Shown here piece after piece: positions 1 to 64,000 of a stretch of DNA of 64,000 bases. Each line of letters starts with the position of its first letter. The stretch's first letter is position 1. Both the position numbers and the translations under genes were made by a program. The DNA lies in the NCBI GenBank assembly GCA_951406725.2, contig OX597815.1:185876001-185940000 (forward strand), in the 5' to 3' direction. Under the pieces are notes generated by a model. The model made no database searches and was not told the DNA's origin. It worked only from the letters and a program-made list of their open reading frames with translations. Origin of the DNA: Octopus vulgaris (Eukaryota).

Positions 1-118
1 GATAACTGATGAAGAATTAGGGTCCTTTTGTGTCTGTCCTACGTGTACGTTTTGCCGTATTTAATGCATTTTTCATTTATTGAGTAGCTGAACGTCACAC
101 ATCACAACGTTTGATAAG

Positions 119-120
<2 letters not shown>

Positions 121-195
<75 letters not shown>
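121..195. repeat. (TA)n microsatellite
   Basis: Pure TA run. Confidence 0.98.
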
Positions 196-197
<2 letters not shown>

Positions 198-431
198 GGA
201 GTAAGCACATAAATGTGAAACAAGGTGGAAAAAAAGAGTACTCAAATACCAGAGGTAGAGTAATATGCTTTATTTAAAAGCAACAGAAATATAACAAAAG
301 CTGTAACTCAGAGTTTCACGATCCCGTTCGTCGGACACTTTTGTTAAAAAAATTTTTAACAAAACTGTCCGACGAACGGGATCGTGAAACTCTGATTTAC
401 AGCTTTTGTTATATTTCTGCTACTTTTAAAT
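196..431. mobile_element. Penelope-like element terminal fragment with foldback (inverted repeat 272-431)
   Basis: ~75-bp arms atttaaaagcaacagaaat.../...atttctgctacttttaaat next to (TA)n; each arm carries a hammerhead-like motif. Confidence 0.7.
365..402 (+). ncRNA. Minimal type I hammerhead ribozyme candidate, U4C core (mirror copy 301-338 on minus)
   Basis: ctgt-CCGACGA-acg(ggat)cgt-GAAAC-tc-t-ga(g/t)T-T-acag; stems I, II and III pair; each copy has one stem mismatch. Confidence 0.65.
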
Positions 432-623
432 TATATACGATTATATTATATATGATTTAAAAATAGGATAAAATCTTTATAAGAATTTATCAAGTAGTTA
501 GCGTGAAAAACCTCATAAGGGAAAAAAATCCATCAATTTTTTTCTTTAAAGTATTCATTTTTATTTTATAGAGGGGAATTTTTACACATAAATGCCCTCT
601 ATAACATAAAAATGAATATGTAA

Positions 624-695
<72 letters not shown>

Positions 696-854
696 TGTAT
701 GTATGTATGTATGTATGTATATACGTATTTTCTTTTCTAGTTTCAATCCGATGATAGCAGCCACGCTGGGGCACCATGATAAGTGCTAATGCACGAAACA
801 CTCGACCATTGAGTCAGTTTGTTGCTTCTGTTAAATGTGTGTGTGTGTGTCCCA

Positions 855-1175
855 AGGCACACAGTTCAGTGGCTAGGGCATTCGGCTCACAGTCGTAAGG
901 TCATGAGTACAAATATCTGGCCACGCGTTATGTCCTTGAGCAAGACCCTTTATTTCACGTTGCTCCAGTCCACTAAGCTGGCAAAAATGAGTATTAGCTG
1001 TATTTCAAAAAGCCGGCCTTGTCACATTCTGTGTCACGCTGAATCTCCCGGAGAACTATGTTACGGGTACACGTGTCTGTGGATTGCTCAGTCACGTGCA
1101 CGTTAATTTCACGAGCAGGCTATTCCGTTGATCGTATCAGCTGGGACCCTCGTCGTCGTAACCGACGGAGCGCTC
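855..1175 (+). mobile_element. tRNA-derived SINE, family C-related (alternative head)
   Basis: Degenerate A/B boxes; 3' half ending cgtcgtcgtaaccgacggag matches copies at 1536 and 7938. Confidence 0.85.
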
Positions 1176-1176
1176 C

Positions 1177-1226
<50 letters not shown>

Positions 1227-1257
1227 TCATGTTTCGATTTCTATTTTCCCTGTTTGA

Positions 1258-1500
1258 GTGGAGGGAAGATTTCCGCGGTGTTATAAATGTGGCCTGAAGG
1301 GCTACATTAGAGTCGAGCGCCCTCCATCACTGGAAAAGGCCGAGGAGAGTGAAAAAAAAACGGTAGGTGTTCCACAGTCCGTGGAGGGAAAAGACGTGAC
1401 ATTACAGAGGGTGAGAAGCACCAGCATTGAGGAAGAAGAGCTGGGAGATAGAAGAGAAGAAGAAAAGAAAAAGAAGAGGACACATGTGGTAAAGAATGAC
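1258..1500 (+). pseudogene. Tx1/L1-like ORF1 fragment with gag-type zinc knuckle
   Basis: VEGRFPRCYKCGLKGYIR resembles VEGRNP-RCFQCGQLGQI at ~60020-60090 (minus). Confidence 0.65.
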
Positions 1501-1535
1501 CTCTTTTAATATATATACTCTCTTCTTTCTTTTAG

Positions 1536-1917
1536 GAGCACTCCGTCGGTTGCGGCGATGAGGGTCCCAGCTGATACGATCAACGGAACAGCTTGCTCGT
1601 GATATTAACGTGCAAGTGGCTGAGCACTCCACAGACACGCGTACCCTTAACGTAGTTCTCGGGGAGACTCAGCGTGACACAGAGTGTGACAAGGCTGGCC
1701 CTTTGAAATACAGGTACAAGAAAAACAGGAAGAAAGAGCGAGAGAAAGTTGTGGTGAAAAAGTACAGCAGAGTGCACCACCATCCCCTGCCGGATGCCTC
1801 GAGGAGCTTTTAGGTGTTTTCGCTCAATAAACACTCACAACGCCCGGTCTGGGAATCGAAACCGCGATCCTCCGACCGCGAGTCCGCTGCCCTAACCACT
1901 GGGCCATTGCGCCTCCA
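1536..1917 (-). mobile_element. tRNA-derived SINE family C, full length
   Basis: Head GGAGGCGCAATGGCCCAGTGGTTAGG...GGTTTCGATTCC; gacctcttttaatatatat repeated on both sides (1498, 1919). Confidence 0.92.
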
Positions 1918-2519
1918 CGACCTCTTTTAATATATATATACTCACACTCATGTTTCGAGTTCTATTTTTCCTGTTTGCATCACTAAACACACAAACACAC
2001 ACACACATGTATACGTGTGTGTGCGTATGTACCCACACAGCACCCTGATATTGATGATTTTCTCTAACCTTCAGAGGACCAGACAGCAAAGAGCTATGAT
2101 AAGAACCGACGCAATCTGAGATCTATACGACCCATGCAAAGCATGAAGGAACTCAATCGCTAGAGTTGTTGATTCTGATGATGAAAATGATGTTGGTACT
2201 GATGATGATGGTGATAATTATGCCCCTTTATTGACTGAAACAGGCTTCTGTATAATTAGTTCAAGCACACGACGTTGGAACGTTTGGAAATGTATTTTTA
2301 TCAGAGATAATTACGGCCTGGGTATATTTTAAGTTTAAACTTTCTCTTCCGTCTTAGAAATATGAGTCAAAATCCACACACGCAGAGAAACACATATGGC
2401 ATAATTATTATGGCATTAAATATTCAACAAACAGAACCAAAAAGGAGAAATATATAAGAAAATAACCTGAGCCGCTTTCTAAGAAAATGTCAAACTTTTG
2501 TTGGGAAAAATGTCAGGGA

Positions 2520-4340
2520 TTATTATTATTATTGTTGTTGTTGTTGTTGCTGCTGTAATCATTATCTTTCATATACACACAACAGATTAGATTGTTGGAA
2601 AAGAAAACAATTCCTAACATTGGGCTACAACAAGTAACCTTAGATGCCGAGAACCCTACTAAATATCCTAGCTGTTCCTAATAACACTGTTTTCTGCAGC
2701 TGTACTAAACTGGATTTTATGTCTATTTCCTCTATCCATCTGTTCAGATCTTTAGAGACAGTTCCTAATGCACCTATAACTACTGAGATACATCTTACCC
2801 GCACTTTCCATAGCCTCTCTAATTCAATGGCTAGGTCCTGGTACTTTGCTATTTTTTCTATATTTCTCATATTGATTTTTTCACCATTTGGGACTGCATA
2901 GTCAATTATCTGCTATTTTCTATTCTCTTTATCCACTACTACCAATCTACTACTACTAAATAGCTTCTATTACTCTGCCAGTCTGAACGTTAAAGTCCCA
3001 CATATCTTATATCTCTCACATTATAGTACTTTTCTAGATTCATGTTCATACCGTTTATCAGTATGTTCAAATTCTAGCTTCCTACATAACTCCCAGTAGA
3101 TTATTCTCCCTAGATTGTCATGTCTTTTCTTGTATTCTTTGTGTGCCAACACGCTACAATCACTTACTATATGAGAAACACTTTCCTCTTTTGACTTGCA
3201 CAGCCCACATTAGGAATCTACTTGGTATTTGTCTACCTTAACCTTTATCCAATGAGTCCTTGATGCTTGATCTTGTGCTGCTATTAAACTTTCTGCCTCT
3301 CTTTTCAGTTTTCCTTTCTGTAACCATAACCATGCCTCACTACTCTACTTTGCGGGAAACTGTCTTTGGGAATCTTCCATGCAACGCTTTCTCCTGCTAG
3401 TCAGATAATTGTTGTTCTTTTCCTGGTTTTTAAGTTCGTTTGGGTTTTTGGTTTCCCTATGTCTTGCTATGATTCTAGCAGCTTTTAATAAGCTTTATTC
3501 GCTATTACCTACAAAGTAGTCTATACCTACTCTAGCTAACTCCACGCAGTCTTCTACTGATAGTAACCCTCTTCCACATTCCTTTCCAGGTAGGTGTAAT
3601 CTTGCTACTCCTGCCCTCGGGTGGAGTCCTCCATTTATATTGAATTCATACCTAGTTCTTCTGTCTAGCTTTGCTAATTCAGATTTTGTCAAATCTACAA
3701 AAGCTGCTGAGTATCTAAGAATGCCCAAGTATTAACAGCCTTAAGGCGGCGAGCTGGCAAAAACGTTACAACGCCGGACGAAATGCTTAGCAGTATTTCG
3801 TCTGCCGTTACGTTCTGAGTTCAAATCCCGCCGAGGTCGACTTTGCCTTTCATCCTTTCGGGGTCGATAAATTAAGTACCAGTTACGCACTGGGGTCGAT
3901 GTAATCGACTTAATCCCTTTGTCTGTCCTTGTTTGTCCACTCTATGTTTAGCTCTTTGTGGGTAATAAAGAAATCAGTATTAACAGCCTTCACTAGATTC
4001 GGACCATTTAGCTCTGACTTCATTAGCTTCCTCACCCTTTTGATGTACTCCTCAATTTTCGTTTTCATTTCTAATACTCCTAGACACCTATAACTCTCTC
4101 CTCTTTTCAATGATTTTAATGTCTGGTAATTGGATGCCTTCGCTGTTCACTACATGACTCCTTTTCATGACTAATATTGCACACTTATCTATGCCAAATT
4201 CCGTGCCCTTATCTTTGCTGAAGAGTCTTACAGTCTATATTAAGGAATCTATCGCTTTTTCTTTCTTTCTAAAGAGTTTCAGATCATTCTTGTAGAGGAA
4301 ATGGTTAATTTTTTCCCTTACTATTTCTGAACTGATACCC
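2520..4340 (-). mobile_element. 5'-truncated R4/Dong-like (RLE-type) non-LTR retrotransposon
   Basis: Decayed RT (INHFLYKNDLKLF, YRCLGV), thumb HPRAGVARLHLPGKECGRGL, zinc finger region SHIVSDC...RHDN, endonuclease EKIAKYQDLAIELERLWK...VVIGALG; 3' end runs into (AAT)n. Confidence 0.9.
3743..3975 (+). mobile_element. SINE family A, full length, inserted in the LINE
   Basis: 15-bp TSD agtattaacagcctt at 3728-3742 and 3976-3990. Confidence 0.95.
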
Positions 4341-4374
4341 TAATAGTTATTGATAGTGATATATCTGTAGTAGC

Positions 4375-5480
4375 TTTTAAAGATTTCTGGTTTAGAAGTA
4401 GATTTCGGGTATATATATATTTCGGGTATACAAACATGTCAGGTATACAAATCTATTTCTTGTAGCTTTCAAAGATTTCGGGTATACAAAGATATCGGGT
4501 ATATAAAGATTTCGTGTATACAAAGATATCGGGTATATAAAGATTTCGGGTATGGAAAGTAGATTTCGGGTCTATAAAGATTTCGGGTACACAGACATGA
4601 CGGGTATACAAATCTATTTCTTGTAGCTTTCAAAGATTTCGGGTATACAAAGATATCGGGTATATAAAGATTTCGTGTATACAAAGATATCGGGTATATA
4701 AAGATTTCGGGTATGGAAAGTAGATTTCGGGTCTATAAAGATTTCGGGTACACAGACATGACGGGTATACAAAGCTTTCAAAGATTTTGGGTATACAAAG
4801 ATATCGGGTATATAAAGATTTCGTGTATAGAAAGATATCGGGTATATAAAGATTTCGGGTATGGAAAGTAGATTTCGGGTCTATAAAGATTTCGGGTACA
4901 CAGACATGACGGGTATACAAAGCTTTCAAAGATTTCGGGTATACAAAGATATCGGGTATGAAAAGTAAAGATTTCGTGTATACAAAGATATCGGGTATGG
5001 CAGAGTCGTTAGCACGCCGGGCGAAATCTTAGCGGTATTTCGTCTGTCGTTACGTTCTGAGTTCAAATTCCGCCGAGGTCGACTTTGCCGTTCATCCTTT
5101 CGGGGTCGATAAATTAAGTACCAGTTACGCACTGGAGTCGATATAATCGACTTAATCCCTATCATCAAGTTTACCTTTTGTGGCAACATTTAGCCCCTTG
5201 TGTGTAGTAAAGAAATGGGTATATAAAGATTTCGGGTCTATAAAGATTTCGGGTATACAGACATGCCGGTTATACAAATCTATTTCTTGTAGCTTTCAAA
5301 GATTTCGGGTATACAAAGATATCGGGTATATAAAGATTTCGTGTATACAGAGATATCGGGTATATAAAGATTTCGGGTATAGAAAGTAGATTTCGGGTAT
5401 ACAGACATGTCGGATATACAAATCTATTTCTTGTAGCTTTCAAAGATTTCGGGTATACAAAGATATCGGGTATGAAAAGT
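4375..5480. repeat. Minisatellite of ~17-bp units (aaagatWtcgggtataY) with 148-161-bp higher-order repeat
   Basis: Higher-order blocks start at 4469, 4630, 4778 and 4926. Confidence 0.93.
4999..5216 (+). mobile_element. SINE family A inserted in the satellite
   Basis: SINE A body flanked by gggtat on both sides. Confidence 0.9.
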
Positions 5481-5536
5481 AGTAGCAGTGCTTAGATGAG
5501 GATGATGATGATGAGGAGGAAGAGGAGGATGAGGAG

Positions 5537-6233
5537 TGGTGGTAGCGGTGAGGATGGTGTTTCAGAGGAGCTATTTTCGGTTTCTTTCTTTCTTTCTTTT
5601 TTTTTTTAGCACCAACATTTGGTTTCTAAGAATAATGTATAAAAGTTTGTTGTTTCAGTCAATTTTCAGCCATATTTAAGCGAACATACTCACGACAAGA
5701 ATGTTCCAGACGAAATCTTCCCATCATCAAGTTTACCTTTTGTGGCAACATTGTTCAAAGTGATCCCTTTTCTCCCGCGACGGCTGGTGTGAATGGAAGA
5801 AACCTGGGTGCTGTTTCTCAAAATTCGAGCTCCCTCCTGTCTAGATGCTCGTTCCTTGGTTTTTTTTCTCTGTCTCCTCGGGTGCAGAAGCGGGAAGTAT
5901 GTATATGTATCGTCTCTCTCCCCGCCTCTCTCTCTATATATATATGATAGATACCAGACGACAACACAGAATCATCTGATTATTAAATGTTTACAAGCAA
6001 CCTTTCATTACAGCGATGTAATAAACCAGTCTTACTAGAACCAACATGGCGATATTAATACCGATGGCGGTGGTAGGGGAAGATTTGGTAATAATGATGC
6101 AGATGATGGTGGTGGTAGCGGTGACGATGGTGTTTCAGAAGCTATTTTCTTTCTTTCTTTCTTTCTTTTTTTTTTTTGCAAACACTTGGTTTCAAAGAAT
6201 AATGTATAAAAGTTTGTTGTTTCAGTCAATTTT
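5537..6233 (+). repeat. ~130-bp dispersed direct repeat (5537-5666 and 6106-6232)
   Basis: gtggtggtagcggtga...aataatgtataaaagtttgttgtttcagtcaatttt occurs twice. Confidence 0.85.
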
Positions 6234-6398
6234 CTAACTAATGCCGTTAAATGGCTAAACAATAAAAGTTTATAATTAATTTATAGTTATTTATATGCGT
6301 GTGTGTGTGTGTGTGTGAGTATGTGTAGAGAGAGAGGCACATAGAGAGAGAGAGAGAAAGAAAGAAAGAAGGGCGATAAGTAGATAAGACAGACATAC

Positions 6399-6431
<33 letters not shown>

Positions 6432-6432
6432 T

Positions 6433-7140
6433 GTTTCTTTATTAGCCACACCGGGCTGCACACAGATAGAACAAATTACAAGGTAGAGCTTTTCTTTTGA
6501 AGGGTTAGAGAAAAAAAAAAAAAAAAAAAAAAAAAGGAAGGGGGAGTTTCGATCAAAAGGGATCGTAAAAGGAGAGAAAGAGGACAAAAAAAGGGGGTTA
6601 AAAAAAGGGGGGGAGGAAAAAAAATTGATCAATAGGGATCGTTATATACAGAAATGTCAATATGAAGTGTAAAGGGGAGGACAGGTGAGGTTTACCCGTG
6701 GAAAGAAAAGCCTACGGAAAAGACCACGGTAACCTCGGTCAATGAAGTCACATTTTATATTTCTTTTTTTTTTTTTTTTATTGCAAATAAGCAACTCTCT
6801 GTTTTCGATTTCTGGGTTCATAGGACTATGCTCAAGGTGGCTTCGTCATTCATACGTGCCATTCTTGCTACATTCACCCATCTTTTTTAAAACATTCGCT
6901 AGACAAAACTTGCCTCTCTACTCTCACTTTCCTTTTCAAGTGGTACTTGAAGAAGTTGATGAGAGATTGACCAGAGAGGAAAGTGTTTGTCTCCAATCCT
7001 TTCAGACGCGTCCACCAGATACATTCTTTCGCCATAGCCACAAGGATGATGAAAATAGCTCTTCCTTCCCGTTTGAAGGAAGGAGGCGTGACAATATTGA
7101 CGATAGACTCAGCTGATAAACCGACTCGTCCCACACGTGA
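6433..7140 (-). mobile_element. 5'-truncated Tx1/L1-like LINE in a (GATA)n tract
   Basis: ORF2 C-terminus LSAESIVNI...LVAMAKECIWWTRLKG; 3' UTR ends gtgtggctaataaagaaac; (GATA)n on both sides. Confidence 0.85.
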
Positions 7141-7147
7141 TAGATTT

Positions 7148-7205
<58 letters not shown>

Positions 7206-7216
7206 GGATACATAGA

Positions 7217-7488
7217 CAGGGCTGCACACAGACAGGACAAATTACAAGGTAGAGCTTTTCTTTTGGGGGTAAAAAAAAGGGGGGTTGGTTTTCGATCAAA
7301 AGGGATCGTAAAAGAAAAGAAAGAGGATAAAAAAGGGGGGGATAAAATTTAAAAAAAAAAAGGGGGTGGGAAAGGAAAAAAATTGATCAATAGGGATCGT
7401 TATCACAGAAATGTCAATATGAAGTGTAAAGGGGAGGACAGGTGAGGTTTACCCGTGGAAAGAAAAGCCTACGGAAAAGACCACGGTA
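7217..7488 (-). mobile_element. Second copy (3' UTR only) of the same Tx1-like family
   Basis: Near-identical to 6450-6730; flanked by GATA/GACA repeats. Confidence 0.85.
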
Positions 7489-7937
7489 GACAGACAGAAG
7501 ATAGTCAGTCAGCCAGCCAGACAGATAGAACTGTCGTAGACTTAGTATTGGGTGGTATTTTATGCCATATATTTTAATTATTAATTCAATTTTAAGTGCA
7601 CTCATTAACTAATTAAAGTAAAAATGTATTAGCATGTGTGTGTGTGTGTGTGTGTGAATATGATCTGGTTGCTTGTACCATGCTTTCGCTAATTGCTTTA
7701 GGTCTGTTTAGTTGCGAGCAGACTCATTCCTTACCTGATGAAAATCAATCAGTGTTGGAAATTGTGATTGATGACTCAGATTCAGCTTGTAAAGTATAGA
7801 CGTGCGTAAAAACAGGGGAAATGCATTGAGAACTTGATGGTTAAGCATAAGACTCTGTGACTTGCGGTGAAGAGGTCAGATGTGGATTGGAGAATCGTCA
7901 GTTTCAGATAAAGTACCTTATAATTTTACGTAAGGAG

Positions 7938-8318
7938 GAAGTACTCCGTCGGTTACGACGACGAGGGTTCCGGTTGATCCGATCAACGGAACAGCCTGCT
8001 CGTGAAAATTAACGTGTAAGCGGCTGAGCACTCCACAGACACGTGTACCCTTAACGTAGTTCTCGGGGATATTCAGCGTGACACAGAGAGTGACAAGGCC
8101 GGCCCTTTGAAATACAGGTACAACAGAAACAGGAAGTAAGAGTGAGAGAAAGTTGTGGTGAAAGAGTACAGCAGGGATCACCACCATCCCCTGCCGGAGC
8201 TCGTGGAGCCTTAAGTATTTTCGCTCAATAAACACTCACAACGCCCGGTCTGGGAATCGAAACCGCGATCCTACGACCGCGAGTCCGCTGCCCTAACCAC
8301 TGGGCCATTGCGCCTCCA
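7938..8318 (-). mobile_element. SINE family C, full length
   Basis: Matches 1536-1917; taattttacgtaa on both flanks. Confidence 0.93.
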
Positions 8319-8342
8319 CTCTAATTTTACGTAAAACTCATT

Positions 8343-8725
8343 AAGTGGCTGTGTGGTAAGAAGCTTGCTTCTCAACCAAATGGTTTCAGGTTAAGTCCCA
8401 CTGCGTATCTTCTGATTATAGCGTCGGACCGACCACACATTTTGAGTGGATATGGTAGACGTGTGTGTATGTGTGTGTGTGCGTTATTATTATTATTATT
8501 TTTTTTTTTTTTGTATCTGTGTTTGTCCTCCATCACCGATTGACAACGGGTGTTGGTGTGTTTACATCCTCGCAAGTTAGCAGTCCGATAAAAGAAACCG
8601 ATAGAATAAGTACCAAGCTTAAAACATAAGTACCTGGGTAGATTCATTCGGTTAAAGATTCTTCATGGCAGTGCCCCAGCATGGCCGCGTCTTAATAACT
8701 AAAACAAGTAACGCATAAAAGAAAA
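8343..8725 (+). mobile_element. SINE family B (tRNA head, internal microsatellite), diverged
   Basis: gtggctgtgtggtaag head; cagcatggccgc...aaacaagtaa tail. Confidence 0.85.
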
Positions 8726-8747
8726 AGTATTGAATGCCAAGGCCGAC

Positions 8748-8854
8748 ATTTGCTGTAGCCCATCTTTTAACCAAGACAAAACAATGTACATGATAACACT
8801 TCCAATCAGTTAAGATCAAAAGCTATGAGAAGCACTGACTGGTACAGCATCAGG

Positions 8855-8892
<38 letters not shown>

Positions 8893-9450
8893 GAGTGAGA
8901 GAGCAGTGCATGCCATCAAAGTGACACTGGGGTAAAATATACGAAGCCCAATATACCCATCATGACTACCCGTCTGATAAGGGTACACCAGGCACATGCA
9001 TCACAACCATATGTGCGCGACATGGTGATCTCATATCAAGATAAGCAGCGCATGACCTTGCAGGTGGGGCCCAGTTAGAATTTTCTTCAGGTTGAGTAAC
9101 CCATCCCGCTCAAAAGGTCCCTGAATAAGGGTTGCTTAAGGATGTTGAAAGAACCACCCATGTTTCCAGAGGTGAATTATTCAGACCCCAAAGAATCCCT
9201 CTCAGCACATGGCTATGATGCTCCCTCACTACTTCTGCTCGTGATCAGAGATGCACATATCGTCAGCTCAACTGGTTATGGTCAGACAACTGACAAGCAA
9301 ATCTGTGGTATTGAGCAGAATATTTGCTGTAGCCCATCTTTTATACCAAGACAAAACAATGTACACGATAACACTTCCAATCAGTTAAGATCAGAAGCCA
9401 TGAGAGCCACTGCCTGGTACTGCATCAGGGCATTTATTATTATTATTATT
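8748..9450. mobile_element. Non-coding retroposon-like element between (TTA)n tracts (8893-9432) plus a partial tandem copy (8748-8856)
   Basis: 110-bp terminus atttgctgtagcccatc...catcaggg occurs twice, each followed by (TTA)n. Confidence 0.65.
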
Positions 9451-9556
9451 ATCCTGTCGGGGTCGATAACATAAGTACCAGTTGTGCCCTGTTATCGATG
9501 TAATCGATTACCCTCCCTCCACCAAAATTCAGGCCTTGTGCCTATATTAGAAAGGA

Positions 9557-10080
9557 TTACTACTACTGCTGCTACTACTTCTAGTACTACTCTTACTACA
9601 GCTGCTACTACTACTACTACTACTACTACAACTACTACTACTACTGCTGCTGCTGCTGCTTCTACTACTACTGCTTCTACTACTACTACTACTACTGTGC
9701 TACTACAACTACTACTATTACTGCTGCTGCTGCTACTACTACTGCCACTGCTGCTACTACTACTAGTACTACACCTACTACAGCTGCTGCTGCTACTACT
9801 AGTACTACTGCTGCTACCGCTGCTATTACTACTACTACTACTACTACTGCTGCTACTACTACTACTACAACTGCTGCTGCTGCTACTACTGCTGCTACTA
9901 CAACTACTACTATTACTGCTGCTGCTGCTGCTACTGCTGCTACTACTACTGCCACTGCTGCTACTACTACTAGTACTACACCTACTACAGCTGCTGCTGC
10001 TACTACTAGTACTACTGCTGCTATTACTACTACTACAACTGCTGCTGCTGCTACTACTGCTGCTGCTGCTACTACAACTG

Positions 10081-10116
<36 letters not shown>

Positions 10117-10142
10117 GTAGTAGTAGTAGTAGTAGTAGTAGT
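9557..10142. repeat. Compound (CTA/CTG)n trinucleotide tract downstream of a SINE tail
   Basis: Low-complexity triplets with internal block duplication; SINE A-type remnant at 9455-9557. Confidence 0.95.
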
Positions 10143-10864
10143 TACCTGTCCCTTTCTCACCCTCTTCTACCTCGGCATTTTCCTCCCTTCCACTTATCAC
10201 CTTTACCATCTCCATCGAAATTCTCATCACTGTATTTTAGTTTCCTCACAGTAACCCCCCCCCCCCCAACACACACACACACCCATCCCAACTATTTGTT
10301 TGTTCGGCTTGTTAGACATGGTGGCAGCACCACCCAACCTGATTAATGCAGACGATCTTATGTAAAGGTATGTAGATGTCATTGACTTGGATGTCTAGTT
10401 AGGTAATCGTAGTTTGTTGTCTGGCGAAGAGATTAGCTTTCTCCATTAACTATAATCTTTTCTGCTTGGTGTAACGGATGGATGGTTTTTGATGGTTGGG
10501 TGACTGATTTGAAGAACTCATTAAACGGCTGGTTAGATGTGCATTTAATGTGTACGTTGTAAACTTTTGTAGACTTCGATCGAGAAGTTAGACGCTTTTG
10601 GGGTAGGTATTTAGTCTAGCGTATTATGAGCTCAAATCCTGTTATACTAAGTTTTGACAATCTTCTCTTCGTGATACTTGTAAAATGCCTCGCTTAATTA
10701 CTTCCAAATCAGGCACGTGGAGCCATCTCAGTTTCTGTACAGCTAAAACTTTAATTTGAATGAATATATATTTAAAGGATAACATCTCATCATCAATTTG
10801 CACCAGAATATTTTATTACGTCACATTCTATTCCAACGCTAATTTTAATATTGAAAATGTTAAT

Positions 10865-11245
10865 TTAGCACGCCGGACGAAATTCTTAGCGGAATTTCGT
10901 CTGCCGATACGTTCTGAGTTCAAATTCCGCCGAGGTCGACTTTGCCTTTCATCCTTTCGGGGTCGATTAAATTAAGTACCGGTTACGTAATGGGGTCTAT
11001 ATAATCGACTTAATCCGTTTTTCTGTCCTTGTTTGTTCTCTCTGTGTTTAGCCCCTTGTGGGTAGTAAAGAAATAGGTATTTCGTCTGTCGCTACGTTCT
11101 GAGTTCAAATTCCGCCGAGGTCGACTTTGCCTTTCATCCTTTCGGAGTCGATGAATTAAATACCAGTTGCATACGGGGTCGATCTAATCGACTGGCCTCC
11201 TCCCCAAGACATGTCGGTCCTTGTGCCAAGAGTAGGAAAGAATAT
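10865..11245 (+). mobile_element. SINE A tandem: tail-1 copy joined to a head-less tail-2 copy
   Basis: Junction aaagaaata|ggtatttcgtctg at 11075/11076. Confidence 0.9.
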
Positions 11246-11307
11246 TGAAGATGTTAATGATTTTACCAAATCGCTCCAATTTATCGATCACTTACCAAAT
11301 TACTCCA

Positions 11308-11705
11308 TTTTACTCCTTCTACTTGTTTCAGTCATTTTACTGCAGCCATGCTGGAGCACCGCTTTTAGTCGAACAAATCGACCTAAGAACTTATTCTTTA
11401 ATACAACTAGTACTTATTGTATCGGGATCTTTTGCCGGGCCGCTAAGTTACAGGGACATAAACACACTAACATCGGTTGTCAAACGATGGTGGCGGGACA
11501 AACACAGACATTCAAATATTAGTATGTATGTATGTATGTATGTGACGGGCTTCTTTCAGTTTCCGTCAACCAAATCCACTCACAAGGCTTTGGTCAGCCC
11601 GAAGGCATAATAGAAGACATTTGCCCAAAATTCCACGTGGTGGGACTGAACCCGGAACCATGTGGTTAAGAAGCAAGCTTCTTAGCACACATTCACTCCT
11701 GCGTC
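11308..11705 (-). mobile_element. SINE family B
   Basis: Full head-to-tail match to family B. Confidence 0.9.
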
Positions 11706-11723
11706 TCATTCATTTTGATAGAT

Positions 11724-12193
11724 TACTCTTTTACTTGTTTCAGTCATTTGACTGTAGCCATGCTGGAGCACCGCCTTTAGTCGAGCAAATCGACCTCAGG
11801 ACTTATTCTTTGTAAGCCTAGTACTTATTCTATCGGTCTCTTTTGGCGAACCGCTAAGTTACCTGGACGTAAACACACCAGCATCGGTTGTCAAGCGATG
11901 TTGGGGTGACAAACACAGACACACAAACATATACACACACATAAACACATATACACACACATACACACATATACATACATACATACATACATATATATAT
12001 ATACATACATACATATATATATATATACATTCATACATATATATATATATACATTCATACATATATATATATACATTCATACATATATATATATATACAT
12101 TCATACATATATATATATATACATTCATACATATATATATATATACATTCATACATATATATATATACATTCATACATATATATATATACATT

Positions 12194-12270
<77 letters not shown>

Positions 12271-12420
12271 GACGGGCTTCTTTCAGTTTACGTCTACCAA
12301 ATCCACTCACAAGGCTTTGGTCGGCCCGGGGCTATAGTAGAAGACACTTGCCCAAGGTGCCACGCAGTGGGACTCAACCCGGAACCATGTGGTTCGTAAG
12401 CTAGCTACTTACCACACAGC
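11724..12420 (-). mobile_element. SINE family B with expanded internal (TA/CATA)n
   Basis: Both halves flank a ~330-bp microsatellite. Confidence 0.92.
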
Positions 12421-12743
12421 TTCATGCAAAATATTGACTGAATGGGTTAAACTATTTTGTCCAATGTATCTTACAACGTATATTATTGTTGCCACAAAAA
12501 GTAGGTTTGGTCATTTTTATTAGAAAATCGAGAGGCCACGTAGACCACATCTCTTTCTCTCCTCACTTGTCTCGTAAAAAGGATCGTAATCTGAAGAGTC
12601 AAATGTGTATTTTTATTCGTAGTCATTTTAATGCTGTTCCTATATTTTTCTTTGCAGTATGTTAACTATTTTTGTTTTTATGACTTACTTTAGGCGAAGG
12701 AGTTATATTCCTGGCTTTCATGGGCTCCATCTGACAGGTGTGT

Positions 12744-12794
<51 letters not shown>

Positions 12795-13105
12795 TAAATC
12801 ATTAATGGTGACAGAAGCAGTATTAGCTGAAAATAGCAATTTGTGTTACATACGTTAAGCATATGCACCGTTGAAATTCCAATAAACTGCGGGTATTCAT
12901 CTTGAGAAAGCATCTCTCAGAGACGTATGGTGTAATCACCACCGCTTGACCATTTTCGTCAGCCACTCATATATCTGCGTGTCTTTTAACACTACAGGTT
13001 TATAAGAGATGCTTTCTTGAGACAAATACCGCACATACATACATATACAGGCATACATACAAACATACATAAATATATACATACATAAATACATGCATAC
13101 ATACA

Positions 13106-13145
<40 letters not shown>

Positions 13146-13290
13146 TATACATACTACTACATCTGCTTTTTGTGCATACTCCTGTCTTCGTCTTTTGCTT
13201 TTCTGTAAATTTCAAGTGTATGCATGTGTGTGTGTGTATGTATGTATGTATATATGTATGTATGAATGTATGTATGCATGTATGTATGTG

Positions 13291-13545
13291 TGGAGGCGCG
13301 TGGCTTAGTGGTTAGGGTGTCAGCATCATGATCTTAAGATTGTGGTTTCGATTCCTGGACCGGGCGACGCGTTGTGTTCTTGAGCAAAACACTTCATTTC
13401 ACGTTGCTCCAGTCCACTCAGCTGGCAAAAAAATGGGTAACGTTGCGATGGACTGGCGTCCCGTCCAGTTGGGGGACACATATGCCATTGAAACCGGGAA
13501 ACCGGGCCCATGAACCTAGCTAGGCTTTAAAAGGGCGCATTTATT
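13291..13545 (+). mobile_element. tRNA-derived SINE with V-SINE-like segment
   Basis: A box tggcttagtgg, B box ggtttcgattcc, and gcgatggactggcgtcccgtccag. Confidence 0.8.
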
Positions 13546-13721
13546 TATGTATGTATGTATGTATGTATGTATGTGCGCATGCGTCTATGCGAATTGTGCA
13601 ATAGAAGTAGATATATAGTAAAACCGTTATCAATATAACATATTTAATGTATGTGTGTTGTTGAAAACCTCAGCGGCTGGCTTTTCAACGACACACATAC
13701 GTTATGTAAGTTATATATATT

Positions 13722-15025
13722 TGTGTGTGTATGTGTGTGTGTGTGTGTGTGGGTGTGGAGGCGCAATAGCCCAGTGGTTAGGGCAACAGACACGCGGTCC
13801 TAGGATCCCGGTTTCGATTCCCAGACCGGGCGTTGTGAGTGTAAGATGTGTGTGTTTGTGTGTGATAGAATTTACCATTTTCGAATGACAAATTATAAGA
13901 TATTTCTTTATAATTATACTACAATGTTTTTATTTTGTTTTTGCTTTATTGTTTGGTGGGTGCGGGTGTTGGGGGTGGGGAGACGGTTATAGAAGCGATT
14001 GTTCAAGCTTAAAGTGAACACATTTTATTTTAGCTTTCTGCCATTACACGTGTTTTCGGATGACTTTTGGTGTGAAACATTGCTGTGTTCCACCAGCAAT
14101 TTTAACTGCAGCAGATTTTGTGACGTTTTTGTTTTTTTGTCTTCTTATAATGCGTGTGTTACGTACAAAACATCGCAGACTGCATCTTTGTTTTGATTGA
14201 GGCATATATTAGGTACCATCACCGAAGCCATTCTTGAACTACTTGCTTTTAATGAGCAGTCAACCTTCTGTCATCCGCGATTGACCCATTATAATCTGCC
14301 TAACTGGAAAATTTGTGCCTATTTACAATGTTGGAAATATACTAACAACAGCTGCAGTGGAGGCGCAATGGCCCGGTGGTTAGGGCATGGACTCGCGGTC
14401 GTAAGAACGCGGTTTCGATTCCCATACCGGGCAGCTGTTGTTAGTATATTTCCAACATTGTAAATAGGCACAAATTTTCCAGTTAGGCAGATTATAATGG
14501 GTCAATCGCGGATGACAGAAGGTTAACTGCTCATTAAAAGCAAGTAGTTCAAGAATGGCTTCGGTGATGGTACCTAATATATGCCTCAATCAAAACAAAG
14601 ATGCAGTCTGCGATGTTTTGTACGTAACACACGCATTATAAGAAGACAAAAAAACAAAAACGTCACAAAATCTGCTGCAGTTAAAATTGCTGGTGGAACA
14701 CAGCAATGTTTCACACCAAAAGTCATCCGAAAACACGTGTAATGGCAGAAAGCTAAAATAAAATGTGTTCACTTTAAGCTTGAACAATCGCTTCTATAAC
14801 CGTCTCCCCACCCCCAACACCCGCACCCACCAAAGAATAAAGCAAAAACAAAATAAAAACATTGTAGTATAATTATAAAGAAATATCATATAATTTGTCA
14901 TTCGAAAATGGTAAATTCTATCACACACACACACATATCTTACACTCACAACACCCGGTCTGGGAATCAAAACCGCGATCCTACGACCGCGAGTCAGTTT
15001 CCCTAACCACTGGGCTATTGCGCCT

Positions 15026-15083
<58 letters not shown>
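13722..15083. repeat. Long inverted repeat: arms ~13722-14355 and 14431-15083, 75-bp spacer
   Basis: Mirror ORFs 13999-14196(+) and 14590-14787(-) translate identically; spacer is a SINE C head. Confidence 0.97.
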
Positions 15084-15085
<2 letters not shown>

Positions 15086-15649
15086 CTAAGCTCTACGAGG
15101 CTCCGGCGGGGATTGGTGGTGAACTCCGCTGTACTCTTTCACTGCAACTTTCTCTCACTCTTTCTTCCTACTTCTGCCACAAAGCAGAGGAACCATGGTG
15201 TAACCCACTATGGTGTGGTAAACTTTCAGACCCTAGTCTATATTGCGAATCCTCTGTAACCCAGGATGGTTCAGCTCTGCTCCCTTTAAGAAAGCCACCG
15301 TTTACGGAATGAAGATAACAACGTAGCTTTCGCGCCCGAGCAATCGCCATGTAGTGGGTGGATCTTCATGTTGCCACACGCATTCTTAGTAGCTTAGAGA
15401 AGGCTCGAATTAGAGGTTATTCTTTGTGGCTAATGGCGTGAGTCCTGATTGGAAGAAGAAGAAGAAGAAGAAGAAGACAGCTGCAGTTTACTTTTATGTT
15501 GTTGCTGTTAACCAATTGAAGACCTTCCGGTCGCTTCAAAAGTGTTTATATATTGTTGGGCGTATAATGTAAATTTTTACTGGAAACATGTTTGTGCGTT
15601 TATAATAGAACACTATCTACGTTGAAAATTGTTTCCTCTGATAACAGTA

Positions 15650-16160
15650 TGTTCATTTAATTGTTAATTAAGATATTATTTGAGATATTTTGTTGTTGAT
15701 TTTCTGAGCGACTAGTATGATTCCACTGTCAGTTTGATCTTAACATCAAAGAAACTCCCAGAAGTCATGTTTACCCTGGTTAACAGGCTAATTTTGATTA
15801 ATATTAATAAAGTGTTAATAAAGTTAGTTTCACATTTGAAGTCATTATCGTTTATCTGAAATTCCAAAATTTGAAAAAAAATCTTCAAAACACGAATTGT
15901 TGTTTTCAAATAAGAGAAATGCCCCAAATCAAAAGCTTCAGAAAGCGCATGGGAGGTCCTCGACATTTATATGGCCTCTTGAATGGCATGCTGGCAGCAG
16001 TGAATAGAAGCAGAGTGTGGACGGTTCCCAAAAGCCGTTTTCTGTGAAATATGTCACACATGCTGTTGCTAATGTACAGGGTCATTTAACTAAAACCACT
16101 TTTGCACATGCCTGGCACCATCACTGGCTTCCATTTATGATCAGTGGTCGCCGATAGAGA
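15650..16160 (-). pseudogene. Possible heavily decayed hAT-like transposase remnant
   Basis: Only weak motif resemblance (near-RW-TSH segment, FINTLLILIKISLL). Confidence 0.2.
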
Positions 16161-16629
16161 AGTGATTAGTTCTAAGAATTCTGCGAGTTAAGTGAGGAAA
16201 TGATGATGCCAAACAAGCAGGAAATGGTTATTGATGGAAGTTTTATCTCTCAGTTGTTCATTTCATGAGTGATGATGAAATAGATTAAAAGGTCCTCAAC
16301 CAAGGAGGTTCTAATGACGACAATTACAACGAAGATGATACTGAAGAAAAGATACCGAGATATATCAAGGTGAAATTATGTGAAAGAATTACAGAATCAC
16401 ACACATATATATATAATCACAGGGCAAGGAATCCTGGCAGTGTGTGAAATCAAAGAGAAACTATTATAGCATGATTCTTCATTAACTTATATCATTCCGA
16501 AATCCATAACGCTTCCAACCAGAAGCAGTTTCGGATAAAGTAATATCAATATGTTGAACAAACACTTAGCTTAGAGCTTGACGTTCCCCATGGAACATCA
16601 GGTGACAAATATTTTTTTTCGCTTTTTCT

Positions 16630-16768
16630 TTTTACTCTAGGCACAAGGCCCGAACATTTTGGGGAAGGAGTCAGATTACATCGACCGCAGTACTTGACTG
16701 ATAGTTATTTTTCGACCCCGAAAGGATGAAAGGCAAAGTCGACCATGGCGGAATTTGAACTCAGAACC
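16630..16768 (-). mobile_element. SINE A (tail-2) fragment
   Basis: cgaccccgaaaggatgaaaggcaaagtcgac core. Confidence 0.85.
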
Positions 16769-17683
16769 TTTCTTCTCTAGACTGTTTTAACATTTACTCT
16801 GATGTCATCGATCTCTCGTCTGTTATATTCTGCCATCCCACCTGTCACAAAAAATGGTCCAGTTCAGTACATCTATCCTTTTCCCATACAAATGTGACGT
16901 CTGCATGTCACACGTGTTCAACTGCATGGTAGATGATCATGTGGCTCGCTGGTTTCCTGAAGACTGAATTGTAAACGCTAAATCATTTGCATAACAGAAC
17001 TTCAAGAACATGAACCCTTTTTATTCTGTTTTCCACAAAAGCCGCCTCCATGCACACACTCCACACAGAGATGGACGTACAACACACATATTTACATGCA
17101 CGAGTATAACTCTATTTTCATGCACAAAACACTTAAAAAGAAGCGACACAGATGCAAGGAAAACATTAAGAAAGGTAGATAAATAATGAAACCGAGAAAT
17201 ACAAAGGATAAAAAGCAGAAGAGAGTCGAGAGAAACTATAACATAGACCATTAATATTATCTGTACTTTTGTAAGGACTTAAAGAGCAGGAGCGAAATGA
17301 AGAAAAAGTAATATTCAAAGCCAAAAATAAAAAGAAATAGAGTGAAAGGGATAAATGCAGAAGAAAGAAAAGAATAAGAAGAAAATAATGAAACAAAGAA
17401 TGAAAAACTAAATCTAGGGAAAATGGGAAAAGAAAACAAAAGCAAACTAAGCGAATGAAAGAAAAAGAATAGAATGAAATGAAAAAAAGATTCAATGAAT
17501 GAAAGCAAAGATGAAAAGAAACAAGGAACTTTGGAAAATAGGAAATATGAAAGAGAAAACTGAATGAAGAGAAAAACGGCCGACAATCAATTTCATGGGA
17601 CAAATGAAACGAGAAGAAATATTTTTGAATCTCGACTCGAAATAAATCCCCCCCCCCACGCTCTCTCTCTGTATGTGTGTATA

Positions 17684-17724
<41 letters not shown>

Positions 17725-18308
17725 GCACATATATATAATCAATACTAGATATAGCAGAGTAATAAAATGATTGGATGAAATAATTGCAGAAAATGGGTGG
17801 GGTGGGTGGGGGATAGATGGGTTGAAAGACACTGAGTGTGATGAACTGGAATACTAACAACAGGGAGGAGAGGAAGAGTAGAAAGGAGAGAGAGAGAGAG
17901 AGAGTGAGTGAGTGAGAGTGAAAGAGAATAGAGGGAGGAAGAGTGAGAGTGGAAGCGAGCGGGAGGGAGGGAAGGAGGGAAGGAAAAGCGGCGTTTTGAT
18001 ATGTGAATGTGTGCGTTTGGGTGTATGCGTATGTGTGTGTACACAGGCATATAAATAAATGTGTGTGCACGTATGTATATATGTATATACACGTATTAAA
18101 TGTAAAATGGAATGAATGAATATAAATGGATATATCTAGGTGTGTGTAAGTATATATATATATATGTATAAATGTATGTATATATATACGTATATGTGAT
18201 TCTATATATATGTATATGTGTGCATGTATATATATATGTATATATGTATGTACATATATATGTATATATGTATATGTGTATCTATATATATGTATATGTA
18301 TGTGCATG

Positions 18309-18340
<32 letters not shown>

Positions 18341-18867
18341 CGTATATATATATATATATGTATATGTGTATCTATATATATGTGTGTGCGCAAGTATATA
18401 TATATGTATGTTTGCATATGCGTGTATATATATGTATATATGTATATGTATGTATGTATATATGTGTGTGTGAGAATGTATTTATGTCTGTATGTACATA
18501 TAAGGCAAAAAGAATAAATGTAAAGAAAAATGACTAAATTCTGAAACAGTTATTCATAGTATAGTCACATACACACATATAAGTATTATGTGTATATGTG
18601 TGCATGTGTGCGTGAGTGTGTGTGTGTGTATAAATATGCACACGCACACACATACACACAGAGTGGGGACATTTTAAAATATATAAATTAACCGGATATT
18701 TATGGCAAATTGGAAAGGAAAATGAAACAAAATTGATTGGCAATTGAGATAAAATATTCAGAATAGCTGCAACAAAAAACCTGGTAGTTAATAAAGTGTC
18801 ATACTACAGTATCAACATCACCACTGTTACAACTACTGCAGCTACTACTATTGTTAGTAATAACAAG

Positions 18868-19226
18868 AATACTCAGAGAACGCAAACCTCCGCCAAGGCA
18901 ACACCGACGTCCTCTCAACGATTAGCCGGAGATGATTTTTTAAAATGAGAATATCTTAAATAAATTCGATTGCTCTCATAAACGAGAATACTAAAAATGA
19001 ATCCGACTGCTCTCAAAAATTAAGTAAAAAAAAAGAGGGGAAATAATCCGGAATTCTTCTCCGTACAGGATCGATCCCAAAATCTAATCAGTTCGTGTCA
19101 GTTACGAGGCCAAACATCCCCGAAAGTTCCATCTGAATCCATCCAGAGGTTCTTGAGATATCTTGTCCACTGATAAACAAACAAAGACAACTGAAAACAA
19201 TACCTCCGCCTTCGCTAAGGTGGAAA
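18868..19226 (+). mobile_element. Non-autonomous Helentron/HINE-like element
   Basis: acctccgcc near both ends; terminal stem-loop ctccgccttcgctaaggtgga; second copy nearby. Confidence 0.6.
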
Positions 19227-19664
19227 TAACAACATAAATTCTTTCGAAATTTGGCACAATTCCATCGATTTTAGGGGGAGAGCTAAGTCAATTGCCTCCA
19301 CATCGGTAGGATTTGAACTCAAAATGTAATCTTGGAAGAAATATTGTTAAGGATTGTTTTTTTTTCCTTTTTCTTGTGCGTGAAGAAGTCTGCCAGTTTG
19401 CTGCCTTACTAATAATCTTTACTACAATAATCAGAGGGCCTGTTACTTTGAGGAAGGGATCAGTTGATTACATCAACCCCAGTGTTCAACTGGTATTTAT
19501 TTCATTGACCTTGAAAGGATGAAAGACAAAAATTGACCTCAGCAGCATTTGAACTAAGAATGCGGAGATAGATGAAATGAAGAGAAGCATTTTGTCCTGC
19601 AGGCGAATGGTTTTGCTTACTCACAACATCACTACTAATAAGGATAATAATAATAATGATAATA

Positions 19665-20010
19665 AGGCGGAGGTATTGTTTTTCGGTTGTGTTTGTTTGT
19701 CCGCAGAAAAGATATCTTAAGTACCATCGGATGGATTCGGATGAAACTTTCAGGGATGTTTGGCCTCGTGACTGGCACGAACTGATTAGATTTTGGGATC
19801 GATCCCGTACCGGACGAGGATTTGGGATTAGGTTTCCTCTTCTTTTTTTTACTTAATTTTTGAGAGCGGTGGGTTTCATTTTTAGTATTCTCATTTATGA
19901 GAGCAATCGAGTTTATTTCAGATATTCTCATTTTAAAAATCATCTCTGGCTAATCGTTGAGAGGACGTCGGTGTTGCCTTGGCGGCGGTCTGCGTTCTCT
20001 GAATGCTCTT
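19665..20010 (-). mobile_element. Second Helentron/HINE-like copy, inverted relative to the first
   Basis: Reverse complement of 18868-19210. Confidence 0.6.
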
Positions 20011-20011
20011 G

Positions 20012-20050
<39 letters not shown>

Positions 20051-20051
<1 letters not shown>

Positions 20052-20187
20052 ATCATCTTCGCACAGCTCCTAACGCTGGAGATGTACTACGTTGCCAGCT
20101 GTCCACTACCAATGAGTTAAGATAACACTTCTTATTTTTCGAGTACCATCCGGAGTATTCGAGCGGTTCCAAGCAGTGCTGTTTTCT
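20051..20187 (-). mobile_element. R4/Dong-like LINE extreme 3' end in a (TAA)n tract
   Basis: KTALLGTARILRMVLEK* parallels KTVLLGTARIFSRVLGI* at 2640; (TTA)n on both sides. Confidence 0.8.
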
Positions 20188-20227
<40 letters not shown>

Positions 20228-20559
20228 GTATTTCTTCTTCCCTCAATTTTGTTACCATTTTTCAAGAAACACCCTGCGTTCATTGATAAGCCTCTACAAT
20301 AAACACACCAGATTGTTTCTTTACAAAATCTAGTAAAATTGAATAAAAAAAAAATATTATTTACATTGAAAGATTATCATTCCCGCAGTGACAATGCTCT
20401 CTCTTCTCAACACATGTGACGTACCAGGCATCATTCTTAAAAAATTTCCAGCTCCTTTTTTGTTCATCCCTTGTGATCCTATAACCACTGGTATTGTAAC
20501 CAACTTGAGATACCACATTTGTTTTTATTTCACTGAGAAAATCTGAGCGATTTTCTGGA

Positions 20560-21075
20560 CTTGTCAAATTCTTTTGCCGAGATATTATGATCACAAGGGA
20601 TACTCATGTCAATCAATGAAAAGACTTTACTGTTTTGGTCTTTCACAACAATATCCAGTTTATAAGCTTTGACGGTTTGGTCTATATGTGCTGGAAAGTT
20701 CCAAAGAATCATTACATTTTCCCTTTCAATTACAGCCTCAGGATGATGCTTATATCATTTGTCAGCAGATATGATTTTATGATGCTGACATATTAACCAG
20801 TGTAGATTCTGGCCAGCTCTGTCATGCCATGGTTTATACTCCACTAACACTAAAACTTAACATCTAGAGATTAGGTGCCCACTGTTTCAAACTTGTCATT
20901 GCAGAATATGCTACTTTGGATCTGCTCCATTTTTCCTCACATTAGCTTAGTGCTTCAAGATCAATAAGCTTTGACCTTGAGCAGCTATGATGAAGCCTTC
21001 ACTCTCTACCTTTAGCCCTGAGCTCTGTTGTCACTGACAGGTGCGCATCCGGCCAATGTCAGCTTCTTTGCTACA
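20560..21075 (-). pseudogene. R4/Dong-like zinc finger/RLE fragment (different family)
   Basis: GLKVESEGFIIAAQ, WHDRAGQNLHWLIC, ILWNF...LDIVVKD...LIDMSIPCD. Confidence 0.8.
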
Positions 21076-21151
21076 AGCCACACACACACACACATATATA
21101 TATATATTTGTTTTGCAAGATTCTTGATGTGAAATCGTGTGTTGAAACAGA

Positions 21152-21260
21152 TGTTGTTGTATTTAGGAATTGTCATTTTGCCAGTTTAGCCAATGAAAAC
21201 ACAGTGCGTGTGTTTTTATTGGTCAAACTGGCAAAATGACAATTCCTAAATACAATAACA
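21152..21260. repeat. Foldback inverted repeat (~50-bp arms) in TA/CA context, probably Penelope-derived
   Basis: tgttgtatttaggaattgtcattttgccagttt / aaactggcaaaatgacaattcctaaatacaata. Confidence 0.85.
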
Positions 21261-21364
21261 ACAACAACAACACACACACACATATATGTAGCTAAGATAC
21301 CCGTGCCGGTGACACGTAAAAATCACCGTCCGAATGTGGCAGATGCATATATATATATATATAT

Positions 21365-21534
21365 ATACATACGATGGGCTTCTTTCAGTTTCCGTCTACC
21401 AGATCCACTCACAAGGCTTTGGTCAGCCCAAGGCTATAGTAGAAGACACTTGCCCAAGGTGCCACACAGTGGGACTGAACCCAGAACCATGTGGTTGGTA
21501 AGAAAGCTACTTACTACACAGCCACTCCTGTGCC

Positions 21535-21535
<1 letters not shown>
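21365..21535 (-). mobile_element. SINE B 5' half
   Basis: Head with CORE-like accttgggcaagtg. Confidence 0.88.
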
Positions 21536-21566
<31 letters not shown>

Positions 21567-21661
21567 TACTTCATCATTTAAAGTCTGTTTTACATGCTGG
21601 CATGGGTTGGACAGTTTAAGTGCGACAGGTATAAGTTTGTGTCTGGTATGGGAAACAATCA

Positions 21662-21728
<67 letters not shown>

Positions 21729-21826
21729 TCCACACACATGCACACAAACACACACATGTATGCATACACACAGATATGTATATATGTATATATACACACA
21801 TACAGGTATACATATGACAGGTTTCC

Positions 21827-21988
21827 TGTGAGTTCAAATTCCGCCGAGGTCGACTTTGCCTTTCATCCTTTCGGTGTCGATAAATTAAGTACCAGTTACG
21901 TACTGGGGTCGATGTAATCGGCCTAATCCGTTTGTCTGTCCATGTTTGTCCTCACTGTGTTTAGCCCCTTGTGGGTAGTAAAGAAATA
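21827..21988 (+). mobile_element. SINE A, 5'-truncated
   Basis: Tail-1 followed directly by GGTAT. Confidence 0.9.
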
Positions 21989-22380
21989 GGTATTTAGTAT
22001 TTTGTTATGTTGTAAATCTATATGGCAAGAGTCACTCCTATTGTCTTCAATAAGAACAGGACATATTATACAATGTATTTCTACATAACTATAAAAAGAC
22101 AGTATGGTTATATGAAATGGTTGTGATAAGTTTAGTCGACCAATAATAACAGCAGAAACCAACCAAACGCCCTTTACGCACAATGCATTGGTTAGCCTGG
22201 GGCTATAGTAGAAAACACTTGCCTGAGGTGCCACACAATGGGACTAAAACCTGAAACCATGTGGCCACAAAATAAGCAAACGAAAAACTAGTAAAGCTTC
22301 GAAGTTACTGTCACCTTTTGCATTTCATTTTCTGAATGTTCACAAACAAGAATATATATGGATGTAAGCTATATTAAAGA

Positions 22381-22767
22381 CTAGCAGTATCGCCCGGCGT
22401 TGCTCAGGTTTGTAAGGGAAATAACTATAAAGCATTTTTAGAGAGTTATAGCCAAAAAATAGCAAAAAAATGGAAAAAAATTATGGTAAATTTTTTTTTG
22501 AGAGTAAAAAAAGGTTGAGTTGCGTCCCCTAGACAGTCTGTGGTTTGTTTTTTTTGATTCTCGACCCCATGTCGAATTTATCGATTTTTTTCAGAACTGG
22601 GGTTAACTTTTCAAAATTTTCGCTGCGTTAGTTTTGAATTATGACATTGGGCTATGTGTGTGTCAAGTTTCATCAGAATCGGTTGAAAGCCGTGGTCAGG
22701 GTGAGGGTACGAGAAAACAGACACACAGAAACACGCACAGACAAACTGCCGTTTATATATAGAGAGA
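22381..22767 (-). mobile_element. Non-autonomous Helitron
   Basis: Minus strand A|TC...hairpin cctgagcaacgccggg...CTAG|T; same termini at 62290-62690. Confidence 0.85.
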
Positions 22768-23537
22768 TAACTCGATTTAAATTTAATCTATTTGAAAATA
22801 TGAAAGGTCGTTAAGAATGAAGATTAAATTCTAACACATTTGGAACTTAAACTGAATATGGCACTACTTGAAGCAGAACACAAGTGTGTGTGTGTGTGTG
22901 TGTGTGTGGTTGTATGTATGTGTGTGGATGTATGTATGTGGATGTATGTATGTATGTGTGTGTATGTATGTATGCATGCTTGCATGTATGTATGTGTGGA
23001 TGTATTTATGTATGTGTGTGTGGTATGTATGTGTGTGTGTATGTATGTATGTGTGTGTGGATGTATTTATGTATGTGTGTGTGGATGTATTTATGTATGT
23101 GTGTGTGGATGTATGTATGTATGTATGTAGGTGTGGATATATGTTTGTCTGTGTGTGTGTATGTATGTGTGTGTGGACGTATGCATTATATATTATGTAT
23201 GTATGAGTGTGTGGATGTGTGTGTGTGTGTGTGTGTGGATGTAGGTACGCATGTGTATGTTGATGCATGTATGTACGTGTGTGTGGATGTATGTATGTAT
23301 ATGTGTATGTATGTATATGTGTATTGATGTATGTATGTATGTGTGTGTGTTGATGTATGTGTGTATGTTTGTGTGTATGCATGTGTGTGTGGATGTATGT
23401 ATGTATGTATACATAATAGAATAAGTACTGGGCTTACAAAGAATAAGTCCCGGGGTCGAGTTGTTTGATTAAAGGCGGTGCTCCAGCATGGCCGCAGTCA
23501 AATGACTGAAACAAGTAAAAAAAAAAAAATGTATGTA

Positions 23538-23574
<37 letters not shown>

Positions 23575-23788
23575 ATAATAAATATATAAACAGTAACAAA
23601 TGTGTGAGCAAAGTTTGTGTCAGCTCTCAGGAACGGGAAAAGTGGGCACAAATAATTAAAACACACAAAAGAAAAAATAAATGAAAAAGTTGACTTTCAG
23701 CAGACATCTTGCTTTGGATTCTGACAGTTTGGACACCTTATATATATTGGCATACATACATACAAACATACATGCATACATACATACA

Positions 23789-23824
<36 letters not shown>

Positions 23825-23887
23825 TATACACGTACATACATACATACACGTATATATATACCTATATATACATACATAAATATATAT

Positions 23888-23923
<36 letters not shown>

Positions 23924-24134
23924 AAATATATATAGACACATATATATATACCTATATTTATATATGTATATATATATATATATATATATACATTCATATA
24001 CATATACATATATATACAGACATACACACACGCACATATATATATATAGACATGTATATATACATACATACATATATATGTATGTATGTATATATATATA
24101 TAACAAATAATATATATATATATATCTATATATA

Positions 24135-25055
24135 AATTTAAAATAATAAGGGTGAAAAATTGAATATTAATTTGATTAATATCAATTTAAAACCAGTGAT
24201 CTAGCATATTAAAATCTGAAGATTCAGAAAAATTAAATTACATACATAGAAGAGAGATGACCACTGCATGGACACCCATTATGCTAGAAGTAGATCCGCT
24301 ATGGTCTTACCACTAAGAAAGGAAAGTTCTCAGGAATATATATATGTAAAAGGTATTGGTATCCAGAAGACCCAGGATGGCAGGTAAGGCTATGTAAGTG
24401 CTATGATAGGACTGTAGTTAGATTCTCGGTTATGTTCAGTTCGATAATGATACAAGTGAGGAGTCTAATGTAGGTCTTGTGTGAGCATGTATATGTCAAA
24501 TACAACGAGACAACAACGCCAAGGCTGTGTGGAATTTTTAGGACATTTATAAAGAAAAACTTAGCCTTACAGCTGTTTCTGGAATGTTAGGAATATCCCT
24601 TCATCAGAAACAATATGAGAGTTAACTAGAGGGAAACAGTAAGGTTCAGTATAAGGAATTATTTTGGAAAAGGATGGATATAGGAAGTATAAAGGGAAAT
24701 AAGAGAACAAAAATAAAAGTTAAAATATATGTTGGCTGTTACAGTTGCAGTTCCAGTATCCAAGGAAATTGCTGTGTAGAATGGGTTGAGACTTCTTGTC
24801 CATGGTATGTAGATTCGGATAGGAGTTCATATTTTGTTATTACAAATGGATAGAGTGGAGACATAAATTCCTTGGAGCCTTGCTAAGTACATCATGTGAA
24901 CACATTGATTCTCTAGTTTGTTAAATTATACATCCAAAGATGGCGAGGATATAAAAGTGGTGCTGAGGATGAGATCCACTTTTATATCCTTGCCATCGGG
25001 GGATGTATAATTTAAAGAAACCGGAGATAAAATCAGTGTGTTCATACGATGTAAT
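24135..25055. mobile_element. Penelope-like element remnant with hammerhead and foldback (24890-25050)
   Basis: Starts at (TA)n; terminus matches the reverse complement of 36930-37015; contains a hammerhead motif and an ~80-bp inverted repeat. Confidence 0.65.
24564..24611 (-). ncRNA. Minimal type I hammerhead ribozyme candidate, canonical core
   Basis: gttt-CTGATGA-agggatattcctaacattcca-GAA-ACAGCTGT-A-aggc; palindromic stem III; weak stem I with G-U pairs. Confidence 0.7.
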
Positions 25056-25212
25056 TTGTGAGACACCAAAACGCCCTCTCAATGACTGCTACTGACCCTC
25101 CTCTCTATAAAAGTTCAGATAGTCCATTCTTCCAATCCCACAGGAGTGTCAATGACTCTTACCACAACATCTCCCCCTTTGAGATTGACTTCCGTTGGAA
25201 GTTAATGCTATT

Positions 25213-25730
25213 CATCATCATCATCATCATTATTGTCGTTTAACATCTGCTTTCCATGCTGGCATGGGTTGGACGGTTTGACTGAGGACTGGTGAGCCAG
25301 AGTCTGCATCTGGCAAAGTTTCTACAGCTGGATGCCCTTCCTAATGCCAAACCAGTCCCAGAGTATAGTGGGTGCTTTTACATGCCACCAGCACGAGGGC
25401 CAATTGGCAGTTCTGGCAACAACCAAGCTCAAAAGGTGTTTTTTACGTGCTACCTGCATGGGAGCCAGCAGCGCTGGCAACAAACACGCTCAAATGTTGC
25501 TTTTCACATGCCACCCGCACATGTGTCAGTAAGGCGATGCTGGCAACGATCATGCTCGAATGGTGCTTTTTATGTGCCACTGGCATGGGAACCAATCCGT
25601 GGCCCGGGCAACGATCACACTCAGATCTGCTTTTAACGTGCCACTGGCATGAGTACCAATCAGACAGTACTGTCATAGGCCATGTCAGTGATTTGCTTAC
25701 ATTTGCCTCAATATGTCTTCACAAGCAAAT
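25213..25730 (-). mobile_element. RTE LINE 3' UTR fragment with (GAT)n tail
   Basis: Shares the gtggcacRtaaaa repeat units and end sequence with 26806-27250 and 34482-34940. Confidence 0.8.
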
Positions 25731-26548
25731 TTTATTATTTGTATTTATACATTTTCTTTTCATCATACTATTCTATGTACAAGGCCTGAAATTTGGTGAG
25801 CAAAGGACAGTCTATTACATCAATTATAAAAACCAGTCAAGTACCCCAATACTTGACTGGTATTTATTTTATTAATCCCTGAAGGATGAAAGGCAAAGCC
25901 AACCTCTAAGAATGTCAAGGCAACAGCTAAGCATTTTGCCAGTTCACCGCCTTAAAATGAATAACAACATTCAAATATCAAAGAAAGTGTTCAGAAATTA
26001 GAGGAACCCCTTAAAAGCAATCCAGGCACCTGCAGAATTTACATTGCCCTGGTCACTAAGGTCAAGTGCCATCACTTTCAACTGTGATTTCCCTTTACAG
26101 ATGCATGCAGAGAGATGAACTATTTGGGTCACTTCAGCATTCTCATCCTTGTTTTCTCCCACCACATTTCAAGAGGCTGCCAAGTTCTTGTCATACATTG
26201 TTGAAAATGTCCACCAAGGGAGATAACCTCCCGGTCTATAAAATCCCTTAGAAGCATCTCAGAATACAACAGTGACAAGAGACCTTCATAAGAGTGACAT
26301 GACAGACACATATAATGGCTTGTTTGATTGCTGTATTCTTTTATTTGTTTCAGTCATTTGACTGCGGCCATGCTGGGGCACCACCTTTAGTCAAGCAAAT
26401 CAATCCCAGGACTTATTCTTTGTAAACCTAGTAACTTATTCTATCAGTCTCTCTTGTCGAACCGCTATGTGACAGGGACGTAAACACACCAGCATCAGTT
26501 GTCAAGCGATGTTGAGGGGACAAACATACATACATGCATATATATTTA

Positions 26549-26581
<33 letters not shown>

Positions 26582-26677
26582 TACTAATATAGGATGAACA
26601 TTTTTTTCAGAAAAATATTTCATCGAAAAAGTGGCAGCATATTAAAATACCTTTAAAGGTTAAAATTATAAATATCT

Positions 26678-26790
26678 TATAAAACAAGGGCAAAAGAAAA
26701 TTTTTTTCCATGCCAATACAATTGACAATTTAAAAGTCTGTTATCAGCATATTGGCATGGAAATAATTTTTCTTTTGCCCTTGTTTATAA
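26678..26790. repeat. Foldback inverted repeat, probably Penelope-derived
   Basis: aaacaagggcaaaagaaaatt...ttccatgccaata / tattggcatggaa...aattttcttttgcccttgttt. Confidence 0.8.
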
Positions 26791-26805
26791 GTTGTATATA
26801 TATAA

Positions 26806-27250
26806 CCAAAATCAAACCAAATCAAAATAGATGAACATCAATGGAATTTGTATCTTTGTGGTACCAGTGCCGATGGCACATAAGAAAACCATCCAAACAT
26901 GGCCGTAGCCAGTACCACATCGACTGGCCTCTGTGCTGTGGGCACGTAACAAACACCATCCGATCGTGGCCGTTCGCCAGCCTCATCTGGCACCTGTGTC
27001 GGTGGCACATAAAAAAACACCATCCGAGCGTGGCCGTTTGCCGGCCCCATCTGGCACCTGTGTTGGTGGCACATAAAATCACCCACTACACTCTCGAAGT
27101 GGTTGGCGTTAGGAAGGGCATCCAGCTGTAGAAACACTGCCAGATCTGACTGGCCTGGTGCAGCCTTCGGGCTCCCCAGACCCCAGTTGAACCGTCCAAC
27201 CCATGCTAGCATGGAAAGCGGATGTTAAACGATGATGATGATGATGATGA
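26806..27250 (+). mobile_element. RTE LINE 3' UTR fragment
   Basis: Tandem ~60-bp units; ends cccatgctagcatggaaagcggatgttaaac(gat)n. Confidence 0.85.
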
Positions 27251-27845
27251 CAACGGGCTTCTTTCATTTTTTGTCTAGGCTTTGGTTGGCCCGAGGCTAT
27301 AGTAGAAGACACTTGCCGAAGGTGCCATGCAGTGGGACTGAACTTGGAACCATGTGGTTGGTAAGCAAGCTACTTACCACACACCCACTCCTGTGCTAGA
27401 GTCAATCTATTGTGGTCAACAGCTGTTGGACAAATCTCCTCAAACCAGTAATGCTTAGATACTGAATGAATTCATTCAAAACAGTTTTGTTGTGGGTTTC
27501 ATATTTAGGCAAGAAATCCTAACCTTATGTTAATACTGAAACTTAAATTGGTTGCTGTCTTGGCTAAATAGGGTTGAAAGATTTGGAAAAGATAGGAAAC
27601 AATGATGACAGTTTGAGAGATGTGAAAATGTAAGGGGAACTGTAAAACATGAGATAAATGATGAGAAAGTTGATGAGAGAATAAGTGCAAGATGGAGACG
27701 AACGGACAGGGAAATTCGAGCTTCAGATGAGATAATGGTTTGAGGAATAAATAATGGGTGTAAATGAGTTAACGAGGGTAAAAGGATAGCAGGTAGACAT
27801 GTAAGTAGAATGATGGATAGAGAGATATGGTCGTGTGCAAATATA

Positions 27846-28137
27846 ATGTATGCATGTATGTATGTATGTATGTATGTTTGTATGTATGTATTATGTATGT
27901 ATGTATGTATGTATGTATTATGTATGTATGTATTATGTATGTATGTATGTATATATGTATTATGTATGTATGTATGTATTATGTATGTATGTTTGTATGT
28001 ATGTATTATGTATGTATGTATGTATGTATTATGTATGTATGTATTATGTATGTATGTATTATGTATGTATGTATTATGTATGTATGTATGTATGTATGTA
28101 TGCATGTATGTATGTATGTATGTATGTATGTGTATGT
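27846..28137. repeat. (TATG)n compound microsatellite
   Basis: Direct reading. Confidence 0.97.
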
Positions 28138-28139
28138 CA

Positions 28140-28217
28140 GGTCACTTTCGAGTGCTACTGGTAACATGTAACCCAGTACAACCTGTTGCATGGTCGGGTC
28201 ATCGGCGACTAAACTGG
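28140..28217 (+). ncRNA. HDV-like ribozyme candidate
   Basis: P1 GGTCAC/aTGGTC, P2 CCAGT/ACTGG, P3 aCA/TGc, L3 aCCtgt pairing with GG, P4 GTC/GGC, J4/2 GA-C-TAA; two mismatches. Confidence 0.55.
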
Positions 28218-28690
28218 CAACCCCACCAAGCTTGCTTGGTGAGGAGGGTGTTTATTGGACACCCTGCGGGATCAAAAACGAAGCCCGTCAAAGGACGGAG
28301 GACCTCTTGAGGGTCAACGGCCATCCAATAAATGTCTTAAGGATGCATCATGCGCGGGGACATAGAAATAATCGGACTGAATACCCGATCGCGCGGTTAA
28401 ACCATTGGGAGTGAAGGACTCCTAGCCTTTGTTAGGGCATCCTTCTAGGAGAAGGTAATTCAGGTAATTGGGATAACTCCGACATAAAACCTGCGGCTCA
28501 GTGGTTACCAATGATATTGACTTGTTCTTCTTTTTGGATTATGACTGCTGTTGCTTAGTGAGTGGGATTGACTCAGTGCACAGCCTTTCCTCACTTTAAA
28601 AAAAAATCTTCTTGCACAGGCATTGCACGATAACAACATGATTAAGCTTCGTGCAAAGGCCATACTCAATAACGAAGGGCCAGCCACCAT
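28140..28690 (+). mobile_element. Non-autonomous RTE-derived element between (TATG)n tracts
   Basis: RTE 5' UTR-like motif gggcatccttctaggagaaggtaa...aaaacctgc; no RT ORF; (ATGT)n tail. Confidence 0.6.
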
Positions 28691-29652
28691 GTATGTATGT
28701 ATGTATGCATACAGACATCTACAAACTGACAGACAGATAGGTAGACAGAGAGACAGACTGACAGATAAGCAGACAGGTAGATTAGCACCATCATGATGGT
28801 CTGTTTGGATTCCTGACCAATCATAATCTCTCATTGTATTTCTTCCAGTGTGTTCCCTCAGTTTCTTTACTGCTTCCACTTTGATCCCCCCTCATGTCAT
28901 CCTCGAGACTTTCAATTCCAATTTCTGTCAGGTGATTCTTAGCTGTCTTCATTCCTTTTCCTTCCTGGGTTCTTATTCAAGGCTTCTTTTTCCAAACATC
29001 CTTTGAAGCAAAGCATTTTATGTAACCAGAAAGCATGTTGTCTACAACAGGTGGAAGTAAGGAAGACTTTGAAATGTCAATTTGAAAATCGAGTCAGCCT
29101 TTTAGAGTTTTAAAGCTTGTTTGGTAGGCAGAGTCACCACCCAGACATTTACTTGAGGAATGCCAATAGCAATGCCAAATCCATCCTGTTATGTGGTGCT
29201 AAATCTTAGCAGACAACTATCAATATCTTGAGAAGGTTCAGAACATTCGTGAATTGGTGTCCCAGAAATACTCTGAACATTAAACGGGCAGAAGTTTTGA
29301 GTTACAATCACCTTTGGGTCAAAGCCAGGAAAGATGCTATTGGCAGACAAACAGCAAGAGACCTAAGTGATGATGGGTAGGCCATATGGTCACCTTTGGG
29401 TCAAAGCCAAGCAGGAGCTCATCAAATAGAATTGACCAATGAATAGCAAGACGTAAGGAGGTTTGTGTGGGACATATGTTTAGAGATCAGTTGAACAGAA
29501 TTAGATAGATAGATAGGAGAGAGGAAGAGAGAGTGAGGTGAGGAAAGGAGAGAGAAAGAAAGAGAGAGAGTGGGTGAATGAGTGAGAGAGGCAATTGATA
29601 AAAATAAATAATAATGAAAGAATATGTCTATCTGTATATGTGTGTATATATG

Positions 29653-29696
<44 letters not shown>

Positions 29697-29956
29697 TATC
29701 ATCATCATTTAACATTTGTTTGCAGTGATGATGATGATGATATCTATATGTGTGTGTGTGTGTGTATATTATAAAACTCACTGTATTTCTTACTATCCCT
29801 TTTCTGCTGTGTGTTTCTCTCTCTCTCGTTCTTACACTATATGTATGTATGTATGTATGTATGTAAATATTTGTGTGTGTGTGTGTGTATATACATATAA
29901 ATATATTTATAAATATATATACACAGGCATTTAGATAGCTAGATAGCTAGATAGTA

Positions 29957-30243
<287 letters not shown>

Positions 30244-30361
30244 TGCCCCAGCATGGCAACAGTCTCTGGTTGAAACTGATAATAAGATAATAGAATAACA
30301 AATATATGTATATCTATATATATATTAAAAGAAGAGGAACAGAGATAGTAAGAGATGGAAT

Positions 30362-30398
<37 letters not shown>

Positions 30399-30714
30399 AA
30401 AGATGGAGGAAGAGAGGGAGAAGAGGAGGAAGAGAACAGAATATAAATAAATGAAAGAAAAGAAAGAAAGAAAGAAGTGAAGGAAAAAGAGATATAAAAC
30501 TGGACATTGAAGAATACCAAATTAGATGAATGATGCAGTTTGGGGTGGAAAGAGAGACATTGAGATGAGAGATGAGAGTACGGGTGATGGAAAAAGAAAG
30601 GTTAAGAGAAGGTTAGGGAAGATTGATTGGAAATAATTTTAGACTGATCAATACAGACTTAAATTTTGTTCTGTAATTAAATCACGCACCACAAGCTAGT
30701 CTTTCACTGCTTAC

Positions 30715-30846
30715 TTCTTTCTTTCCTTCTTTCTTTCTTTCTATCTCTCTGTTCATTCTTTTCATTCCTTTACTTTTTCTTCTCCTTTGTTTTGTTCATT
30801 GTTTCTATCTACCATTCTTCGTTCTTTCTTTCTTCCTTTCTTTCTT

Positions 30847-30881
<35 letters not shown>

Positions 30882-31335
30882 GTCTTTCTTTCTTTCTACC
30901 TCTTTCTTTTCCCTTATTTATCTGTTGCCTCCCTCCTTTCTTTGCTTCTTTCTTTTCTCCTTTCTTTCTTTCTTTCTTTCATTCTTCCTCTCTTTCTTTC
31001 TTTCTCTCTTTCTTTCATTCTTCCTCTCTTTCTTTCTTTCTCTCTTTCCTTCTCTGTTTGTTGCTTTTTCTCTTTCTTCCTCTCTTTGTTTCTTTCTCTC
31101 TTTCTTCCTCTCTTTGTTTCTTTCTCTCTTTCTTTCTTCTTTCCTTTCTCTCTTTCTTTCTTCCTTTCCTTCTTCCTTTCTTTCTGTTGTTCTTTCTTTC
31201 TTTCTTTGTTCGTTCATTTGTTCCTTTCTTCCTTCCTTCTTTCTTTCTTCCATCCTTCTTTCCCTATCTTTCTTTCTTCCTTCCTTTCTTTCCTTCCTTC
31301 CTTCTTTGTCTTCCTCCTCCTTTTCTCACTCCTTC
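30715..31335. repeat. Polypyrimidine (TTTC/CT) low-complexity tract
   Basis: Direct reading. Confidence 0.95.
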
Positions 31336-31669
31336 CCTGGCTATACATCATCTGTGGCACTATTATTTGCCACGTCTCTGTATGACGTGTGCACTTGCAT
31401 ACATGCATGCATGTGTGTGTGCGTGTGTGTGTGTGCAGGCACGCATATGTGTGTGTGGGGGGTGTATGTGTGCCTCCTCTGAGTAGTGGTTGGCATTAAG
31501 AAATGCATTCAAGCATGGAAACCATGTCAAAACTGAGACATTGAGACAACCCTTGCTAGCATTGGAAGAAGATAACAAGATGTAATGAACACGATGCTGA
31601 TGATCACAAGAGTATGTGTGTATATACATATATATATATATTTATATACACATATATATATATACACAC

Positions 31670-31701
<32 letters not shown>

Positions 31702-31854
31702 GTATATATAAATATATGTGTTTAAATATATATGTTTGTGCCTGTATATGTGTTTGTATATGTATGTATGTGTGAGTATGTGTGTATGTGTGTGTGTGTT
31801 TGTAAGTTTATATGTGTCAAACAATGTTGGAGATGTATGTATAAAAAATATACG

Positions 31855-32068
<214 letters not shown>

Positions 32069-32818
32069 TGTATATATATATGTATGTATGTATGTATGCA
32101 CAAAAGCGACTTCATGTCAGTTTTGACAAATGAATGTTCCACTTGTTTGGTCAATGCATCCATAGAACTACCTGCTCATCGTGTTCTATGCTTCCTGTGA
32201 CTGAGATACGCATCCTCTGACACTCACATCTTTTACCTTATTGCAAAACACACATAGTTCCTCACTGTGTGTGACAAGGTTGCACTCTTTCAATTACAGA
32301 CGCATTCCATTTGCGTCTTCTTCACAGTTTTTGTCTAAACTCTGAAGAATTTCACACCCCAAGTTGATATAACGTACACTGCATACAGACACACACACAG
32401 ATATGCAGATATACATATATACATACATAGATATATATATATATATCAATAATATAGTGATTGTTTCTTATCAGGAACAAAATGTTTAATAGGACTGCTA
32501 TAGAAGTGCTCAATTAAATGAGACAAATATATTAAACTGTGGTTGCAGAACAAACAAATACAAGGTCATCCCCGTAACATTTCATATCTCGAACATTTAA
32601 TCACATAATGCTTTTTCTTTCACATAGAATATACATATATAACATCACGGAAGATGAAACACAACTCATCTGTACAAGCATATAAGAAAATGCAAGATAG
32701 TGCATGAATACAGTTCATCTCGGTTAAAAGTTAACGATTAATACTTTAGCAATTAAGAAATATATTTTTTGTTAGATATATATACACATTTATAGGGCAT
32801 ATGGGGTATATATAGGAC

Positions 32819-32880
<62 letters not shown>

Positions 32881-32913
32881 ATATATATATATTTAATATA
32901 CATACACATATAT

Positions 32914-33007
32914 AGGGCATATGGCGTAGTGGTTAAGAATGAGGGCTACTAACCCCAAAATCCCGAGTTTGCTTCCAGGCAGTGACCTGAATATAATGAT
33001 AATAATA

Positions 33008-33071
<64 letters not shown>

Positions 33072-33201
33072 CATCAAAAATACCTTAGGAATGAGAACCA
33101 AGATTCGAAATTTCCCCAAGGCTGGAGGGTTTATTAGCCGAAAAGTTGTGTTAACAACAAACAAGATGAGGACAAATAATCGTCAAATGTAAATAATGTA
33201 T
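32914..33201 (+). mobile_element. SINE family H (tRNA head, (AAT)n, hammerhead tail); core deleted in this copy
   Basis: Colinear with 63570-63865; 13-nt deletion removes acacctgaNgaag at 33120/33121. Confidence 0.85.
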
Positions 33202-33879
33202 AGAAGCCATAATTAAAATAGTTGTAATAAAATAAGTCAATGGAGTAGGGGTCCAAAGTCTGCAGGAAAGCTGCCCAATCTGAAGAGGGAAGTATTTTCA
33301 TATTTGCCAAAAGAAATTGTCCCATATGCTTGCATTTGCTGAAAATTTTGTATCTGAAACTAAGTAGTGTGGTGGAATTCTTTGATCTAAAAAGTATGTG
33401 ATTTTTCTGCTATAAATTTCATACCTTAGATCCATTTATATTTGGAATGTATTTCTCTATGTTTATGCCTCATAAATGACAGTTTATCATGCATGCCTGG
33501 TCAGGTGGGCAAACATCATAGTTTCAACAGTTACAGCTGGGAGTTGGCTTTTGGTAATGCTTATGAGTGATAATGTTCTTCATATTGAGGTAGCAGGTGT
33601 ATGATATTTTCAGTGAGTATCAATTAAAAATCTTTTTGTATTTTTGGAAATGCTTATCTTAAAGAGACAGAAAGTACTTGCTTATGTTAGTTTTAAAATT
33701 TAGGGAGAAAAAGCTGAAGTGGTGAACCATAATATTTTCCTCAATCCACTTTTTGATTTATTTTTAAGATTCATAATTTTACACATATATATAATTGGCA
33801 TTTTTGTCAGTTACAAGAACAACAACAAGCGTTTCAGGTGATCCAATCAATGGGACAACATCTCTTTTTCTATCTCTTT

Positions 33880-34290
33880 CTCTTTTACTTGTTTCAGTTA
33901 TTTGACTGCGGCCATGCTGGAGCACCGCCTTTAATCGAGCAACTCGACCCCGGGACTTATTCTTTTGTAAGCCGAGTACTTATTGTATTGGTCTCTTTTG
34001 CCGAACCGCTAAGTGACGAGAACATAAACACACCAGCATCGGTTGTCAAGCAATGCTAGGGGGACAAACACACACATACACCCACACATATATATAGATA
34101 GATATATATATATATACATATATACGACAGGCTTCTTTTCAGTTTCCGTCTACCAAATCCACTCACAAGGCTTTGGCCGGCCCGAGGCAATAGTTGATGA
34201 TACTTGCCCTAGGTGCCACGCAGTGGGACTGAACCCAGAACCATGTGGTTGGTAAACAAGCTACTTACCACACAGCCACTCCTGCGCCTA
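33880..34290 (-). mobile_element. SINE B inserted in a SINE C-related remnant (33830-33862 plus 34291-34478)
   Basis: Family match; host halves are colinear. Confidence 0.88.
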
Positions 34291-34481
34291 TTTGTGAAAT
34301 TAATGTGCAAGTGGCTGAGTGCTCCACAGATACATGAACACTTAATGTAGTTCTCAAGGAGATTCAGTATGACAGAGAATGGCACAAGGTTGGCTCTTTG
34401 AATTACTGGTACAACTCATTTCTGCCAGCTGATTGGACTTGAGCAATGTGAAATAAAGTGTCTTGCTCAAGGACACAAGTC

Positions 34482-35350
34482 AAGGCAAGGCTGGCAACGG
34501 CCACAATCGGATGGTGCTTTTTATGTGCCACCAGCACGGAGGCCAGTCGGGGCAGCGCTGGCAATGGACACGGTCGGGTGGTGCTTTTTACGTGCCACCG
34601 GCACGGGGGCCAGGCGAGGCTGGCAACGGCCACGATCGGATGGTGCTTTTTACGTGCCACCGGCACGGAGGCCAGTCGGGGCGGCGCTGGCAACAGCCAC
34701 TATCGGATGGTACGCTTACGTGTCACCAGCACTGGTATCGCAGCTGCAATTTCCATTGATGTTGATCGACTTTGATTTTGGTTCTGATTTCTGATTTGAT
34801 TTGATTTCATTTGATTTTGATTTCCGAGTTCCACTTGCCTCAACGGGTCTTCACAAGTGAAATTTTGTGTCCCAAGAAGGAAAGGTATGCATAAGTCGAC
34901 TGGCTACATCCCAGGTAGAGGCCACGGGTAATGGTCTCACTAGTCCTGCCGAGTCTTCTCACACACAGCATACTTCCATAGGTCTTGGTCTCTAGTCATG
35001 TCCTCAGTGAGACCTAAAGTTCGATGGTCGTGCTTCACCACCTCGTCCCAGGTTTTCCTGGGTCTGCCTCTTCCACAGGTTCCCTCAACCACTAGGGTGT
35101 GGCACTTTTTCACACAACTATCTTCATCCATTCTCACCACATGACCATACCAGCGCAAACGTCTCTCTTGCACACCACATCTGATGCTTCTTAGGTCCAG
35201 CTTTTTTCTCAATGTATTTACACTCTATCAAGTATGAACACTGACATTACACATCCATCGGAGCATACTGGCTTCATTTCTTCCGAGCTTACGCATATCC
35301 TCAGCAGTCACGGCCCATGTTTCACTGCCATGTAGCATGGCTGTTCGTAC
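34482..35350 (-). mobile_element. RTE-clade LINE 3' fragment (ORF C-terminus plus repeat-containing UTR)
   Basis: RRLRWYGHVVRMDEDSCVKK...EGTCGRGRPRKTWDEVV. Confidence 0.92.
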
Positions 35351-35442
35351 ACATTTCACTGCCATGTAAGCATGGCTGGGTGAAACTTTTCATTATGCAT
35401 AACACACACACACACACAGATGAAGCTCAGAATGTAATGCAA

Positions 35443-35474
<32 letters not shown>

Positions 35475-35504
35475 AGTCCGACTGTTTGTCTGTCTATCTA
35501 TCGC

Positions 35505-35950
35505 CTATGCCAGGGGTGTAACCAGCCCACTTATGCATACCTTTCCTTCATTGGTAACTAAACTCTGCTTGCGAAGACCTGTTGAGGCAAGTGAAATCGA
35601 AATCAAATTCGATAACTGGCATCTGTGCTAGTGGAGCGCTAACAGCACCGTCCGAGCCTGATCGTTGCCAGAGCAGCTAACTGGCACATAAAAAGCACCA
35701 TTCGAGTGTGATTGTTACCAGCATTGTCTTACGGGCACTTGTGCTAGTGGCATGGGAAAAAACATTCAAGCGAAGTCATTGCCAGTGCCACTGGATTGGT
35801 TCCTGTACAGGTGGCACGTAAAAAAAAAAAACCCATTTGAGCATGGCCATTGCTAGTACCACCTGACTAGCCACGTAAAAGCACCCACTACTCTTGGAGT
35901 GGTTGGCGTTAGGAAGGGCATCCAGCTGTAGAAACTCTGATGATGATGAT
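35505..35950 (+). mobile_element. RTE 3' UTR fragment
   Basis: Homologous to 34840-34910 (reverse complement) and 27080-27135. Confidence 0.8.
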
Positions 35951-35964
35951 CTATCTATCCATCT

Positions 35965-36071
35965 TGTTTGATCGGAATTTTTTTCTCCTTTTTTTTCTAT
36001 TTTCAAAAAGAAAAACTCTACATTGTATTTTGTCCCCTCTGTGTTCGGCCCTGTGTGGCTAATAAAGAAAC
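35965..36071 (+). mobile_element. Tx1-like LINE extreme 3' end in (TATC)n
   Basis: ttgtcccctctgtgttcggccctgtgtggctaataaagaaac followed by (tatc)n. Confidence 0.85.
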
Positions 36072-36072
36072 T

Positions 36073-36103
<31 letters not shown>

Positions 36104-36232
36104 CTATCTTTTTATCTATCTGTCTATCTATCAATCCATCTATCTACCTGTGTGTCTGTCTGTCTATCTATCTATCTATCTATCTATATATCTATCTATC
36201 TATCTACACACACATATATATGTATATAAAAC

Positions 36233-36269
<37 letters not shown>

Positions 36270-36607
36270 AGAGAGAGAAGGATTAAGAGAAGGGGAGAGG
36301 GAGAAAGACAAAAATGAGAGAGCCAGAGAAACAAAAAGTGCAAGAGAGGGAAAGAGAAAGAGAGACTAAAACACAGGTTATATTAATCTACGTCAATATT
36401 GTTCAGCAGGTTACTTATAAATTCAATTTAAATTCATGAAATTTTTTGTATAACAATAAAATTTATATTCTTTGTCAAATGATGGGTTAGACATGGAACT
36501 TTTAATTGAATAATCAATGATGTCCTTCATAAAAATATATGTGAATATGTATCACTTGCCTTATCTATGTGTCTATGCCTTTGTGGGTATATATATATAT
36601 ATATATA

Positions 36608-37015
36608 TACATACAAAATTTAAAGGACTGACCACTAAAAGTGGACGGTCAATATGCTAGATATAGACGTCAAAATCATTTTGACGTCTATATCTAGCAT
36701 ATTTTTATGCATATACGTGAATATTAACAAGTGAAACTGATCGGTACATAGGTAATCGTTTTTGATTTCGGATATTTTCATTTGTCTTGCTTATTTTTTA
36801 CACTTTGGTTTTGTGCTGAGTTTTTTCTTGAGAACACATTCTTCGTGGAAAATAGCGATTTTGACGTCTATATCTAGCATATTGACCATCCACTTTTAGT
36901 GGTCAGTTCTTTAAATTTTGTATGTAAAAAATATTTTAATCTTCGGATTTTTTTTAATATGCTAGGCCACTGGTTTTAATTGATTAATATCAATTTCTAC
37001 ACTTATTCAATTTTA
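36608..37015. mobile_element. Penelope-like terminal fragment with nested inverted repeats
   Basis: 36610-36677 is inverted at 36857-36926, and part of it is again inverted at 36678-36702. Confidence 0.7.
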
Positions 37016-37094
37016 TATATATACACACATACACAGGCACACACATACACACACAGATAATATAATATATATTATATATAATATTCTTTTGTTC

Positions 37095-37295
37095 TTTTAC
37101 TCTTTTACTTGTTTCAGTCAATTGACTGTGGCCATGCTGGCACACCACGTTTTTGGCGAACAAATCACCGCAAGGACTTTTTCTTGGTAAGCCTAGTATT
37201 TATTCTATCAGTATCTTTTGCTGAACTGCTAAGTTATGGGGATGTAAAGGAACCAGCATCAAGTGATGTGGGGGGACAAACACAGAAACACAAAC

Positions 37296-37339
<44 letters not shown>

Positions 37340-37866
37340 TGGGCTTCTTTCAGTTTCTGTCTGCCAAATCCACTCACAAAGCTCTGATGGGCTATAGTTG
37401 ATGACACTTGCCCAAGGTGACACACAGTGGGAATGAACCCGGAACCATGTGGTTGTTAAGCAAGCTACTTACCACACAGCCACTCCTGCACCTATGTATA
37501 TATATATACTCTTTTACTCTTTTACTTGTTTCAGTCATTTGACTGCAGCCATGCTGGAGCACCGCCTTTAGTCGAGCAAATCAACCCTGAGACTTCTTCT
37601 TTGTAAGCCCAGTACTTATTCTATCGGTCTCTTTTGCCGGACCGCTAAGTGACAGGGACGTACACACACCAGCATCGGTTGTCAAGCAATGCTAGGGGGA
37701 CAAACACAGACACACAAATACACACACATACATACATATATATACATATATACGGCAGGCTTCTTTCAGTTTCCGTCTACCAAATCCTCTCACAAGGCAT
37801 TGGTCGGCCCGGGGCTATAGCAGAAGACACTTGCCCAAGATGCCACACAGTGGGACTGAACCCGGA
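37095..37866 (-). mobile_element. Two tandem SINE B copies (37095-37492, 37508-37866)
   Basis: Family match. Confidence 0.9.
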
Positions 37867-38047
37867 AATATATATTCTGTTATTCTTTTACTCTTTTTTT
37901 TATTCTTTTATTCTTACAGTCATTTGACTGCAGCCATGCTAATAAATGCATAATATATATATATATATATTGTGTGTATGTGCATGTGTGTGTACGTGTG
38001 TGTGTGTGCATTTTATTTGCCTAATTATAAATTTTTATAAATTCCTT

Positions 38048-38119
<72 letters not shown>

Positions 38120-38403
38120 CACACATATACACAAACATATACATATATATATACTTTTATACACAGCTGCTTATGTCTCTATATCCAACTCTCAATCTAT
38201 CTATCTATCCCATCTGTGCAGCAGAAACCATATACCCTATGAAAATCATTCTCAACCTGGATGTACTGAAATACAATCAACATACATTTACCACATTTAC
38301 AATACATGAACAAGTATTACATGAAAGTGTACATTCATTTACACATGTATGTATGAATGTAGGTAGTGGGTGCATATATATATGCAGATGTCCTCATGTT
38401 TGT

Positions 38404-38461
<58 letters not shown>

Positions 38462-38477
38462 ATGCATATATATATAT

Positions 38478-38643
38478 AGGCGCAGGAGTGGCTGTGTGGT
38501 AAGTAGCTTGTTTACCAACCACATGGTTCCGGGTTCAGTCCCACTGCGTGGCACCTTGGGCAAGTATCATCTACTATAGCCTCGAGCCGACCAAAGCCTT
38601 GTGAGTGGATTTGGTAGACGGAAACTGAAAGAAGCCTGTCGTA

Positions 38644-38674
<31 letters not shown>

Positions 38675-38892
38675 GCGTGTGTGTGTGTTTGTGTGTCTGT
38701 GTTTGTCTCCCTAGCATTGCTTGACAACCGATGCTGGTGTGTTTATTGTCCCCGTCACTTAGCGGTTCGGCAAAAGAGACCGATAGAATAAGTACTGGGC
38801 TTACAAAGAATAAGTCCCGGGGTCGAGTTGCTCAATTAAAGGCGGTGCTACAGCATGGCTGCAGTCAAATGACTGAAACAAGTAAAAGAGTA
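38478..38892 (+). mobile_element. SINE B, full length
   Basis: GGCGCAGGAGTGGCTGTGTGG...GGTTCAGTCCC...accttgggcaagt...actgaaacaagtaaaaga. Confidence 0.95.
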
Positions 38893-38900
38893 AAGATTAA

Positions 38901-38939
<39 letters not shown>

Positions 38940-39390
38940 TATGTTTATGGCTGTCCTTTTGTAAGTATGTATACGTGTAGTTTTGTAGGTAGTTTATCTG
39001 TGTGGGCTTGCATGCTTCATGTTCATTGCACATGGCAAATTTTCAATAAGATAATGGTGTTCCTTTCACATGATGCACACAAAAGCTAAACGCACACCAA
39101 TAAAGAGATACGTGTACGTACAAGGAAAAGACAAATTTTACAAATTCATTCTGATAATAGATGGTCGTTTTAAATACACACTATTGTCTCTGTCTTTCTT
39201 TCTCTGCCTTTCTCTTCTTCATTTCCCTCTCTCTCATATATATGGGTGTGAATATATATATATATATGTACATATATATGTGTGTGGGTATATATATATA
39301 TATGTGTGTGTGTGTGTATATATATATATGTGTGTATATATATATATGTGTGTGTATATATATATATATATGTGTGTGTATATATATATA

Positions 39391-39439
<49 letters not shown>

Positions 39440-39830
39440 TAAGGAATGGCTGTGGGGTAAGAAGCTTACTTCCCAACAACATGTCTCCAGGTTCACTCCC
39501 ACTACATGACACTTTGGGCAAATCTCTTCTACCACAGCTTTGGACCGCCCAAAGCCTTGTGAGTACATTTGGTAGATGGAAACTGAAAGAAGCCTCTGTG
39601 TATATGTGTGTATGTGTGTGTGTGTGTGTATGTCTGTGTTTGTTTCCCTCAACATAGCTTGACAACCGATGTTGGAGTGTTTATGTACCCATAACTTAAC
39701 AATTTGGCAAAAAACACTGATAGAATAAGTACTAGGCTTCCAAAGAATAAGTCCTGGGGTCAACATTTGTTTGACTAAACGCAGTGCTCCGGCAAGGCCA
39801 CAGTCAAATGACTGAAACAAGTAAAAGAAT
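39440..39830 (+). mobile_element. SINE B, diverged
   Basis: Family match. Confidence 0.88.
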
Positions 39831-39906
39831 GAATATATACATACATATATATATAAGATAATGGTGTTCCTTTCACATGATGCACACAAAAGCTAAACGC
39901 ACACCA

Positions 39907-39948
<42 letters not shown>

Positions 39949-40428
39949 TCATACATACATATATATGATTTACTGTTTCCCTCTCTTAATTTCTCTCTTG
40001 CTCTCACCTCACCTCACACACATACAAACACATCTTTCCACTAAACAAGAAAGTGTAGTTTTCTTTAACAAGTGTGAAATGTTCTCATAGCAGCAGCAGC
40101 AGCAACAACAGCAGCAGTCGTTATGTAGTTGACTTGCAGCAAAGGCACACATTAGCTGTGCAGCATTGTACCAAAGCTGCACTTTTAGGTTTTCCAAACG
40201 CCCTTCTTTATTTAGCAACACACACACGCACACACACACATACATGCATACATACGTATATACATACATACATACAAATATATACATGCAAGCAGAGAAA
40301 GATGTATATTAAACTATATATATTTTATTTATATGTGATATACAAAAGTATCTATCTATCTATCTATCTCTCTATCTATCTATCTCTCTCTCTCTCTATC
40401 TCTCTATCACTATTGATTTATCTATCTA

Positions 40429-40470
<42 letters not shown>

Positions 40471-41284
40471 TTTTTTTTTATTTATATGTATATATATGTA
40501 TATATACATATATAATGTAATCGCTTCTATTCTAGGCACAAGGCCTGAAATCTTTGGGGGGAGTGGGGGCCAGTTGATTAGATTGTCTCCAGTACACAAC
40601 TGGTACTTAATTTATCAACATATATCATAACATATATATAATGTATATATATATATGATATAATACATATATATACATACATTCATGTATGTACGTATGC
40701 ATTACATTATATATATCTGTGTGTGTGTATATGTACCCTTGAGTGCATGTGTGCATGTTTATATGTTTGTGTTGGATTGTGCATGTTTTTTGTTGGTTTT
40801 TGTATGTATGATTTCGGTATCTATCATTCTGCCTTCCATTTACGTTCTAAAATATTAGACTTATATACTTTGTATTAATTTTTTTCTTTTACTTTTCTAA
40901 CTGATTTTGTTATTACTGCTTAGTTCTCAGGTCACCTTTCCCGTATGATCAAATGTTATCCTACCATGCCCATCACATCTTTGTCTTATGCATATTGAAC
41001 GTTCCTAGGACTACATTATCCAATGCATCTCTTTGGTTTCAAGGCAGTTGCTTTTAGGCTATTATTTCAGCAAGGTTTGACTGCTATGTCTAGCAGGTCT
41101 GTTGTTGACTTGTGTGCCAGTATTGTTATTGTTGTTAATAGTTAGCTCAGAGGTTCACAACCGTTGTTTACCTGTGGGCCTTTTTGATTCCTATTTTCCT
41201 CAGGTGGGTCCTCATATGCCCTCAATGTGTGCAAACTGCTATTTTTTTATAATTAAATATTTATTAGGAATTGTATAAAAGTAT

Positions 41285-41925
41285 TTATTTCTTTATTACC
41301 CACTGAAGGTTAAACATAGAGGTGACAAACAAGGACAGACAAAGGGATTAAGTTGATTACATTGAGCCCAGTACGTAACTGGTACTTATTTAATCAACCC
41401 CGAAAAGGATTAAAGGCAAAGTTGACCTCAGCAGATTTTGAACTCAGAACGTAATGGCAGACAAAATACCGCTAAGCATTTCGCCCGGCGTGCTAATAAT
41501 TCTGCTAGCTTGCCACCCATGTTCATCAAAATATTTATTTCTTTATTGCCCATAGAGGGCTACACATAGAGGTGACAAACAAGGGCAGGCAAAGGAAATG
41601 TAACTGGTACTTGTTTAATCGACCCTGAAAGAATGAAAAACAATGTCGACCTCAGCGGAATTTGAACTCAGATCGTAATGGCAGATAAAATACCTATTTC
41701 TTTATTACCCACAAGGGGCTAAACACAGAGGGGACAAACAAGGACAGACAGACGGATTAAGCCGATTACATCGACCCCAGTACGTAACTGGTACTTATTT
41801 AATCGACCCCGAAAGGATGAACGGCAAAGTCGACCTCGGCGGAATTTGAACTCAGAATGTAGCGGCAGATGAAATACCGCTAAGCTTTTTACCCGGTGTG
41901 CTAACGCTCCTGTTAGTTTGCCACC
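41285..41925 (-). mobile_element. Cluster of three SINE A units
   Basis: Includes a tail|GGTAT junction at 41694/41695. Confidence 0.9.
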
Positions 41926-43093
41926 ATTGTATAAAAATATTAGAACATTTTGCATTTTGTAGAAAGATAAGCAATTTATGGCACAAAAATTTTAATTTGA
42001 ATAATAAAATCTTATATGGAACTTGGTGTAGGGTCACTGGTCTTGATCAACATGGGTGAAATAGACTTATGCTCTAAAGCCAAGCATGGGCAACCTTTCT
42101 CAAGAGGTAGGCTGCATCTGATATGGCTCAGCATCAGATGGGCAACTCTACAAAGAAAAAAGAAAAGAAAAAAATCAAGTAAAATTTTTAAAGATGCCCT
42201 TCAGAAAGTCCTGCAGGTCACAGTTTCTCTAATTGATATTACAACCATGGCCTTACAGTATTTTTATTAACTATTTCAGATTACATTATTTTATAGGCTG
42301 TGTGCTTATTCAAGTCAGTACAATTTGAGGAAGATTTGGCTGTTGTTATTAGTAGTTTCTCACTATTCAAGTGGGCCTATGATTTAAGGTATTCTAGCCA
42401 TAATTTTAAGGTTGTAGAGATCTGTGTTATCTAATAAATTCTGTTCTCATATAAGACAGTAGGATGTGAAATGGAGAGATATTTTAGCTGCTGTTTTTAG
42501 CAAGGCAAACTACTGCATTGAGTTGCAGGTCACATGTTAGCTGGAGTGTCTCTGTTTGTTTGTGTGGGTGTGATATATTTTGTATTGATATCTGTATAAA
42601 TATATATACCTCTGTAGATATAACAAAACACACACAAAAAAAAATTTATAGTAGATGTGTAGAATAAATATTTTATTCCTGGTTGCAGTAAAAGGGTGGG
42701 AGAAAGAGGAGGATGAGATAGACATAGAGATAGAGAGATAGAGAGATAAATAGAGAGAGAGAGAGAAAAGAGAGAGAGAGGGAGAGAAAGAGAGAGAGAT
42801 AGAGCTGAATGCATTTTATTTGTTTTACTTTCACTTTCCTTTTGCGTTTTTTTATTTTTGTTGTTTCTTTTGTTTACTTCGTTTCTGTATTGTTGTAGAG
42901 TCTGTTCTGTATAATTAATCATCAGTTCATTAGCTACGATATACAGTTTGCATACAATTAAGTAGGCAATGTGTTTTGGATATAATTGAAATGAAGAACA
43001 AAAAGTCAATTAATTTATTCATATGCAGAATCACAGTCTACACAGTCACAATAGTATAGATATTTAGAGATAAACAGAAGCACGCACACGCAT

Positions 43094-43168
<75 letters not shown>

Positions 43169-43289
43169 CATGCACATATGAACAAGATTACATATAGATA
43201 CACGAGCAAACTAAGGGGAGCCCCCACATCAGCACTTCTCGACCACAGCTCTGAGGGCCTCATGTGGCCCTCAACAGCCTTACTTCTAT

Positions 43290-43692
43290 TCTTTGATTCT
43301 TTTGTTTGTTTCAGTCATTTGATTGCAGCCATGCTGGAGCGCCGCCTTTAGACGAACAAATCAACCCCAGGACTTATTCTTTGTAAGCTTAGTTATTCTA
43401 TCGGTCTCTTTTGCCAAACCGCTAAGTTACAGGGATGTGAACACACCAGCATTGGTTGTCAAGAGATGGTGGGGGTTCAAACATAGACACACACACACAT
43501 GTGTACATATATATATATATATATATAAAACGGGCTTCTTTCAGTTTCTGTCTACCAAATCCACTCACAAGGCTTTGGTCAGCTCGAGGCTATAGTACAA
43601 GACATTTGCCCATGGTGTCACGCAGGGGGACTGAACCCAGAACCATGTGGTTAAGAAGCAAGCTACTTACCACACAGCCACTTCTGTGCCTA
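43290..43692 (-). mobile_element. SINE B
   Basis: Family match. Confidence 0.9.
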
Positions 43693-45405
43693 TATATATA
43701 ATTTTTTTTTGTTAATTAACTTGTGTTTTATTTTATTCTTTTTCTGTGCAGCTTCCTAAAAAAATCCAAGTTATGGATCTGGCTTGGATATTAAAAAGAT
43801 CAAGAACCACTTCTCTACATGGTCATTCATCTAGCTAGAAATAGTAGCCAAATTACCTTTAGTCATAAAGTAACATCTTTCACAAGGGAAGGACAAAGCA
43901 GGTAATTTACTCCTAAATTTCTCCTAAAAGAATAACAATATTTAATTGTAGAATGGTTTTCATCATAAGTCTACTCAATCAAAGTCGGCCTAGGGCTAAA
44001 CAATTACAAAACCAACAACTACAGCAAGATCACACGTATTCACACATAGTCACACACTCTTATACACAGTCTCACGCAAACTTACAGTTATGCATAATCA
44101 CGCATTGTCTTGCATAGTCTTAAATAATCACATTCTCTCACACACACAATCACAAGTGAACTTAGAATGTGTGTGTGTGTGGGGGGGGTATCGTGCACTC
44201 ATGTGTGTGTCAGTGCTTGTGTGTGTATGCGTGTGTGTGTGGTGCGTGTTGCGTGTTGTGTGTTGATAAGCAAACAGAGGCAAAGTAAGATTGTTGAACA
44301 AATAACAGAATGGAGAGTGCTAGAAAGTGTGAGCACCTGTATGTGTGTATATGTATATACATGTGCTTGCGAATGTGTAACAGTGTGTGTGTATGTGTGT
44401 GTGTGCATTTGTGTTAGTGAATATGTGTTAGTGTGTGTGTGTTTGTGTCAGTGTTTGCCTGTGTTTGTGTGTGCACATGTGTTAGTGAATGTGTTAGTGT
44501 GTGTGTGTGTGTTTGTATGCATATGTTGAGTGCTGTATGTGTTTGTGTGTGCTTGTGTCTGTGTTTGCCTCTGTGTGTGTGTGTGTGTGTGAGTGGGAGC
44601 TGGGTGGACGTATAATGGAAAACCAGCAAGAGGTGGGTCCAAAGAATGCTAAGACAACTGTGGAGTTTGGAGCGATTGGATAGGATGGAAAATGAGTTAC
44701 TATTTGTGGGAGGAAACAAAGGAGACAGGATACATTACTATAGACGGGCGGCAGTTGTTTCGTGGAAGGATAGAGAGATAGGTAGCTCACTAGCTCAGCT
44801 TGCTAGCTAGGTAGATAGATAGATAGATATGGAGAGAGGGAAAGAAAGAGAGAGAGAGAGAGGGAGAGGGGGAGAGAAAGATTGAAGACATTAACGAGGA
44901 GCAGTAGGAGGGAGAAATAAATATATGTAAGGGTGGAAGTGGCAGAAAGTACAGGGTGATAATGGGGGGGGAGGAAAAGGTTGAAAGAGAAATAGAAAGA
45001 AAAAAGGAAGGAACTTTAGAGAAGTATGAGGAAGAATGAAAAGTGCGATGGCGGATGGGTGGGGTGGGGTGAGTGGTGGAAGAGTTGCGGGGTAGACTAG
45101 AAACAGAAACAGAAATACAAAGAGTGAGAGAGTGAGAGTGAGAGTGAGAGGGTGAAAATGAGAGGAAGAGGAGGGGGAGATGGGGGTGGGGGCGAAAAAT
45201 CAATACATCAATAGATTCAGAATTGTATGTGGGAGTGTAAGAAAGAATGAAAAATGGAACATGATATAGAAAGTTTGAAGACTGATATATGATCTGTCTA
45301 TATAACAATCTATCATTCTATCTCTGTCAATCTGTCTCTCTATCACTTAACTATTTGTGCATAAATAATGCCACGCACGCACAAACACACAAACACTCAC
45401 GCACA

Positions 45406-45443
<38 letters not shown>

Positions 45444-45972
45444 CATACATATATATGTATGTATGTGTGTGTGTATATATTGGTATGGAGAAAATAAAGA
45501 CATGTTTTCTTTCTTTACCTGGGTAAAGTTGCGATTCATTCTGTCTTATATGTTTATTTCACATAGAATTTGGTCCTACCTCATAGTAATTCCTTATCAA
45601 TTGTAGACCTTACAACATGGATGACTGGTTACATAAGAAGAATTAAGACGTGCCTTGTGAGGCTCATGTCAACTTGCTATATACATACATACATACATAT
45701 ATATATCTATATATATATGTATGTATATACATGTATGTATGTATTTATGTTTGCATGAATGGTCAATTATGCATGGATTTATGTCTGTATTTATGAATTC
45801 TCATGTGTATATTCAACTAATATCCCTATCTATCTATCTTTCTATCTATCTATCAATCAATCAATCAATCTATCAATCAATCTATCTATCTCTCTATCTC
45901 CCTATCCTTCTATCAATCTATCTGTCTATCTATCCATCTATCAGCCTGTTTATCTCTCTCTCTCTCTGCTTG

Positions 45973-46027
<55 letters not shown>

Positions 46028-46187
46028 CCCTATCTATCTATCAGTCTGTCTGTCTGCATATATTTCTATATATCCTATATCATCATCATCATCATCATCA
46101 TTTAACGTCTGCTCTCATATATGTATACACACATATATGTATGTATATATATATATGTATAAAGTATATTACATATATGTGTGTGTA

Positions 46188-46243
<56 letters not shown>

Positions 46244-46640
46244 CACACATACATACATAACAGCCCCCACCGTTTGTTTTAACTGTCTTGTTCTCACTGT
46301 CCTGTTTTAGTTACCACTTTCACCTTCCGCAAAAAATCCCAAATTTTATTTAATTTGCATTGCAGGAAGGACTGTTTTAATGAAGTCACATCTTGTCCTT
46401 ACCTTCAAAACAGGGGACAACTGAAGAAGGGGAATATTTTCTATGTTGCCTGTCTAGTTTCTCTGTTTTCGGTTTTTATTCGTCGTTCGATAAAAAGTTC
46501 GTTTTCTATACTTTTGTTTTTATGTTTTCGTTTCTCATTGTCTACGTTTTTTTTTTTGATGTCCTGTACCCATACATGCATGTATATATACATATATACG
46601 TAGGTATGTACATATATGTATGTATATATGCATATATCTG

Positions 46641-46683
<43 letters not shown>

Positions 46684-46694
46684 GTATATATACA

Positions 46695-46860
46695 CGACGG
46701 GCTTCTTTCAGTGTTGTTCTAACGAATCCACTCACAACTCTTTTGGTCAGCCTGAGGCTACAGTAGAAGGCCCTTTCCCAAGGTGCCACGCAGTGAGACT
46801 GAACCCGGAACCATGTGGTTGGTAAGCAAGCTACTTACCACAAAGACACTCTTGCACCTA
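46695..46860 (-). mobile_element. SINE B 5' half
   Basis: Family match. Confidence 0.85.
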
Positions 46861-46897
46861 TATTTATACAATATAATGTACATACATACATACACAG

Positions 46898-46928
<31 letters not shown>

Positions 46929-46955
46929 GATACATACATTTTGTATATATCATTT

Positions 46956-46995
<40 letters not shown>

Positions 46996-48917
46996 GATAT
47001 ATGTGTATGTACATACTTGGATTGTGTAGCGAATGTAAGAGAACATGAGAGAGAATATAAAACAAAGAGAAACAAATGGAACTTGAAACAAGGAATAAGA
47101 GGAAAGTAACAGAAAGAGAAATAAAAGACGTAGACAGACTGGCAGACAGACATGCACAATTGCGCACCCGTCAACCCACCCATCCATATATACATACATA
47201 CATAGATATACCATCATCGTCATCATCATCATCATCATCATATCCATATATATGCTATGTATATATATGTGAATGTACAGATATACACACATACATATAT
47301 ACATATACATACAGTTATATACATACAGCTATATATATATATATATATACGCATACACATACTCATGCACACATGCATAGAATTTATGAATGTATTTTTG
47401 AAACTTTGAACTAGAGTGGACAAACGTACATGCATGCACGCACACATACATGCATGTATACATACATACACACATAGATATATACATAGATACCTCTATA
47501 TCATTTTATATTTCTATATGTATGATTATACACATGAACTCATTTATATTAATATATATATATATTTGCATATATACACCCGAGTAATATATGTTTATAT
47601 ATGGAATATATATGTACATATAATACATACATACAAATACTTACATAAAAATATATATGTATGTATATGAATATATATATATATATAAATACATACTTAC
47701 ATGCATACATACACATACATACATACACACAAACTGGTTATGCACCATGTAGCTATATTTAGAAGCAAATGGTAAAACGCAAAGTTGAATGAGAAGGAAA
47801 ATGAAAACGTTTCAAAACAAGAATAAAAGAGAATGAAAATGAACGATGAACTGAGAGAGAACGGGAGAGAGAAAGGGGGGTGGGAGAAAGAAAGAAAGAA
47901 AGAGAGAAAGAAAGAAAGAAGGAAAGAAAGAAAGAAGGAAGGAAGGAAAGAAAGGAAGAAAGAAAGAGAGATACGAAAAGCGAAAGCAGGAGAAAGAGAA
48001 AGAAAAACCGGTGAAAGGAAGATAGTAGTACAGATAGTTTGTGGAAACGAAAGTGAAAGTAAGAGAGGAATGGTGAGAGTGTTTTAACTGTTGAAGGAGT
48101 GGAGGGCGGTAAAAATGCAGTAAAGTATTGAATCAAACTTGACTGTCTGCTACTTGGTGTAGCACCGAATACACATCATCGCAAATAACAATTACTGCAC
48201 CTCCACCGCCACCGCCACCGCCTTTATCACCACCACCACCTCCATCATCATTATCATCATTATCATCATCATCATTCATATCTACATTAGCAGCAACATG
48301 ACTACCACAGGTAGCCATCATCACCATTATCGATACCCTCACGATCACCAGCGCCAATCAATATCACCAAAAAATCCAAACAACCATACCGACCACCAAC
48401 CAGCAACCGCCAACATCACCACTCCTATTATTTCTAAGGTCGTTTTTGTTCTTTCTTTCTTTTACTCTTTCCTTCTGTCTCACGTAACAGTTATCACACA
48501 TTCTCTCCTTTTTTCTTTTTATCGTCTGCCTCTATCTGTTCTCCCCCTCTCTCTCTCACTCTCTCTCTCTCTCTCTCTCTCTGTCTTTCGCTCTCACTCT
48601 CTTTTCTTTGTCAACGCCAGACAACACAAATGTTTTTAAATACTGGCTATAAAGTCAAGAAAAGCTTGTTTTCAGGGAAGAAACTACAAATACAACGATA
48701 ATAAATGCAATTGCCTGGTTACCACGATCATAATGATTTTTTTTCTCCCTCTGTACTACTAACAGCCAGCCTATGAAACAAAAGAGGAAATAAAACAAAC
48801 ATAAATAAATACAAAAAAAAAAAACAGTATATTAATAAATAAAATAATATTAGTTGCTAAGTCATGTGACAGAGTTAATGTGGCATTACATATATATGTG
48901 TGCGAGTGTGTATGTAA

Positions 48918-48971
<54 letters not shown>

Positions 48972-48972
48972 G

Positions 48973-49128
48973 TAGTGGCTGCGTGGTAAGTAAGTTGATT
49001 ACTAACCACATGGTTCCAGGTTCAGTCCCACTGCGTGGCACCTTGAGCAAGTGTCTTCTACAATAGCCTCGGGTCGACCAAAGCCTTGTGAGTGGATTTT
49101 GGTAGATGGAAACTGAAAGAAGCCCGTC

Positions 49129-49174
<46 letters not shown>

Positions 49175-49352
49175 CTGTGTTTGTCCCCCAACATCGCTTG
49201 ACAACCAATGCTGGTGTGTTCACGTCCTCGTAACTTAGCGGTTCGGCAAGAGAGACCGATAGAATAAGTACTAGGCTTACAGAGAATAAGTCCTGGGGAC
49301 GATTTGCTCAAATAAAGGCGGAACTCCAGCATGTCCACAGTCAATTTACTGA
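48973..49352 (+). mobile_element. SINE B
   Basis: Family match. Confidence 0.9.
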
Positions 49353-49353
49353 A

Positions 49354-49408
<55 letters not shown>

Positions 49409-49434
49409 GTATGTATTATGTATGTACGCATGTG

Positions 49435-49737
49435 ACACTCCGTCGGTTACGACGACGTGGGCTCCAGTTAATAAGATCAACGTGCAAGTGTACCCATACG
49501 TAGTCCTCGGGGAGATTCAGCGTAACACAGTGTATGACAAGGCTGGCCCTTTGAAAATACAGGTACAACAGAAACAGGAAGAAAGAGTGAGAGAAAGTTG
49601 TGGTGAAAGAGTACAGCAGGGTTCGCCACCACCCACTGCTGGAGCCTCGTGGAGCTTTAGGTCTTTTCGCTCAATAAACACTCACAACGCATGGTTTGCG
49701 AATCTGTTGCCCTAACAACTGGGCCATTGCGCTTCCA
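49435..49737 (-). mobile_element. SINE C with internal deletions
   Basis: Matches 7938-8318. Confidence 0.88.
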
Positions 49738-49738
49738 C

Positions 49739-49771
<33 letters not shown>

Positions 49772-49832
49772 TGTATGTATGTATGTATGTATGTATGTAT
49801 GTATGTATGTATGTATGTGTATATATATGTAT

Positions 49833-49892
<60 letters not shown>

Positions 49893-50143
49893 GTATAGTA
49901 GCAGTATCTGACCCTGCCTATGTTTGCAGAAACCAGCACAATAAAGTTATATCATCTATGAATAATCCTAATATGTACAAATGTGGCCTTCACCTCGGAA
50001 CATAAGGACGTGTGTTTACTTGTATGCGAACGCGTTATTTTGCGTGTTTGAGGGTACGCGCATACATACATACATACATACATACATACATACATACATA
50101 CATACATACATACATACATACATACATACATACATACACACAT

Positions 50144-50208
<65 letters not shown>

Positions 50209-50753
50209 TATGTAATCCGATGAATTTATTTTACCAAACCCATAAGGACGAAAATCAGAGCCAAACTTCTGGTGAGATTTGATGTTAAAATGTATAAGGA
50301 CTTACGTAAACGACACAAATTTCTGCGGTTGAATAAGGGCGACCGAGAGGGTGTGCGTGTGTGAGAGAGAGAGAGAGAGAGGGAGGGAGGGAGGGACAGA
50401 GAGAGAAAGAGAGAGTGCAGGGTTGAGAGACAGAAGGCAGAGGATATTGTGAAACAGAGGTGTTTCTCCCAATTTTGAAACTTCGCTGCGTTTCCAGAAG
50501 AGCAGTGTTGCCCTTCACTGGATGGGTAACATGTGAAACAATTTGAAATCTACTCTTAAATAGACCTCTCAGTTTGAACGATTACGTAGTGTTCAAAACA
50601 TGCACAGAGAGATACAATAATCTGTCACTTTAGGGGTTTCCCCTGTCCTATTACAAATCATGAGTTAATGTCCGCTTGATTTTGCAACGGTATTTTAACG
50701 TTATTTCAAACAAATAATTATTTTAGTAGATTCACTTCAACATATAAATTTAA

Positions 50754-50805
50754 TTTGTCAAAATATTTTCGTCCTTTTTCAGACCACGACCTGTTCACTG
50801 ACAAA
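50754..50805 (-). ncRNA. Minimal type I hammerhead candidate with G3-C8 swapped core
   Basis: tttgtca-GTGAACA-g-gtc(14 nt)gac-GAA-AATATT-T-tgacaaa; 7-bp stem I; palindromic stem III. Confidence 0.7.
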
Positions 50806-50954
50806 ATTCCGTGAGCACGGTTTTCATGGGTGTGTTGTGATTTTTTATGGTTTATAAACACCTTCCACACTGCAGTTGTTTTTGTTTCAGCACACGATCC
50901 CAGATCAGGTCACTTGCAATGCAAGTACATCTCCGTAATTATCTTAGTAATTTT

Positions 50955-51396
50955 TTTTCTACTCTAGGCAGAATCTTTGGGGAGTGGGGCAGTCGATGAG
51001 ATCGAACCAGTACGCAACTGGTACTTAATTTATTGACCCCGAAAGGATAAAAGGCAAAGTCGACCTCAGCGGAATTTGAACTCAGAACGTAAAAACAGAC
51101 GAAATACCTATTTCTTTACTACCCACAAGGGGCTAAACGTAGCGGCAGACGAAATACCTATTTCTATTTCTTTACTACCCACAAGGGGCTAAACACAGAG
51201 AGGACAAACAAGGACAGACAAACGGATTAAGTCGATTATATCGACCCTAGTGCGTAACTGGTACATATCTAATCGACCCCGAAATGATGAAAGGCAAAGT
51301 CGACCTCGGCGGAATTTGAACTCAGAACATAGCGGCAGGCGAAATACCGCTAAGCCTTTCGCCCGGCGTGCTAACCATTCTGCCAGCTTGCCGCTT
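50955..51396 (-). mobile_element. SINE A tandem array
   Basis: Tail|GGTAT junctions at 51108/51109 and 51158/51159; last unit has tail-2. Confidence 0.92.
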
Positions 51397-51414
51397 TACT
51401 AATATAGAATTCTT

Positions 51415-52010
51415 TAATTCTTTTACTTGTTTCAATTATTTGACTGCGGCCATGCTGGAGCTCCGCCCTTAGTCGAACAAATCGACACCAGGACTAATTT
51501 TTTTGTAAGCCTAGTACTTATTCTACAAGATCGTGGGTAAGGCCAGAACAATGCGAAGCAAATGCAAGGTAAATTGCAAGAAAATAAATATGTGAATTAA
51601 TGTAGACTTTAGACTTACCTTGTATTCAATTTCTTGAGGATGGGGCGATAACCCCGAAATATTGAATACAAAGTAAGACTACATTAATTCACATATTTGT
51701 TTTCTTGTGATTTACCTTGCATCTACCTTGCATTGTTTTGGTCTTATCCACGATCCTTTATACAATATATTCTATACAATGCTTCACAGTAATTATTCCA
51801 TTATAAATATATATACAACGGGCCTCTTTCAGTTTCCGAATACCAATCCACTCACAAGGCTTTGGTTGGGCCGAGGCTATAGTAGAAGATAAGGCCTCCC
51901 TTGACACCTGATGCAAATAGTTTTAACGAAATTATCTATGTGCCACGCAGCGGGACTGAACCCGGAACCATGTGGTTGGTAAGCAAGCTTCTTACCACAC
52001 ACCCACGCCC
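51415..52010 (-). mobile_element. SINE B interrupted by a foldback insert and a templated insertion
   Basis: 3' part at 51415-51525, 5' part at 51815-52010. Confidence 0.85.
51529..51755. repeat. ~100-bp-arm foldback with a degenerate hammerhead in the loop (51631-51666, +)
   Basis: gatcgtgg...tgtattcaat / attgaataca...ccacgatc; loop reads ttc-TTGAGGA-t-gggg(cgataa)cccc-GAAAT-AT-T-gaa. Confidence 0.8.
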
Positions 52011-53794
52011 ATTGAATATTGAAATGAATTATTCAGTAATGGTCGCAAGATCATTGATATTGGTTCTCGATTTTATTTTATGAACAGAATAGAAAATATA
52101 AGATGTGGCCGGCCGATTCCAATCGGTTTTTTAACGGAATGGAAAGCGACTAAAGTGTAAATCAAGCCCAGAGCGCATGTTAGAGTGTGTGTGTGTGTGT
52201 GAGCGAGTGTGTGTATGTGTGTGTGACTGAGTGTGTATGTGTGATTATGTGTGCGTGTGTATGTACGTATATGTGTGTGGGTGTGTGTGTGAATGTGTGT
52301 GTGTGAATGTGTGTGTGTGTGTACTTGTGTGTGTGTGTATGTGCGAGTGTGTGTACGAGGGAGTGTGTGTGCGAGTGTGTGTGTATGTGTATGTGTGAGT
52401 GTGAGTGTGTGAGCTAGTGTGTGTGTGTGTGTGTGCGAATGTGTGTGTGTACGTGTGCGAGGGTGTGATTGTGAGTGTGTGAGCAAGTGTGTGAGTGTAC
52501 GTATGTGTGTGTGTGTATGTGTGTGTGTGTATGTGTGTGTGTGTACAAGTGTGTATGTGTGCGTTTGTGCGCTTGGGCCCGCGCACGTGCTTCTTGAGTA
52601 ACTCAAATATTTTTATTACTTTGTTTCGAGCACACAGCAACCCTTTTTACAGTTTCAACACACGATCTTACATCAAATTATTGCCAAACTGCTAAAAAAA
52701 TAAAAGAACGTAGAGAAAAAAAAAACAACAAACACACCAAAGACCCCCCCCAAAAAAAATCTTGATTTCTAACCTATTTTCAATACTTTCATTCTTCCAT
52801 CACTTGGAGTTGATTGATCAGCTGTCAATCCATGAGGCGTTCTTTTGTTTTTGCTGTTGTTTTTACTTCTCTGTTATTTGTTTTTCCTTGTAGCAAAAGA
52901 AATATAGAATCTGCCAGAACACGAAAACATGAACGACAGGAATGTATTCCAAGACGTCATTTCGCCTGTCTTTGCGTTCTGAGTTCAAATGCCGCCGGGA
53001 TCGATAACACAAATTATTTCTCTATTGCCCACAAGGGGCTAAACATAGAATGGACAATCAAGGACAGACAAAGGGATTAAGTCTGTTACATTGACGCCAG
53101 TGCGCAACTGGTACTTAATTTATAGACTAGGCCACATGCCTCCACAACACAAGTCGATAACATAAGTACCACCTGAATACTGGGGGCGATGTAATTGACA
53201 TATCCCTTCCTTCGAAATTGCTGGCCTTTGGTCCGCCCGAGGCTATAGTAGAAGACACTTGTCCAAGGTGCCACGCAGGGGGACTGAACCCGGAACCATG
53301 TGGCTGGTAAGCAAGCTACTTACCACACAGCCACTCCTATTATACACACCACCAATGAGAAATTGAATCTGGTTGGCTTAAACATTAAACAGACAGAGTA
53401 TTTGAGCGGGTTTAAAAGCTAAAAATTTTAAGTAGAAATCAAAATATAACTGCAATGATTATAGAGAAACCATGGTCAGCCCTATTTGAACAGGTTGGTC
53501 ACTAGAGGAGCGGGTAGCACTCAATAACTTTTTCTAAAGGCCTCCCTTGACACCTGATGCAAATAGTTTTAACGAAATTATCTATGTTAGATAGATGTGA
53601 TCAAAACAAGACGTAGGAGGAAATGTAGGGCGTCCTTCGATTTTAGTTTAAGCAAAGCAGAACGTCACTGTCTGATCAATGTTTTAGCTATAGTCATTTA
53701 GCGGCGGAGTGTACTGACCGTATGTATGCAGTGGCTTGGCTTGGCTTGGCTTGGCTTGGCTTGGCTCGACTAGGCTTAGCCTGGCTGTCCATCG

Positions 53795-54095
53795 ATTATG
53801 AGGACGAGTGTTCCAGTTGATTCGATCAACAGAACAGCCTGCTCTGAAAAATCAACATTCAAGTGACTGAGTATTCCACAGATACAAGTACACGTAGTTC
53901 TTAGGGAGATTCAGCGTGTCACAGAATGTGACGAGGTTGGCCGGTTGAATTACAGGTACAACTCATTTTTGTCAGCTGAACAAACTAGATCGACGTGAAA
54001 AAAAGTGTTTTACTCAAGGACAAAACGCGTCGCTGAATATCGAACTCACAAACTTACCATCGCAAGCTGAGTACCATAACCAATACACCACGCAC
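53795..54095 (-). mobile_element. Diverged SINE C-related copy
   Basis: Matches the reverse complement of 855-1175. Confidence 0.75.
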
Positions 54096-54126
54096 CTTCA
54101 CATATGCATGTGGTATAAACGTGTGA

Positions 54127-54359
54127 AAGGCGGCGAGCTGGCAGAATCGTTAGCACGCTGGGCGAAATGCTTATTGGTATTTCGTCTGCCGTTACGTTCT
54201 GAGTTCAAATTCCGCCGAGGTCGACTTTGCCTTTCATCATTTCGGGGTCGATAAATTAAGTACCAGTTACGCACTGAGGTCGATGTAATCGACTTAATCC
54301 GTTTATCTGTCATTGTTTGTCCCCTCTGTGTTTAGCCCCATGTGGGTAGTAAAGAAATA
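54127..54359 (+). mobile_element. SINE A, full length
   Basis: Perfect 15-bp TSD ggtataaacgtgtga (54112-54126, 54360-54374). Confidence 0.96.
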
Positions 54360-54677
54360 GGTATAAACGTGTGATCTCCTATTTTAAAGACGATAGGTAC
54401 TTCTATTTTTTTTATTACTTCACCAGAAGGAAAGGGAGGAACTAAAATCCTTTCCAAGATATGTGACAGAGAGGTGAATGAGGAGATATTCCTACACCTG
54501 AGAACTTGCCAGAATGCTTGCATCAGAATGGATACTGTTAAAAGTACTCATAGACAGCAATGCATATTTCTGTTAATCACAACAACAGTGGCGGCTCGAA
54601 GATAAAAATTAGTTTTGGGGTGCTGCTTCAAAAAATTTTAAGCCGTTGTTTTAATATTGTGTAAAAGGAAACAAACA

Positions 54678-55065
54678 AGGCGCAGGAGTGGCTGTGTGGT
54701 AAGTAGCTTGCTTACCAACCACAAGGTTCCGGGTTCAGTCCCACTGCGTGACACCTTGGGCAAGTGTCTTCTACTATAGCCTCGGGCAGACCAAAGCCTT
54801 GTTAGTGGATTTGGTAGACGGAAACTGAAAGAAGCCTGTCGTATATATAAGTGTGTATGCATATGTTTGTGTCTGTGTTTGTTCCCCCCTCCCAGCATCG
54901 CTTGACAACTGATGCTGGTGTGTTTACGTCCCCGTAACTTATCGGTTCGGCGAAGGGAACCGATAGAATAAGTACTAGGCTTACAAAGAATAAGTACTGG
55001 GGCTAATTTGCTCGCCTAAAAGCGGTGCTCCAAATGACTGAAACAAGTAAAAGAGTAAAAGAGAG
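54678..55065 (+). mobile_element. SINE B, full length
   Basis: Family match. Confidence 0.93.
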
Positions 55066-55689
55066 TACATAAACTTGACTGGTTTGTGCTTTAGCCACTG
55101 TCAAGAAGTGTGTTTAATTTGCTCACTGAACACCGCCGCGAATTCCCCCTTGTTTTTCAAAAATCTCCCCTAAATCACAAAATAAGGGAGGAAAATCTGT
55201 TTTATTGTTCAGATCCTGGCAGTAACACAGTGGCTAGAAGCAGGATAATGATCTAATTCTACACTTCATCACATTCAAGAATATAAACATGTTTTTAAGT
55301 ACAACACACGCGGAGTCAAAAAGAAATACTACCTTTCACCAGCGCACGAGGGTCGGCACTGTGTAAATCCCAGTGCTCTCTCTTCCTAGCATGCAGCTTC
55401 CTATCTCAGACATGTGAGTATACGCACAACAGCCAAACACCGTGTCGCTGGAACTGGGAAGTGCAAAGTTCTATACAAGGATTTTTGTATTTTTCATAAA
55501 CTAGGGGATGCCTACTAATATTAAGCTTAAGGATTATATAATGTACAAGTATAAAGAAAGAAATAAAGAAAAAGAGACTCATTATATTGAATGTTATCGA
55601 TAATATCGAGAGGAAATAGGGGGTGCTGCAGTTCCGCAGTTCCTATACACGAGCCGTCACTTCATAAAACACACATACACACACACATA

Positions 55690-56100
55690 AGGCGCGATGG
55701 GAGAATCGTAAGCATGCTGGTAAAAATGTTTAGTGGTATTTCATCCGTGTTTACATTTTGTGTCCAAATTACACCAAGATCCACTTTGCTTTTCTTCGAT
55801 TCGGGGGCGATCAATTAAATACCAGTTATACACTGGGCTTGAAGTAATCAACTTACACCTCCCCCAGACTTGCTGTCTTTGATACCATCATTAATACCAC
55901 TTAAAAGGCGCCGAGCTAGCAGAATCGTTAGCATACGGGGAAAAATTCTTAGCGGCTTTTCGTCCATTTTTGGAGGGTGGGGGCGTTCTGAGTTCAATCT
56001 CCGCTGAGGTCACCTTTGCCTTTCATCCTTTCGGGGTCGTCGATGTAATCGACCAGCAGCCCACTTCCCTGAAATCGCTGGCCTTGTGCCAATATTTGAA
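55690..56100 (+). mobile_element. Two old SINE A (tail-2) copies
   Basis: Degenerate heads; gcctttcatcctttcggggtcg core. Confidence 0.75.
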
Positions 56101-56639
56101 GCTATAACCCCAACTGAAAGTATACGAGTCGTATTACTAACGCATCGTAATTTCAATTTGAGTCTCTCTCACTTCGTGTGGGAATCCAGAACCACGCACG
56201 CACGCACGCACGTCAGACTGTTTATCAAGTGATTCCTTGAATTTATCAGCGTGTGGTGTATAGGGAAAATATGAGATAATATTCCGCAGAGTACAGGAAC
56301 TAATTAATTCAATATAGGACTACGTACTTAGCCTAATGGGAACATAGATTTACCCTACATTTACCAAGATGAATGACTATAAAAGAAGTAGTAGTAGTGG
56401 TGGTGGTGGTGGTGGTTGTAGTAGAAGAAGCAGCAGCAGCAGCGGTAGCGGCAACAGCAGCAGCAGCAACAGACGCAGTGAAGCTGCCACCCCCTCCACC
56501 TTTTTCCCAACAAGTTCTGATGTTTTGTCCCATGTTGCGGGAATATTATCGGGAATAAGAGAGCGTATGCTTGGCGTAACACATCACCATGACTGTAGTA
56601 GTAGTAGTAGTAGCGGTGGTGGTAGTAGAGTAGTAGTAA

Positions 56640-56671
<32 letters not shown>

Positions 56672-56700
56672 ACGGTGGTAGTAGTAGAGTAGTAGTAGTG

Positions 56701-56745
<45 letters not shown>

Positions 56746-57268
56746 ACTGTTATTGTTGCTGTTGAAGAAGTAGGCGAAGAAGAAGAAGAAGAAGAAGAAG
56801 AAGAAGGAATAATTATTAAGCAATGGAAGAGTAATGTTGCGGGGAGAGAGAGAGAGAGAGAGAAAGAGAGAAAGAGAAAGTGGGTGAGGAAATATGGGAA
56901 CATATGAGAAAGAGGTGTGGTGGGAGGCTAAGGAACAGAGGAGACGTGGAGAGCGGAAAATTAGGAATGTGTGAAAGAAAGAGAAATGAATTAAGGTCTA
57001 ATAGTGGTGATATTTAAGGGGAAATATTCCGGCAGAAGAGAAGAAATAAGAAAGAGGAGAAAAGAAAGGAAAATGCGAAAGAATCGATATGGAATGGAAA
57101 TAAAACTGCGTGAAGAAGCGGGATGAGGTAGTAAATATTTTAACTGCCAAAGAGAGTCAGATTGATTGATAGAGGGACAGGCTGAACTTGATAAGTAAAT
57201 GGATAGATAGAGTGATTGATTTATTGATTCGTTGCGTAGGATAGTTATATGAGAGAGAAAGGAATAAG

Positions 57269-57303
<35 letters not shown>

Positions 57304-57447
57304 GAGAGGTGGTGGAAAGGAGAGTCTGTGAGAGTAATTGGCAGACAGATGGAGAAAGAGAGCAAAAATAAAAGGGAAGGTGTATTTAAATATATAATTA
57401 GATAGGAAGACAGCTTTCAAAGAACTGTGAAAGAGCCAGAGAAGGAG

Positions 57448-57930
<483 letters not shown>

Positions 57931-58399
57931 ATGCTTACTGCATACATTTGAATAATGGAGTAATGCTGAAAAAAAAAAAAGTAAAGGAATGTATTTTGAA
58001 AGTATTACTCAGATGGCCGGTTTCACTCGTGAGTGCCGTGAACCCGTTCACCTTCTTTTTATATCAGACTGATTTTAGAAGTTGTAAAGAGAGGTTGGTG
58101 GGGGTGGCGCAGACATTAACGGTAGAAGCAATAACAATGTTTGATTGACCTTCGCAAAGGTCTAGCGAACCCATGTTCGTGTTTTAGTAGTGATTGTTCT
58201 CACAGTGTAGGAAGGAGTTTCGTGACAAGCACGTAAGGTGAACTTTCCGGGCTCCTTACAAGCCAAACCCCTATATTATGATGAAAATGTGTAACTAATA
58301 CTGATGCCATACGTTTTAGTATATACAAGGGTAGGCTGAAATGTTCGTAGACTGGCTGTGAAGGAGTGATGCTAAAACTGTGAAATTTTGCAAGCATTA

Positions 58400-58740
58400 A
58401 CCCTTTCTATTATAGGCACATGGCCTGAAATTTGGGGGAGGGGCATAATCGACTACATCGACCCACTGGTACTTATTTTATCGATCCCGAAAGGATGAAA
58501 GGCAAAGTCGACCTCGGCAGAATTTGAACTCAGAACGTAGCGGCAGACGAAATACCAATTTCTTTACTACCCACAAGGGGCTAAACACAGAGAGGACAAA
58601 CAAGGACAGACAAACGGATTAAGTGGATTACATCGACTCCAGTGCGTAACTAGTACTTATTTAATCGACCCCGAAAGGATGAAAGGCAAAGTCGACCTCG
58701 GCGGAATTTGAACTCAGAACGTAGCGGCAGACGAAATACC
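58400..58740 (-). mobile_element. Two head-less SINE A units downstream of the Tx1-like element
   Basis: Both begin ggtatttcgtctgccgctacg; junction at 58556/58557. Confidence 0.92.
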
Positions 58741-58939
58741 AATTTCTTTATTGCCCACAGGAGGCCAAGCACAGACATGGAGACAAAACAACTGACTGAG
58801 ATCAGGAATACGTTATGATTTTACATAAAATATGAATATAAAAATTATATAAAATATTTTTAAAAAATCGAATGAAACTAACAATACAGAGACAACACCA
58901 ATGTAGCGATGATCAGATCACGCTCCGACCCCATAAGCC

Positions 58940-59548
58940 CCGATCTAATGCTGATACCTTTTTTTTTATTCTTCTTTTATAGCGTATTCACACGATTCCT
59001 TGCACGCACAACACTCGTGCAACATGCTTCCATCTCTTCTCCTGCCACACCTTCCTTTTCAAATGAAAAGTAAAAATGATCGTAAATCGTGGCCGGAGAT
59101 AAAGTTGCCTGTCTTAATCCCTTTTATCCTAGTCTTCCATACTGTCTTTTTCGCTATTGCTACAACCGTGAGAAAACAATTCTTACCTTCGTTAGATAAA
59201 ACTTCCAGTGGGTCAATTTTTATAATTGACTAAGTCGACAGCCACACACTACCTTAGCCGGACAACAGGTGTTCAGCATAAACCCACATTTCAGATATCT
59301 CCGGACACTGGACAATAGCGTAAGGGACGGTTTCTCTGTCTCCCCCGCATCTTGTAAGGGTCGGAGACTAACGCTTACCATGTCTTGCGAGCTTATCCCA
59401 AACGGGCAAGGCACCTCTGTAACATTAGCAGGGTTTCCGTTGCAAAAATCACATCCAATTTTCTTGACCTGATGTCATTCAGGAAGCGTCCTTGCTTCCA
59501 GCTAGACATCAGGCCACGAACATTTACACAACCAATGTGAATAAACAT
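58940..59548 (-). pseudogene. ORF2 remnant: APE endonuclease N-terminus fused to the C-terminal Cys-rich region
   Basis: MFIHIGCVNVRGL...KLDVIFATETLL (59548-59426), then CYRGALPV.DKL...RCGGDRETVPYAIVQCP...VAIAKKTVWKTRIKG. Confidence 0.85.
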
Positions 59549-59552
59549 AACT

Positions 59553-60851
59553 TACCTGTTAATCTGGGGTGTCTGGTGGAGAGGGACCCTCCACCTTTTC
59601 TTGACACAGGGTCGGAGTTGGCAAGTCTTGGAAAATAGATTGGTTAAAATCCTGCCTCATTACCGATACAGGCTTTCTATAAGTATTTAATAAAATATTA
59701 TGAGTCTTTTTATCCATTTCATATAGTTCACAATTTTTGTATTTGTCCGACAGTTCTGTTATCCCGGTAGCTGATTATTTAGTTTTTATCTCTCTCATTA
59801 AATCATCATTTTTGCTATGGAGTGCCACAATCCCTCTGGCCGCTACTTCTTTCCTTGTTATTTTTGGCTGGACTCTTTTTGCTGTTTTTTTCTCTTTTGG
59901 TCGTGATTCTACATGTTTTGGTTTTCATTTTCCATTTTTCTTTTGCTAGTAGCTTTCCTTTCTTCTGTTTGTTTTTCTTTCTCTTCCTCCTCATCTTCAG
60001 ATTCCTCCTCGCCTTCCTTACAGTATTTTCTATCTGGCCCAGCTGGCCACACTGAAAACATCGGGGTTACGCCCTTCGACAAAAACGTTGAGGAACTTCT
60101 CACCAACTTCTATTTTTTCTATAAGCTGTTCTAATACAGCCCGTTCCGTTTGAATTAACAGGTGGACCGTGTGGCCGGTTCAATTTGTCTTTACTGAAAC
60201 AGTAGCCTGAAGTATTGTTATCTCATCTACCCTTTCTGCTAGGACTGCCGCCATCAACCACATAGGGTCGACTTGAGGAGGACCTTTGGTATTCGTATTT
60301 TGGATGTCTTCACACCCATGTATATTAGTATTAAAATCACATCTGTTTCCAAAGATTTTACTGAGTGCGATTGTGCAGTTTCAATGTTTTTTAGGTGTAC
60401 CTCGATGGTACCGAATTTTTTCCCTCTGGCTATAGACATTTTTAAACTTTCTCCTCGCTTACTCGCTCGATTTTTCTTTCTTTTCGGCAGTATGTTTTAA
60501 ATATAATTGTTTTTTTTTTCTTCTCTGTCAATAAAAGCTCTTGTTGGGGTTGAACCTTGACAAGCCGTCTTGAATTTTTATAACATCCTTGCACATTAAA
60601 ACGTCATTTTTCTTCGTCGACAGTTGACGAGTTCAGTCACCAGCAGCAGACGCAAAACTTCTTTTCTGTTTACCCACCTCCGTTTGAAGTCTTTTCACTT
60701 CGACACTCTTCCCTGCAACGTCAGTCCTCGACAGTGGTGGGAATTCGCTCTCAGACAAATCCAAATCATCTTCCAATAATAATATTTTTTCCACTTTTTT
60801 GGCCTCTAAATCTTTCGAATACTCGTCAGATGAAAACAAGCTTTTTGGCAT
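59553..60851 (-). pseudogene. Frameshifted ORF1 (gag-like, zinc knuckle)
   Basis: MPKSLFSS..., IARGKKFGTIEV, VFVEGRNP-RCFQCGQLGQI-KYC, followed by a charged low-complexity tail. Confidence 0.75.
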
Positions 60852-61100
60852 TTTGCTTTTAATTAGTGTTTCCCCGTACAGAGGAAACCACAGTAGTTTT
60901 CAGAGAAAAACACAATAATTTTCAAACAAAAACTGTTATACAAATTTTAACAGGTACAGCAATTTAAACAGACAATAACACGGAAACAATCAACAGAAAT
61001 TACACTTACTATTTAGACGCACTTCAGTAATAATACCAAGACTTCCAACTCACACAGACGAACAACGGTTAAGCATTTCAAACGGCGTGCTAAAGTTTCT

Positions 61101-61333
61101 TATTTCTTTATTGCCCACAAGGGGCTAAACATAGAGGGGACAAACAAGGACAGACAAAGGGATTAAGTCGAGTAGATCGACCCCAGTGCGTAACTGGTAC
61201 TTAATTTATCGACCCCGAAAGGATGAAAGGCAAAGTCGACCTCGGCGGAATTTGAACTCAGAACATAGCGACAGACGAAATACGGCTACGCATTTCACCC
61301 GGCGTGCTAACGTTTCTGCCAGCTCGCCGCCTT
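61101..61333 (-). mobile_element. SINE A, full length
   Basis: Family match; its tail abuts another partial SINE A head at 61055-61100. Confidence 0.95.
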
Positions 61334-61484
61334 ATCTTGCAATGCATTAATTTCAATACTTCATATTAACTGAATGGTTTGTTTCCAGGTAAATTGGCAT
61401 TTGACTGTTCAAAAATTCTAGAAGTAACTATTAGTGACATCTCATGAAAATGGATAAAATTTGGCATCGTGGTATTATCAAGTA

Positions 61485-61716
61485 AAGGCGGCGAGCTGGC
61501 AGAAACGTTAGCGCGCCGGGCGAAATGCTTAGCGGTATTTCGTCTGCGTTACGTTGTGAGTTCAAATTCCGCCGAGGTCGACTTTGCCTTTCATCCTTTC
61601 GGGGTCGATAAATTAAGTACCAGTTACGCACTGGGGTCGATGTAATCGACTTAATACCTATGTCTGTCCTTGTTTGTCCCCTCTGAGTTTAGCCCCTTGT
61701 GGGTAATAAAGAAATA
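61485..61716 (+). mobile_element. SINE A, full length
   Basis: 14-bp TSD ggtatKatcaagta (61471-61484, 61717-61730). Confidence 0.96.
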
Positions 61717-62289
61717 GGTATGATCAAGTATCTAAAGAAAAGGGGTTTAGCGCCCAAACTCGATATTCTTATTTGCGCTCGGAGAAATATTAACCATTTC
61801 CGAACTGAATCCACATTGAGATACTTGGTCTTTGCTATTATTCCTGTAAATCACACATGAACCATTTGTGCAGAACCATTTGGTTTCCACACTGGAATTG
61901 GATGACTTCGAAATTGAACCCTTTTGATAGCAATTTGTCTAAGAATACCCGGCTTCTATGATACAAAATTCATAATTTAGAATGATCTAAATTCAAACCT
62001 TTCGTCAAACATTTCGTCTTAATCTATGTTCTAAACACCATTTAATAAAGACTAAATTGATTATCATCACTTGCATATCATATTTCTTGAATTGTTCCAA
62101 CCTAGTTTCGAGTGATCACTTGTTAATGATCCTAAACAGCTTAAGCAAATAAACTTGAAAAGATTTCAGATCGCAAGCAACATTGCAAAATTATGTGTAA
62201 TGAGGTTTGAGTTGCTTTTGAACATCCGATAAAAAATTTATTTCAAAATCCATACAAAAACGAGTTAAAAGTCAAGATTTTATTTAGAA

Positions 62290-62690
62290 CTAGCAGTATC
62301 GCCCGGCGTTGCTCGGGTTTGTTTTGACCCTTTAGAATTGGAGTTTTTGAAAAGTGAAAATTCAGCATTATGTAGCATGTTATTCTCTTTAAGTAAACAT
62401 TTTTCTGGTTGAAATACACCGAAAAATAGCGACATAGCAGTAAAAAAAAATCGTAAAAAATAGGGATTTTCATAGAAAAAAGCATCTTTTTTAATGTAAA
62501 TAATTTTTGGTGTTAACATGGTCCGATTTGAATTTATTTCATCTACGGAAGCAAGAGCAAGCCTTCTTCTATCATACTCTCAATTTTAGTCAACTTGCAT
62601 CGCAGGGTCTCGGAGGAAATAGCGTTAGTTGAAGGCTACCAAACCTGCCACACACACACACAGACAACTTCAGCTTTATATATAGAGAGA
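62290..62690 (-). mobile_element. Non-autonomous Helitron
   Basis: A|TC start, cccgagcaacgccggg hairpin, CTAG|T end. Confidence 0.85.
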
Positions 62691-63284
62691 TTTATCATCC
62701 CTTGTACTAACAATTTAATTCAAATAATCAAATGTGGATTGAAAATTTTCTGTCTGAGATCAAGGTTTTCGTTAACTGGTTTTACAGTTTCTGTTTGAGA
62801 ATTCGAGTTTCAAATTCAGATTTCACAAATTTTGCCAATGCGTTCAACAGCAAAAGAACGAAGCTGGATATCAAAAATTTGCCATCAATACATAATGGTT
62901 AGCAGCAAGCATTCCAATCAAACCGAGAGAATGATTATCGCTGTTTACAAAAATAACTTTTTAATTAATCCTCTGTCGAACACGACTTTTATAACTCGCC
63001 ACAACTGCAATATTGTCATAGCATTCTGATGGAGAGTTTTATAATGGTATTTCATTTCTACAAATTGATGGGGAAAAGCATCCTTACGTTTTAATTGGAC
63101 AAATCCAAGAAAGGGCTCTTGTTGATAATAAACTGAACATTAGAAGCCAACAGCTGATTATATATAAACATTTAACACTAACAGAAAAATGTGATATTCT
63201 TCCAGGATTCTATTCCACCTTATACGATGCACGTCAGTGAGAAGAGCAAACTTTCTCAACAATCATAGTAGTTTATCATTTGCA

Positions 63285-63430
63285 TTATTTACCTTACTTA
63301 CATTTGACGGATATTTGTCCTCATCTTGTTTGTTGTTAACACATCGTTTCGGCTGATATACCCTCCAGCTTTCATCAGGTGTTTTGGGGAAATTTCGAAC
63401 CTGGGTTCTCATTACTAAGATATTTTTCAA
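63285..63430 (-). mobile_element. SINE H tail with hammerhead (63338-63383; U16.1 mutated)
   Basis: aacac-CTGATGA-aagctg...cagcc-GAAAC-GAT-gtgtt. Confidence 0.85.
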
Positions 63431-63479
63431 TTTTCTTCTTCTTCTTCTTCTTCTTCTTCTTCTTCATCTTCTTCTTCTT

Positions 63480-63553
<74 letters not shown>

Positions 63554-63569
63554 CTCCATAATTGCCCAC

Positions 63570-63642
63570 GAGCATATATTGCGTAATGGTTAAGAGCGCG
63601 AGCTACCAACCTCAAGATTCCGAGTTCGATTCCAGGCAGTGA

Positions 63643-63678
<36 letters not shown>

Positions 63679-63865
63679 TAGCATCGAAAAATACCTTGGG
63701 AATGAGAACCCAGGTTCGAAATTTCCCCAAGACACCTGAAGAAGGCTGGAGGATGTATCCGCCGAAACGTTGTGTTAGCAAAAAACAAGATGAGGACAAA
63801 TATCCGTCAAATGTAAATAATGTAAATAATGTATATAATTCCTCATCTCTTAAATATAGAACTGA
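63570..63865 (+). mobile_element. SINE family H, full length
   Basis: A box tgcgtaatggttaag, B box gagttcgattcc, (AAT)n, hammerhead-bearing tail. Confidence 0.88.
63731..63776 (+). ncRNA. Minimal type I hammerhead ribozyme candidate, intact core
   Basis: gacac-CTGAAGA-a-ggctgga...tccgcc-GAA-ACGT-T-gtgtt. Confidence 0.8.
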
Positions 63866-64000
63866 ATTCTAGTAGTCACGCAAAATTTTCGAAGTTACTT
63901 TCCTGTTGTTGTCTGTAGAATTTCTCATTAGCACAAGATGTAAGGTTTTACGTCGTTGAATAATTTATGCAACTAAAGATTCTGTGAAGTTCCCACATTT

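Follow-up and report, generated by a model that had tools for sequence, protein, structure and literature searches.

The window analysed here is a 64,000-nt stretch of the Octopus vulgaris genome (positions 185876001–185940000), and searches covered the genome at 2.8 Gb in 227 contigs. On the minus strand, a full SINE is followed by SINE positions 17–63, a 2314-bp LINE, SINE positions 50–232 and SINE positions 50–141, with numbering taken from the 234-nt window copy at 61333–61100. The first-pass annotation had described a SINE head fragment running into a 2.3-kb LINE derivative; we saw the same layout again, and the LINE ends were set by comparison with 8 other full-length copies and 39 other 3′ ends. 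Recounting confirmed the claimed 10 matches over 13 positions between the 13-mers flanking the LINE; few of the 5′ duplicates that we observed are as decayed as this one. Position 17, where the 17–63 fragment adjoins the full SINE, is a second site that recurs. The sequence of the fragment differs between the window and two other copies (L040 and L063), which places it outside the LINE and rules it out as a LINE component. A direct repeat with 15 of 17 matches encloses the whole array, and the 50–141 unit (58401–58556) is likely a remnant of the original host. The tail junction reported earlier in other SINE arrays of the window was found, as tail followed by GGTATTT, at 11076 (+) and at 41694, 51108, 51158 and 58556 (−).

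Table 1. Features of the LINE-bearing array and of other SINE arrays in the window. SINE positions refer to the 234-nt reference copy.
Feature	Coordinates	Strand	Evidence or remark
Outer direct repeat, upstream copy	61334..61350	-	15/17 vs 58400-58385
Full SINE, C-variant head, LINE-type tail	61100..61333	-	Abuts position 17 of next unit
Head of host SINE, positions 17-63, ending CGTTGTTCGTCTG	61055..61100	-	Varies among window, L040, L063
Target-site duplication, 5′ copy, decayed (10/13)	61055..61067	-	Better kept in 8 other full-length copies
Family-A L1/Tx1-group LINE (assigned from sequence), both ends kept	58741..61054	-	Two-block alignment to L040
ORF1, decayed, gag-like; CCHC knuckle remnant near 60060	59559..60851	-	Translations
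ORF2 start, first ~40 aa of APE endonuclease, stops at deletion junction	59430..59551	-	Relatives' endonuclease alignment
ORF2 C-terminal end, decayed, zf-RVT region	58990..59430	-	PF13966 in relatives
LINE 3′ tail, without poly(A), common to SINE	58741..58786	-	80% over 46 nt to SINE 190-232
Target-site duplication, 3′ copy, GGTATTTCGTCTG (SINE 50-62)	58728..58740	-	
SINE unit 50-232, LINE-type tail	58558..58740	-	Begins with GGTATTTCGTCTG
SINE unit 50-141, second unrelated tail type	~58400..58556	-	Junction at 58556
Outer direct repeat, downstream copy	58385..58400	-	15/17 vs 61350-61334
SINE-SINE array, tail-GGTATTT junction	10865..11242	+	
SINE-SINE array, tail-GGTATTT junction, further copy after	41285..41925	-	
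SINE-SINE array, tail-GGTATTT junction twice	50951..51397	-	

Relative to the ~5.15-kb full-length copy L040, the window LINE has lost ~2.8 kb of ORF2, including the entire reverse transcriptase (RT). A Pfam search of its ORF pieces gave no match in the three tried, and the zf-CCHC domain found in relatives L053, L138 and L152 was absent from the window ORF1 piece. A search of the genome for RT sequences, in which 150 of 32,480 candidates were scored, recovered younger relatives: family B, with 86% amino-acid identity to the window family (family A), and a more distant C group (72%). Copies of family B are 98.9% identical and 5.36 kb long with an open ORF2 of 1134 aa, in which APE endonuclease (PF03372), RT (PF00078) and zf-RVT (PF13966) domains all score above cut-off. 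In family-A pieces RT and zf-RVT lie above cut-off and the endonuclease just below it. Two ORFs, with a CCHC knuckle in ORF1, are a feature of the Tx1 clade. The ORF1 knuckle (PF00098) scored above cut-off in B (L138, L152) and below it in A (L053), and was absent from the single C1 ORF1 tried.

The best solved relative is human L1 ORF2 (221 bits over residues 6–868), with R2 at 76 bits, and the closest named protein to the LINE RT is from Argonauta hians (56–62% identity). ESM Atlas matches fell only in generic endonuclease-RT clusters. A quick 45-row tree groups families A and B as a clade (SH-aLRT 99) and A, B and C as another (100); P0001, the Argonauta protein, joins P0002 as sister to A+B+C (99). 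This LINE radiation is separate (99) from outgroup proteins bearing PF20049, which we take to be RTE-like. The tree held no true Tx1L or L1 sequence; P0136 (‘Transposon TX1’) was tried as a Tx1 reference and omitted, because it looked chimeric on search and its search returned another LINE clade. On domain content and best matches the intact relatives fall within the L1/Tx1 group, as the earlier proposal for RT placement had anticipated, and to judge from sequence the LINE belongs there; the narrower ‘Tx1’ label rests on architecture, the absence of poly(A) and target specificity, in a tree lacking Tx1L and L1 references.

We examined the target site of family A with a 220-nt LINE-only query from the 3′ end, scoring 40 of 266 candidate loci, the window included. 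A close variant of GGTATTT follows the LINE 3′ end in all 40 and none starts with C. At 37 of the 40, BLAST places the SINE body from position 50 immediately downstream; the three exceptions are a locus masked beyond GGTATT, a diverged locus and an interrupted one. The analysis of LINE 3′ flanks that had been set beforehand thus gave a non-random result for family A, and likewise for family B (30 of 30, below), and the claim that the LINE sits where the SINE also stacks upon itself was borne out. Both counts exceed the 20% of flanks with the same sequence above which the working rule of Kojima, as worded in the available text of PMC4494074, calls an element target-specific. One counter-example was seen, L241, whose LINE tail runs into GATATT and then non-SINE DNA. 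At the 5′ side, a 13-bp duplication is present in all 8 other full-length family-A copies. In a separate 5′-end search (22 rows) the 13-mer precedes the LINE start in 10 of 10 copies once the window itself, four duplicates and two rows that lack a 5′ end are set aside and a six-copy composite is counted as one. L142, L144 and the short copy L068 carry private variants on both flanks, which indicates that the duplicated bases derive from target DNA. Some family-A copies lie at SINE array junctions or inside other LINE junctions. A hairpin in the SINE head, considered as a required target feature, is not needed, with LINEs occupying tail-to-site junctions that lack its 5′ arm.

Family-A copies are 90.5% identical to one another as against 82.6% for their host SINEs (n = 33 of 40; the 7 with broken flanks were left out), and host tails (n = 40) are of the second type in 24, of the LINE type in 10 and unclear in 6. 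The 5′ side is broken in about 27 of the 40 copies, which lack a SINE head within ~7 kb. Composite 3′ transduction was tried as an explanation and rejected, since none of 23 broken copies tested has a duplication around LINE plus SINE. The broken 5′ sides likely reflect later decay, because internal deletions are frequent in family A, and copies that end within 1.5 kb number 18 of 40 in A but 1 of 30 in the young family B.

Family B occupies the same position in a different variant of the SINE head. Full-length copies make up 19 of the 20 long B loci; all 19 carry a 5′ duplication at SINE position 50 and are preceded by GCGTAGCC (or a one-base variant), not by GCTTAGCG. A B 3′-end search, overlapping these 20 loci (30 read of 40 scored), showed that the SINE continues in 30 of 30; the first base after the LINE is C in 29, and the remaining one reads as CpG decay. 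Exact intact SINE heads number 17,209 of C type and 21,013 of G type, so that C heads make up 45% and the chance of drawing 19 of 19 by head frequency is ~3e-7. Families A and B therefore split the site by its first base, A using G and B using C. The C variant comprises two changes, in which a T-G pair atop the hairpin becomes G-C; the 3′ arm of the hairpin is the duplicated 13-mer, and fold z-scores are −2.9 for the G head and −0.9 for the C head. Upstream of L200, a B copy truncated at the 5′ end, the head is still of C type, which argues that the variant belongs to the target; against this, the head upstream of the truncated copy L149 is G-like.

The 19 full-length B copies all have a SINE head on one side and position 50 on the other, and several have the host SINE's own duplication outside; this might suggest that a non-specific LINE spread together with head and SINE body as one composite element. 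We regard this as highly improbable, and the divergence contrast largely refutes it: B LINEs are 98.9% alike while host bodies are 90.8% (n = 29) and host heads 87.2% (n = 19) alike, so that in A and B hosts are ~8–12 points more diverged than the LINEs within them. LINE copies thus entered separate, older SINEs, and did so independently. Hosts also bear two tail types (in family B, the LINE-type tail in 26 of 30 and the second tail in 2 of 30), and the array and LINE junctions occupied by family A, together with the lack of an enclosing duplication in its broken copies, are further points against a composite.

The SINE itself was surveyed in 264 kb comprising the window, four neighbouring stretches and 16 stretches at round coordinates, of which only the window was chosen for its LINE. 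It accounts for 13.8 kb, or about 5%, of this DNA. By eye, and against the Pol III consensus, its head contains A- and B-box-like motifs, and the head ends pair like an acceptor stem; ARAGORN returned 0 genes and Rfam no tRNA. Ohshima and Okada reportedly described in 1994 the tRNA-derived octopus SINEs OK, OR1 and OR2, and the present SINE (SINE A) may be one of these. No SINE body position was clearly linked to the head variant, and C heads were found on none of 21 second-tail SINEs, although 2 of the 30 B hosts bear that tail. The idea that C heads are younger than G heads was unsupported (median pairwise 91.2% vs 90.7%; n = 17 and 35). The last 45 nt of 37 SINE tails match eight LINE subfamilies at 73–83% (C4 and C6, 83%; C1 and A, 80%; B, 75%), and this tail is common to the whole octopod LINE radiation. 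The SINE tail folds no better than shuffled sequences.

We then located the insertion sites of SINE tails in the same sample. A script gave 41 tails (18 at position 50, 5 at position 17 and 18 elsewhere), of which three rows were re-classed: one site-50 row was a LINE, another was a non-SINE site, and one ‘other’ row was site 50 after a short duplication. Of the resulting 40 tails, 17 are at position 50, 5 at position 17 and 18 elsewhere. Among the 18 dispersed tails, 13 have 10–14-nt duplications, two of these 13 being in simple or tandem repeats; the duplications show that target DNA supplies the base next to the last A of the tail. Dispersed flanks favour GGTAT (commonest, 10 of 51), TATAT and GATAT, a SINE preference that matches the family-A site.

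Genome-wide, a SINE tail followed directly by (G/C)GTATTTCGTCTG occurs as an exact junction 26,397 times, with a backwards control of 0. Only 299 of these junctions are of C type, as compared with 26,098 of G type, yet the C type makes up 45% of the exact intact heads. Self-targeting by the SINE is a preference rather than a rule, and is almost confined to the G variant; C heads are protected from SINE insertion, while their origin as a later escape is unsupported by divergence. A 22-nt tail pattern was also tried as a LINE counter and gave 166 matches, 88 of them followed by NGTATTT. The ratio is no measure of specificity: SINE tails account for 15 of the 20 non-matching cases that were read, other elements sharing the tail for 3 and LINEs for 2.

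Classical joints, in which a target-site duplication is followed by a SINE head, number 73 exact cases, ~0.3% of the 3′ junctions, and most arrays are therefore seamless. Five of five distinct classical nested loci that were read end in tail followed by GGTATTTCGT, with targets that are all G-type heads or junctions. A classical nested insertion, L247, retains both inner and outer duplications. Given this excess of seamless junctions, it could be argued that the LINE targets the SINE and that the arrays stem mostly from a few founder junctions multiplied by multimeric read-through or by unequal crossing-over of 184-bp units. Series of six junctions spaced 184 bp apart and sharing one tail variant are in keeping with this, as is a LINE-LINE composite found at 6 loci with the same private variant at its junction, and unequal recombination has been proposed for bivalve SINE arrays in the accessible part of PMC11481361. 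Of 26 pairs of adjacent array units, however, 18 stay within the 95th percentile for unrelated units and 8 lie above it (median 93.9% for adjacent, 92.1% for unrelated units). Junctions also join units of both tail types, the nested insertion at L247 is of the classical kind, and GGTAT is preferred by dispersed copies too. We therefore consider founder junctions a rather unlikely main source: local duplication contributes to arrays and does not account for most pairs.

Our preferred reading, which we consider probable, is that a target-specific LINE inserts at SINE position 50 and that the SINE is likely copied by LINE machinery, so that its copies add landing sites. Nick positions, tail recognition, mobilisation in trans and the resolution of 5′ joints by homology are proposed by analogy with target-primed reverse transcription. 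The ORF2 endonuclease would nick the bottom strand where (G/C)GTATTTCGTCTG begins on its left side; a second nick 13 nt away would yield the duplication. ORF2 would bind the ~45-nt tail and begin reverse transcription at its last base. SINE RNA bearing the tail would be taken in trans and more loosely, at flanks resembling GGTAT, GATAT or TATAT and often at the SINE's own site. The scarcity of classical 5′ joints calls for an annealing step, in which the cDNA of a SINE entering a SINE would usually pair with the matching head upstream to give seamless head-(body-tail)n arrays, some of which local duplication would extend.

The interpretation given in the first-pass annotation is supported, with qualifications. 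Its proposal that this particular LINE mobilises the SINE agrees with the common tail and with self-insertion, but the tail does not single out family A, as it fits C4 and C6 better. Since other members of the radiation match equally or better, family A may be the mobiliser only by inference, and the sequences point to the octopod radiation without pinning the role to one family. Its idea that each new SINE copy becomes a landing pad agrees with the 73 classical SINE-in-SINE joints; the SINE's use of its own site is a preference, with 18 of 40 tails elsewhere.

What determines target choice was addressed by comparing endonucleases. Loop roles were taken from the available text of PMC1950540 and mapped onto A and B by sequence motifs. 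Differences between B and A near predicted DNA-contact loops are fixed in 18–20 of 19–20 B copies, and the surface loop that follows YAPN differs among target groups; both favour control by the enzyme, and the A/B site difference would likely arise from these fixed surface-loop changes. Young C-group subfamilies, in contrast, have endonucleases 94–95% identical and unrelated 3′ flanks (17 loci compared, 1–6 per group), which favours control by read-through RNA. According to this alternative, a LINE without poly(A) reads into its host, the RNA pairs with the nicked strand of the target, and a lineage inherits the target of its source copy, down to the G or C letter, the endonuclease being fairly loose. 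L166, which is 74–75% identical to C1 and carries C1's flanking repeat, fits such guidance, as do the β-hairpin loop that is nearly invariant over A, B and C and the A/B switch in a single base, the first after the tail; a co-transcribed target strengthens specificity in R2/R1-type elements, according to the part of PMC4494074 available. Against guidance by RNA stand the YAPN-adjacent loop and the fixed B changes, the duplicated bases of L142, L144 and L068 that come from target DNA, and the few loci (1–6) behind each C-group target. RNA-guided homing is compatible with insertion at position 50 by a target-specific LINE, and we think it possible but unlikely.

A longer history can be offered tentatively and would be more doubtful than the target-specific insertion on which it builds. 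An octopod Tx1-type LINE would have targeted an older SINE; the SINE would have taken the LINE tail and inserted into itself until it reached ~5% of the genome; a compensatory change of two bases in the head hairpin would have immunised nearly half of the heads; and a young LINE family would have switched to the changed site, with targets inherited through read-through RNA, so that nearly identical enzymes could home to different repeats. The system offers a route by which one SINE family could reach ~5% of the sampled DNA with many of its insertions falling into its own copies, a safe-harbour strategy whose harbour would be built by the same machinery. Sister families that differ by one target base constitute a natural experiment on what sets the targets of APE-type LINEs, a question on which the near-identical endonucleases of young subfamilies with unrelated targets also bear. 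Open ORF2 frames in some copies make endonuclease and RNA control directly testable. Repeat annotation of octopods will mis-split SINE arrays of this kind.

A literature search, with Repbase Reports, subscription journals and bioRxiv supplements outside its scope, did not return a LINE that targets its own partner SINE or a description of the octopus system. An annotation of Octopus vulgaris lists 13 recently active L1-Tx1 families with 421 insertions, 2.29 Mb in all and ~5.4 kb each (PMC13282606, available text). These match family B and the C group in length. The words ‘target’ and ‘nested’ are absent from the main text of that paper, and a LINE-SINE pairing was not met in the text available. 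Tandem SINE arrays in bivalves, ascribed to recombination between duplications (PMC11481361), and SINE-derived satellites in squamates (PMC10702118) resemble the octopus arrays in having a complete first head and truncated later units; unlike in octopus, a target-specific partner LINE is not mentioned in the accessible portions of either paper. Among APE-type LINEs, Tx1L inserts into Tx1D in Xenopus, Keno into U2 snRNA genes and Kibi/Koshi into microsatellites (PMC4494074 and PMC1950540, parts available). They share with the octopus LINE sequence-specific insertion into a multicopy target, but their targets, as described there, are not produced by the LINE's own machinery.

The nearest known case is that of SINEU and Tx1-Mar in crocodilians, which share sites in Mariner-N4_AMi, with tandem SINEU-3 formed by sequential insertion (Kojima 2015, PMC4494074, available text). 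As set out there, both systems pair a Tx1-type LINE with a SINE at a common target in an abundant interspersed repeat, and both have two target hot spots, tandem SINEs and LINE families differing in site. The crocodilian pair, however, targets a third element, whereas in octopus the target is within the head of the SINE itself; the crocodilian SINE heads are U1/U2-derived, whereas the octopus SINE shares a recognisable LINE tail; and the octopus arrays are mostly seamless, with sister LINEs split by a one-base site variant. What is new in octopus is that the target is the partner SINE itself, genome-wide, with a one-base switch of target between sister families.

Besides the LINE target at position 50 of SINE A (numbered on the 234-nt window copy at 61333-61100, minus strand), position 17 is a second recurrent junction, seen at window 61100-61055 and at many other loci, where it follows either type of SINE tail (5 of 40 tails). 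SINE heads and bodies identical in kind carry, in addition to the LINE-type tail, a second and unrelated one (window 58401-58465 and many loci), often with ATT-type repeats directly after it. A partner LINE was sought for this second tail type and none was found.

At window 4378-5473 lies a 17-bp tandem repeat whose unit includes GGGTAT, and this motif is the insertion point of a SINE at 4998-5216. Elsewhere in the genome (G000), SINE parts are themselves amplified in tandem, as 64-bp head units at C10:17996024-17996501 and as 78-bp tail units at LINE locus L053.

A LINE-LINE composite occurs at six loci spread over three chromosomes (L092-L096, L105). A private junction variant is present in five of the six, and four share up to 2.8 kb of extra sequence, about 92% alike. 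Within the related C group, a single subfamily has an identical insertion point at six loci, judged by their 3′ flanks (L165, L167, L171-L173, L175): the point lies in ORF1-like sequence, now decayed, that belongs to a related LINE. Other C subfamilies insert into different repeats.

Near-identical C-group LINEs also form head-to-tail arrays with a spacing of about 5.28 kb (L156-L160), several members of which retain an open 1132-aa ORF2; the array on contig C27 holds at least six copies. At L161 (G000:C9:119210245) the C-group RT is covered by a 2499-aa open frame, and the normal 3′ end is absent within the stretch examined.

Locations of C-group LINE arrays in the octopus genome (G000)
Feature	Contig	Position (Mb)
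C-group LINE array	C27	32.95-32.99
C-group LINE array	C30	10.43-10.45
C-group LINE array	C22	
C-group LINE array	C24	
C-group LINE array	C58	

In family B, the young sister of the window LINE's family A, L189 and L190 (C3:153.11 Mb) are a tandem duplication with a 6.45-kb unit comprising a B LINE and its host SINE. Family B ORF2 has GDSN at residue 143 in each of the 19 copies that span this position, and family A mostly has GDFN there.
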